A DNA stretch of 64,000 bases from Rebecca billardiae RCC1528 (GCA_965240325.2 OZ251222.1:2728001-2792000); one strand, 5' to 3'. Positions 1 through 64,000 are shown, counted from the first letter of the stretch. Notes: generated from the sequence alone by a model not told the origin. Numbers and translations are program-made.

Positions 1-702
1 GTTGCGCCCGACCAGGTTGCGCACGCGCGTGAGGAACGTCCCCGACACGTCCACCATGTCCACCAGCTTGACGATCAGCGCCGCGCGGTCCGCCAGCCCT
101 TTGAGCTGGTCGCGCAGCTGCTGCGGCGTGATCACCGAGCGGCCGCCCGCGAGGTCGGTGCTGCCCTCGCGCACGACGGGGATGAACTCGCCCTGCGCGA
201 GCAGCCGGCATCGGCTGCAGAGCAGCTGGTCGAGCTGCCGGTGCACGCGCTTCTCCTCGAAGAGCGCCGCGTCGACGTAGCCGGGCACGTCGTCGTACTC
301 TGTCTGCAGCGACGCGCCGCACCCGTAGCACGACGGCAGCGCGGGCGCCTTGGGCGCGCGCTGGCGCTTGGGCCGCGGTGGCGAAGAAGGCCGCCCGCCT
401 GCTGCACGCGCAGGGCTGGTGCTGGACCCTCGGCGGGGGGCGCCCGATCGCGGCCCGCCGCCTCTGGGCGCGCCACCGCCAGCGCCCTCGCGCCGCGCCG
501 CGCCGCCGCTCTTCGCACCCGTGCGCCGCTTCTGCGACGGCGCCTGGCGGGGGCCGCCGCCAGGCTGGCGTGAGCCACCTGGCTGCGCCATGACGATCGA
601 GGACGCTCGCAGCGGCGCCACGCGCGGCTGCACGACCGCCGCTGTCACCACGGCTGCCGCCGTCATGTACGCCAGCGCGATCGACATGACGGTCGCCACC
701 AT
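1..702 (-). CDS. NOA1: NOA1/YqeH-family circularly permuted GTPase, 5' part (runs off the window edge), with probable bipartite plastid-targeting leader
   Basis: Not in the ORF track. Manual translation from ATG 702: MVATVMSIALAYMTAAAVV... SCYGCGASLQTE...PGYVD...HRQLDQLLCSRCRLL...LIVKLVDMVDVSGTFLTRVRNLVGRN. This matches the Zn finger (CxxC...CxRC) and LIVKLVD segment of plant NOA1/RIF1. Confidence 0.9.
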   Translation of the reverse strand, partial: MVATVMSIALAYMTAAAVVTAAVVQPRVAPLRASSIVMAQPGGSRQPGGGPRQAPSQKRRTGAKSGGAARREGAGGGAPRGGGPRSGAPRRGSSTSPARAAGGRPSSPPRPKRQRAPKAPALPSCYGCGASLQTEYDDVPGYVDAALFEEKRVHRQLDQLLCSRCRLLAQGEFIPVVREGSTDLAGGRSVITPQQLRDQLKGLADRAALIVKLVDMVDVSGTFLTRVRNLVGRN

Positions 703-899
703 GTCGTCGTCAGGACGCGGCGGGACGGTACCCGTAGGCTCCGTGGAAATCGTTGGTCGTTTTTCGGGCGGAGGGCGGGAACGAGCATCATGGCGCACCT
801 TGTTCGCACGTGTCGGTGAATGGCTGGGTGGCGGCGGTCACGCGGCGGCGGGTTAGCCGAGTCCGTCATCGGCTGGCGGCGGCGGGATTGACGACGACG

Positions 900-2470
900 A
901 GTCCAACGTGCTCGATCGTTCCGGGGAGCCCGAGGCGGAGAACACGTACGTGTCCGGCTACATGGATGCGGACGAGCATCATGATGATCCCGTCGCTCCG
1001 CCTTGCGGCTCGCATGACGAACATGCGGCGTCGAGGAGGCGAACATGGCGCGCGCTCAGGGCGATGCGCCAGATAGTGGCGAGCACATGTTCGTCGACGC
1101 TGCCGAGCCTGTGGTCGTTGCCGAGGACGCAGAGGAGGACGCCGATGGTGGCCTGACTCTGCCGGCTGCAGCACTCGCGGCCGAGCAGCACTCGCGGCCG
1201 AGCCGGCGCGCGTCCCTGTGTCGCGCGAGGGCGGGACGGTGAAGCCGGACGCGAAGCAGGAGTGTGTGTACTTCTCTCTCCGCGCGATCGGCACCACGGC
1301 GCGTGCGGGAGCGCCGGTGCAGCCAGGCATCGGCTGGTCGAGCTCCATATCGTCGCCAGCATCAACACACTTCCGGGGCCAGATGAAGATGCTGAGGCCG
1401 AGCTGGAGCCGATCAAGGTGGGTGCGTGGGCGGGCAAGTTCAACACGGCGGGAGTGTCCATCGCACCTGACCCGGAGTGGCATGCGCTCACGGCCGAGGC
1501 CGTGGCGACCAAGCCGGACTTCGCATCGGAGGTGGACGGTCTGCTGGATTGGATGAAGGAGATCATCACGGACACCGGGTTTGATGGCATTCTGTGTGCG
1601 CACGGCGGCGACTCGTACGACTTCCGCCTTCTCGCGCTCGAGCTGGCCGCCGCAGAGCGGCTGCTGCCAGCGAGGGTGCAGATGTGCGCTGACCCCGCGG
1701 CGATGGCCCGTCGCTTCAAGGAGGAGGACTGGCAGGAGTGGACCAAGGGCAAGCCGGTGATGAGCCCGAGATCCATGGTCACGTTCGAGACTCAGAGCCG
1801 CTGCGAGGCAGGCGGTGATGTGTCGGATTGGGCCGATGCAACGGCGCTTGTCATGCACGAGCCCGCAGTCGCTGCTGCCCTGCACAAGGGCAAGGTCGGT
1901 GCGCGCTGGCTTGACGAGCCGAGCCGAGCGCGCAGCCGACGGCGGCGGCCGCCGCCGCTGCGGCAGGGCAGCAGGTGGCAGCACAGCGAGCGCCCACCGG
2001 CGTGATGCTCTGGGCGCGGCGGAGCCTGGCAACCTCGGCGCAGCGCGGGCACGAGCCAGTGACAGGTGCCTGGGTCGAGCTCGACATGGGTGAGATGCAG
2101 GACGAGCTGCAGCGCGTCGGCGCTGCGAGTGGCGAGCCCGTGCAGCCAGCGGCTCTCCGCGCGCACGATCTGAGGCGGCAGGACAAGATTGCAGCGGTGA
2201 AGAAGAAGGGGGCGTGACAGCGCGAGGACGGGGCTGGCACGCGAGCGAGGCGGCCCCATGGCCGAGCCGCGAGCTGTGCGCGCACCTAGCCGGACACGGC
2301 TTCGTCACGCGCCGGGGCAAGCTCGTGGGCGTGGCGCTGGACGGAGTCGGCGCTCTCGGCATTGCGCTGCTCCGCTTCATACTCACGTTGCCCATTCTGT
2401 CGACGGTGGTGGCGGCGACGAACTGGTGGGCGACGCAGAAGGTGGTCGAGGTGCGGCGCGCGCGCGCGCG
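900..2470 (+). pseudogene. Degenerate DEDDh-exonuclease/piggyBac-like transposase relic
   Basis: Frameshifted pieces: VYFSLRAIG...RHRLVELH (ExoI-like) and ILCAHGGDSYDFRLLALEL (ExoII-like). Later LLRFILTLPILSTVVAATNWWA resembles the piggyBac F..F....I...TN.YA helix. Stops and frameshifts lie between the pieces. Confidence 0.5.
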
Positions 2471-3205
2471 CGGCGTGCGACCACCGGCGAGGCGAGGCGT
2501 TGTTTTGACAACGCCACCTGTCTCCCGCGGCGCGATCGCGGCTGCGCGCGACTGCTGTCTCATCAGGAGAAGCAGGACGGCAAGACGGTCGTCCGCCCGG
2601 GTGATCGACGACCGCCGGTCGCATCATCATCAATATCAGTGCAACGCGTGTCAGTGCGCTGCATCAGAAGTAGTCACCGGCCGCTTCGTGCGCGTGGCAG
2701 CCGCCCGCCAATGCGGCATCGTCCGCTGCTCCGCCACCGCCACTGTTACACGCTGCGGTGAGTGACGGTCTGGTCGCCGACGCATTCATCATTTCATGAC
2801 AGTGAGCAGCAGCAGCACGCAAACAATATACGGACAAAACGCGTAAAAAGCCCCAAAATAAAACTGCTCCGACGGAATTCTCCCATGCTTGCTTTTTCAC
2901 CGGGAGCACCGCCCGGAAAAAAAAAAAGAATCGGTCCAAAACGATGGCGTCAATGTACCAGGCGCCCCCCCCCTCGACCCGCCCCTCGCGCGACGGCTCT
3001 CACTCGCCGCGATGGACGAGTCGAGCGACGCCCGGCTGGGGCTAGGCGGTCCGCTCGGGGGCACGATGTGCACCGCCGCGCATCTCGCCTCCGGCCCTCC
3101 GCAGCGTCCGCGGCGAGGCCGCAAAGTGCCTGGAACCACATGGAACCACAGGGGGCGTACGGGTACGGACGGACTCAGGACAGGCGACCAACGCGACCTG
3201 GCACG

Positions 3206-3433
3206 ATGGGGGACGTCTCGTTCACCGGGGGTGGAGTGGCCAAGGTCACCCTCTTCTCGCTGCTTGTGGGCGGTGTGGCCGGCTTTGGCGCGGGCTTCAA
3301 GACAGGAGAAGCGATCTACGCCGACGATAAAGAGAAGGAGAGATTCGCCAAGACGGTCAAGCTAGTAGCCGCGTCGGCAGGCGTGACGCTGTTGGCGATC
3401 GGCGTGGCCCGCATTGCCACAATGCAGCGGTGA
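3206..3433 (+). CDS. Small hypothetical membrane protein (two hydrophobic segments); start uncertain
   Basis: MGDVSFTGGGVAKVTLFSLLVGGVAGFGAGFKTG...VKLVAASAGVTLLAIGVARIATMQR, with coding-like codon usage. Confidence 0.5.
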   Translation: MGDVSFTGGGVAKVTLFSLLVGGVAGFGAGFKTGEAIYADDKEKERFAKTVKLVAASAGVTLLAIGVARIATMQR

Positions 3434-4424
3434 GATGATTTCGACGCGACGCGGCGATCGATGTGGACGCTCACGCAGAGGCATGCCCCCAGTCCCTAGT
3501 GGGCTGAGAGGGCATCTCTTCCACTTCGTCCACGCTGAGGAGTATTCGCATGCTGGTACGGAGTTTTGTCGTTCAATGAGCATGGCCATGGCCCAAGGAT
3601 GCATCGCATTGGCTGATTCCTGAACCTCAGTGTCGGTCCAGAGGCAGCGTTCCTGGCGTCATCTGCGAGGCTCTACGTCGTATTCATAGTATTGGTATTC
3701 GGCTATTCGCGGCCAGTAGCTAGCCTGGCGCCTGCTAGGGCGGGCTAGGGCGGCTGGGCACCGCCAGTACTCACCCGTCTCACGACGGCGGAGTTTACAG
3801 CGGGACGGCGGGTACGCTCCGCCTCCGGGCTGCGACGGCAACCCGCTGCCCGGCGGGACTTACCGGTTGGAACCCGGCCGGCCAGCGGGGCCGGTCAGTC
3901 CCGCGAGTAGTAGAATATACCGTCATCCGATCACCCTAATACAGTACTGTATGAGTACTCGGGGTCGGACGAGTCTCAGCGCGGGCGGGCACTCTCCGCG
4001 GTAAGTCCGCGGGGCAATGACTAATGAGTCTGTGTGATGCTGCACATGATTGATGATAGTGTCATGATCCGTGCCTCCGTGACCGTGACCGTGCGGGGGC
4101 CGGGCGTGCGCCGCGTGCGGCTGACACTGGGGGGGGGGGGGGGGTAGCGCAGACTCCTCGGCAGGCGTAGCGGCATCGTGAGGAGTGATCGTCACCAGGC
4201 GCATCCTATTTAGTACTGCTATCTGCTGCGCTGGTACGTCTTGGCCCATGCCGTAACTCGCGGCGCCGGCGGCGCGGAACGCTTGGGCCTTGGCGAACGC
4301 ACGAAGCCTGCCCGTGATTGCTCAGACAATCGACAATCGTCGTTGACAGTCTATCTGTCGTGATACTGTGGTCTTTGTGCAGTGTTGGATGGCGTCGATC
4401 ACGCCTGAACCAAGTGTGCACGTT

Positions 4425-4527
4425 ATCTCGCATCAGCCTGCCTGAGCTGTGTGCGTCTCTTAGTAATAAGCTGTCGCGTAACTATACTAACTCTTATTTT
4501 AGTAGTAAATAAACTCGGTAGCTACAC
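4425..4527 (+). mobile_element. Dispersed repeat / putative DNA-transposon terminus, copy 1 (with insertions)
   Basis: ATCTCG...AGCTGTGTGCGTCTCTTA...TAAACTCGGTAGCTACAC, with related copies at 9428-9446, 20274-20310 (reverse) and 24893-24937. Confidence 0.7.
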
Positions 4528-5158
4528 GCGAGTGGCGCACGCCCGCGTGCGCCGCGCGCGCGCACCTGAGCGTGCTGCACGCTCTCGCGGCGCTCTCGCA
4601 GCCGCGGCTGCCCTGCTCCGTGCGCGCCGTGCCGGCCGCTGGCGCGCTGCACCTCGGGGACGGCGCGCACGCGCAGGAGCTGCAGGTGCGCACACCCGCC
4701 GCCGGCTGGCGCGCGCGCGATGAGGCGGGGGGAGGGCGCGGCCGGCGTGGGCACGCCCCGCTCACTCGCGCGCGCGCTTCCCGCCCGCGCGCGCGCGCGC
4801 GCAGGCGTTGACGGACGTGTGCGTGCAGGAGGTGCTCGCCCTCATCGCCACGAGCGCGGCCGCGCCCCTGAGCGCACAGCTCGCGCTCGGCCTGCTCGAC
4901 TCGCTGTGCGCGCACGCGCGGCCGGACGGCGCCGGCCTCGCGCTGGCGCGCAGGCTGCTGCCGATCGCGCGCGCACACGCCGGCCGCGCGCACGCGGAGC
5001 ACCTGCGGCGCACGCTGCTGGCGCACGCCGCACGCGCGGGGGGCGACGAGGACGCCGAGGGCGGGTCCGATGCTGCCGACGGGGCTGGCCTGGCAGCCGA
5101 TGGGGCCCCAGCATCGTCCTCGTGGCGGCTGGCATTGACTACATCAGCAGGAGCGTGA
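4528..5158 (+). pseudogene. VPS35L: 5'-truncated C-terminal fragment of a VPS35L (C16orf62)-like gene, one intron (4686-4804)
   Basis: Spliced translation REW...HLSVLHALAALSQPRLP...LHLGDGAHAQELQ|ALTDVCVQEVLALI...LALGLLDSLCAHA resembles the VPS35L C-terminus (W...VLHLLSAMSQ...LYGGD...LGLSFFNSILAHG). No upstream exons; it begins at the repeat end. Confidence 0.6.
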
Positions 5159-5916
5159 ATGATGACTGCTACCAGTACTCGACGATACTGATGTGCTGAC
5201 GATGTGAGTCTTCATCAGCAGTGAGTCTGCGAAGAGGATGATCACGCCTGCCGATGCCGGCTGGCGCAGCCCAGTGAATCGATAGCTAAGCCGCGGTGAC
5301 TTCGCTGACGGCTGAGTAGTCAAGACTTCGCTGACTACGTCACGACGTACGACTACGACTACGTATATCGTCACTACTAGCTATATATTATCAGCAGTCG
5401 TAGTCGTCTGCTGTACAGTATATCAGATCGTTCGGTCGCACTCTCCCGCCTGCTGCGCGGATGTCGTATCGGATATATGCGCGGACGACGCCCGATGATC
5501 ATGCGACGGTGACGATCGTCATCGTCAGCATATATATATATCGTCATCGACGCGATGAATTCGATGATGCTGAGCCATGCTCGGATGCTGCATGATGGCT
5601 ATGCGACTATCGCGCAGCATCCGCGCCGCGCCGCGATATGCGAGCACGGAGCAGTAGCTGAGCGCAGCCGTGACGGTCCGACGATCAGTGATAGTCGTAT
5701 ATATCCTGCCCGTTGCATACCACGTCGTTAATATATCATATATATATAGTAGATATATACTATATCTAATAGTAGTATCAGATATCAATATTATCATATC
5801 ATGACTGATGCGCGCATCATCATGCGCTGCTCATCAGTCGTCGCCGCGATCATCAGCAACAGTATCGCGCACTAGCAGTACTAGTAGACGCCACTAGCTA
5901 ATAGTAAGGCGCTGCA

Positions 5917-7068
5917 TCACTCATCAGCGGGCTGCTGCTCGGGCCGCTCAGCATCCGGCCACTCGATGGGCAGCGGGCCGAGCGCGTACGCGCCGCCCGC
6001 GTCGTCGAAGCCGACCTGCTGCGCGAGCACGGCCACGCCCGCGTCGTGCGCGGCGCGCAGGTGCCTCGCGAACGACGGGCACGCCTGGTGGTTGGGCCGG
6101 AAGAGCTGCGCGTCAGAGCGGACCACCACGAACAGCAGCGCCGCGCGCATGCGCTCGCCGCCCGCGCACACCACCTCGCCGCGCGCGATCGCGGCGAGCT
6201 CGTCGACGTGCTTGATCGCGCGCGCCGAGACGACCCGCTCGCCATCCGGCCCCTTCTGCCCGCCGCGCCCCCACGGGAAGATCGCCGCGCGGCGGTACGG
6301 CCGCAGCGCCGAGTGGTAGCGCGCGGGCGGCGCGTCCGAGCGCGCGCGCGGCGCGTCGAGGGCGGGGTCGTGGTCGGTGTCCACGACCATCTTGACCTCG
6401 AGCACGGTGCTCGGCGCGCCCGGGCCGTGGTCGAGCACGTAGTCCGCGCGGCTGCCGGGCACCACGCCCACCTGCCTCCGCACGCTCGCCACGGGCCGCA
6501 GCTCGGGCACCAGCCCGAGCTCCAGCAGCGCGGCCGCCACCTGCTCGCCGATCGCCGGGTGCGCGCCCACCCAGCAGCCGCCGTGCGCGGCGTTCTCGGG
6601 CTCGGTGCAGCGCAGCAGCTGCGTGGTGAGCTCGCACTTGGGCGTGCCGAACTTGCCCGTCGCGTCGCGGGGCACGGGCCGCCCCTTCGCGTCCAGGATC
6701 GGCCGGACGAGCACCTCCGCGCCCGCGCAGCACTTGCCGCCCATGTCCATGCACGGCGCGTGCGCGATCGCGACGTCGCCGCCGGCGGCGAGGCGCACGT
6801 CCATCACGTACGGCGACTTGTTGCGCGCCGACGGGCGGCACACCACGGCCGCGCTCACGAGCGCGGCCTTGCCCAGCTTCGCCAGCTCGAGCAGGGGCGT
6901 GCGCTGCTTCTCGCCCACGGCGGCGGACGCTGTGGCCGCGGCCGGCTCGGGCGCGGCCGTGTCCGGCGAGGCGGGCTCGGCCGCGCGGCGGCGCTTGCTC
7001 GCGCCGAGCGCTTGGGTGGCGGCTGGGCGGGTGCGGGCGCCCGCCGCGCTGGCACGCGTGTTGCGCAT
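5917..7068 (-). CDS. sfsA: SfsA (sugar fermentation stimulation) family PD-(D/E)XK nuclease-like protein, intronless
   Basis: RPSARNKSPYVMDV...AHAP, SRADYVL...VLEVKMV, FP...SARAIKHVDEL and RAALLFVVVRSDAQLFRPN...AHDAGVAVLA are SfsA hallmarks. Confidence 0.85.
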   Translation of the reverse strand: MRNTRASAAGARTRPAATQALGASKRRRAAEPASPDTAAPEPAAATASAAVGEKQRTPLLELAKLGKAALVSAAVVCRPSARNKSPYVMDVRLAAGGDVAIAHAPCMDMGGKCCAGAEVLVRPILDAKGRPVPRDATGKFGTPKCELTTQLLRCTEPENAAHGGCWVGAHPAIGEQVAAALLELGLVPELRPVASVRRQVGVVPGSRADYVLDHGPGAPSTVLEVKMVVDTDHDPALDAPRARSDAPPARYHSALRPYRRAAIFPWGRGGQKGPDGERVVSARAIKHVDELAAIARGEVVCAGGERMRAALLFVVVRSDAQLFRPNHQACPSFARHLRAAHDAGVAVLAQQVGFDDAGGAYALGPLPIEWPDAERPEQQPADE

Positions 7069-7290
7069 GGCGGCCCTCGTTCCGCCGCGCGACGCCGAGC
7101 TTGCTGGTGCGGCTTACGCCCGCAGGCGACAAGACGGTTTGGCCCGAAGCTTCGCTGCTGGCTTTATTGATGACGTTTTCATGCGCGCCTGCCGACCGAT
7201 GCACGATCCACGATGAAAATTGAAAAAACAAAAAACACGCCCGGCGTAGACGGTGCGCACGCTCGCCGCTCCGATCCATCATCATCGTCA

Positions 7291-8985
7291 TCAGTAGCTA
7301 GCATCCGATTCAGCAACACCGTCATCACAGTATTCATCGTCGTCATCGCCAACGTGCGCGCACGGCACCGCGTACAGCGCGTGCGCCGCCACGGGCGCTG
7401 GGCGGCCCACGCGCGCGGCGCAGCCTGCCGCAGAGCAGCAGCCCGAGGCTGCCCGCGAGTGCTGCCCGGCAGAGGTTGACGCGATGCGGTCGTGCGACGG
7501 CGGCAGCTGCGGCGGCGGCGTCGAAGCGGGCTCGGCGCCGGCGATCGCACCCGGCGCGTACGCCATCGGCGTGTAGTAGTAGTCGCCACCGGGCATCAGC
7601 ATCTCCTCGTCGGCCAGCAGCCGCGCGCGCCGCCGCTCCATGCAGACGATGCCGAGCGCGCCGCGCACCGCGCCCACGCGCCGCGGCGCACGCCCCAACT
7701 CCACGCGCGCGCCAGCGGCGGTGCCGCGGATTCGCCACAGCGGGCGTGCGCGCCGTTGGATGGCGCGCGCGGCGCGCTCACGCCGCAGCCGCGCGTGCGC
7801 GACGGCAAACGCCACGTCCCGCCAGCCCGACTCCGCCTTCGAGGCGCGAGCGACGGCAGAGAGGGCTTGCACCCCAGCCGCAGGTGGTGGTGCGAGCAGC
7901 TGCGATGGCGGCGCGCGGCCAAACCAGAGCAGCCCAGCGCGCGCGGCGATCATCATCGCCGATTCGAGCAGCGCGTCGTCCTCGGGAAGAGTGGGCGCGT
8001 TCGAGGCGCAAACGCGCAGCGCCGTGCACGCGGCGCGCACGCCCGCGCCGTACGCCTTGCGCCGTGCTGCATCGGCTCCTGCGCCGTCAGCACGCTGCAT
8101 TGCTGCTTGCATGCTGCTGAGCGCGCGGCGCTGCTCGGCGGTCGCCTTGCACCGAATCGAATCGTGGTCGAGCGCGGCGTGCTGCGGCGCGCGCGACATC
8201 TCGGCAGTGTCTCGGGGCACCGCGTCGGATGTCGCATGACGCCGAGACAGGGTGCTGCGGCGGCTGGCCCGCGCACGCCGCCTGCGCACGCCGCCACCAA
8301 CGCGTCGCGCCGGATTCTCCTCGAACACGTGCCAGCCTGCTCCGCTTCGGCACGCACGCACGCGTGCGCGTGCCGCGGCGCGTTGCGCCCGCTCGTCGCG
8401 CGCGCGCCGGCGTGCGAGGCACGATTCCGTGGCCAGCGCCAGATCGCCCGCGCGCCAGTCCACCAGCGCGCGCCGCCGCTTGACGTCGTCATCACAGTGT
8501 GCCACGCGCAGCGCACCTTGCACGCGTGCGTGCACGGCATGCATGTGCGCGGGCACGCAGCGTGCGACGCGCTCCAGCACGGCAATCTGAGTGCCCGTCA
8601 CGTCGAAGCTGTCCACGCCCGGAAGGTCGAGCCCGCGCGTCGCGCGCCGGCATCGCTCGACGCGCTGAGGGCGAGGCGGAGCATTCGCCTCGCGCAGTGC
8701 TCGTCTGACACACCCATGTTCGTCGCGCATGTGTACAGGAATGCAGCGCATGACGCGTGTAAGCACGGCCATGTGCGTCGCCGACGCGTCGAGGGGGTCC
8801 GCCCCCGGCATGCTCAGCCCGAGCGTCTCGTGCAGCCCCCGGGGCCGAGGCATCGCGAGGCGCAGGACATCGCCTCGTGCGCGCTTAACATGGAGTCGTT
8901 CGTCGACCATCCACTCGGGGATGGAATCATAGACGCGACGCATCTCGGCGAGGGCAGCCCTGGGAGCAGGTTGAGGCCCTCCCAT
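7291..8985 (-). CDS. Hypothetical protein with internal ~45-aa repeats
   Basis: Long ORF from MGGPQP. Repeats GLSMPGADPLDASATHMAVLTRVMRCIPVHMRDEH and GLDLPGVDSFDVTGTQIAVLERVARCVPAHMHAVH; acidic C-terminus. Confidence 0.55.
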   Translation of the reverse strand: MGGPQPAPRAALAEMRRVYDSIPEWMVDERLHVKRARGDVLRLAMPRPRGLHETLGLSMPGADPLDASATHMAVLTRVMRCIPVHMRDEHGCVRRALREANAPPRPQRVERCRRATRGLDLPGVDSFDVTGTQIAVLERVARCVPAHMHAVHARVQGALRVAHCDDDVKRRRALVDWRAGDLALATESCLARRRARDERAQRAAARARVRACRSGAGWHVFEENPARRVGGGVRRRRARASRRSTLSRRHATSDAVPRDTAEMSRAPQHAALDHDSIRCKATAEQRRALSSMQAAMQRADGAGADAARRKAYGAGVRAACTALRVCASNAPTLPEDDALLESAMMIAARAGLLWFGRAPPSQLLAPPPAAGVQALSAVARASKAESGWRDVAFAVAHARLRRERAARAIQRRARPLWRIRGTAAGARVELGRAPRRVGAVRGALGIVCMERRRARLLADEEMLMPGGDYYYTPMAYAPGAIAGAEPASTPPPQLPPSHDRIASTSAGQHSRAASGCCSAAGCAARVGRPAPVAAHALYAVPCAHVGDDDDEYCDDGVAESDASY

Positions 8986-9213
8986 TGGGACCACCGCCAC
9001 AGCGCCGGCGGAGGCACCACGTCTCGTGCGTCGCCGTTCACGGCGGACACACTCACGAACTGCAGTCGAACCGGCTGCAGCTGAGACACTTTTCTCCGGC
9101 CGAGTCACGCGCGTGTTTCCTGCGCTCGTCATCGCGCGGTTATCGAAACGACTATAAGCCAAGACTATGACCGGACGCCCTACTATATGATGTGAGTACT
9201 CGTCATGAGACAC

Positions 9214-9320
9214 GTTTGTATGAAAGTAGGGGGAATGTTTGTATGAAAGTAGGGGGAATGTTTGTATGAAAGTAGGGGGAATGTTTGTATGAAAGTAGGG
9301 GGAATGTTTGTATGAAAGTA
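9214..9320 (+). repeat. 23-bp tandem repeat (GTTTGTATGAAAGTAGGGGGAAT) x ~4.6
   Basis: Four identical units plus a 15-bp partial unit, with no spacers. Confidence 0.95.
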
Positions 9321-9427
9321 ACGGCTCTTCACATACGAAGATTGGACGCCTCGCGCGCGAACATTGCCGTATTTGCCAATACGGTAGAGGAGTCGGGGGG
9401 GGAGCATCAGGTAAAAGTGTGTTGTGC

Positions 9428-9446
9428 GTAAACTCGGTAGCTACAC
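9428..9446 (+). mobile_element. Putative transposon terminal motif GTAAACTCGGTAGCTACAC
   Basis: Matches the end of the 4425-4527 repeat and lies about 110 bp downstream of the 23-bp tandem array. Confidence 0.6.
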
Positions 9447-9546
9447 TACTAGTTGTAATTATTATGTGGCCGCCCGTTTGCCCGTTTGGTTGAACATTCA
9501 TCAGCATTTTCCCTCAACGAGACGGACCCGTTCGCGTCAGTCAGCC

Positions 9547-11184
9547 ATGTCCGCCGACGCGCGACTGCTCGATGACGCGGTCGCGGACGTGGGCCCGCCG
9601 CCGTTGCCGAGGACCTTCGCGGCGATCGCGCGCGGTATCGCGCGCATCGGCTGGCCCGTCTTCCTCTCCAACCTCGTCTACTCCGCCATGTCCTTCCTCA
9701 CCATCTGGCTGCTCGGCCGGACGGGCGACGAGCTCGTGCTTGCGAGCTTCAGCATGAGCTACGTCCTCGTGAACATCACGGGGCACAACGTGCTGTGGGG
9801 GCTGGGCTCGGCGTACGACACGTTCGCGTCGCAGGCCTACGGCGCGCGCGACTACACTCGGCTCGGCCTGGACGCGCAGCGCGTGTACCTCATCCTCACA
9901 TTAACGCTCTGCGTGCCCGTGACGGCGCTGTGGCTGTGGGCGACACCGCTGCTCGTGGCGCTCGGCCAGGAGGAGGCGGTGGCGCGGTCGACCTCGCGTT
10001 TCGCATGCATCCGCCTCCCCGGGCTGTACATCCAGGCCCTCATCTGCGTGCTCGTGAAGGGCCTGACCGCGATGGGCAAGACGCGCGCCATCCTTGCCGT
10101 CAACCTGGTCGCCCTCGTCCAGTCTGCCGCGCTCACGTGGCTGCTGATCGCGCAGCTGCGGCTGGGGCTCGACGGCGCGGCGTACGTGGCCACCGGCGTG
10201 GACCTGCTCACCGCCGTGCTGTACATCGCCGTCATCCTCACGGATGACGAGTGCCGCAAGTGCCTCCCGGCGCGCAGGCAGGGCTGCGGCGCAGCGCTGC
10301 GCGGCTGGGGCGGCTACCTGCGGCTCGCGCTGCCGTCGACGCTCATGTGCATGGCCGAGTGGATCTCGTGGGACGCCGTCACGTTCATGGCGGGGCTGAT
10401 CCGCCCGGACGCCGAGGGCGCGCTCGCGGCGCAGGCGCTGCTGCAGAACGTGATGGCCCTCGCGTACCTCCTCTCATACGCGCTGTGCCGCGGCACCGGC
10501 ACGCTCGTGGGCAACGCGCTCGGCGCGAACCAGCCGGCGGCCGCGGCCGCTGCCGCGCGCGTCGGCGCGGTCCTGACGTGCGGCTTGATGGTCGCGCAGT
10601 CCTTCGGGCTCTTCGCGCTGCGCCACGCGTGGGGCCGCCTCTTCCGCGCGGAGCCCGACGTGGGGCCGATCGTCGCGCGGCTGATGCCGTGGCTCGCGCT
10701 GTTTGCCATGCTCGACGGCGTGCAGATCACGCTGACCGGCGTCATCATGGGCGCGGGCAAGCAGCCGACGACGAGCGGCGTGGTGGTGGTCGCGTACTGG
10801 GTGCTTGGGCTCCCGCTCTCCGCCGTGGCCGCGTTCGTGTGGCCCGCGAACGGGCTGCTCGGCATCTGGTGGGGCATGCTGGTGGCGGTGGGCGCGCACG
10901 CGACGGCCTATTGCCTGATCTGCTTCGCGCCGCCGCGCTGCCTACCCGCCGCCATCGACTGGCACAAGGCGGCCGGTGCGGCGCAGGCACGACTGGCGGC
11001 CGAGCGCGACCTTCCGCGCGCGAGGCTGCCCAGCGGGGAGCAGGCTCCCGCCAGCGACCTGGTTGCCAGCGAATCGTCGCAGTACGTCCCACCGCCGGTG
11101 ACAGTGAGACCGTCCGGTGCCGGCGCACCAGCTCAGGCCATTGAGGATGACGGCGACGCCACGCCCGCTCCCGCAGCTGCCTAG
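9547..11184 (+). CDS. MATE-family efflux transporter, intronless
   Basis: About 12 TM segments; GLGSAYDTFASQAYGA, LRLALPSTLMCMAEWISWD, VGNALGANQP, DGVQITLTGVIMGAGKQ, YWVLGLP. Confidence 0.95.
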   Translation: MSADARLLDDAVADVGPPPLPRTFAAIARGIARIGWPVFLSNLVYSAMSFLTIWLLGRTGDELVLASFSMSYVLVNITGHNVLWGLGSAYDTFASQAYGARDYTRLGLDAQRVYLILTLTLCVPVTALWLWATPLLVALGQEEAVARSTSRFACIRLPGLYIQALICVLVKGLTAMGKTRAILAVNLVALVQSAALTWLLIAQLRLGLDGAAYVATGVDLLTAVLYIAVILTDDECRKCLPARRQGCGAALRGWGGYLRLALPSTLMCMAEWISWDAVTFMAGLIRPDAEGALAAQALLQNVMALAYLLSYALCRGTGTLVGNALGANQPAAAAAAARVGAVLTCGLMVAQSFGLFALRHAWGRLFRAEPDVGPIVARLMPWLALFAMLDGVQITLTGVIMGAGKQPTTSGVVVVAYWVLGLPLSAVAAFVWPANGLLGIWWGMLVAVGAHATAYCLICFAPPRCLPAAIDWHKAAGAAQARLAAERDLPRARLPSGEQAPASDLVASESSQYVPPPVTVRPSGAGAPAQAIEDDGDATPAPAAA

Positions 11185-11363
11185 ATAGCCCCGAGGGCCG
11201 AGGCCGGGCCACTGACGACGAAGATGACTGGTAACGGCGCCAGTGTCAGTAGCGCTTACATTAATGACCTGTCACTTAGAACTTTATGCGCTTAGCTGAG
11301 CTCGCGATGGGCGGAATAATAAACAAATTGTCGCGCTGCCCCGAAATTCATCAGCGTCGCAGC

Positions 11364-12213
11364 ATGGCGGTATCAGGGCACGCGGATGAGGGAAGCTCGG
11401 GTGAGGAGGGCCTTGGCCTGTTTGACGGCGCAGATGCTTTTGACTCACTCGAATACGCCGAGGTGCATGCAGATGACCTGCAGCCGTGGGATCGCTTGCT
11501 TAGAGAGCTGCTGGCGGCCGAGAGCGAGAGCGATGCTGCGCGGCTCGCGTGTCACCTGGCAGATCTGGCGAGGCACAAGTTCCATCAAGATCTGATGCGC
11601 GAGGCTGGTGTGATCGCCGGCGTGATGGAGGTGCTGCATGCACGGGACATGCACGATCTCAAGGCGACGCCCACGATCCGCCAGGGCCTCCGGTGCCTAC
11701 GTCATCTCACCTGCCCCAACTGGGAGAACCGTGAGGAGTTCCGTCTGCAAAGGGGCATCCCGCTCCTGGCTCGTGCGTTTGACTCGGTGGACGAGGCAGT
11801 CCAGGCTGAGGCCGCGCATGTCGTGAAGACAGTCGTGTACGCCCATGCCGTCAACCGCAACGGCATTCGCGAAGTGGGTGGGATCGAGGGGCTGATACGC
11901 GTGTTGCTGCAGGCGCGAACACCTGCGCCGCGATGGAAGGCTGCGGTGGCATTGTGCTCTGTGAGCTGCGCGAACCCGACCAATCGGGCTCTCATCCTGG
12001 ACAGCCCGGGCGCCATGGAGCAAATCGAAGCGCAGCTGAGCAACGTCGATTTCAAGGTGGCGGTCGGCCTGAGGGCGCTGCGGAAGCATGCGCTTCGACG
12101 AGCTGCCATGGCTGGTGGGCAGTCCAATGTCAATGGCGGTCGGGGCGGCGGCCACGATACCGATGCGTCCGAGAGCGAGGAAAATGACGATGTTCAAGGC
12201 ATTGGCGACGGCG

Positions 12214-12245
<32 letters not shown>

Positions 12246-12254
12246 AGCAGATGA
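11364..12254 (+). CDS. Armadillo-repeat protein with poly-Asp tail
   Basis: Repeated (N)R..IRE.GGI..L..LL ARM pattern; (GAC)n acidic C-terminus. Confidence 0.8.
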
Positions 12255-12927
12255 TGACGCACAGGCGCAGCGAGGCGCGCCGCTTGGCTGCAGTTGCTGC
12301 CTGGCAGCCCGTCTGATGCCGTCAGATGACTCAGATGTGACTGCGGCGACTGCGCCCGGTGGCGGTGGCGCCGATAACTACTCAAACTAGCGGCGACGAC
12401 GATACATGTCACGCAGGCGATACTAAGGTGTCACACCAGCAATTGCAGACGTGATACTATCTCCAGGCTCCAGCACCGCCGTGCCGCACCCGGCCGGCCG
12501 CGCTCGGTCCGCCGCGGCGGGGCCTTCGCGCGGAGGCTGAGCCGCCGTGAGCGGACTCTGCCGTCCCGCCCGCGCGGGGCGCGGACTGTAGTGTGATTGA
12601 TTGAGTCTGTGTGAGTGAGTCACTCTGCTGACTGCCGCTGCCTGCTGCTAAGGCCCGAGGCAGGTGACCACGCGCCTACCGGCACTGATGCGGCAGTGAA
12701 CGTATACGCGACGGTACGCCACGGTACAGTGTAGGATCCGGCGTATATGGCACTATCACCGTATCATGCGGACCGCGCGTGCGGGCCGTGGCGCTCGCCA
12801 GAGGGGCGGCGGAACTGGCGTCGCGGGCGCACGCTGACGGGCCCGGCAAGGCACCCCGCATCTGCGCATCTGGCTCGCCGCCGTCCGCCGACTGACGCCA
12901 GATGCATCCAGCTCCAGACCAGTCCGA

Positions 12928-14482
12928 CTACAAGCTCTGGTCAAAGACGAGACCGAGGACAGTGATGTCGTCGACGGTGCCTTCATTCTGCAGCCACCGT
13001 TCGTTGCCTGCGCGCGCGCGCCACCCCGGGGCCGGTTGTGGGCGCCGATATCAGAGGGCGCCCGTGGGGCCCGCCGCGAGGGACGCGCGCGCGCGCACAT
13101 TCGATGACGAGTGCGTCGACGGCCTCGTAGAATGAGCGCTTGCCCGTGGTCATCTCCGTGTCGATAAACTCGACGCACTCCTGGTCGTCCATGAACTCCC
13201 ACACGCCATCCGACGCAATCAGCATGAAGGAGAGGTCGGGTGTGCGCTCGAAGTGCTGGAGCTCAGGCTCTGCGATGATGCCGACCTGCGCTGCCACCTT
13301 GTCGCCGAACGAGCGCGACATAGCTGCTCGTGGCGCGCCACGCAGCGTCGAGCGGTGTGGGGTGCGCGTGAACGGGGCCTGCGGCGCGGCGCGCTCGCTC
13401 GATCGCAACACCGCGCGTGCAGCGCGCCGCACCGATGCCTGGCGTGTCCTCGTCCCTGAGCCAGACGCGGTAGATGTGATCGAGATCCGAGCCGGCCCAT
13501 GGCGCCACCCTGCCGCCGCGGCCGATGATCCGCGCCTTCTCCTGCGGCAGGTCCGGCTTATGGTCGATCGTGAGCGCCTTTGCGGTGTACTTGACCGTGT
13601 CCCCGCTGGTCGACTTGTAGGCCGCGATGCAGCGCGAGTCGCCCACGTTCGCCGTGACGATCGCGTTGTCGAGCAGCAGCACCGAGCAGCAGGTCGAGCC
13701 GCTGAGCGACGTGTCGATCGGCGTCGAGTTCAGGTGCGAGTTCGTCTCGAGGAACGCGCTCTTGAGCATCTTTGCCAGGCTCGTCTTCGAGCCGCGCGCA
13801 CCAGGGAGCTCCTTCCGCAGCATGTCGGGCAGCTTCGTCATCAGGTACTCGGCGACCATGTCGCCCGACTGGCCGTGTCCGTCGAACACGACGAAGAACC
13901 CCTGCGCAGCGCGGCGCAGGGCGAGAGGTCGCCCACGGGGGCGGGAGGGGTCTCAGCATGGCACAGTCTGTGCAGGGGCACGCGCGGCCACACGGCGCTC
14001 ACAGTCTTTGGGTCGGTGAAGCACGCGTCGGCGAAGAAGCCGTCCTGGTTCCGCTTCTTCTTCTTGGAGACGTCGAGGCCGACCATGCTGACGGATGCGA
14101 CGTGCTTGAGACCCAGCTCGCTCGCCCCCTTGTCACCCGCGCCCTTGTTCGCGGCCTTCTTCTCGCGCATCACGACTTCAGACAACGACACCTTGTCATC
14201 CTTCTTATTCGTCTGCTGGCCCACCTCGGCCATCGCCTTCGCCGTGTTGGCGTCGGGGATGAGCGTCAGCCTCCTCGCCGCCGCCTGATCGTTCCCGGCG
14301 CCGGCCGAGGCTGACTGGTTCGTGTGCGCAGAGACAGAGCGGGAGGACCCGGCCGTTGTTGGCTCGGTGTTGTAATATTCGGGGGGTGGAGGAGCGCCGT
14401 TGACAGAGGCCCGGCGGGTGGGCCTCGGCAACACGTAGGCGGGGGCCGAGCTCGCCTTAGAGGTGCTCTGTCCGCACCCCAT
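12928..14482 (-). CDS. Protein phosphatase 2C with N-terminal MGCG lipidation motif; exons 14482-14003, 13901-13433, 13323-13099, 13007-12928
   Basis: NQDG, FVVFDGHG, ANVGDSR, DHKPD, IAMSRSFGD, IASDGVWEF and VDDITV; three GT-AG introns restore the frame. Confidence 0.95.
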
Positions 14483-16464
14483 GCCTCTCACGAACGCCGC
14501 AGGAAGCGCGCGCCGCACGGCCGCCTGGCGAATGGTGCTCTTTGGAGCCCTCCTAAGCCCGACGCGCGCGAGCTGGTGAGCAGCCCTGAAGATGCCCAAA
14601 GCTGATGGACATTTACGATCACGAGGTGGGTACTGTCATGATGGCTCTCAACTTTCCCCTATTACGTTTCTGATGGGATTTGCCGATTGCCGGATCTCCA
14701 GATCGATATCTTGAGTAGGAAACTGCTGGTCGTTATGGCGGTTACAATACTTCCGCTTTTTGCTTTGACCGACGGAAGTCACGACCGCCATGGCCGCCAG
14801 CGGCCGCCCGGCTGCCAGCCTTTAGGAGGGCCCACTCATAAGCCTTGCACGCGTTCCCAACGGCGTTGTATATCGGCTCGGGCTCTCTATAGTGCAGCCT
14901 AGACGGATTGACCATGTCTTGTTGTATGCCTCGTCCCTGGCTGCCCAGCAGTCCGGCACGCCACGGATGGCACGGGATGGAGCGCTCGTGCCGACCGACG
15001 AGATAGCATGCGCACCAAGCTATGATACCGGAAAGGCGAGGTTTGGCGAGGCATCTGGCGTAGAGAAGTAGTACCACCACTCGAGTTGTACTCTTCGTGC
15101 TGCCGATGCTGGCGGATCCCGAGATATGCTGCCGCTGAGCACGGATGCACCGAGTGGCAGCAGCGGGCTCGTGCCATCTGACCGGAGCGGCCAAGGCGTC
15201 ACCGCTGCCGCGGTAAGCCTGCGGCGAGAGACACTAGTGTCACTTCTGTGAGATTTCACACACGAGTCCGGACTGCCGGCTGCTGGCGGCAGCGCCGCGC
15301 GCTGCCGCCGCGACTGTGCCAAGGCATCAATGGCGCGTGATTACCATAGTGATGCCATGGCTGTCCAGGCATTGTCAATGGTAATCACGCGCCCGCGCCG
15401 CGATGCACACTCGTGTCTCGTCTCGGAGTCAGCGGATGAATAGTGCGAGTCGTCAGTGAGTCTAGTAGTACTAGCTGCTAGCTTACGACTACGACAGTGA
15501 GTTTTAGCTCAGTTACAGTCTGCGAATTCCCGGAATAATGCTACTGGCGTACTGCTGCTAGTACGTAGCAGAGTACTCCACGGTAAATAGTGGGCGGTGG
15601 GCAGCGTGCATCTGTCAGTCATCAAGCAGTGTCACATTATCAGTTTCAGTGTCATGGCGTCACAGCCGGCGAGTCCGGTCACTGTGTTACTGTGACCCGC
15701 GCGCGGCAGATACTATGACAGCGGCGGGAGTCACAGCCGCGGGGAGTCGTCTTAGGCCAACAAACTACTGTTACTACTAGCTGCTGTGAATAACTAAGCA
15801 TATTCTACTTCTAGCTCAAGCCGACGCAATACTGTAGTCGCGTATACTCGAATAGACTGTCGATATATATATATCTACTACAGTTCTACTGATTATGATA
15901 ATAACTACTACGGCGCCGCGGGTCCCGGGAGCCCTCATTGATTAGACACACTTAAAATCACTAATAATCCGTATAATCGGACTCAGTCCGTTGTGCTACA
16001 GCATCAGTCTTAATGATGTTACAAGACTGTAGCGAATGAGATACAGGCGCCGGGCTTTCGCTCGGATGGCACGGCATTGCGAGTCGCGAGACCGCTCGCG
16101 GTTGGGTCATCGAGTTCGACTTTGTAGTTTGTGTCACTTGCGAGAGGTCGCTCAGCCACGTCGCCCTGCAGCCCCACCTCCTCGGCGCCTCCGGCCAAGT
16201 CAGAGCTCGGACGACCGAAGGCAGACAGCGCTCACGCGCGATCGGCGCGCCAAACTCCGAAGGGGGCGGGCCAGCAACGGCGACCGGTGGCGTCGCAGCT
16301 GCTCGGGAGCACGAAGCCAACGTGGGATCGGATGAACGTGTGTGTGCAGCCGTCGCGCCAAGTTGTCGCGACGAGATGACGGGCACGGAGCCCCCCGCAG
16401 CACGTCGCCACGGCGGGCGAGCGGCGAGGAGCGGCCGCACGCGCGCGCGGTGGCAGCTCGGCGC

Positions 16465-18257
16465 TCACGCCCTCGACTCCGTCGCCGAGCCGAACTTGCC
16501 CGCCTCGACGGTGCGGCCGCGGAAGTAGCCGAGGTAGCCGCACACGATCGCCGCGAGGCAGACCGCCGCCGAGAGAACGATGGAGACGATGAGCAGCTCC
16601 GTCGAGATGGCGGTCGTCACGGCCTCAACCTCCGAGGGTGGCGGCATCGGCGGTGGCGGCGCCGGCGGCGGCGAGCTCGGCGAGCTGCTCGGCGGCGGCG
16701 AAGCGGTGTCCGGGCACGCCTCGCGGTCGGCGAGCGGCGTCATCTTGTTGGCGTACTCGAGGTCGTCCGTGTTGATGTTGTGGATCACCCTGATCATGTC
16801 CTGCAGCACGAGGTGCGGGTTGACCACGCCGGCCTCGTAGAAGTTGGACGAGACCCAGCCCCCGCCCGTCACGCGCGACTGCGCGAGCCAGAGGAACACG
16901 CGGTCGCACTTGACGGCCTTCGCGTGCTTCAGCCAGCTGCGGTAGCTGGTGAGCGTGTTCGGGTCGTCCTCGCTCTCCGCGCCGAGCCACACGTCCGTGT
17001 TCATCAGCACGGCCTGCTCCTCCGCCTCCGTCGTAGACGAGGACGAGCTGTACGAGTTGGGCACCGCGTAGTTTGCGATCGCGTCACGGATCAGCTGCGC
17101 CTGGTACGTCTGGTTGCCCGAGGGGTAGAAGATGTAGTTGCCCGGGTTCGCCCAGTCCGCGAAGCTGCGCGCGCGAGCGCGCGCGGAGGGGCGGGGGGGG
17201 GGGGGGGCGAGCGCGCCGCGACAAGCGGGGTGAGCGTCAGCGCGCGAGGGCACTTCTTCTGCGCGCGCTGGGCGCGCGGGCTCGGCTCGCGCGCGCGCGC
17301 ATCGCGCGCGGCCCGCACTATTGCCCGTTGATGACCGTCGGCCGCTCGTCGCTGCCCACAAAGTCGGCCGCAGTCTGGCTCATCTGGTAGTACTGCGACT
17401 TGATGGTGGTGAAGATGGTGTTTGCCTCCTCGTGCTTGCCCACGAGCATGCCGATCACCTTGATCCACTCAGCGCGGCCGAGCGGCGTCGTCTCACGCGA
17501 CTCGTCGATCAGCACGACACGGTCAGCCTGCCCCTCGCCGTCAAACCCGGTGTCCGCTCCACTGTACGAGAAGCTGTCGACGAGGTGGGCGGTGGCGTCC
17601 ACCGCGGCGAACTCGCTGTACGCGGAGGACGCGCTCGGCTCGACCACGCCGTTGTCGCTCAGGTACGTGCGCACCGTCTCCGAGAAGATGTTGTCCTGGC
17701 TGGCGAACGCCGTCACCTTCTGATACGCGTCGAGCTTCTCGAGGAACGCCATGACGACGGTGCTCGAGGTGGTGAGGGTGGCGTCATCGACGCTGAAGAC
17801 GCGCGCAGTCGGGTGAGCCGCCTGGGCATCCGTCGGGTCCGGGTTCTTCGTGAACACGTACTTCAGCTCGGACCTCCCAAAGGTTGCGTCGGCAAACACG
17901 GTGAGCACGATCAGCTCCTCGTCATCTGCAGTGCCCGCACCCTTCTCGAGCAGGTCGCTCTCGAAGTCGAAGGTGGACGCGTGCTCGGCCTCAAATGTCA
18001 CCCCAAACGAGAACTGTGCGCTCGCCACCGCGGCACAGCCGCTCAGCAGAGCCAGCAGCGTACGGGCCTGCGCGCGCGCCACCACATGCACGCGGACGCG
18101 ATCAGGCCCCGTCAATGCACAGCATGCCACGACAAGATGCGCGCGTGCGGCGCAAAGGCGGTCGGGGCAAGCAAACGTGTCGGGCAGGCACACAAGCGCA
18201 GCCAGCGCCGCAACAGCTCGGCCCCGCCTCATCCGCGAGGCTGCTCACCGTCGACAT
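16465..18257 (-). CDS. CBA1: CBA1-like (BtuF/periplasmic-binding fold) cobalamin-acquisition protein; signal peptide and C-terminal TM; exons 18257-18249, 18067-17319, 17164-16465
   Basis: ETTPLGRAEWIKVIG...EEANTIF...Y and FYEAGVVNPHLVLQDMIRVIH motifs; signal LLALLSGCAAVASA; Pro/Ser stalk followed by a TM helix. Confidence 0.75.
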
Positions 18258-18588
18258 CGTCTCGGGCAGACTGGCAGGCTGATTGCGGCCGTGCACGTGT
18301 TTGCGACGGGCTACCGACGAGCGGGACTCGGGCGGGTACGAACCAGGGCGCGCGGCCGCCCGGGCGGGCGCGGCTCCCGCCACGTGCCGTGTGCAGACCG
18401 AAACCTATGAACCGCCCCGAATAATGAACCGACAGATGAAGTCATAGGAAAGTGGAAGTCCAAGACTACCCCATAAGTACTGGAACGACATGGCGCGCGG
18501 TTGAGAATCTCTCGCGAGATCCCGAGTTGTCGTCGCGAATGCCAGAAGAAATCAATACTGGTAACGCCAAAAATCTTGTCGCGCCAGC

Positions 18589-18990
18589 ATGGCGATCTCC
18601 GTGCGACAGCTCGCCGCACTGGCCTTCTGCACGGTCATCACTGTGGTGTTGTACATCTTGCCGCTCGTCCTTCAGCCGCACGCGTGGTGGTCTCTGCTTG
18701 GTCTTCTTCCTATCCTCTTCCTCCCCGTGCCGTGGATCATCTTTGGCTCACCGCGCGACGCACTCGGCTTCAGCTCGCCCGATGCTGACGCAGGCGTGCG
18801 CTGGGCAGAGTTCCTCACAGCCTTTTTTGCCTCTGGCGTATTGGGGATCCCGTTCATTCTGTGGCACACCCATCTGATACCGACACTGGCCCTCATTCTC
18901 AACCTCTCAGGCTCATTCGTCTGCCTGTGCACCGTGTCGCTCTTCGCGTTTTGGCAGAGCCGAGACGTTGAAGGCTGGCATTTCATGTAG
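18589..18990 (+). CDS. VPS55: Vps55/LEPROT (OB-RGRP) family 4-TM protein
   Basis: 133 aa; WWSL...LPVP, AEFLTAFF...GIPFILWH...LI pattern. Confidence 0.85.
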   Translation: MAISVRQLAALAFCTVITVVLYILPLVLQPHAWWSLLGLLPILFLPVPWIIFGSPRDALGFSSPDADAGVRWAEFLTAFFASGVLGIPFILWHTHLIPTLALILNLSGSFVCLCTVSLFAFWQSRDVEGWHFM

Positions 18991-20180
18991 CACGCTCGGT
19001 CAACGGGGGCGTCAAGCGCTCGATCGTTCTCCTAGCTGCAGTGACGCCGCGGTGCGGTGCACCTTACGCGCTCCTGAAGGGACGGTACTGATCTGGATGG
19101 TCATCGCCATCACGTGATCTGAATCGGTTTCACGCGGTTGGCCGCGGACGATCACGGTGACAATCAGGTGAGATCGCGGGGCGGTGACGCCGCAGGCTGC
19201 TGCTACTCGTGGGACCCGGTCGCCAGATCAGGCATTTTTCAGGCGCCAGGACTGAGTCAGATCTGAATCAGCAGTCAGTGTCACATATGATGCGGACGAA
19301 GAGAGAGCCATGGCTGAGTCGCAGATGATCCGGCGGGATCGGCGATCGGACTAAGACGTCACGCTGACGTCTTATAGCTAAGACGCGGAGTCGGATATCT
19401 GACTATCCGGGGCTGAATCACTGCTGAAGTTCAAGTTGCGGCCTGACTCCGACGATGGAATACTACAGTATTGATGATGCATTCATTGCTAATCGCGACC
19501 GTACGCGCGTATACAGTTTAATTCGGTTCCGGGTTCGGATGACTCGTCGTCGTGAGTCGTCGTCATCAGCAGAATCTGAACCGAAGATTTCATATCGTCA
19601 GAGTCGTCTCACTACTAGGTCTAGTTGAGCCACAGCTAGCTATTTAACCCCGGACCTGCTGCATGATGCTGTGACGGTGCTGCCTGCCAAGGTCTAAGTG
19701 ACCGTCACTGAATCCTGACGCCTGCCTCGTCTGTCGTCATGCGCCTGCTGTTACGCTAATAACAAAAAGTCTCACAGCAGCAGATATTCGACCGTAGTGT
19801 TACTATTAGATGCCATCCGTGCTGACGAGACGAGACGAGACGAGAATGAAGAAGTAGAGAGACTGAGGCTAGCTGGACGAGAGTAGCTAGTTAGAGACAG
19901 AGACTAGGCTACGTACTCACGTATATATATATACTGCAGTCGTCTGAGAGATTGGTCGGAGATCGATTGTAATTATAGACGAGTCGTCAGCCTGCTCAGC
20001 ATTGAGAGTCCGAGAGAGTCCGTCAGCTAAGTTGTACTAGTCGTAGCTAGTAAGTCAGCTAGAGACGTCGCCTCGGCATAGTCGAACTCATCCGGAGACA
20101 GTCGACTCGACCAGCAGAGAGACGAGGATCATTAACGGATGGATGACTAGACCGCGCCACTGGCCGGCAAGATATTATAT

Positions 20181-20249
20181 TGTCGGAGGGGTTGAAATGC
20201 CCGAAACGACTGAGCTAAATCGGTTCGCGCATAACCGTAAGTCCCCTGT
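20181..20249 (+). mobile_element. Short MITE-like element, copy with right TIR (AACCGTAAGTCCCCTGT)
   Basis: Core GTCGGAGGGGTTGAAATGCCCGAAACGACTGAGCTAAATCGGTTCGCGC is repeated at 20771-20855. Confidence 0.6.
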
Positions 20250-20273
20250 TGGACACCCCGCGAGGGGCTGTAC

Positions 20274-20310
20274 AGTTTACTAAGAATAAGAGACGCACAC
20301 AGCTCGAGAT
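20274..20310 (-). mobile_element. Dispersed repeat terminus, cleanest copy
   Basis: Reverse complement ATCTCGAGCTGTGTGCGTCTCTTATTCTTAGTAAACT matches 24893-24937 and 4425-4515. Confidence 0.75.
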
Positions 20311-20749
20311 ACAGTAGTCCTGTCCACAGTGTCTGACGGATTTGTTGTCGAGGTTTTCCTCTCCCCGCCTGGTCTCTCCCAGGTGTTTCGCCCTGCGTGC
20401 GTCTGCTCTGTGGCTTCGTAGAGGCTCCGCGTCTTTTGTGGGCGGTGAGCCCTTCTTGCTGTGCTGTGGCTTTGTGAGGCTCTTTTTGTGTCTTTGTTGT
20501 TGACCCGGGCGACTGTACCCGGAGGTTGCGCGTCGCGGACCGTGCTCGTTTTTCTGTCGTCTTTCTTTGTCGTGGTCATCTCCTTTGTGCTCCCCTCTTT
20601 TTTGTTCGTCTTTTATTTGCCGACTCCTCGCTTTTCATCCCCCCCCGGAGCCGCGAGGCTCTCGCGAGGTCGAAAGCGCTTCGCCTGAAAGGCCAAGCGT
20701 TCTTATGCCTGCGTGTCGGTCGCTGGATGATGATTATATTTATTCGAAC

Positions 20750-20855
20750 TACAGGTGACTTTACGGTTGTGTCGGAGGGGTTGAAAATTTATGCCGAAAT
20801 GCCCGCGTGAAACGACTGAGCTAAATCGGTTCGCGGAAGCTAAATCGGTTCGCGC
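20750..20855 (+). mobile_element. Short MITE-like element, copy with left TIR (TACAGGTGACTTTACGGTT)
   Basis: The left end is a near-perfect inverted complement of 20233-20249; same core with small insertions and duplications. Confidence 0.6.
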
Positions 20856-21009
20856 CGGCAGCGCGTCCAGCGAATCGACTGAGGTAGCGCTGTCAGCGCC
20901 GCGCTGCCGGCTGACCGAGTGACCGGGCACCGCCGACCGGGCGCCAGTCGACGGTCCTTCTCACTGCTAACCGCGGTCGCTGGTGAATGCCGGGTGCGGC
21001 ATGGTCGGG

Positions 21010-22341
21010 TCAATCGTCGCCTGCGGATGCTTCTCTCAATGCCTGCTGCACCTCTGCGTAGAAGTCCGCGCCGAACTGCGTGCATTGCGTCTCCACGTAG
21101 TGCAGCGGGTGGTAGCGGCCACGGCACAGCCAGCACCACTGCAGCCCACACTTGGCGCACGTCATGTGGTTGCAGCCGCCGTTCTTCTCGACCGACGTGC
21201 GGCAGCCCGGGCATGCCTGTGTGCTCGCCTCGATCCATGCGGCGGACTGAATGTCGTCGAAGACCGCTGCGCCGAAGCGCTCCGTGAGCGCGGCGCGCTC
21301 GTCTGCGTCCGCGCGCTCCCACCGTCGTCGCAGGTCGTGGCACGGCGTGTACCCGTGCCACGAGCGCTTGCAGAGCGTGCAGAAGGAGAAGGCGCACGCG
21401 GCGCACCTGGCGAGCTGGTCGTAGCCCTCACTCCCGTCCGTGCGGCGGTCGAGCAGCACAGGCGCCTGGCAGTGGGCCATCGGGCACCACTGCACGTCCT
21501 CCATCGTCGCGAGCGACGAGTGCAGGGCCGCGCGCTCGTACTCTGCGTACGCGTCCGCGCCCACCAGCTGCTGCACCTCCTGCGGCCGCAGCGGCGCGCC
21601 GCAGCCGGCGCAGCCGAGGCGCGCTGCCTCGCCGCGGCCGATGCGCCCTTCGAGGTCTCGCCGGAGGCATGCGCTGCAGAACGTGTGCTCGCACCCCGCG
21701 AACGTCATGCACTCGCGGCCGAGCACGTCGTCGAAGCAAATGCCGCAGCGCGTGATGGCTGTGCCGCGCGCCTCGAGGCCGGCCGCATCGTCGGCGCGCT
21801 GCGTCGCCGCGAGCGCGGCGCGTGCGCTGCACAGGGTGCGCACGACGCGGCCTCCTTCCACGGGCTCAGCGTTCCCGTCTGCACCCGCGGCCTCGCTGGC
21901 CTCGACGTCGCGCAGGGCGAGCTCGGCCGCATCGGCCGCCGTCTCGAAGCGCAGGTGCTCGACCCAGCTCACCAGGACTGGGTCTGGGCGTGCTGCCTCC
22001 CAGGCATCACGCAGCGCCTGGAGGAGAGGCTCGCTGGTCGCTGGGTCGATCCAGTCGCTGATGATACAGAACAGTGGCGCACGCGTCGAGGGATAGTCGC
22101 TCGGCAGCCGGGCACGCAGCGTGAGTGCCAGGTGTTGCACGGACGCCCCCTGCCGTGCATCCGATGCGAGGGACAGCTGCGTGGGCCCTGCGCGGCTCAG
22201 TGGCACGAGCACCTCGATGAGGTCGGGTTGGTCAGCATACTCGCGCAGCTCCTGAGGGTACATGCTGCGCAGGACGTCGAGCTCGTTCTCGCGTGCCTCG
22301 TGGTCGCCCCCACCTCGAGCGTCCGCCATGGTGTCCGCCAT
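21010..22341 (-). CDS. RNF14: RWD + RBR (RING1-IBR-RING2) E3 ubiquitin ligase, RNF14-like
   Basis: ENELDVLRSMYP...LPSDYPS (RWD), CGICFD...CEHTFCSAC, WCPMAHC...CAACAFSFCTLC...WHG, CPGC...EKNGGCNHMTC...WCWLC. Confidence 0.93.
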   Translation of the reverse strand: MADTMADARGGGDHEARENELDVLRSMYPQELREYADQPDLIEVLVPLSRAGPTQLSLASDARQGASVQHLALTLRARLPSDYPSTRAPLFCIISDWIDPATSEPLLQALRDAWEAARPDPVLVSWVEHLRFETAADAAELALRDVEASEAAGADGNAEPVEGGRVVRTLCSARAALAATQRADDAAGLEARGTAITRCGICFDDVLGRECMTFAGCEHTFCSACLRRDLEGRIGRGEAARLGCAGCGAPLRPQEVQQLVGADAYAEYERAALHSSLATMEDVQWCPMAHCQAPVLLDRRTDGSEGYDQLARCAACAFSFCTLCKRSWHGYTPCHDLRRRWERADADERAALTERFGAAVFDDIQSAAWIEASTQACPGCRTSVEKNGGCNHMTCAKCGLQWCWLCRGRYHPLHYVETQCTQFGADFYAEVQQALREASAGDD

Positions 22342-22495
22342 CGCCCCGGCTGGGCGCGAGGGATCGTGCAGGTAGCAGTCGCGTCGATTATTCTCGAAAA
22401 AAATGGCGTGCGGTGTAAAAAATCGCGTGTCGCAGCTCATCATCTGGCGGCCGGCCACGACGGCGAACCGCGCCACGCGGCAGCAGGGTATCGCC

Positions 22496-24208
22496 ATGAG
22501 TACGTTCGGCCGGTGCTTCCGCGTTACGACATTCGGCGAGTCGCACTGCAAAGGTGTCGGCGCCATCGTCGATGGCGTGCCTCCGGGTCTTGAGCTGACT
22601 GAGGAGGACATCCAGCCGCAGCTCACGCGCCGGCGGCCCGGGCAGTCGACGCTGACGACGCCGCGCGACGAGAAGGACAAGGTCACCATCATGTCGGGAA
22701 CCGAGTTTGGGCGCACGCTGGGGACGCCGATCGGGCTGTTCGTGCCGAACGAGGATCAGCGGCCGGGAGACTACAAGGAGATGAGCAAGGTCCCGCGCCC
22801 AGGCCACGCGGACTACACCTACCAGGTGTGCGCGTGCTCTGCGCGCGCTCACGCCTTGTGCAGCTCCCTGCGCGCCGTGCGCGATACGCGCGCTCTCACC
22901 ACGCCGTGGCGCGCGCCGTGGATACACCGCGCGCAGCTCAAGTACGGCACTCGCGCTTCATCTGGCGGTGGCCGCTCGTCCGCCCGCGAGACCATCGGCC
23001 GCGTCGCAGCCGGCGCGATCGCGGAGAAGTGGCTGCACGGGCTCTTTGGCACGCGCATCGTCACGTGGGTGAACTCCATCGGCGACGTGTGTATCCCGGA
23101 GGAGGTGATGCAGGACATGGCCGCGGGGTGGACGCGCGAGGAGGTCGACCGCCTCGGCCAGCTGCAGCTCCTGCGCGACCCCTCGCGCTGGCCCATCGAC
23201 GCGAGCGCGCTCGGCTCAGGCGATCAGAAGCGCATCGCTGAGGAGCTTAAGCAGCGTGCCGCGTTCGAGACGGCCTTCCTCGCGCTGTCGGACGAGGACG
23301 AGACGCCGGCGTACCGCGATGCGAGCGGGAAGGTGTACACGCGCGGCGGCAAGCACATCGCCAAGCCCCCCGCGAACATCGACGGCTGGGTCAGCGAGGA
23401 CGTCGTCGCGCTGCGCTGCCCGCATGCGCCGACCGCATGCCGCATGGCGACGCTCATCCGGGACGTGAAGGCGGCCAAGGACTCGATCGGAGGCACGCTC
23501 ACGACGATGTGCACGGGGATCCCGGCGGGGCTGGGCGAGCCCGTCTTCGACCGCCTCGAGGCCAAGCTGGCGCACGCCATGCTCTCGCTCCCTGCCACCA
23601 AGGGCTTCGAGATCGGCACAGGCTTCAGAGGTGCGCGCAGTGCGACGCTTCGCGGCGCCAGCGCGCCGGCGCGCTGGCAGCACACGCGAGCGCGTGGGCG
23701 AAGCGAGCGCAGCGCCCAACGCACGCCTCAACGCCTCGTCGCCTGGCCCCGCGCGCCGATGCTCGCGCGCGCGCGCGCAGGCACCACCATGCGCGGCTCC
23801 GTCCACAACGACCCCTTTGTCGCGCAGCACACGGCTGGCGGTGGCCGGCCCAACCTCACGACGTCCACCAACAACGCGGGCGGCACGCTCGGCGGCATCA
23901 CGGTCGGCACGCCCATCCAGTTCCGCGTGGCCATCAAGGCGGTGTCGACGATCGGCCAGGCCCAGACGACGTCCACTTTCGACGGCGAGGAGACGGTGCT
24001 CGAGGCGAAGGGCCGGCACGACCCGTGCGTGCTGCCGCGCGCGCCGCCGCTGCTCGAGGGCATGACGGCGCTGGTGCTCGCCGATGCGGTGCAGCTGCAG
24101 CGCACGAGGCTCAGCGGCGACAACACCATCGCTGACCCGGCACTGATGGCGGGGGTGGATGCGAATGGCGCCGCGGCACCGTCCGCCAAGAAGAAGCGCA
24201 CCAAGTGA
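22496..24208 (+). CDS. aroC: Chorismate synthase; introns 22826-22936 and 23631-23780
   Basis: TTFGESH, RRRPGQS, PRPGHADYTY, GGGRSSARETI, GLGEPVFD, HNDPF, GRHDPCV. Confidence 0.97.
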   Translation: MSTFGRCFRVTTFGESHCKGVGAIVDGVPPGLELTEEDIQPQLTRRRPGQSTLTTPRDEKDKVTIMSGTEFGRTLGTPIGLFVPNEDQRPGDYKEMSKVPRPGHADYTYQVCACSARAHALCSSLRAVRDTRALTTPWRAPWIHRAQLKYGTRASSGGGRSSARETIGRVAAGAIAEKWLHGLFGTRIVTWVNSIGDVCIPEEVMQDMAAGWTREEVDRLGQLQLLRDPSRWPIDASALGSGDQKRIAEELKQRAAFETAFLALSDEDETPAYRDASGKVYTRGGKHIAKPPANIDGWVSEDVVALRCPHAPTACRMATLIRDVKAAKDSIGGTLTTMCTGIPAGLGEPVFDRLEAKLAHAMLSLPATKGFEIGTGFRGARSATLRGASAPARWQHTRARGRSERSAQRTPQRLVAWPRAPMLARARAGTTMRGSVHNDPFVAQHTAGGGRPNLTTSTNNAGGTLGGITVGTPIQFRVAIKAVSTIGQAQTTSTFDGEETVLEAKGRHDPCVLPRAPPLLEGMTALVLADAVQLQRTRLSGDNTIADPALMAGVDANGAAAPSAKKKRTK

Positions 24209-24892
24209 GCACCTTCCCGCAGGCGTCGCGTCGGCCTGAGCCGGGTCTCACCAGGCTAGGCCTGCAGGACGCACGCGGCCGCAATGTGCTCGCCAGTGCG
24301 CTGGCTGGCGCATGGGTGCATTGGGCAGCTTGCGTTCGGCAGCATTGGCAGATGCACATATATGGTGCTGGCCTGCGCTTGCAGCCGGCGACGCCCGTGT
24401 ATGTACACGGCAGGGCGCGAGGCGGCCTCCGCACGCGCAGCGACAGCCGGCTGCGGGCGCTCACGCTGCGGGCACTGGGCTGCGTGGTGCTCGCACGGCG
24501 GAACCAAGTCACGGTCAGGCTCAGGCTGGTCAGCGAGCCAGATGATTGCCCGCGACGTATATATCCCATCAGCTAGTATATAGTCTCAGCAGTCGTCGTG
24601 TCATCAGATGTAACAGCAGTGGTAATAACACTACAGCCGATGTTTCCAGATCGGATGAGGATTGACAGGAAATGAGCCAGGTCGTCGTTCAGCTAAAATC
24701 AGTAATCAGGCTCAGCAGCGGCGGTTGAGTGATCATTGTGACGACTGTCAGTTTGTGACTCACGCGGTGATGAGTCAGACATTGTGAGTAATCATCATAT
24801 TGTGTCTCCGGGTTATTCGTCGACGGCTGATTATTAATATTTATTTAGAGTTATTATGAGTGTTATATATATATATATACTATTAGCTGTTA

Positions 24893-24937
24893 ATCTCGCC
24901 TGCCTGAGCTGTGTGCGTCTCTTATTCTTAGTAAACT
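24893..24937 (+). mobile_element. Dispersed repeat terminus, further copy
   Basis: ATCTCGCCTGCCTGAGCTGTGTGCGTCTCTTATTCTTAGTAAACT. Confidence 0.75.
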
Positions 24938-25321
24938 AGTGTTAGGAGTCTCAGTCCGTCTAACGGTTATACGCGCGCGTTAAATACTAGACTCTTCCGC
25001 GACCGGGGTAGCTAACCGGGGACGCCAACGGCGCGCCTGTGGTCGCGGACAGTAGGGTTCTGACCGCGGGCCGGACAGCGGGACCTCGCGGAGGCAGCAC
25101 ACTGCAGTCGGACACTTTCGGAACCGTTTCGACATTGGTTGGGGGTTGGCGACAGCCCAGGGCAAACGCCAAACGGTGACAGTGGCCCCCGGCCCCAGCC
25201 CATAGCAGGGCGCAAAGTGGATGAGCGTGCAGACGGAAGACGAAGACAAGGACGGCCAGCCGGCTGTGTACATGTGGCCAGGGCTGGAATCGGCGACCGA
25301 CCATGATGCCGCTCGAAGGCA

Positions 25322-26729
25322 TCACGCTTGCCTGTTGAGCACGTCGTGGCACAGCTGCTCCAGACTGAACATCACGTCCTCGGACCTGCCAGGGAGCTTG
25401 CGTGCAGAGGAGATGGCGAGCTGCATGTGTGCCTCCGCAAGCTGTCTGCTCTGTGCGATGCCCCCGCTGCGCTGCACAAAGTCGTACGCAGCCTGCGCAT
25501 GGCGGAGAGAGCGGCGTGCGGCGCCGGTGAGCACGCGGGGCAGCAATGCGCGCGTGCTCACCGGCGCGCATGCGGGGGGGGGGTGACCGCACGATGCGCT
25601 CGCGCCGTCGGCGTGCGGTGGCGAGCGCACCTCGAGGTCGGTTTCCTGCGAGAACTGCCGCTTCACCAAGTCCTCCATCTCGGGGAACTCACGCGCGGCG
25701 AACAGCGCCGGCGCGGTCGCCAGCCCCTGCGCCATGTCCGCCAGCGCCGGCTTGCCCAGCAGCTCCTCGCTCGCGGTGAAGTCGAGGAGGTCGTCGATCA
25801 GCTGGTAGGCGACGCCGAGGTGGCGGCCGTAGTCGCGCGCGGCGATGGCGACCTCCGACTCGAAGTGCTCGCCGCTCAGCACCGCCGCCGACTGGCAGCC
25901 CAGCGAGATCAGCGAGCCCGTCTTGAGGTAGTTCTTGAGGATGTAGTGCTCAAACGTGAGCAGCTCGTGCGGCTCCGCCTTCGCCTGCATCATCTCGCCG
26001 TGGACCATGTCCTCGAGCACCGTCGAGATGAGCTCGACGACCTTGGTGTTGCCGAGCTGGCCGAGGAGCACCGACGCGCGCGCGAGCAAAAAGTCACCCG
26101 CGAGCACCGCCACCTTGTTGCCGAAGATCTTGTGCACGGTGCGCGAGCCGCGGCGCGTGTCGGCGATGTCGATCACGTCGTCGTGGATGAGGCTCGCGGT
26201 GTGGATCATCTCGTTGATCTCGGCGAGGCGCTTCTGCTTGGCGAACTCCACGGAGTCGCGCGGCGTGCCGATGGCCTGGGACACGAGCAGCAGGATCGTC
26301 GGGCGGAAGCGCTTGCCCTGCATGTCGAAGAAGTGCCGCGCCACCTTGTTCAGGACCGGGTGGTCGACGCCGACGAGGTCCTTGATCGAGTCGGACAGAG
26401 GGCGCAGGTCGGGCTCGGCGAGCTTAAACGGATCGACGTCTGCGGGCGGCGGCGTACGCGCGCGCGCTCGTGAGGCGGTCAGCTCGGCGCGCGCTCGGCG
26501 CTCGGCGCGCAGCATGCAAGCGCGCGGCAGCAGCGCGTGCAGCGCGCTCACGTCGAGGCGGCGGCGGCTCGAGCGGCAGGAACGCGTCGGGCTCAAGCTG
26601 CAGACTTTTCGGGTCCACCGTTTCCCTCGCGAACTGGAGGCTGCTCGAGAGCGCGCGGCTCGGGCTGCTAGTCGGCACGCGAGCTCTTCTCAAGGCCAGG
26701 CCAACGCCCCGGGTAATCGACGTCGCCAT
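25322..26729 (-). CDS. COQ1: Long-chain trans-polyprenyl diphosphate synthase (COQ1/PDSS1-like) with mitochondrial-type presequence; introns 26551-26440 and 25630-25493
   Basis: GKRFRP, EMIHTASLIHDDVID...RRG, AVLAGDFL, KTGSL, AYQLIDDLLDF...LGKP; Arg/Ser-rich leader. Confidence 0.93.
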
Positions 26730-26860
26730 CGCTGATCACGACGATCACGCGCGAAGGCGCCATCAACCGCCCGGAGCCCCGGACAAACCGTGGCTGAGCC
26801 TCTCGATCTGGGCAAACGCCGGACTCGCGGCCGGTCGGGACCGAGAGTGGTCGCCGCCGG

Positions 26861-28663
26861 ATGGCATCGTCGGAGCATCGCGACACGCGGCTGCCCGTCG
26901 TTGTGCTCACCGGCGGGCCGGGCAGCGGCAAGACGACGGTCCTCAACCGTCTCCTCACAGAGCTTGACGAACACGCCGTCCCCGCGGTGATCACCCACCG
27001 CTTCGCTCGCGAGTTTGCCCTGGATGTCAATCCGGTCCTCGCGCGCGAGCCTGCGTTCCGCGGTGAGATGTTCGACTTCGGCAGCGGCTGCGTGTGCTGC
27101 TCGCCGACGGGCGAGCTGCTGCAGCATCTCCTCGCCACACACGCGCCGCTGAACCGCACGGACGCCTCTGCCGAGGGTGGCGCGGACGTGCGCGCGACAC
27201 ACGTCTTCATCGAAACGACCGGGCTCGCCGAGCCCGCGCTGTTTGTTCGGCTGCTCTCGACGCACCCCGAGCTCTGCGGCTTCCGCCTGGCTGCGCTCGT
27301 CGCGCTGGTTGATACGGGCGCCGATCACCCCCTCGGCCCGCCGGGGACGCCTGCGCACGCGCGCATGCGCGAGCACGTGCGCGCGGCTGACCTCGTGCTC
27401 CTGGCTGGCGAGCACGAGTCGACCACGATCGTCGGGGAGGCGCTCGACGGCGCCGAGACGCCGGTGTACCGCGCATCAGACGTCCGCCTCTCCACGCTGC
27501 TCGCGGCCGACGCGAAGCGATCCGTCCAGATGAGCATGCGCGATGCGGTCGACGACCTCTTGTCGGCGTCCGCTGTCTCACTCGGCGGCCACGACAGCAC
27601 GTTCGGCACAATGTGCATGCTGGAGGACGGAGCGATACGGGCGGAGCGCTTCGACGAGTGGCGCAGGGGCGTGGTCGCGCTGTGCGCGTCCGGCGAAGGC
27701 CTCCTCTTGCGTGTCAAAGGCGTCGTGACCGTGGTCGGGGAGCCGCCATGCAGCATGGCCGCCGCAGGGGACGAGGCGGATGCAGATGCGGCTGCGACGG
27801 ACAGCCAGGCCGAGGTTGACCAGCCGCCATCGCGCCGCTTCGTCGTCGAGTGGGCGCGCTCTGGGGCCGAGGTCGGCGCACGCCCTCTGCTCGCGGCCGC
27901 ACTCGCACGAGCCGCCCCGCCCGCTCGCTCCCTGGGCCACTCACTCGTCGCGGGCATCGACGCGCCCGTGGGCACGTGCAAGGTGTTCGTGTGCGGGCAG
28001 CGGCTGCGCGTGAACGAGCTGCGCGCGCAGCTGTGGGAGGCCATGGTGCCGCCCGGCTTCGAGCTCGCCGCGGAGATCGAGGTGGACTTGCCGTTGGCGT
28101 GGAAATACGCCCAGCGAGCCGCCGCCCCGCGCGCAGCGCCGCCGGCCGCCGATGGCCCGGCAGCGCAGCCGTCGCTGCAGCACTGCGCCCTCCGGCTCGA
28201 GAGCTGGCTGGGCGCCGGCCGTGACGCGCTCCTTGTCTGGGTGGAGGGCGCGTTTGCGGCGCTCGCCGACTTTGACACATCGGACGCTGGGACCGAGGCG
28301 CTCCCGAGCGGCGAGGGCGCGCGGTGGGCGATGGAGGCGGGCAGTGTCGTGCGCCTGGCCGCAGACCAGGCCACAGATGGGGCGTTCGCGCTCCACTCTC
28401 CAGATGGGCGCGACATGATCGACCTCAAGACGGGCTGGCGAATAGCAGTAGCGGCGCATCATGGCGGTGAGAGCGGGGCTGCTACCGTGAGCACGTCCGG
28501 GCACGCGCTGCAGCGGCCGCTCCCGATGGCGGGAGGCGTGGCGACTCCAGCCGGCGCGCTGCCAGCAGTGCGAGTCCTCGCGCTCGAGATCGTCGGTGGA
28601 TCCGTCTACGTCTCAAAGACTGCGGCCGATCCTCCACCTCGGGCTTCAGCAATGCCAAGCTGA
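26861..28663 (+). CDS. COG0523/CobW-family G3E GTPase with CobW_C domain and C-terminal extension
   Basis: LTGGPGSGKTT, GCVCCS (CxCC), IETTGLAEP, LLRVKGVV, VFVCGQRL. Confidence 0.88.
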   Translation: MASSEHRDTRLPVVVLTGGPGSGKTTVLNRLLTELDEHAVPAVITHRFAREFALDVNPVLAREPAFRGEMFDFGSGCVCCSPTGELLQHLLATHAPLNRTDASAEGGADVRATHVFIETTGLAEPALFVRLLSTHPELCGFRLAALVALVDTGADHPLGPPGTPAHARMREHVRAADLVLLAGEHESTTIVGEALDGAETPVYRASDVRLSTLLAADAKRSVQMSMRDAVDDLLSASAVSLGGHDSTFGTMCMLEDGAIRAERFDEWRRGVVALCASGEGLLLRVKGVVTVVGEPPCSMAAAGDEADADAAATDSQAEVDQPPSRRFVVEWARSGAEVGARPLLAAALARAAPPARSLGHSLVAGIDAPVGTCKVFVCGQRLRVNELRAQLWEAMVPPGFELAAEIEVDLPLAWKYAQRAAAPRAAPPAADGPAAQPSLQHCALRLESWLGAGRDALLVWVEGAFAALADFDTSDAGTEALPSGEGARWAMEAGSVVRLAADQATDGAFALHSPDGRDMIDLKTGWRIAVAAHHGGESGAATVSTSGHALQRPLPMAGGVATPAGALPAVRVLALEIVGGSVYVSKTAADPPPRASAMPS

Positions 28664-29358
28664 CGATGCAACGATCTAATTGATATATGGCGGCGCCGCC
28701 GCCGCGCACAGCGCAGCGTCACTGGCAGGCGCGCAATCACGGCGCAGTGACAGTGTCATGTGAGCAGCGTGAGGTGAGCGCGGCGCGGCGTCAGTGTCAG
28801 TTACCACAGCGACTCGGACCGCGCCTGCAGAGTGCAGCGGGCTCAGCAGCAGCTCCTTATAATTATAGACGACTTAGCGCAGGCTGCGGGCTTATAGGTA
28901 TCGTCACTGATAGCCATAGCCCATAAGGACTAGGAGTAGGGACTCGTAGGGCCGAAGCGCCCGACTCATATTTTATTCATGAGTCTCAAGTCTCAGTCTG
29001 CGGTCAGTCAAGCCTAGGAGCTCGTCATATATAACAGCGCTGACACTACTACGAGCAGTTCGGACGTCATGTTTATTCGGACGAGCAGTATGGGTAGGGC
29101 GGCAGTACAGTGAGTACTGCTCGGCATAGTGCGGCAGGCCAGCGCGTCCGGCCCGGGCGCGGCCGCGCCGCAGTAGCCGAGGGGGGCCCCGGTCCCAGTG
29201 TCAGAGTACGGTGTCAGTACAGCTAGCCGTATACTGATATGCGACCGGATGTAAAAAAATATGCTGAATCGGCGATATGGTCCGACGTTGGTAACGGAGT
29301 ACGGACGAAGTTGGTGCTCCGGTCGTAGCTCACTCGTAGCCAGAATGAGAATCCCAGA

Positions 29359-30686
29359 TCAGATCAAGATCTGCGGCTCTCTCACGCTCACTGAGAGCTC
29401 CTTGTGCGGGAGCACCGTCGTGCCATTTAAGAGGATCCCGGTCTTCACGCTCACGTCCTCGGCGAGCACCGCCGAGGTGACCCACGCCCACGAGCCAATG
29501 CGCGAGTTCCAGCCGACCAGCGAGTCGTGCAGCACCGCGTGCGACTCCACCGTGACGCCCGACATGAGCGTGCTCTTCTCGATGCGCACGCCCGCCTCGA
29601 TCACACAGTTGGGCCTGGTGGGTCGGGCGAGGTCGTACGGCGCGCGGTGGCGTTACACGCGGGCGCGCGCGCAAGCAGACGGCACGCACGCCGCGCTCCC
29701 CAGCGCCGCCCTCCGCGGCGCGCACCCGATGACCACGTCTGGGCCGAGCTTGCAGTCCTCGCCGATCGACGCGGAGGCCTCGATCAGCACGTTGCCCACA
29801 ATCTGCGCGGACTTGGGCACGGCCGGGCCTGAGTGCGGCGCGAGCACGTTGGGCGACATGATACGCGCCATCTCGAGCTGCGGGCCCGCCGCCGAGAGGA
29901 ACGTGCGCACGTCCGTCATCTTGACCCAGTAGCCCTTCGACTCGAGGTGGTACAGGCTTCCGTCCATCGCCATCGCCGGGAGCATGTCGTTCATCGCCGC
30001 GCGCTCGCCCTCCGGGATGCGGCTGAAGATCTCGACGTTGAAGATGTACAGCCCGCCGTTGATCAGGTTGGACACGTACGTCCTGCGGCGTTGACGCGCG
30101 GGGCGCGTGCGCGCGCGTGAGTCCGGACGGCCAGGTGTGCGCTCACCGCGTGGGGCGGCCGAGCCGAGGCGAGGCACACGCACTCTGGCCGATTCACAAA
30201 GTGCTGGATCTGGCCGGTCTTCTCGTCGGCCACGACGACGCCGTACTTGGACGGGTTGTCGCTGTGCGTGGTCATCACTGTGCCGACCCCGCCGTGCTTC
30301 ATGTGCGTGTGGATCATGTCCTTGAGCGGGAAGGAGCAGAGCACGTCGCCGTTGAGCACAAAGAAGGGCTCTCGGCTCGAGCCGTCGTTTGTGATGAGCG
30401 CCTGCGCGAGCTTGAGCGGGCCGGCGGTGCCGAGCGACGTCCGCTCCATCGAGCACTGTATGCGCATCCCAAGCTCCGCCTCGTATCGCGCCATGACGTC
30501 GCCCCACGACTTTGGCAGGTTCTTCTCGTTCACGCACAGCACGACATCGCTCACGCCTGCTGCCTTCAGCGCCTCCAGCTGGTGGAGAAGGAGCGTCTTG
30601 TTGCAGAACTCGATCAGCGGCTGCGGGAGCGACAGGGTCAGCGGCCGGAGGATGTCGAGGCCACCGATGAGGATGACGGCCTTCAT
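29359..30686 (-). CDS. Mannose-1-phosphate guanylyltransferase-like protein (GMPP) with degenerate active-site motifs; introns 30183-30083 and 29725-29615
   Basis: LRPLTLS.P.PL, LGTAGPL.LA, FFVLNGDVLC, PSKYGVV, INGGLYIF, left-handed beta-helix C-terminus, VLPHK. Confidence 0.9.
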
Positions 30687-30945
30687 CGCGCTCGCTGTGC
30701 CACCCCCAGGAGGCGTCGACGGTGCGGGCGCGAGATTGCGCACGATGGATGCTGCTGTGACCGCTACCCGCTCAAGCTTGACCGGATGCGCCTCCCAGCT
30801 TCCATCCCGATCGGAGCGCTCGCCCGCCGCCGCCGCCGCCTGTTCGTGCGGCGCTGTACATGTTGGCTCCCTCCGCCGCCCAGTCCGGCACTCTGCTCGC
30901 CGCCTCACTGGTCTTGAGGTCACGTCTGGGACATCAACGAGATTC

Positions 30946-32169
30946 ATGGCAGCCAGCGCGAGACTGCAGCTGGGGATCGTGATAGGCGTCATCGCCGGGG
31001 GCGTCATCATCGTGGCGGGTTCGCTGCCGCTGACGCTCCCCAATCTTCGCATCGACGCTGCGCAGCCCGCTTCTCCTCACCTGCCCGCTTACGACTCGCC
31101 GTCCGACGCCCTCCCGTTCCCTCACTGCGGCTCCAATGGCACACTGGGCGCTGCGGAGGCGTTCAGCATGTCTCGCGTGACTCGCCGTGGGCAACGTGCG
31201 TGGAGCTTGAATGCGAGTGCGAGCGCGGGCGTGCATGAGCTACTCAGCTCGATCGACGCGGTGCTTCGTGGGCAGCCGGCCCCCGGCAGCGGCGCCGAGA
31301 TCGTTCGCCGCGCGCTTGCGGCTGCCGAGTCTGCTGGTTACATGCTGTGCGCCGACGATTCTGTGAGAGCACTCATTTGGGCACCGCGCGGGCCATCAGG
31401 CGCCATGGGCGGCCCGGTGATTGCTCTGCGCGTGGCCACCACTGGGGACCAGACTGGGCACCGGGCGAGGTCCGAAGGCCTGCTCGTTGAGTGCCCACAC
31501 CCGCTAGCGGACGGCAACGGCGCGCAATGCCTGAGCGTGCTCAGGGCTGTATCTGCAGCTCGCGCCGTCCTGATGAGCGGCCATCACAGGTGTGCGGATG
31601 ATGTGCCCTCGGGCTGCGATGGCAAGACAAGCATGTGCAGCCAGCACGCAGCCGCGCCCGTCCCATACACGCGCTCTGACCCCGCGCACAACGTGCTGGG
31701 AGCATACCACGCTGTCCACAGGCTGCTGGCCGAGCAGATGCTGCCGCCCGCGGCTGCGGTCGTCGCGCTGCACGGGCAGCGCGCCAGTGGCGTATCAATC
31801 TCCGACGGCACGAAGCTCGCTCTCTCATCTGCGCACGCCCCGACGGGCGTGCTCGCGCGCGCGCTGGCGGCGCGGCTCCCCGCCAGCGAGCCTGTGACGG
31901 CGTGCAACGAGGGTGCTGGCGTGCCCACGCGTTCGCACCTCTGCGCCACCACGGACGTGCAGGGTCGGCACGTGAACGGCGTGCCCGAGGCAGCCGTCTG
32001 CCGCGACACGGGTCATCGGCCACCGACTCCGAGTCGGAGCGGGCGGTTCGTGCACGTGGAGCAGTCGTCCACAGTGGTCTCACGCCACGCCGCAGACCTG
32101 TGCCATGCGCTCGCAGCGGTCGCAGCCATTGGCATCGGGACAGCCGGGGGGCACGGTGTCCACATGTGA
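30946..32169 (+). CDS. Membrane-anchored or secreted Cys-rich putative hydrolase of an uncharacterised bacterial-type family, intronless
   Basis: N-terminal hydrophobic anchor; motifs VECPHP..D, GHHRC...CDG...[31 protein letters not shown]. Confidence 0.65.
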
Positions 32170-32332
32170 GTGAGAGAGTCATATGGTCCGGACGCGGCCC
32201 GGTCCGGGATGCCGACAATTCGCTCATAACCCGGTCCGCCGTCATTACGTTACTATAAGTGTGTGTTTGGGTCACGCAGTGAGCTCGCGCCCGTCCGTCC
32301 CCACGGGACCTACACTGTGATTGGTCCATGCT

Positions 32333-32476
<144 letters not shown>

Positions 32477-32612
32477 CACACTATATGACAGTAGTCTTAG
32501 TAGCAGGCGGTAGTGTAGACTCGAATAGGCAGCTCGCTGATGATGATAACATAAGTTGACGATACTGTATCTTGATGATGCCGCGCAATGGTGAATGGAG
32601 CTCAAGTCTGAG

Positions 32613-35600
32613 TCAAGAACTGCTGTCACTGTCCTTCCCAAACACCACCACAATCTTCGCCCGGCGCGCGATCTCTTTCCCGCCACTTCGCGACGCAGCG
32701 CGATGCTCCTCGAGCGCCTGTCAGGCGAGCGACACGCAGCAGCACAGCAGCGGGTAAGCATCAGCTGCCACGTGCGTCGCAGTGCGCGCAATGGGGTCTG
32801 CAGACACATTCCGCGTGCTGGCGCATACCTCTCTCGCCGGCCACATGTAGTCGCACTTGCCGGCGCAGCGGAAGGTCTTTGGCCCCTGGGAGGTGTAGAT
32901 GGTGTTCCAGTGCCCGCACGTCGCCCCGTCTGCGCGTGGGCTTGGACCGGACGCCTCATTGCGTCTCCCACAGCCACGGCAGCGCCAGCTCGTGCTGCGC
33001 ACGGCGTCCTCTCGCCGGAACTGCGCGATCTTGTCGGCGCACCAATCTGCCTCCGAGGTCTGCGAGAGCAGCCGCCGGAGCTCGGACGCCTTGCTTACCA
33101 CGCCAGGCGGGCGCTGGTCGAGCACGGAGAAGAAAGGGATAAAGTTCACATTCGCGGCTATCGCCCCCTCGATTTCGAAGATGTGTCCCGTATTGAATTC
33201 AGAGTTCACGGCCTGAACCAGGCGCCTCGTGTTCAATTTGGACTTGCTCACACCCAGGGGATTCGAGAGGAGGCCAGGGCTGAATGTGCTCACCTCGGCG
33301 TCTGCCGCCTGCGGGATCACCCCCAGGATGCGCATGCCCGCCGAGATGCCGCTGACATCCGCCGCCAGAGATGCGATCAGGTCGTCATGCTGCCCCTCGA
33401 CGAGCACGCCGCACGTTGAGCGCGTGGCCTCGATGAGCTCGTGCACTCTGCCGCGGCTGAGGTCGACGATGTCCTTCGGAAGCCACCATGCCGGCATGGC
33501 CTCCATCGCGCTCCACAAGCGCGTCTGCGGGTCCTTGAACCTCCCGTCTGGCATCTGCAGGAGTCGAGGGGGCAAGGCAGGGCGACGTCCATAGTTCAAC
33601 AACGCAGCACCGGGCGCATGCGCAAACGGCCAGCAGGTCGCACTTGTTCAGGGGCGAGAGGCGCGCGTGTGGGGCTTCGGGCGGCCTCACCTGGAGCCCA
33701 AGCTCGAGGGCGCGAAGGTCGAGGTGCTTCGGGATGAGCAGGCCGCCGAGCTGCGTGCCATCCGCGGTTGAGACGAGCTTGATCTTGATGTTGCCGCTCA
33801 GGCACGTGGCGATGCGCGGCCAGATCTTGAAGACCTGTGCGGGGAGAGGGCAGAACGCGCACCTCGCATGTCAAACACAGCAAGGGCACTGCGATCCGCG
33901 CGGGCGCGGGCGCTCACCGAGCCGACGAGCAGGTGCATCTCGACCTTGTGCAGGTTGTCCGCCATGGCTTGCTGCAAGACGCCGTCCCAGTACCGGCCCC
34001 ACTGCGCAAAGTGCGGCCCGTCCACGAAGATCACCTGCCAGTTGCGGGAAATCTGCGCGCCGGTCAGCGGGCGCGGCATGCTCCGGTTGTGCGGCATGAC
34101 CACGCGGTACGAGCCGTGCTCGCTGCCCGCCGTCGCGTCCCGCAGCATGACCAGCGCCATCTGGTGCGTCCACTTCTCGAGGCAGAAGGCGGCGGTCGGC
34201 ATGCCACCGTGCCGCGCGATGTGCTGGCGTCGCAGCTCGTCAGCGGCGGCGAAGCCGATGGACTGGTCCACCTCGATGGTCTTGGCGCTCACGCGCGTCG
34301 AGCTGTTGGAGTAGAGCTCCCGCGTGCGCACGATGCGCGTCTCGCGCGACGAGAGCTTCTCGAGGCCGACCTGCTTGGCCGCCTTGCTGCTCGAGGCGCA
34401 CGCGATCGCCAGCTCGATCAGCCGCGGCTGGTGCTCGATGGGCACTACGAGGATCGAGTTGAGGAAGCTGTCCACCGACGTGATGGACGACGTGATCGCG
34501 GGGCTGAGGACGTTGCCGAACGAAGGGTGCGAGCAGTTGACGCTGTCAAACCACGACTGCATCTGCGCCGTGCGGCCGCCCCACGTATATGCCAGCTGTC
34601 GCGTGAACGCTGAGGGAACACAGGCGCAGGCAGGGGCACGGGTTGCGCGCGAGATGAGCAGCCGCCACCCTCACCCCCTCCCCCCGGCGCGCGCGAGGGC
34701 GCGCGCCCCGAGGCGCGCGAAGGCACGCACTCGTGATCTCGGAGCCGGTGAGCTTCTCGACGCCGCTCGACATGCCGAAGAGGCCGACCTCGCCCGAGCT
34801 CGCGCGCCGGTCGCCCTTGGTGAGCGCGCCGAGCGACTCGAGGCGCTTGGCGATCACGCCGGCGACGCGCTTCTCGGAGGAGCAGTCCGAGGTGATGACG
34901 ATGTACTCGGGCGGCGTCACCTGGTTGGTGCGGTGCGTGCGGCCGAACGACTGCACGACGCGCGCGGCCGACCAGCCGAGCTCGGGGCAGATGTGCACGC
35001 GCCGCTGCTGGTTGAGCTCGGTCTTGTCCGCGTGCAGCGACGCGCCGGTGGCGCCCGCGTCGGTGATGATGGCGATGCGCTTGACGCCCGACTGGAACGC
35101 CTTGCGCTCGCGCACGTTGAGCGAGTCGATGTCGGCGCTCGCGCCCGTCGCCGTGCGCGGCACGTACTCGAACTTGGGCTGCCACTGCGCCGGCGCGGCC
35201 GGCACCGAGCCCTCGGCCGGCGCCGAGCGCTTGAGCAGCCGCTTGCTCCGGCCGGACATCTCCGCGACGCACTCCGGGCCGAAGTAGTTGACGAGCTCGT
35301 CGAGGCAGCACGGCGGCAGCGTGAGCCGACCGAGCCGCTCGCGCGCGCGCGCCGCGATGGCCGCGAGCCCGCCCGTGGGCGTGGCCGAGTGGTCGGCCAT
35401 GTGCTGCAGCGCGCACTGCACAATGTCACGGACCGTGCTCACGAGCGCGTCCGCGCCGCCCTCGCCGGCGAGCGAGCGCTGCGTCGACTCGTCGCCCGTG
35501 GAGAAGAGGCAGATCACGACCGAGTGCCCCGCGCGCAGCGCCTTGCGCGTCTGCGCCTTGATCTCGCGCGCCTTGATGCCGAGGAGCAGCTGCTCGAAGC

Positions 35601-37986
35601 TGCGGCCGAGCGCGCGCGTGAGCCCCGCGCGCTTGTACCCGCCGCCCGAGAATTGAAACTGGCGGTTGTACGTGTGCACGTCGTCGAGCAGGAGGCGCCA
35701 GAAGACCGCGAGCTCGTCGTACATCGCCCGATCCGCGTCGGTGAGCTTGAGGCAGACCGACGTGAGCGAGACGCCGCGGAAGCCGAGCGAGCGCGCGATG
35801 TACGCGCCCTCCGACTTGAGCGAGACGGCGAGCATCTCGAGCGCGCCCGCCGAGTTGGAGAGCACGCTCGAGACGTCCTTGGCGGTGGAGAAGGCGCAGC
35901 CCGAGCCCCACAGGCCGAGGCGCGACATGTACGTCATGTCGTCGAAGCGCGTGGCGCCTGTCGCGCTCAGGTACACGACGCGCGCCTGCGCGTGCAGCTG
36001 CTGCAGCTCGATCACCGCGCGGCCGACGACGCCGGTGCTCGCCGCCTTGGCGCGGTGCGACTCGTCGAACGCGAGCAGCCCGTCGAAGGACGAGCCGCCG
36101 AGCCACGCGCACAGCTGGTCGCGGCGCGCGGCGATCGTCAGCTGCGAGTAGGGCACGACGAGCACGCCCTCGTCCAGCCGGCTGGCGATGGACGCGCCCT
36201 GCGGCACCTTGCTGATCAGCATCGCCGGGATGTGGCCTGCGCCGATGTCGCGCAGGTCGCGGTTCGCGTCGAGCAGCAGGTCGGCGTTCGCCGTGAACCA
36301 CGCGTTGCGCTTGCGGCCGCGGAGCCAGTTCTCCCAGCACAGCGCCGCGGTCTCGCGCCCCTTGCCCACGCCCGTGCCGTCGCCGATGAAGAACCCCGCG
36401 CGCGCGCCCGACGGCAGCCGCTGCTCGTGCCGCTGGCACGCGTACACGACCGCCTCGAGCTGCACGCGCGAGAGCACGCCCGAGCCGAGCGCCTCGCGCG
36501 GCAGCAGCAGCGAGTAGCTCACGTCGGGCGGCTCGATCGTCGCGAGCGTCGCGGACTCGACCACGTGGTCCTCGTGCGGCGGGCCGAACGGCAGCTTCCA
36601 CGGCTTGTACTCCTGGAACGCGTCCTCCGCGCTCTCCTCCGCCTGCGGCTGCTCGGCGCCGTCGCCGCCGCCCGCCTGCTCCTTGGCTGCGGCCGCGACC
36701 GCGTCCGTCTGCGCCTGCTCCGTCTCGCGCTGGGAGAGAGACTCGACGACAGTGTCGCCGCCCGCGCCGAGCGGGTTCGCCGCCGAGCCGCCCTCCCCAC
36801 TCGCCACCAGCGCGTTCGTTCCGCCGCTCGAGCCTGCCGGCGCCGCCGCGCCGCCGCGCGCGTTCGCTCCGGCGGGCGCGGGCTCGTCCTCCTCGTCCTG
36901 GTCCTCTTCGAGGAAGCGCATCGCCGCAGGCGCGGCGGCGGCGGGCTGCGCCTGCGGCGGCGGCGGCGCGCCGTCGACGCGGGCCGATGCGCTTGGCATG
37001 CGCCCGAGCGGCTGCGCGACGACGAGTGCGCCCGCGCCCGCGGTGGGCACTGGCGCAAGGCTCAGCGCGCCCGCGGCTGCGGGCGTGGAGACGCTCGACG
37101 GCATCACGGCGAGCCGCGGCGCGCCGTCCATCGGCGGTGCGGCGAGTGCGGGCACGCCCTGAGACGCGATCGGCATGCCAACGACCGGGGCCGGCGACGA
37201 CTCCGCGCGCGCGCGCTTCGGTGCGTGCGCCTCAGCCTCGCCCTCGTTGTCACGCTTCTTGTCAGCGCCGTCGCAGACGTCGTCGTGGTCGAGGTCCATG
37301 ACCGAGCCGTCCACGTCCGCTCCGAGGTGCGAGTCGTCCTCCGACTCGCCACGGGGAGAGCTGGCGCCGTTGAAAGAGGGCTGTGACGGCGTGGGCACCT
37401 GCGGCGACGCCACGTCGCCCTCCTTCGTGCTCGCAGCAGGCGCGCGCCGGCTGGTGCGAGCGGCACTCGCGACTGCGTCGAGCGCACGCACTTCAGCAAA
37501 GCGGGCGGGCCACGCGTGCTTGGCGTGCGCGGCGCCGGAAGACGGCAGAGCCGGCGAGATCGCCCGCTGTAGGGCCACGAGCGCGTCCTCGAGAAGGCGG
37601 ATGCCCTCGCCATCATCAGCCGACAGCCGCGGGCCCGCGGTGGCGGCGTCGCGCAGCGCATGCGCCCAACACTCATGGTACGTCGTCCACTGCTCGACGC
37701 GAAGCTGATCCTTGACGGCGGACTCGACGTCGAGCATGCACTGCGCCAGTACCGCGAGCGCCGGGTCGCCCGCGTCGGCTTCCGCACCGAGCCGCTCGAC
37801 GTACTTGCGCTGCAGCCACGACCACTTGCTCTTGACAGCGGTCCATGGGAGATCGTTCTCGATGGCGATGAGGCCCTCGACGACGGCGTCCACGCGCGTC
37901 TTCGCACCCCTGAGCCGTGCCGTCGATGCCTCCGCGGCGCCGGCGTGGCCGCCGCCGTCGGGCGTCGACGCGTTGCGCGTTCGCAT
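32613..37986 (-). CDS. SBNO: Strawberry notch (SBNO)-family helicase-like protein; predicted exons 37986-34731, 34609-33918, 33834-33691, 33554-32829, 32717-32613
   Basis: [64 protein letters not shown]...[47 protein letters not shown]...GLLIP. The last two exons are inferred from splice sites and frame. Confidence 0.9.
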
Positions 37987-38292
37987 GGGCTGCTCGCTCC
38001 GTCGTGCGCCAACAGCGCGATGACCAGTGCGACCGCCAACGACACGACCGCAACAAGGCACAAGGGCGTGTGCCGATCATCCGGAATGCACTTGGTTTTT
38101 CTTTGCCCATCCGGACCGGGAGTTCTCCGGTTGTCCGGAGGCTTCCCGGATTGGTGGCTTGCCTCGTGGGCTCGTGGCGCAAGAGGCCGAGCAGGTGCGT
38201 GCGATTGGGAGCGCGGGCGCCGAGGCGCGCGCGGGTGTGCGCGCGGGGGGAGGGAGGGGCACAGCACGCGCACGCCGGCAGCCGCGACGGGC

Positions 38293-38373
38293 GCGCAGAT
38301 GAGGACAAAACATGTTCAGTTCTGCTTCTGACTTCAAGTGAAGACCATCCATGTCCAACTCCCGATGCTGCGC
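38293..38373 (+). ncRNA. Box C/D snoRNA, U38/snR61-like
   Basis: Terminal stem GCGCAG/CTGCGC; C-like ATGAGGA (38299), D' CTGA (38328), C' GTGAAGA (38338), D-like CCGA (38362). The 11-nt guide CAGTTCTGCTT is complementary to the conserved LSU rRNA AAGCAGAACTG. Confidence 0.7.
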
Positions 38374-38680
38374 TGGCGGTCGCAGCGGCGGCGGCGCGGG
38401 GGCGCCCGGCGGGATGGGCACGCGAGATGCGGCACGCGCTGAGTGTGGTGGACGGCACGCGTGACTCCACAAGCTAATAGCCGCACGCGACGCACTCGTG
38501 CGCGTGCGGTTACAATGCTGGAGGAGACTGTGCTGGAAATCGAACGCGGCTGCCCTCGCTGACAAGGCCGAGCCGGCCGCTTTGCACCTTCCTGACAACA
38601 GCTCGAGGGGCGGGACGCTCATGCCCGACGCGCCGCGCCCCTCCCCTCGCCACCCATCGTGCCCGCCGCGCGCCCGCAGG

Positions 38681-38939
38681 ATGCCGTCCCACAAGCGCCT
38701 CAAGACGAAGATCACGCTGGCGAAGAAGATGAAGCAGAACCGGCCGATCCCGCAGTGGATCCGCCTCCGCACCGACAACAAGATTCGGTGCGCGGCGGCG
38801 CGGTCGCGCGCCGCAGCATCGCGGCCGGCCCGCAGCGCCACGTACGCACGCCGGCGCTCACATCGCTCCCCGCACCCGTCCCGCGCACAGGTACAACATG
38901 AAGCGGAGGCATTGGCGCCGCACCAAGCTCGGCCTGTAA
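38681..38939 (+). CDS. RPL39: 60S ribosomal protein L39; intron 38788-38890
   Basis: MPSHK...[24 protein letters not shown]|[15 protein letters not shown]. Confidence 0.98.
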
Positions 38940-41466
38940 AGCCGCACGGGCCCGCGGGCCACGTGCGGGGGCAGCAGCGTGTGGCTGGATGCTCTGGGTC
39001 GCGCAGCGCGACGCGCACGCGCTGCACGGCCTCGGTCACGAATCGCCACTCGAGCAACCGCGGCTTCGTTCGCATCACTACGCCGGCCATCTCGAGGCGA
39101 GCGCTGCATTCCCATGGGCCGCCGCCGCCGGTGAGTCGGAGAGTGAGTGTCGGCTCGCGACATGTACGTAAGCGATACAGTAAAACGTCGCGGCGCGGCG
39201 CGCACATTCCGATTATCGGCCGTATGGCGTATCGCCCCTAATCATCAGTTTCACTCTGTTTCTGAGTCTCAGTGACATGATGAACCGCACTCCGCAGGCT
39301 GGATTCCCGGATCACTCACGGATCAGGATGGCGGATCGGATCGGGGCTGATCCGCGATCCGGGCGCGGGCGCTCAGCCCGCGGCCGTGGGTCGCCCGCCC
39401 CCGGCGTCGGCGACCGACTGAGTTTATTTGTCGTCAGCCTGATGCAAATCGCAACGGCAATCCGCCATCCGGAAATTGACATCCGGCATCCGGCATCCGC
39501 CGCCGATTACAGTCGCCCGCCGCATCGGCCGTCGGGGCCGGTCGTACCAGGCCTAATAAGGCTAAGTCGATCAGCCCGTCGACTGGCGTCCGGCGCGTCC
39601 GCGCGTCCGGCGTCACGCACGGTCGCACCCGCCGCGGCGGCCTGAATCACCCGGTGGGACCGGTGTGCCACTCTGTCCGCCGGGCCCGGTGGGCGGTATA
39701 TGCGTCGTAATATATATATTAAGCAACCGGCCGTGCGGCCCGTGCCGGGCGTGCGGCGGCGCGCGGCCCGCGCGCCCACCCGGGCTACCGCCGGCCCGCC
39801 CGCGGCCCGGCGAGCCCGGCCGGTTAAGACTGTCGTGACCGTCGGGAGACGAAGCGTAAATGTCACTACGTATTTCGTTGCCAGCGGGACCGATCAGCGG
39901 AGCCTTATCGGCCCTGATGATGACACTTACTTAAACCAGCCGCGCAGTCCTGACCGAGAGTGACCCTGAGTAGTGAGTGCCCTGCTGCCAGTTCGGCAGT
40001 CCGCGATCCCGCTCGCGTAGCGACCGGGCAACGGCCAGCGGCAGGGCGACCCGCATCCTGATTGATTAGCTGAATCATGCTGATTGATGTCAGCGTGCAG
40101 CGGGTCCCAGCGGCACTGGAATCGGACCTTCCTCACAGTGGTAGCAGTACTGTCATACTCAAGCTACGGACTGCGAAGTATAGGCCGAGGGCTGTGCTGT
40201 CTAAAGTATACGGTAAATACGGACGATGACTTCCAATGGGCACACGCCGACACGCGGACGCCGGGCCGACGCCGGGCCGGGGACGGTATTGGCTGGCTAG
40301 TGCCCGCGGCTACTAGCTTACCGACTCAAGGAGTCTCCGGCGACACTAGGGCAGGGAGCGGGTCCACTGACTGGCGAGTGGCCACGGCGAGAAGCCAACA
40401 GTCCGCATGCGGCATGTTGCAACCGCAGTCGCGTGGTTCTGATTGAGTCCGGCCGGCCGCACGGGCACGCCGTCGTTGTATGCTCGGTAGGCGCCGTCGA
40501 GGAGCTTCCCGTATGGCCCGGCAACCCGGCTAGCGCGGAACATGACGATGACAGCAGAGTCTTGGAGTGCTCTGCTCATTGCGCGTCACTCTTAGTCTCG
40601 TGGTCTGCCGCAAGTCTGGCCGCAAGTCTTGAGCTATCCGTCTTCCAAAGCTCCACTCGCCCGCCGCGGATGTTCAGGAGCCCCGGCCCCTCAACCCCTC
40701 AACCGGGCGACAGCCCGTTAACGAAGCCGAGCATGCGAGCTGTTCACAACGCGCTCACATGCGAACGCCTGCACCATCTCAGCTGGCCCCAGTCGCCCTG
40801 GGGCCAGTCACCACTGTCCACTCCAAGGCGCTGCTACGTGTATCATCGTTGTACTACTGTTTTGTGTAAGGTATTGACGGAGAGTCTTGACTCGGTGTCC
40901 CAGCATGTCCGCATGCTGCTAGCCGCCAGGCTTCGGCCCGGGTCCCAAGAGTGAAGTCAGCTGTAAGCTCGACATACATGCCGCCTGGCGGCCTCGCAGG
41001 AATTTGGCCCGGCTCAGCAGCGACCTGGCCTGTTCCGGCACTGGCGAGCGCGGACTGCTCGATCAGAGCTCGGCACGTACTGTACGCGGCTGAGGGGGCA
41101 GGGCATGAGATCAAGAGTAACACGGCCACACTCGGCAAGACGACTGCTCACCAAGGAACGTTCGTGTGATCAGGCCAGTCAAGCCTGAGGAGGGGAGGAG
41201 GCACCGCGGCGGCCGGGCCGCCATCTTGCTTGATGTCAAGTGTCAACGGCCCGTTCACATCGTAAATCAAGGTCATGCAGAGTTCAGAGTACTGGGGGTA
41301 GTGTTCATCAATACTCTTCATTCACAGCAGCAAAGGAATGTTCATGATCAAATGTGATGTCAGACTCACTCGTTCGGTCGGAACTGAACGGCTGTGGACC
41401 TTGGCTGGACGCCGCCGCTGCTCAAGTCGGCAAGGTCACCATCGTCAGCGTCACCGGTCGTTGCCG

Positions 41467-42936
41467 ATGCTCGCCTTCGTGCAAAAGGGCCTCGAAACGC
41501 TCAAGAAGTCCATCGAGGAGGGCAGGCTGGCCGTCGGCGGTGACCGCCACGAGATCGCCACACGCCCCGCCAAAGCGGCTGACGTGCCGATCGCGCGCGG
41601 TGCGACGAAGAAGTCGAAGCGGCGCAGCGGCGGCTCGGATGCTGGCCGTGCGGCCAAGGTGCCGCGACCTGCACCAGTTGCGAAGCCGAAGGTGGGCGCG
41701 CGCGTGTACATCATGCGGGCGAACCTTCGCGAGGGCTTCATCGTCCTGACGAACGACGGGCGCGAGAGCGGCAGCATCGGCGGCTGGACCTTGCGCAGCG
41801 GAGCGACTGGGAGCGTCGTTTACAAACTGCCGGAGGGCACAGCGATCGAGGCGCGCACCGCGCTGGTGCTGCTGGCGCCGGGTGGCGAGACGCCCGAGGC
41901 GTTCAAGCACGACTACGTCAAGGAGCTCCGCTCCTCCCGCGCGTGGCCGGACGCGCTCCTCCTCCACGACGCCGACGGCACGGTCGTGGACGGCGAGGTG
42001 GACATCAACAGCGCCTCGTCGACACCGTACGGCGCGCTGGTCGGCAGGGCGGAGAACTACTACCGCGAGCTGGTTTCGCAGCTGGTCTCGCAGCGGCTCT
42101 TCGCCAAGTCGCCCGGCATGGTGGGCCCCTCGAACGTCAGCGCGGAGAGCGTGCGCTTCACGTACGACACGAGGACGGTGTGCGCGCGCGCGGGCGTGCC
42201 GCGCGCTGCAGCGGTGGCACGCGCGCGAGTCCACGTTGGCGCGCGCACGACCAGCGGCCGCGCTTGCATCCTGCGCGCCGCGCGCTGCCCTTGAGGCCCG
42301 CGTCGCGCCCCCGCCCCCCGCTCGCAGCACATGATCACACTCGTCGAGCAGTTCGCAGCCCACCTCGTGCACGCGTGCGCGACCGAGGACAGCGCAGACG
42401 CGACGGCGGTGGCCGTCTGCTCGGCGGTCGAGGACGCGCTCCCTGCGTGCGATGTGCAGCGCCGCGCGGTGGCGGAGGTCGCGCGCAGCGCGGAGCACAC
42501 GCAGCTCTTCCTCATGAACGACGCCGACGCGCAGAAGGTCGCGGACGCGCGCTACACCGCCGACGCGGACGCGCCCCGGCTGACGTGGGAAGGCGTGCAC
42601 GCGCTCGCGGTCGCCATCGACTACTTCCTCGTGCGTGCACGCGCGCTGCGCCGCGCGCCCCGCCCCCGTCGAGCCGGGCGCGAGAGCGGCGGCGTGCCCG
42701 CGCCCGCGCGCGCTCCTCGCCGATCGCAGGTCGAGCTGATCGAGACGGTTGCGACCATCGCGTACGCGGAGACCACCAACCCGTCCGCGCAGGGCGACGC
42801 GCACAAGCACACGAGCGACTTTTGCTTTGGCGCGCTCGACAGGCTCAGCCTGCAGATGGCCATCCGCATGGACCCGGATCTGAACAAGATCTGCGCGGCT
42901 GTCGACTCGCGGCCTGCCCGTGTGTCGACGAGCTGA
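41467..42936 (+). CDS. Lamin-tail-domain + tandem H2B/H2A histone-fold protein (406 aa); exons 41467-42177, 42328-42630, 42730-42936
   Basis: LTD-like FIVLTN...SIGGWTL...YKLP; H2B-like MITLVEQF...AVEDALP...RAVAEV; H2A-like LAVAIDYFLVELIE...LQMAIRMDPDLNKI; two phase-0 GT-AG introns. Confidence 0.75.
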
Positions 42937-43751
42937 GCAGCGGCATGCACCGCCGCATCGGGCTCGGGCGCCAGTCGGACTCGGTCTCGGACTCCCGAGG
43001 AGCAGGGAGCTGCGCCATATGCAGTATAATGCACCGGGCCCGGCTCCGCTGCCAGAGTGGCATCATGACTGCACTTTGCAGCCCGGAGCCTCGCGTGACA
43101 CGTCTCACTCACAGTCTCACTCAGCCACTCCGGGCCCTCTGATCGACTACTCGGTCAGTACGGACTCAGTACCGGACTCACCGACACCGTACTATAATTC
43201 TGATTTCTGTGCGAATTACGGCGGCCGTGCCACGTCCCGCGGTCCGCGCGGTCGGACCGTGACTGTGTGAGTGTGTGACTGTGAAATTGAATCGTGTTCC
43301 GATCGAATGAGACTGAGAAGTGAGAGTACTCGTAACCGTGATCATCCCGTCGCCGCACGCCGTCGGCGTCGGTCCGCCGTGCCCGGGCGTCTAGTCGTGT
43401 TCGGACGTCGAACTGTCACTCAGTCAGAATAACTACTGATAGTTGTGCGCGAGCTAGTACTCAGTCCACGCCGCACTGAGCTCACGGCGGCACAGTTTTC
43501 AGTACTGCTGGCCGCCGCCCACGCGCCACAGGCACAGCGGCCCGCAATCGCATCTGCCGCGACGACAGGCGTCGCCGTCGGTGCGCGGAGTCTAGGCCGT
43601 GGGCACGGCCAGAGCTGCCACCCACGATGAGAGACGGCAGCATCATCTCGTTGCCATGCACGGCAGATGTCGACTGCAGCGGATGACCGCCCCAGCCTGG
43701 CCCGTCGTCCCACCACTCCGGAAGAAGGATGCATCGCTCGATGCCCACGGC

Positions 43752-44638
43752 TCAGGCACACACCATGGCCTTTGACGCGAGGCTCTGGGCGAAGCGCGAG
43801 CTGAGCTTGTTGGCCTTGCGCGCGGTGCGCTTCGCCGCCTGCGCCTTGCGCAGCGCCGCGCGCTGCTTGTGCGCGTTCCGGAACGCCCGGATCGGCGCGC
43901 GCACCGGTAGCGTCGCCCACGAGACCACCTTGCCCGTTCGTCTGAAGAGCCCGAACGTCCACTTGACCGCTTTCAACCGGCCGCGCACGTTGCGGATGAT
44001 CTCGCCGAGCCTGATCCGGCGGAAGAGCAGCCAGACCTGCGGCGCCGCGCGGGGCCACGGGCAGGTGGGGGCATCAAGCCCGCGCGCTCGCAACCCAGAG
44101 CCACGCGGCGAGGCGGAGGCGCCGCGCGCACCTTGACGCCGCGGTACCCGAGGAACGCGTTGAAGCCGAGGAGCACGGCCTGCACGACGACGACGCGGAC
44201 GATCCAGCTCTTGCCGGTCTGCACCTCCTGCACGACGTACTCCTGCTTCGCGTGCGACTCCTCCTCCAGCATCGCGAGCTCGGACACGTAGTTTCCGAGC
44301 AGCAGGAGGATCCCGATCACGAGTGCGTAGAAAGACCGCCTCCAGAACCGGCGCGCGCCCACCTCCCGGGCGCTGCTGGGCTGGGGGGGCGGCGAGGCCG
44401 GCGGCGAGGGCGTGCGGGGTGGTGGCGGCTTCTCGGCCACCTCCGGTAGCGCTTGTGCCACGCGAGCCGTGCCGATGCTCGGGCGCACCTCGATGCCCAT
44501 CTGCGCAGCCTGCTGCGGGTGCGACGCGAGGAAGCCGCGGATCTGCATCATCATCTCCTCGGTGCCTTTGGTCATCGAGCGCGTGAGGCTGATGCTCCGC
44601 TTCCGCGCCTCGCTCATGGGCTTCGCCTCGGACGCCAT
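43752..44638 (-). CDS. Hypothetical 2-TM membrane protein with basic C-terminus; intron 44131-44037
   Basis: Hydrophobic segments FYALVIGILLLLGNYV and IVRVVVVQAVLLGFNAFLG; a GT-AG intron joins two ORF-track frames. Confidence 0.65.
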
Positions 44639-44985
44639 GCTGCCCGGGTGACGCCTCGCTGGGCCGGGCCGCGCACGGGTTCGCCGCGGCCTCGCTGGCG
44701 TCGGTCCAAGCCTCGCTCACTGGCGCTGGCACTGCCTCAGCCGCTCAATTGAATTATTCGCCGTTCCGGAAATGGCCCGCGATCCGGACGCGAGCCGGCC
44801 GAACCGCGAATCCGACTCACCCCACGGTCCGGCGCTTCCGGACGGGCGTAATCATCATCACGCCCGGTCCGGGCCGCCCGGCTCCCGCTCCGCGCAGCAC
44901 CCTGGCTGGGCAGCAGCACAGCGCAATCGGGGCTCAGCAGGTGCTCTGCCCCCGAAGGCCTCGCCGAAGATCGCCTGCGGCCAGA

Positions 44986-47699
44986 ATGGCGAGCCTGAAG
45001 CAGACGCAGATCGGCTGGCAGAGCTATGAGGCGGCTGGTATCATCAGCCGCGAGCAGCTCGAGATGCTCTACTGCTACGACAAGCAGCCCATCTCGACGC
45101 AGGTGGCCCTGTTCATGCAGGTGCGCGCCCGCGCCCAGTCGGTGGCGCTGCATCAGCGTCTTGATGCGCCGCGCATCAGCGGCGCGTGCATGGGTGTGAG
45201 GCGGCATGAGCACGACCGTGGGCACTCGGCGCACGGCTATGCATGCCAGTGCTCACCTGCCGTCCCCGCGTGCCCGCACGTGCACCCCCCCTGCGCGCCC
45301 CGGCGCCCGCGCGCCGCAGCGTGGCGAGGCCTACGTCGAGCTGTTCGTGGTCATCCTGCAGAACGTCAACAAGGAGGAGACGGTGCAGTACGTGCTGGCT
45401 ATGCTCGATGATCTGCTCGTGGGTGCGTGCTGCGACGCGCCCCCCATTGGCGCACGCGACGCGCGCTCCTACGGCCGGCCAGGCTTGCTCGCTGCGCGCG
45501 GGCACTCGAGCTGAGCCCTGCGCCGCGCACGCCCGTGTGCATGCCCTGCGCGCTCTGCGCCCGTGCCTGCAGCCAAGCCTGATCTCGGCCTGTACTGGCA
45601 CGAGCTCCTGCGCAACTCGGGCGCCGAGGTCGACCCGTTCGCGCCGATCATGCGCCTCCTGGGCCGCACCAACGGCTTCATCCTCGAGAAGGCGGCGCTG
45701 GTGCTCGGCCGCATCCTCTCGCTCAAGTCGCACACCCTCGGTGCGTGCCCGGGCGTGGCGCGGGGTGGGTGGCGGGGCGGCGGGTGGCGCGCCGCCGCGC
45801 GGCGAGAGTGGCCGGAGGATGGCGTGCGGGACGGCGGGGGCCAGCTCGTCGAGGCCTGCTGGCTGCGGCTCAGCCTCAAGGCGCCGGACCCTCAGGCTCG
45901 ACAGCCAGCCTCGTGCGCGGCAGCGCACCGCCGGCGCGGCGTTGCCAAGCAGCCGGCCAGCAGCCAGGCCTCTGCGGGGCCAGCCGAGGTCGGTCGGCGC
46001 CTCTGGAGGCTCCGGCATGGAGGCCGGGCCGGGCGCCAACGCACGCGCCTCCGACGCCTCGGGAGCCCGCCTTGGCCGCGCTGCCACTCGCGCAGTCGAC
46101 CACCTGCTCACCTGCGCACCCGCACACGGCGCGTGCGACTCTGCCCGCGCCGGCCTTTTGCGCCGCCGCCGCTCGCCGCTCGCCGCGCAGGCGTTGAGGT
46201 CGAGGAGGTGACGGAGTCGGACGAGGTGACGCAGCGCCACCTGCTCACGTTCACCGAGTGGATCTTCCACCAGGTCCAGACGGCGCACAGCCTCGAGATC
46301 AACGAGGTGCGCGCTCTCGCGCAGAGGCGCCGCGCCGCGCGCACCGGGCTGGCACCGCCTCGCCGTGCCGCGCGGGCGGTGTGGCGCAGCGTGGGGCGTG
46401 CAGGCGGTGGGCGACCTGCGAGCGTGCACGCGGCGGGTGCTCCGGCAGCCCCCGGTGGGCACACGCGCGCGTGCTCACGCACGGCGCCCCCCCTCCTTCC
46501 TCCCCGCGCGCGCCCCTCGCGCGCTGCAGTGCCCCAAGCTCCACTACGCCCTCTCTGCCATGATGGCGCTGCTCGTGACCGACACGGGCCGTGGCGCCGT
46601 GATGGAGGTGAACGGGCTGAACACGATCGTCTCGATGCTCACCCGCGCGACCGCCATCATGTCCGAGTCCATGTCGCCGTCGACGGTGCAGCTGCTGTAC
46701 CAGGTGCGTCCCGCCGCGCATCCCAAGGCCCGCGCGCGCGCGCGCACCGAGGCGGCGGCTGGCCGCGCGCGTTCGCTCGGCGCTCACCCTCACGCCCCCC
46801 ACCCCGCCTCCCGCGCCGCTCGCTGCGCGCGGCGGCTGCTGCGATCTGCGCGCGGCCTGTTGGCTCTGCCCTCGGCGCGCAGCTCGTCTTCTGCCTGTGG
46901 TGCCTCTCGTACAACAAGGACATCGCGGAGCAGATGGCGGGCGGCGAGCTCAAGGTGATCCCGCAGCTCGTGCACATTGCCAACACGGTCGTCAAGGAGA
47001 AGGTCTCGCGCGTCTGCCTCATGACGCTCAAGAACATGCTCGGCCACGGCGCGGGCAACGCGAACGACCAGATGGTGACGGCGGGCATCATGAAGGTGCT
47101 CTCGACGCTGGGCACGCGCAAGTGGGCGGACGAGGACATCGCCGAGGACATCTCCGAGCTCAACGAGTCACTCGAGATCGACGTCTCGGCTCTCTCCACG
47201 TTCGACGTGTACAAGACGGAGGTCTACTCGGGCGCGCTCGAGTGGTCGCCCTCGCACAAGTCGACCCAGTTCTGGTCGCAGAACATCTCCAAGTTCTCCG
47301 AGAACCAGTACCAGATTGTGCAGACGCTCATCGGCATGCTCAAGGTGCGCGCCGCGCCCGCGCGAGCCGAGCGAAGCCGCTGCCGCCGCGCGCAGGTGGC
47401 GCTCGCGCGCCGACGCGCGCCGCTCACCCCGCGCCCGCCTCCCGTGCCGCACCCGCCGTCCGCCCGCGGCGCGCGCGTCGCAGTCCGAGTCGTCGAGCCC
47501 GACGGCGCTCGCGGTCGCGTGCCACGACATCGGCAACTTCATCCAGTACCACCCGGACGGCCGCAAGCTCGCCTCCTCCTTTGGCGCCAAGGAGCCGCTG
47601 ATGGGGCTGCTGACACACCCGGACGGGGACGTGCAGAAGCACGCGCTCACCACCACGCAAAAGCTGATGGTGATGAACTGGGAGATGCTCTCCAAGTAA
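44986..47699 (+). CDS. ATP6V1H: V-type H+-ATPase V1 subunit H, about six introns
   Basis: IGWQSY, ETVQYVLAMLDDLL, VQLLYQ|LVFCLWCLSY, VKEKVSRV, KWADEDI, LEWSPSHKSTQFW, LAVACHDIGNF. Confidence 0.95.
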
Positions 47700-48673
47700 G
47701 CGGTGAGCCAGGCGGGACGAGCGAGCGCCGCGCGCGCAGCGTCGGCGCCCCGGCCGGAGGGCTGGCGGGGGGCGGCGTGCAGCGCGGCGTCGGACCAGGC
47801 GAGCTGCGTGGGCAGCAGCGGAGGCGTAGGTGCTCGGGCGCGCGAGTCACTTGATCATCAACGGCTCATTCAGTCATCAATCACAACGAGCACGGGTTGT
47901 CGGCGAGGCGAGGGTCTGACTCCGTGGGCGTGGTCACTTGCATTCATCGTGACTCTGACGCATTCGCGACTCGCCGGCAGCGGCGGCAGTCGCCGCGCGT
48001 GGCGTCCGGGCGGCTCAGGCTGCTCAATCGCGTCGATCCGGTCAGCACGCTGATGCGGGCCACGCGCTTGCAGCCGGACCGTCCCGCGTCCTGACGCGAT
48101 CGGCGATCAGCCATCTGCGCCAAGCTGCGGGTCATACTCGCGCGCCGGCCGGGCGTGGTGGTGAGGGAAACTATGTGGTTACGAGTGATGTGGCTAGCAG
48201 GTCGTACTCGTAGTCGTAGTTCCGCACGGCACGTCAACGTGTTGCCACGGGCCACGTGAGTGACGTACGTGAGTCGACGACGACTGCTGAATCTCACTGA
48301 GTCGTGTCGTCGGTAGTGTCGTGTCACTCGTGACTCCGTGACTCAGGTGACTCGGTCTCGTGTCCGTCGTGTGACCGTGTCTCGTGACGCGACTAGGCAG
48401 TAGCCGCGGAGTCGTATCATCATATAGTAGTAGCAGTGCGTCTGCAGCATAGGCTCGTCCGGATTCCGGAAGACCCGGGCTGCCAGGTACATTACTAAAT
48501 AAATAGTCATGACAGTCACAGACAGCAGCTGAATAAGAGACTCAGACGGACCGAGTCTCAGCCGACGAGACTCGATCTGATATAGACTGCTTATAGAGGC
48601 GGCGTCGGAATCCGACTCAGTGGCAATGGCACCAATGTCAATATGGCATCAAGTCAACAGTCATCATCACGAG

Positions 48674-49557
48674 TCACGTCTTGGCCTTTGGCACCAGCGC
48701 AGCCGTGGCGAGCTCGACGAGCTTGTCGAAGTCCACCGCGACGTACTTGCCCCAGAAGGGGCACGAGCGCCACTCCATCGCGCCGAAGGAGACGCTGCTG
48801 ATGCCGTGCATCACGCGCGCGATACTGACGGCCGTGAGCGCGTGCGTGCCGCTGTACCGCCGCACGAAGACGCGCATGTCCGCGTGCGCGTACTGCAGCT
48901 CCAGCCACTGCCGCTTGCGCGCGGCCGCGTCCACCACCGGCGCGTCGGCGTCTGGGTCAGCCGTGTCAGCGGCGTGCGGCGCCCCGCTCGCGCCGCGCGC
49001 CCCGGCGGGCTCGTCGGCAAAGTACGCGGCGATCTCGCGCGCGAGCACGTCCTCCTCCGGCCGCTCGGCCGCGCGCGTCATCATCCCGTGCAGAGCGTGC
49101 ACGCGCGCCGACTCGAGCCGCTCGCGCGCCGCGAGGACCGAGCAGAGCGCGCGGCCGAGCGCCGGGACGTCGGCCGGCTCGGCGAGCAGCTCGAGCTGGG
49201 TGGAGCGCTCGCGCAGCCGGAAGCTCAGCTGCTTCGCCTCCTGCAGCGCGCTCAGCTCGGCGCACACCGCCTCGAGCGAGATGTTGAACTCCGCCGCCGC
49301 GCTGCCCAGCTCGGCCACGTACGTCCCGTCGCGCGTGAGCTTGGCGCGCGCGAGCACGTGGTGCATCAGCGGCACGCGCGCGCGGAGCTCCTCGGGCGAG
49401 GCGCCGCTGAAGGTGATCTCGGCGGAGGAGTGCACGTCGGGGAGCCGCCGGGCGTAGCGCACCGCCGTGAGCGCGGCGGCGGCGGCAGCGGCGGCGTCCG
49501 AGGAGCCGTCCGCCGGCCCAGCCGCCTCGGCCGCCTCGGCCGCTTCGGCCGCGGCCG

Positions 49558-49608
<51 letters not shown>

Positions 49609-52501
49609 CCGCGCGCTCGGCCGCTCCGGCATCGGCGCCCTCGAGGAAGGCGAGGATCGTCATGATCGTCTCCTCGGTCATGTCGAGCTCCGCGCACATG
49701 GTCGGCGGCTGCAGCAGCACCGTGCGCGGCAGCGCGCCGCCGCGGCGCTGCCGGCAGAACACAGCCTCGAGCAGCCGCCCGACCGCCGCTGCGTCGACCG
49801 CGCTCGAGTGCGCGAGCGAGCTGAGCCGAATCCGGTCCGTCTCATCGAAGAGGCACACGCACTGCCCGCCCTTTCCGTCGCGCCCCGCGCGGCCGCTCTC
49901 CTGCACGTAGTTCTCCGGCGAGCGCGGCAGCCCGCAGTGCACGACCGCGCGGATGTCCGCGCGGTCCACGCCCATGCCGAAGGCGACGGTGGCGACGAGC
50001 AGCGGCACGGCGCCGCGCTCGAAGCGCTTGTGCACGCGCTCGCGCGCCACCTGCGACAGCCCCGCGTGGTAGATCTGCACGCTCGGCTCGCCCGCGGCGC
50101 GGATGGCGGAGGCGGCGGCCTCGGTGCCCGCGCGCGTCGAGCAGTACACGATGGCCGGGCGCGCGCCCTTCAGCTCGCCCAGCAGCAGCCGCGCGAGCTG
50201 CGCGTGACGCTCCGACCCCACCGAGCGCACGGCGCGCAGCCGCAGGTTGGGCCGACTGGGCGGGCGCGCGAGCAGCCCGCCGCCGCCCGCGTCGTCCGCC
50301 GGGATGCCCAGGGCGCGCATCACGGAGCGCGCGGTGCGCGGCGTCGCCGTCGCGGTGAGCGCGAGCACGCAGCGCACGCGCAGCTGCTCGCGCAGCACGC
50401 GCCCCAGCGAGAGGAACGACGGGCGGAAGTGGTGCGCCCACTGCGAGACGCAGTGCGCCTCGTCGACGCACGCAAACGAGAGCTCGAGCGAGCGCAGCGT
50501 CTGCACAAACGCCGGGCAGAGCAGCCGCTCGGGCGAGACGAAGAGGAGCTTGGGCGAGGGCGTGGCCGAGTCGGAGAAGTCGTGGCGCAGGCTCGCCAGC
50601 ACCGCCGTCGCCTCCGCCCGGCTCTGCGCGCTCGTCAGCCGCGCCCCGATCAGCTCGGGCGGCAGCTTGCTCAGCTGGTCCTCAATCAGCGCCAGCAACG
50701 GCGACACCACCAGCACGAGGCCCCGGCACAGCAGCGCGGGCAGCTGGTAGCACAAGGACTTGCCCGCGCCCGTCGGCAGCACGACGAGGGTGCTCCGCCC
50801 CGCGAGCACGCGCTCCACCACCTCGCGCTGCCCCGGCCGGAAGTGCTGGTGCCCGAACACGTCGCGCAGCGCGGTGAGCGGGTCTGCGCCGTGCCAGCGC
50901 GCGGCCGCGGCGCGCGGCCGGCGGGCGGGCGCGGGCGCGGCAGCCGGCATGGTCGGCGCGGGATTACGCCGCAGCCGCGGCGCCGACGAGCTTCCGGCGC
51001 CGTCCGCCGCGCCGGATGCGCCGGGCTGCGGCGCGCCCTCCGGCGCATCCTCCGCCGACACCGCCGCCTCTGCCTCGCCCGCGCCCGCCGCCTCCTTGGC
51101 CTTGGCCGCGGCGATCACCGCCTCGATCTCGGCGGGCGAGATCGCCATCGGGTCGGCAAGAAGGCTCGCGCTGCCGCCCGCGGGGCGCGCGGTGCCGTCG
51201 AGGCTCGCGTGCATCATCTGCCGCCGCCGGCGGCCGTCGCGCGCCTGCCGCCGCTGGTTCGCGCCCCCGCGCTTGAGCCGGATGGGCATGGAGCGCTTCA
51301 GACTCGTCTTGACGAAATTGTCGTTGGCGCGGTTGCGCACCGGCGCGGCCGGCTTGGCCGAGCGGCCGTGCTTGCGCTTCGGCTGAGCCGCCGCGCTTGG
51401 CGCGGCGGCGGAGGCGCGCTTGCGCTTGGCGCCTGCCGTGCCGCCCGAGGCCGAGGCGTGCGCGCGTCCGCCGATCGCGGCAGCCATCTCGTCCTCCTCC
51501 TCCTCCTCCTTCTCCTCCTCCGAGGACTCATCACTCTGAGCGCCCAGCCTCGCCGCAGCCGGGCGGCGGGCGCGGCGTGGCGCGGCGCGCGGCGCGCTGC
51601 TGCGCGCCGCCGGTGCGGCGCGGGCGGAATGGAGCACGTCCTCGTCACACTCGGCACCGCTCAAGCCGGCATCGCCGCCGCCCCCCGCGCCCTCGTCGCC
51701 GTCGTCCGTGCGCTCCAGAGCGCCCGCGCCCGCGGGCGGCAGCAGCCCCAGCTGCCTGAGCACCTCGTTGTTTGCGGCGATGTTGGCCTGGCGCGCAGCC
51801 TCGGCCTCGGTGGGCGCGGTGCTCGCCATCCACGCCCACTTGCAGTGCAGGCCCGGCTCGGGGCACACGCAGCCGCGCTCCACGCTGCACAGCACCATCT
51901 TCGCCGCCGCCGCCTCTGCATCTGGTGGAGGTGCGCACGGCTCGCACGTCCGCTCGTGCTCGTCGGTGCTGCGCGCGGGCGGCGGCACTGCCGAGCGGTC
52001 CAGAATGCCGCCACCGCGGATGCCCGCGACGCTCGGCACGGATAACGGAGCCGCAGACAACGGCACGTCGCGCTCCGTCCACGGAAGCGCGAGTCCGCCT
52101 GAGCGCACTGCGACGTCCGCACGGCCGCCATCTGGCGGCGCCGCTTGCGCTCGCGAGCTCCCCTGCGAGGCATCGACACCGCCAGGCGCCAGCTCGGAGG
52201 GGCGCGGGGCGTGCTTGGAGAGGCGCAGAAGACGGCTTGGGCTCATGATCTTGCGGCGCTGCGCGTTGCCGTCAGCGAGCGGCATCGCCGGGCGCGCGGG
52301 CTTGCTCGCCGGCGCCGGCGGCTGCGCAACGGTTGATGCGCTCTTGGCGCGGCGATAGTCGGTGTACAGAGCCGCGATCTCAGGGGTGGCACTCACCTCG
52401 GCCTTCGTCGGCTCCCGCCCATGCGCATTCCGGAACGCGCGCTCCCACTCCTTGATCGCCCGCTTCAGCTCGCCCGCGTCGGCGCCGCTCGTGTCGGGCA
52501 T
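48674..52501 (-). CDS. RECQL4: RecQ4-type helicase with Sld2/Drc1-like N-terminus, intronless
   Basis: LKRAIKEWERAF...GREPTK, DNFVK, LPTGAGKSLCYQLP, VDEAHCVSQWAHHFRPS, ATVAFGMGVD, YVQESGRAGRDG, IARVMHGISS...FWGKY. Confidence 0.95.
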
Positions 52502-52794
52502 CGAGGCCAACCGTCGTTCGACGAGCAAATTCAACCACGATCGCAGCGTGTCCGGAGCTGTCCAGTGGCATCAACGGTGTTCTGGCCACTCGGACTGGTA
52601 GTACCGGTCGGGAGTACCCTTGCCAGTAGCCCAGTACTCACAATTATGAGGCGCCGGTCTTTCTTGTTGACGAACGGATTCCTCCGCCGCGCGAGCTGCT
52701 CCGATGCAGTGGTGAGCAGCGTTGACGAATGAACAGGCTTGGAACAGGCCTCCCGTGAGCGTGCTAAACGACGTGCGGCCGTATGGGCTCGATC

Positions 52795-53067
52795 ATGGCG
52801 CCAAACTTCCAACGACGAGAGAACCGGCCGTGGGGCGCGGTCGTGCTCGCACTCGCGCTCCTCAGCGTTGGCATCTTCTCGCTCACGCTATGGCTGCTCA
52901 TCATGTTCGGCGCTCTGGATGCGTCATGGACGGAGAGCGCGTCCCCGCTGTTTGTCGTGGGGATGCTCGGATTCTTGCCCGGTTTCTACGAGACAAGAAT
53001 AGCCTACCTCGCGTGGCGCGGATGCCCTGGCTACTCTTTCGAGCAGATCCCACGCTTCGATGATTAG
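52795..53067 (+). CDS. TMEM230: TMEM230-family membrane protein
   Basis: PW.AV.LA...FLPGFYETRIAYLAWRG..GYSF..IP.FDD. Confidence 0.9.
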   Translation: MAPNFQRRENRPWGAVVLALALLSVGIFSLTLWLLIMFGALDASWTESASPLFVVGMLGFLPGFYETRIAYLAWRGCPGYSFEQIPRFDD

Positions 53068-54084
53068 CAGCCGATTCTCGCTACATGTACAATCTCTGGG
53101 CATCGCTGCTCAAGCGGAGCGTTGCAGGGCGCTTGGGCTGAAGCTGGAGCCTCAAGCGCGCCGAGCTGTCCGAGCCGGGCCGGGCGCGCCGCACGGGGCC
53201 GGGCCGGCGGCGGATACGACTGGCTCTGTGGCTCAGGCTGTTCGCACCGCTCTCGCGCTCAGCCGCGGCGCATAGGCACTCAGGGCACTTCGACGTATAG
53301 ATATATATCGGCAATGTATGGCACATGCTGCTACGGTTAAGCGTTACTATGGTCCAGCCAATCATCAGCGCTCGCCCGTCGCTGTCTGGCGCGGGTAATG
53401 CTGATTCCGCGCGCGGACCGCCGCCGAGTCCCGGGCGCCGACCGCGCCGTCTGCCGGCAGACAAGCCAGGAGGCGACTTGCTGAGGTGATGTCGATTCAG
53501 GTAATCGATGGCCAACGCCGGCGATAGGCCGACGTCGGCAGCGCGCAATGTGGCCCCGGTGTTGCCGGAGGCGAGCACGCAGATCATGAGTACGACGGTA
53601 CGCGGACCGAGCCGTCGAGGACGTTGAGCGGAACAGAGGCGGTGAGCACCCGCAGCGGCCACGGCAGGCTGCGAGATCGCACGCGAGCGTGCCTCCCACC
53701 CGCGTTGGTGGGAGATCACTCGGCGCCTAGCCATCGCCGAGCCCGCAGCCGCGTCGAGCAGCCGCCCGCCGGCTCCGTCGCCGGAGCCAGCGCGATGAAG
53801 CGCGTGTCGGCGTCGCCCGTCACCGGCCGACATTGCCAGCACGCGCCGCGGCTGGGCGGCCGCGCCCCTCGCACACTCCCCACCGCTCGCCCTCGTCGCC
53901 CTGCCCGCGCAGCCGCGATCACGACCGCCGTCCCTGCCCGCGGCCGCTCAGGGCCCGCGCGCCACCGAGGGCATGTGCGCGGCGAGCAGACGGCAGACGC
54001 CGTCCGCTGCCGGCGCGGCAGCCGCGCCGCACACGCCGACGTTCACGCTGGCCGAGCCGCGCGCGCGCCCGCTGCGGCGCGCGC

Positions 54085-55411
54085 TCACGCGGCCGGCTTC
54101 TGCGCGTTTTGGATCGTCCAGTCGAAGACGTGGTCGTACTGGTAGCCCTCGCGGAAGAAGAGGTCCTTGAAGAGCTTCCGCAGGTACGAGTAGTCCGGCT
54201 TGTCGGCGAAGCGCAGCGAGCGGCAGTAGTTGAGGTACACGGCAAACTCGTTGGGGTACCCCTTGCACAGGATCTCGACCGGCGTCGACATCTTCTTCTC
54301 CGAGATCATGTCGTACTTCTGCTTCTTCGTGGCCGCCTTGAGCCCCTGCCACGGCAGCGAGCCGCGCAGGAAGTACATCAACACATAGCCGAGCGCCTCG
54401 AGGTCGTCGCGCCGCGACTGCTCGATGCCAAGGTGCGTGTTGATCGACGCGTACCGCGCGGTGCCCGTCAGGTTCTTGTTCTCGCGGTACGGGATGTGCT
54501 GGTGTGTCTTCGGGTCGCGGTACTTCTTCGCGAGGCCGAAGTCGATCACGTAGATCTGGTTGGCCTTGCGCCCGAGGCCGATCAAGAAGTTATCCGGCTT
54601 GATGTCGCGGTGGATGAAGGACTTGTAGTGGATGTACTCGATGCGTTGCAACTGCGCGGCGCGCGCAGCAGAGCGACGAGCGCGCGCCGCAGCCGCCGCC
54701 GAGTCCAATCAGGAGCCAGCGCGCGCGCGCGCGCGCGCCGTGCCCAGCCGGTGCCCGCGGCTCCACAGCTCGCGCGCGCGGGCGTGCGCGCGCGACGGCC
54801 CCGCGGCGCGCGCGACGGGGCGCGCGCGCACCAGCTGCTCGGCGATGATCAAGATGGTCTTCGTCGAGAACTTGCGGTTGCAGAAGTTGAAGAGATCCTC
54901 CAGCGAGGGGCCTAGCAAATCCATCACCATCACGTTGTAGTCACCCTCGACGGTGAAGGAGCGGACGTTGGGGATACCCACGCCGCCGGCGAGGATCTTG
55001 TACAGCTTGGACTCGTAGAGCAGCTGCGGATGCTTGCTCTTGATCGACTCCAGCTTGATCGCAACCTCCTCACCCGTCGTCACATGCGTCCCTGCGAAAA
55101 CAGGCGCCGCGGCACGCGCATGGCGCACACGACGTGGCGATCGGCGGGGAAGGGGCGCGAAATGAGAGCGTGTGGTGACAAGGCGCGGCCACCACACCCC
55201 TCGCCCCCTGATTCGGCGGCGGTCCACAGCCACGCGCGCTCCGCCTGCGGATGAAGAAAAAGGCTCATCTGCCGGACGCCCGCGGGCGCGTGCCGCGGGC
55301 TGGGGACGCGCGGGTCGCGCGGGCGGGCAGCCCACCGAGGTAGATGTCTCCAAACGACCCGCTCCCGATCTTCCGGCCGAGCCTGTACTTGTTCGCCACC
55401 CGCAGCTCCAT
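54085..55411 (-). CDS. CSNK1: Casein kinase 1; exons 55411-55336, 55091-54832, 54651-~54089; C-terminal tail exon beyond ~54088 unresolved
   Basis: [63 protein letters not shown]. Confidence 0.96.
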
Positions 55412-56030
55412 GGCTGCCGCGCGCCACGCAAAGGAGTGGCCTAGCCAAGCAAGGAGCCACCTCCCCCCAAAGCAAGCCAAGATCACCGCGGCCACAGCGC
55501 CCGAAACCCCTCCCGGCCGGATCAGCCTCGTCCTGCTGCACGACACGCGGCTTTCAGAGCGACTGCTACCCGTTTGTATCTGTTCGCTCAATTACGACTT
55601 CATCAACTGCCAGTATCGTTTTTACTGGGCCTCTGACGTCACGGCGGGCTCTTTTGCCGTTTCATATGACGGCGCAAGTACGCGCATGGCACCCACATAC
55701 AGTAGTACTGTATGTCTCGGATGCGTTGACTTGGCTGGCCAATGGGAAGCCGGAAGCAGGCATCTCCCGCGAGATTGCGCACGGATCGGATTCAATGTTG
55801 CATTTAGGGTTATTGGAGTTTTGAGTTTCTGAGTATTCAATTTGTTTTTGAGCAAAAAGAGGCTTGAGATAGGCCTTTTGCTCGGCCTCGCTCGCGCCAG
55901 CCCTGCGCACCCGGGTGGCGCGGGGGCGGCGGCGCTTCCGCGGGAAGTCGGAGCGAATCTTGCCGCGCGGCCCTGCTTGTCGTCGCCTGGGACCGCCGTC
56001 GGACCGACGCCGCTGGTGCCGTCGCTCGTG

Positions 56031-58276
56031 ATGGCGAGCGTCCTCGCCGGCCTGCTGGGCGGTGGCGCGAAGAAGGCCCCCGTGTCACCAAAGGTCAACG
56101 AGAACAAGGCCTATCTCAAGCAGCACCCCTCGCTGCAGGGGAAGATCGACGAGGCGCTGAACGCTTGCCTTGCGGCGCAAGGGCGCGCGTGGCCAGATGA
56201 GATCGACCCCGTGGCGTACATCGGCGGCGCGCTGCGCGTCGAGCCCCATCTCAAGTCGAACATGGCGCTGCTCGGCGCCGACGAGATGCGCCTCGCCAGC
56301 CTGCTCGTGCAGATCGGCCAGGCCCACCTCTTTGCCAAGTGGCCGCCCGCCGGGAAGGCTGACGACGACAAGCGCCGCTTCTTCGAGCAGGTGGCGCAGC
56401 TCGACACGCAGTACCCGGGCGGGCTGCGCGCATACTACGACAACGCAAAGGTGCTGCTCGCGGAGGCCAAGGAGGGCAAGAACCCCCTCGACGGTGCGCG
56501 CGCGGCCCGGGGCCGCGGCACGCCATGCGCGGCGAGGCTCGCAGGAGCTGCGCGGCCGCGCCGTACGTGAGCCTGCCGCCCGCCCGACGTGTGCGCGCGC
56601 GCGCGTGCACAGGCTGGGTGCCCGAGGTGCCCGAGGGCGAGCGCATCGCCGCGGGCTCCACCCGCTTCTTCACCCTCGAGAAGGCGGGCATGGAGGTGGT
56701 CGGTCAGACCGGCTTTGTCCTGGTCGCCGGCGGGCTCGGCGAGCGGCTGGGATACAACGGGATCAAGATCGCGCTGCCGTGCGACACGGCGACGGGGAAG
56801 AGCTACATGCAGTGGTACGCGGAGTACATCCTCGCCTTCCAGGCGCGCGCCTGCCGCGCCGGGCGCAAGATCCCCCTCGCCATCATGACCTCGGACGACA
56901 CGCACGAGAAGACCGCCGCCTTCCTCGAGCAGAACGGCTACTTTGGGCTCGCGCGCGAGCAGGTGACGCTCATGAAGCAGGAGAAGGTGCCCTCGCTCGT
57001 GGACAACTCGGCGCGGTTCGGGCTGAGCGCGGACGACCCGTACAGCCTCGAGACCAAGCCGCACGGCCACGGCGACGTGCACAGCCTCATGTGGACGCAG
57101 GGCGTCGCGAGCGCGTGGCACAAGGCGGGCATCAAGTACGTCGCCTTCTTCCAGGACACGAACGCGCTCGCGTTCCGCGCGTTCCCCGCGATGCTCGGCG
57201 TGTCGGCGAAGTGCAAGTTTGAGTACAACTCGCTCACCGTGCCGCGCACCGCGGGCGAGGCCGTCGGCGGCATCGCCAAGCTGCGCCACACCGACGGGCG
57301 CACGATGACGCTCAACGTCGAGTACAACCAGCTCGACCCGCTGCTGCGCGCGACCGTCAACCCGCAGGGCGACGTGCCCGACGAGCACGGCTGCTCGCCG
57401 TACCCGGGGAACATCAACGTGCTCGTGCTCGAGCTCGGGCCGTACCGCAAGACGCTCGAGGCGACCTCCGGCCAGATGCCCGAGTTCGTCAACCCCAAGT
57501 ACAAGGACAGCTCGAAGGACGTGTTCTCGAAGCCCACGCGCCTCGAGTGCATGATGCAGGACTACCCGCGGCTGCTGCCGCAGGGCGCGCGCGTCGGCTT
57601 CACGCAGCTCGACCGCTGGATCGCGTTCAGTCCGGTGAAGAACAACGCACAGGACGCGGCGAAGAAAGCCGCTGCGGGCACACCGCCCGAGAGCGCGTCC
57701 ACGGGCGAGGCCGACATGTACAACGCGTGCTGCACGATGCTCGACGCGTGCGGTGCGCGCCGCGCCGCGCCCGTCGTCGCGCGCAGCGCGCGTCAGCGGC
57801 TGACGAGCGGCGCACGCGCGGCGCCCCGCCGCGGTCACGCCGTGCGCACCTCCGCCGCCCCACGCGCAGGTATGACCATCGAGCGCGACGTGTCGAAGGA
57901 GTACCTCGGCGTGCCAGTCTCCCTCGCGCCCATGGTGCACCTCAGCCCGGCGTTTGCGCCCACCTGGAGCGAGCTGCTCAAGAAGGTGAAGGGCGGCAGA
58001 GTGAGCGCGCGCTCGGCGCTCATCGTGGACGGCGAGGCCACGCTGAGAGGCCTCGAGCTCGACGGCGCGCTCGTGCTGCGGCCCCGCTACGGCGCGAGCG
58101 TGAAGATCGACTCGCTCAAAGAGACGAACGACGGCTGGGCGTTCGTCGAACTGCCACAGAATGGCGGCGCAGAGCCGGAGGAGATCAAGATGCGCGGCTA
58201 CAAGCTCGAGAAGAAGAGCGCGCGGACGATCGCCTTCAGCGACGGCAAGGAACATAAGGTCCTGGCCGCGAAGTGA
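56031..58276 (+). CDS. USP: UDP-sugar pyrophosphorylase with N-terminal extension; introns 56494-56612 and 57753-57869
   Basis: YPGGL..Y..NA..LL, FVLVAGGLGERLGYNGIK, IMTSDDTH, KPHGHGDVH, FFQDTN, NVEYNQLDPLL, EFVNPKY, TRLECMMQD. Confidence 0.95.
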
Positions 58277-61131
58277 GTCACAGCGCTCTCACCGCCGCTA
58301 GGTGGCAGGCGGCCTACTCGTCTTCACTTTTCAGTCTCAGTGACCCGCTGTCGGACGCCAGTGTCAGTGAGACGTGAGGCCCGTTCATTGTTTATGTTTG
58401 CGCGAAACTATGTATGAACGCTCTTATTAAACCGAACCCCGCGTGCCGCGGCCCGTTAAGGCGTTACGAGCACGGTCAGACGAGACCGTGATGCTGACAC
58501 TCAGTGTATTCCCGCACAGCAGCAGGCATTGTTATTTGAAGCCTGCGCGCTTTATTATTATTATTGCTTATTAAGCTACTCAGCTGTGATGTCTGCTGCT
58601 TTCAGACCTTTGTAGTTGTAACTGAAATGACTATCGCATAGAGTACACGCGAACTAATAGCTAACATAATTATTTAATAGTATTACTATATATATATAAT
58701 ATATTATTTATGACCGCGTTCCGCGGTCCTCTTCCGTCAGAACCAACGTAGTTGGGGGCCCGCGGTGCAGAGTCTGTCTGTGCCGGCCGTCTGACAGTCT
58801 GTGCGGTGTGCCACCCGCTCCGTCCGACCACCACGGACACTCACACAGCCGGCGGCGTCCGGCCCCGGAGTCGCATATCGGCCACTAACCTCGCCATCGT
58901 CGCGCGGACTCGCCGCTCGCAGATCAGCCTGTGGCTCTCGTGTCAGGCAGTCAGGCATCCGTCGTGCCCATCAGCGCCAGAGCTGGCTCTCAGTCACTGA
59001 GTGAGTGAGAGCCGCCGCTCACGGTCAGCGCGCAGTCCGAGCTCCGAGCTCGCGCGCGAAACGCCCGCCCATGCGCCAGTCAAGCCGTCGAGACTCGAGA
59101 CAGCTCGGATGCGGCGGACGAGAGCAAAAAGGATGTGCGCGTGGTCCAGCTCGTGCTGCGACTCGGACTCGCCCAGTCTCGTCGCCCGCAGATCTGCGCG
59201 CGCTGCTTGCCGCGCCGCTGCATCATGTCCAGCCAGAGGCTCCAGTCAGTCAGCACGCCGCACGCGGATGAGCCATCACAGCTCGGCCATGGACGGCGCG
59301 AGCGAGGGCTTGGGCGAGCGAGATGGCCGTGGTGGCTGCTCCACATCCCGACAAAACGTCCAAGACTACCCGCTCGCACCACGCCGACTGGATCAGGCGA
59401 AGGCTCCGCACTGCAGATCAGGCTCGGCGAGACTGACGCGGCTGAACCGCGACGTCCTCGCGACCGCCCGCGCTTGAACATGCCGAGAGTTCAGCTGCGC
59501 GGCGTGCGGCGTGGCGCGCGCGGGCGCGCGCATGGATTCACGCGTTAGGATGCCCCGCGGTCTCCTCCTCGTACCGTCGCCGACTGCTCTCCGCGCGCGA
59601 GCGTCGACATCGATTCGTGTCCGCGGTCCGGTGCTCGGTTGGAAACCGCACTGACTGGGCCGAAGAGGGATCGGCAGGGCGGGGCGCGCGGGGTGAGCGG
59701 GCACGAAAGCGACGCTGACGACCGTCGGGATACCCGCCGCAGCAGCGCGCACCTGCGCTGAGTCCGTCGGATTGAACGATCGTGCGCTGCCGCAGCGCGG
59801 CGGCAGAGCGCGCGTCTAAAGTATGCGAACCTCGCCCGATGGCCCCGACCGACTCGCGCCGACCAGACCGCGCACCACACGCGCGCGGCCAGCTGCCGCG
59901 GGCCCGAGGCTGGCTCTGGAGGCGGCGCACGCGTGCGCGCTGGCCTGAGGCGCGGCGAAAGCGGCGGCGAGCAAGGCGCGCGGCGTGGGAGGGCGACATG
60001 CACACCCTAGCACCTGCCCAGCCGCGCGCGCGCGCCGCCTCCGCGCGCGCGTACACGGCCGCAGGAGCTCGCGCCGTGCGCGCCCCACTCGCCCCCCGGG
60101 GCGGGCGCCCACGAGAGTTAGTCGCTGGAGCGAGGCCGCGCAGCAGCGAAGCGGGAGCCAACCTCTGGCGCTGCCGCCACTAGTACTAGTAGTACTGGGA
60201 GTTGACAGCCCTTACCGCCCTTGACTCCAGCGGATAGCTGCGGCGGGTATTTTCAATCTCTCGCACTATTGGAGTTGGTTGGACGATTATGTCAACGGTC
60301 GTTCTTGGCATCTTGCAGCGGCGAGGCCATATTATTTTACTATGGTCACACTACATTAAGGAGAGTCTACCCACAATTACCCTGCCTCGCACACTTGGGC
60401 GCGGGTTTCGTTGATTCCTCTGTTCACTATTCAAGACGGCGGACGCGCCCTTTTTCGACGAGGATGCACCTGTAAGGGAGTCTCAAAATTCGAAACTCGG
60501 TCTCCTCCAGCCCTGAAAATCGTCCCCCGTCCCTTTTTTCTTTGATCAAAGATCTTTTTGAAACGTGGTTCGGGCCCGCTGGTGCGGGCTCCACGCTGCG
60601 CGCTCCGCCCTGCACCGCGGGCCATTAAATGCTGGTTTCAATATAATCAGTTTTGACTAATCACGCCTTAACCAAGTGTGCACGTTAAAACATAGTAAAC
60701 TGTAGTAAGGTTTTGAGGTTGCCCGACGCCCCGGGCCCGAGTCGTCCGACCAGACTGCGCGCATCCTAAGACGCCATCCTCATCCTGACTGAGACCATTA
60801 TTAATGAATCATCGATCATCATATTATAATCATGCCCGCATCCTGCGCATCCAGACGCCATCCGGTCATCCTGACTGAGACCTGTCGATCACCTGAGTCC
60901 TGAGTACTTGACGCCGGCCGGCCACTCCCGGGACCGTCAGATCAGGCCGACCGTGACTCGTCACTCGTGAGGCGCCGTCAGCGGTGTCTACGTTGTCTGT
61001 CTGCGCCGGTCAGACTGAATTTGTCGGTCGACAAAAATGTTTATGTGCCGCGATGACTCCGATGAAGCTGCGTGCTACATGTTTAATAATATGATGAAGA
61101 CAGCCGTCAGGACCAGTAGCAGGCCGTGCAC

Positions 61132-61959
61132 TCAGTACACGAGTTCGGTCTCCAGGGGCCACACCACCTCGCGGTCGAGCTGCAAGCTGATCGGCTGGCA
61201 GAAGATGTCCACCCACTCAGCGGCGGTTGGCGCATCCTCGTTCATCGCGAGGGTGGTAATTGTCTCCTGCGTGGGGAGGATGTCACTGTGACGGTTACGC
61301 AGGTCCGCGAGCAGGCCGTCGCGCTCTGACTTCCTCACGCTTTGCAGTGAGCGCCCGATGTTGAGCACGCCGATGTACGCCTCGCTCACCTTGAGCGCGC
61401 CGGGCACAACCACATCACCGGCGTTCTTGCTGTGAGACTGCACGTTGGAGAGCGACCATGCGGGGAACGCGCGCGTGGGGATGTCATCGGTCGTTGCGAG
61501 CACTTTGATCTCGTCGGCGATAGCGCCCGACTCAGCCATCTCCACGTACTCCTGCACGAAGCCGGTCAGCGTCTTCAGCCCTCCCTGCAAACAAAATCGG
61601 CCGCAGCGGAGGGTGTGAGTTGGGTCTACGGCGCGCGCGAGCACTGAAGATGCGGCGTGCGCGCGCACCTCGAGCACATGGAAGAAGTACCCCGGGTACA
61701 TGAGCAGCAGGCCAGTTAGCTGACTCGTCTCGTCCTCCCCTGTCGACTGCACCTTCCGGACGGTCGCAGAGTGCCACTCCACGACCTTACGCGGGTCACT
61801 TGCGACCACCGAGCCCAAAACACACACCCGGCCGAGGAGGGCCGACGTCTTGTTCAGCCGCTCGTTCCGCTTCAAGATGGTGTCGAGCACCGAGGTCGGC
61901 TCCTGCTCCTCCTCCGCGACAGCATCGTCGACGGGCACTTGCTGCAACTGGTTAGCCAT
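61132..61959 (-). CDS. TEX47: TEX47/C7orf62 (DYBLUF/MOT7-like) BLUF-related flagellar protein; intron 61668-61585
   Basis: LTGLLLMYP..FFHVLE|G, IKVL..TDDIPTRAFPAW, LDREVVWP. Confidence 0.75.
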   Translation of the reverse strand: MANQLQQVPVDDAVAEEEQEPTSVLDTILKRNERLNKTSALLGRVCVLGSVVASDPRKVVEWHSATVRKVQSTGEDETSQLTGLLLMYPGYFFHVLEVRAHAASSVLARAVDPTHTLRCGRFCLQGGLKTLTGFVQEYVEMAESGAIADEIKVLATTDDIPTRAFPAWSLSNVQSHSKNAGDVVVPGALKVSEAYIGVLNIGRSLQSVRKSERDGLLADLRNRHSDILPTQETITTLAMNEDAPTAAEWVDIFCQPISLQLDREVVWPLETELVY

Positions 61960-62130
61960 TGCTCCACCAGGCCCAAGAGCACCCACCCAGCTTGCAACTG
62001 CCGCTCCCGCCGTCCCGCGGCGCACAGGGGAGGAACTCGCGAATAAAAAGTCGTCGCGCGAAAAGCAGCCGAAAAAACTCCAGGCCGCCCCGTGCCGAGC
62101 GACGCGACGCGCGATATATCAAGAATCAAG

Positions 62131-62673
62131 ATGGCCAGCATGCGCGCCGCGCTTCGGCCATCACTCTCTGCCGCACGGCGGCTCATCCCCGCGTGGGGCA
62201 TGGCGGGTTCACCGATGGGCTTCTCGTCTAGCGCAGCACATCCAATACGAGCCAAGCTCTACTTCTCGCAGGCGCTCGTCATCCAACCCGAGATGCCTGA
62301 GCCGGACGGCGGCACGAAGCAGCACGAGAAGGTGGTGATGCGCGTCGATGTCGACGAGCTCGGGCTCACGCCCGAGCAGCTGGAGAGGCTCACCACCGTC
62401 GCCGGGCCGCGTTTCAACGAGGAGACGCGCACTCTCACCCTCGTCGGCCGAGTGCACGAAGAGGCCGCTGCGAACAAGGCACTCGTGCGCGAACAGCTAG
62501 CCCTGCTCATCGACGACGCTGTTGCGAATTGCGGCGGCGGGAGTGGGATTGCCGCGGAGAGCGAGGATATGAGTGCGGCGCCTGGAGTGCCGACAGACTC
62601 GCCGCCGTCGGCGCCGGGCGCCGACAGCGGAAACGACATGCGTAGTATTGACCCGGACACGCGTAAGCCGTGA
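62131..62673 (+). CDS. MRPS35: Mitochondrial small-subunit ribosomal protein mS35 (MRP-S28 domain)
   Basis: Mitochondrial-type leader; KVVMRVDVDELGL...RL..VAGPRFN...LTL...AANK..L..LI. Confidence 0.8.
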   Translation: MASMRAALRPSLSAARRLIPAWGMAGSPMGFSSSAAHPIRAKLYFSQALVIQPEMPEPDGGTKQHEKVVMRVDVDELGLTPEQLERLTTVAGPRFNEETRTLTLVGRVHEEAAANKALVREQLALLIDDAVANCGGGSGIAAESEDMSAAPGVPTDSPPSAPGADSGNDMRSIDPDTRKP

Positions 62674-64000
62674 CTCGGAGGAGGTGCGGCCCTTTGATCG
62701 GTGCGCAAGCCGGGATCCGGGAAGGCTCGGTCTGACGTCCGACTGTGTGAGTCAACCTGGAACCAAACCGAGCGAAGTCGTAAGTACACGTATGCTAGTA
62801 GTCCTATCATATAATAAATCAGCAGTGCGCACTGATCACATTCAGTCGTAGCCGCCCGCAGCTAGTCCGAACCGTCTGATCGGGATCGATATCCGCGAGA
62901 CTCCGGCGAGTGACCGCGACGGACACGGTCACGGTCCTCGGCTGCTCACATCGATGAGTCTGTCTGACACTCTGAGTCTGACACCGGCCACCGGAACTCC
63001 AAACTGCGGGAGCGGCGTCTGCGGCATTCTGCGACTCTGCGGGGACACTCGTCACTCGGTCAGACTCACTCACAGGACTCGCGCGATGTCCAGCGCCATA
63101 ATTTAGGGGGGCCAAACCGCTCATTTAAAAAAGAAAATCAAAGCCGCGGCGCATTTTCGCTCCTCCCTCGGCCTTTTAGGGTGGCGCGGAGCCTTTTTCT
63201 CGGACCCCGCTCGAAAATCGAGCTCCGACGCGTTCGGGCGCTCAGAGCTCGGTTCCGCTCCAGCACGAGCGGCCGGAGGCAGTGGACCGCCGCGCGCTCG
63301 CGTCCCATGATACGCCGAGATGGTCTCGGGAGCGCGCGCGCGTGACGCTGGTGGGCGCTTCTGACCCTTGTCTTTGCGCCACCAGCGGCTCACCACCCGG
63401 TTCTTGGCCACCTCGCGCCGTGCGCGGCGCGCGTCGGCCGGCTTGAATTGCTGCGCTGCGTACGCCCGTCACGCTACCCCTCCTTGTGGCTCAAGATCAA
63501 CTCGCCCCGGCGAGATCGATGCTCGCCCCAGGTGTTCATGTGTATCCGTGGATGCCCAGCTCGCCTAACCTGCCCTGCTGCGCCGGAATCGCCGTCAGCA
63601 GACCGGCGCGAGCTCGCGCGCAACACCTCCGCGGAGCCCGCAACTGTCATGTTCCGCTCGTAGGGCCCGTGTTTGCACCTGCCGTGGCACTTGCGATGGT
63701 CAGCACGTTGGGTATGGGTCACGCGTGCCCCCAGATGGCGTCGGGGCGCCTCCCATTCGCCTCTCAGGACGTCGCGGACGTGCTCGCAGGCACCGGTTGG
63801 CTCATTCGACAGGTCCGACGTGCACTCGACCGTGCCTACAAGCGCGCCCCTGTGACGCGCATGCCTGCAGAAGCAGACGCAGATGGGCCTCAATGCACCG
63901 TGGTGCGCCCAAGACCGGCGGGAGCGTCAGAGACCGTCTCAATCTTGACACCTTGCACACGCCGGCGCTTGCCATTGGGCTCCGCGCAGCCAGTCAGGAG

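Follow-up and report, generated by a model that had tools for sequence, protein, structure and literature searches.

A haptophyte protein joining a lamin tail domain to a predicted double histone fold

Gene structure and transcript support

The window analyzed here, a stretch of 64,000 nucleotides of Rebecca billardiae RCC1528 DNA, carries a gene that runs from start codon to stop codon at 41467..42936 on the plus strand, the strand of every feature of the gene described below. The surrounding genes of the window encode a Strawberry-notch-like helicase, ribosomal protein L39, V-ATPase subunit H, and a RecQ4/Sld2-like helicase. The gene itself comprises three exons and 406 codons. Exon 1 (41467..42177, 237 aa) encodes an N-terminal helix or motif, a basic linker, a lamin tail domain (LTD), and alpha1 and loop L1 of a first predicted histone fold. 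It is followed by intron 1 (42178..42327, 150 nt), which is of phase 0, contains an in-frame stop, and is bounded by GT at 42178 and AG at 42326-42327. Exon 2 (42328..42630) contributes 101 aa, and intron 2 (42631..42729, 99 nt), likewise of phase 0 with GT at 42631 and AG at 42728-42729, is in frame and stop-free. Exon 3 (42730..42936) adds 68 aa and the stop codon, so that the exons sum to 237 + 101 + 68 = 406 residues. Being in frame and free of stops, intron 2 does not interrupt the reading frame in the ORF track. The ORF list gives the gene as two adjacent plus-strand ORFs, 41338..42294 (318 aa) and 42331..42936 (201 aa), a split that the earlier note on this DNA had pointed out correctly. 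The stretches TKKSKRRS, VYIMRANLREGF, YYRELVSQ, RLTWEGVHALAVAIDYFL followed by VELIE, and LQMAIRMDPDLNKI are all found in the exon translations.

Sequence searches were run exon by exon (41467-42177, 42328-42630, and 42730-42933) and with the stop-free ORF that spans exon 2, intron 2, and exon 3, while the natural orthologues P0002 and P0003 served as full-length proxies for the window protein. The exon 1 search retrieved P0002, a complete ORF of 401 residues from an MMETSP transcript, along with P0001, which is the window gene's own unspliced call. Searching with the C-terminal part of P0002 gave P0003, a Diacronema lutheri protein of 381 residues (KFE25_001897) that carries the annotation 'LTD domain-containing protein'. 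Placed on P0002 (62-77% identity) and on P0003, the translations of the three exons abut one another with neither gaps nor overlaps, and exon 1 aligns end to end with P0002 at 62% identity. A BLASTP alignment of P0002 with the exon 2-exon 3 ORF is interrupted by a single gap of 33 residues, which is exactly intron 2, and in the multiple alignment the exon 1/exon 2 boundary falls on adjacent columns, as does the exon 2/exon 3 boundary. An N terminus beginning MLA is common to the window protein, P0002, P0003, and P0004.

Both introns recur at identical positions, with GT..AG borders, in four further genomic loci located by tblastn and inspection, namely L002 (Diacronema), L006, L007, and L008, and their positions are thus conserved in five genomes including that of the window. 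Exon-length fragments that an exhaustive profile search retrieved from other genomes likewise run on into intron sequence at these two positions. On the transcript contigs L001 and L003, the ORFs of P0002 and P0003 are uninterrupted; in these relatives, therefore, one mRNA spans the LTD and the C-terminal domain, which contradicts a reading of the locus as two separate genes. The single gene with three exons and both introns, as proposed in the earlier note together with the length of 406 aa, is confirmed.

This is a small family, in which all named relatives belong to the Pavlovales. When 1.84 billion representative proteins were searched exhaustively with a profile, the C-terminal domain occurred in only about 12 orthologues or exon fragments, and the remaining ~100 matches were LTD-only proteins, including bacterial proteins with multiple LTDs. 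The named members are those of Diacronema lutheri and Pavlovales sp. CCMP2436 (KAJ1630713.1), both of the Pavlovales, and the other members derive from an MMETSP transcriptome and sequencing runs.

Lamin tail domain and predicted double histone fold

The basic, NLS-like cluster TKKSKRRS (41605..41628) lies in a disordered basic linker ahead of the LTD. The equivalent linker of P0002 has a pI of 11.7 and low pLDDT, and clusters of the KKRK or KKSKRR type occupy the linker position in every orthologue. The LTD, an Ig-like beta sandwich at about residues 80-176 of the window protein (41704..41994), is supported by Pfam, by predicted strands, and by Foldseek. PF00932 matches exon 1 at residues 90-175 with E 7e-8 and 33.2 bits, about 1 bit short of the curated cut-off of 34.3, and P0002 with 33.3 bits, likewise below it; it was matched in 5 of the 13 alignment members, and the precomputed annotation assigns it to P0001-P0004. 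In the P0002 model, beta strands extend over residues 78-174, and Foldseek aligns this beta domain with the Ig folds of lamin B1 and lamin A/C (3jt0_A, E 1.3e-6, TM 0.70; 1ifr, TM 0.66). The P0003 model likewise matches lamin Ig folds at E 5e-5. Furthermore, the family profile aligned with lamin A and lamin B1 in the PDB at E 0.003, over a stretch that starts in the lamin NLS region and continues into the Ig fold. Together, these results show that exon 1 bears a lamin-type Ig fold, and both the basic stretch and the LTD recognized in the earlier note are borne out.

Comparing the window protein with nuclear lamins, it becomes clear that both place an NLS-like basic cluster directly before an Ig-like LTD. 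However, the coiled-coil rod that precedes this segment in lamins is absent from the window family, where the P0002 and P0003 models contain just one N-terminal helix of at most ~29 residues (residues 2-30 in P0002 and only 3-10 in P0003). Nor is there a C-terminal CaaX: the window protein ends in ARVSTS, and the orthologues have differing ends, none of them CaaX. A double histone fold is predicted where a lamin ends. In lacking a rod, the window protein resembles the rod-less LTD proteins of protists. Haptophytes have lamins, and rod-less LTD-like proteins exist in several eukaryotes, but no fusion of an LTD with a histone doublet was described in that survey (Koreny and Field, PMC5630835).

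The region C-terminal to the LTD was modeled with AlphaFold2. The input alignment was shallow (13 rows from about 6-8 species) and left out six exon rows from L006-L008, as well as P0007 and P0013, whole fragment proteins whose intron read-through tails contaminated it. The L006-L008 exon rows were included in the alignment used for the family-profile search of the PDB, for column conservation statistics, and for the hhalign comparison of the two folds. The best P0002 model has a mean pLDDT of 72.8 and a pTM of 0.66, with most of the helical domain between 75 and 90. Its helices are predicted at residues 186-212, 231-251, 262-272, and 277-291 in a first unit and at 300-314, 322-352, 374-383, and 385-395 in a second. 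Isolated bridge residues at 229, 260, 320, and 372, one per loop, create the pattern of paired L1/L2 loops. Mapped onto the window, histone fold 1 in the 'H2B position' (42028..42495, from P0002 186-291) would consist of alpha1, L1, alpha2, L2, alpha3, and a C-terminal helix, and histone fold 2 in the 'H2A position' (42520..42906, from P0002 300-395) of alpha1, L1, a 31-residue alpha2, a low-confidence insertion, alpha3, and a short C-terminal helix. Fold 1 is split by intron 1 and fold 2 by intron 2. The extra helix after alpha3 in both folds fits an H2B-then-H2A order, and alpha2 of fold 1 is short, at 20-21 residues in the P0002 and P0003 models.

Foldseek searches of the PDB with these models returned dozens of H2A-H2B structures with a probability of 1.00 over 170-213 aligned columns. 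Among them were the single-chain H2B-H2A chimera 6w4l (E 1.3e-5, 176 columns, TM 0.62), the H2A.Z-H2B single chains 4m6b_D (E 1.8e-5, TM 0.69) and 4nft_C (TM 0.72), and the Melbournevirus nucleosome-like particle chain 7n8n_B (E 1.5e-4 to 2.9e-4). The P0003 model also matched the histone domain of SOS (1q9c_D) with a TM of 0.72 and an rmsd of 3.4. In the viral structure database BFVD, the Marseillevirus H2B/H2A fusion D2XB49 ranked first (E 6.2e-6), ahead of other doublets of the H2B/H2A type, including the Melbournevirus miniH2B-H2A with a TM of 0.69, whereas H4-H3 doublets scored 2.5e-3 or worse, poorer by two or more orders of magnitude. Identity within these structural matches is low for both groups, at 10-18% for the viral doublets and 14-17% for the H2A-H2B matches in the PDB. 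The models thus predict that the C-terminal ~210 residues form two different histone folds arranged as a pseudo-heterodimer with H2B-H2A topology.

We consider it improbable that the C-terminal region is instead a lineage-specific helical domain whose apparent histone fold is an artefact of prediction from a shallow alignment. Such an artefact would be in keeping with the sequence searches, every one of which failed to find a histone. Pfam scans of each exon, of the exon 2-exon 3 ORF, of P0002, and of the 13 family members detected no histone family at E <= 10, the core histone profiles PF00125 and PF16211 remaining unmatched. Phmmer and hmmsearch runs against the PDB with the single pieces, the whole-family profile, and an exon-3-only profile gave no histone chain at E <= 10, and there was no histone among the 113 matches from the 1.84 billion representative proteins. 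In the same direction point the hhalign comparison, which sees no similarity between fold 1 and fold 2, and the wide spread of confidence over the five models of each protein, whose mean pLDDT falls from 72.8 to 55.3 for P0002 and from 70.5 to 51.0 for P0003, with only the best one confident in each case. Against an artefact, P0003, an orthologue 41% identical to P0002, yields the same eight-helix pattern with the same loop bridges, although the two models are not independent because one alignment was common to both. In addition, the structural matches reach probability 1.00 over 170-210 columns with dozens of H2A-H2B structures and, separately, with SOS, and the helix boundaries coincide with the conservation blocks in the column statistics.

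The domain order as a whole, in which an NLS-like linker precedes an LTD and then a double histone fold, is therefore one that we hold with considerable confidence as an architecture, the histone part being a prediction. These three parts invariably occur jointly in this conserved, transcribed gene. The AlphaFold and Foldseek analysis that the earlier note had called for, carried out here on the orthologues, recovered both the LTD and a candidate pseudodimer of the H2A-H2B type, with the reservation that it draws on the best of five models. Its more specific reading of an H2B-like fold followed by an H2A-like fold agrees with the predicted structures, for which H2B-H2A doublets are the best matches, and found no counterpart in any sequence comparison. 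As no profile finds a histone and the SOS domain scores about equally by TM-score, these models do not establish descent from H2B and H2A in particular over a double histone fold of a generic or convergent kind.

Charge of the doublet and origin of the gene

The doublet region of the window protein, taken from its exon pieces, contains 4 lysines, 14 arginines, 17 aspartates, and 12 glutamates in 217 residues, which gives a net charge of -11 and a pI of about 5. The doublets of P0002, P0003, and P0004 are similarly acidic, with net charges of -11, -11, and -9 and pI values of about 5. Nucleosomal histones, on the other hand, are highly basic, as is well established and as PMC12330702 also states. 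The tails differ as well. Only a short linker joins the LTD to fold 1, which is without a basic N-terminal tail because the LTD directly precedes it. At the other end, the last helix of the P0002 model stops at residue 395 of 401, and the window protein has 9 residues beyond the equivalent point. As the chain ends 6-9 residues past the last helix in these two proteins, the docking extension of H2A is absent. Several arginines are conserved in the alignment columns at loop and helix-end positions, and local contact with DNA is possible for that reason.

Compared with canonical H2A-H2B and H2A.Z-H2B dimers, the predicted pseudodimer has the same overall fold, and engineered single-chain constructs are its best PDB matches (TM 0.6-0.72). 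However, it is acidic where histones are basic, it has no tails, no docking extension, and no match to the Pfam Histone family, and its fold 1 has a short alpha2. These properties bear on whether the protein is a true histone variant, in which the doublet would replace the H2A-H2B dimer in nucleosomes and display a lamin Ig fold on chromatin. The top fold matches, which are H2B-H2A single chains and viral doublets that form nucleosome-like particles according to PMC8357426, favor such a variant, as do the NLS-like cluster and the conserved arginines. The charge of -11 with only 4 lysines in 217 residues, an acidity kept in four orthologues, speaks against it, together with the missing tail and docking extension and the lack of any histone profile match. 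Since the doublet is acidic and has neither basic tails nor a docking extension, a nucleosomal role is unlikely and a histone variant of this kind quite doubtful; the double histone fold probably does not wrap DNA. The suggestion in the earlier note that the protein could enter or mimic nucleosomes is weakened by the same features.

It is about as doubtful that the protein is a cellular, lineage-restricted descendant of an H2B-H2A pair, joined in a single chain with a lamin Ig fold, that in spite of its acidity sits at H2A-H2B positions, or at the sites where chaperones or H3-H4 bind H2A-H2B, and physically couples chromatin to partners of the lamina. If this were true, such a natural eukaryotic doublet would inform the debate on whether eukaryotes were the source or the recipients of the viral doublets.

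The genomic setting speaks to a viral source. V-ATPase subunit H neighbors the gene in three genomes, those of the window, of Diacronema (L002), and of L008, and in L002 and L008 a TMEM230/134 gene adjoins the orthologue along with it. The 2-kb windows covering the gene have a GC content of 0.63-0.68, within an overall range of 0.58-0.77 across the window. A scan of 2.9 million viral contigs in IMG/VR found no relative, and neither did a scan of JGI metagenome contigs; scans of the gene's surroundings for Rfam families and for tandem repeats returned nothing relevant. With the Marseilleviridae H2B-H2A doublets, the window protein shares a single chain and, by Foldseek, the order of the folds and the C-terminal helices. 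Unlike those doublets, it is the product of a cellular, spliced gene and combines an acidic doublet with an LTD in one fusion, and no relationship is seen at the level of sequence.

An exchange with a giant virus, with the gene being either an endogenized viral histone doublet or the donor to one, is very unlikely: the Marseillevirus and Melbournevirus structural matches and the reported rarity of single-chain histone repeats in eukaryotes (PMC11222145) would fit, but the viral contigs hold no relatives, the C-terminal domain has none outside the orthologue set among the representative proteins, two spliceosomal introns are conserved in position across five genomes, V-ATPase subunit H is a shared neighbor, the flanks are cellular, the GC content is like that of the surroundings, and the identity to viral doublets does not exceed that to cellular H2A-H2B. 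Given the shared introns and neighbors, the cellular flanks, and the lack of viral relatives, a recent viral origin, which the earlier note had raised as a possibility, is not supported. Its interpretation as a whole is thus partly supported, while the observation on which it was built is confirmed.

A possible nuclear adaptor among double histone fold proteins

Eukaryotic proteins with double histone folds offer a closer comparison. A 2026 review lists Sos, ABTB2/Cca3, Cca3S, SPT3, and HSIH-DHF, the last comprising high-identity H3/H4 types, as their classes (PMC13088155). The classes in this review are animal-centered, and neither lamin nor haptophytes are mentioned in it. According to the same source, the double histone fold of Sos lacks the electrostatics for binding nucleic acid and acts in protein-protein contacts, the folds of the ABTB2 type are ordered H2B-like then H2A-like, and nothing indicates that multidomain proteins with such folds stand in for nucleosomal histones in eukaryotes (PMC13088155). 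A companion paper that presents new eukaryotic examples takes H3/H4-like proteins as its subject.

Like Sos, with its N-terminal histone domain, and ABTB2/Cca3 (a double histone fold with ankyrin and BTB domains), the window protein is predicted to contain an intramolecular pseudodimer of two histone folds within a multidomain, non-nucleosomal protein, and like that of Sos, its doublet has electrostatics unlike those of a DNA-wrapping histone. However, the partner domain is an LTD here, whereas it is a DH-PH-REM-Cdc25 or ankyrin-BTB arrangement there, the lineage is haptophyte rather than animals and their close relatives, and no sequence similarity is detectable between them. By mechanism and fold, the window protein is best grouped with these double histone fold proteins, and a repurposed interaction module of the kind seen in Sos and ABTB2 fits better than a nucleosomal role. 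The combination of an LTD and a double histone fold in one chain appears to be undescribed: a literature search found no paper combining 'lamin tail domain' with 'histone fold', and no such fusion is among the classes of the 2026 review, in agreement with the earlier note, which knew of none.

How such a protein might act can be outlined tentatively. The basic cluster, placed directly ahead of the Ig fold as in lamins, would mediate nuclear import. Being acidic, lysine-poor, and tail-less, the pseudodimer would not wrap DNA and may instead constitute a protein-binding module. Two independent interaction surfaces would then be available, one on the Ig fold and the other on the acidic pseudodimer, and from these we infer an adaptor or scaffold in the nucleus that joins partners of the Ig fold to basic partners of the pseudodimer, for example histones or chaperones. 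We regard this adaptor mechanism, taken by itself, as plausible but falling somewhat short of an even chance. The explanation that we favor overall, and judge to be probably correct, is that the locus is an ordinary, expressed nuclear gene of a haptophyte alga, with transcription shown in relatives, and that it encodes an adaptor made of an LTD and a repurposed double histone fold.

Because current annotation names the proteins of this family 'hypothetical' or 'LTD domain-containing', their histone-fold half has gone unannotated. The predicted structure would extend the double histone folds by a further architecture and a further lineage, with two hallmark modules of the nucleus united in a single polypeptide. 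Next to Sos, it would also represent the second natural case of a histone pseudodimer in which the electrostatics of histones have been lost, and because of that loss, the family may be useful for asking what role a histone fold plays when it does not bind DNA.

The conserved N terminus and the nearest LTD-only proteins

The LTD-doublet gene begins with a short conserved motif (window 41467-41530) that is also present at the N termini of the orthologues from Diacronema lutheri (P0003) and Pavlovales sp. CCMP2436 (P0004) and of an orthologue fragment with an intron read-through tail (P0007). The motif, which is common to the orthologues, consists of an MLA or MLS start followed by an LKRGR-like basic patch, and it occurs in two copies in P0004. 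The N-terminal helix predicted in two structure models is not of the same length in both. Outside the family, the LTD-only proteins that the family profile matches best (P0012, P0014, P0018, and P0020) are large and of the multi-LTD type. They include proteins of Gemmatimonadota and Pyrinomonadaceae metagenome-assembled genomes, whereas eukaryotic lamins are not among these best matches. The LTD of this family may derive from a lamin tail or from a different LTD lineage.

Intron 2 and the antisense ORF

Intron 2 (42631-42729) is 99 nt long, in frame, and free of stop codons. Its retention would add 33 residues, rich in Arg, Ala, and Pro, inside the long alpha2 helix predicted for the second histone fold. 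Read-through at the matching intron position in Diacronema runs into a stop, and the insert is absent from the transcripts of both relatives. An intron-retention isoform is possible in the window organism, but such retention is not conserved. On the opposite strand, a 462-aa ORF (41422-42810, -) spans nearly all of the LTD-doublet gene. Long ORFs overlapping on opposite strands are frequent in this window, where the GC content is 58-77%, and the antisense ORF is most likely a composition artefact rather than a gene.

Flanking genes and the V-ATPase subunit H neighbourhood

Upstream of the LTD-doublet gene, a long ORF (34546-38058, -) was assigned to a Strawberry-notch-type helicase gene from its matches to two domains, AAA_34 at E = 9e-95 and Helicase_C_4 at E = 1e-56. 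A ribosomal protein L39 signal (PF00832), placed at about 38504-39241 (+), also upstream, by coordinate offset from the called genes of locus L004, sits within a far longer mechanical ORF. Further along the window, an ORF (48674-52531, -) has a RecQ4-like architecture, in which DEAD and Helicase_C domains occur together with a Drc1-Sld2 N-terminal domain.

The V-ATPase subunit H gene (45563-47851, +) lies no more than a few kilobases from the LTD-doublet gene, as it does in Diacronema lutheri (locus L002, 4174-6391) and in another orthologue-bearing locus (L008, 1590-2759). In both of these loci, TMEM230/134 adjoins V-ATPase subunit H. The V-ATPase subunit H and LTD-doublet neighbourhood is a loose microsynteny, and its orientation differs in the window.
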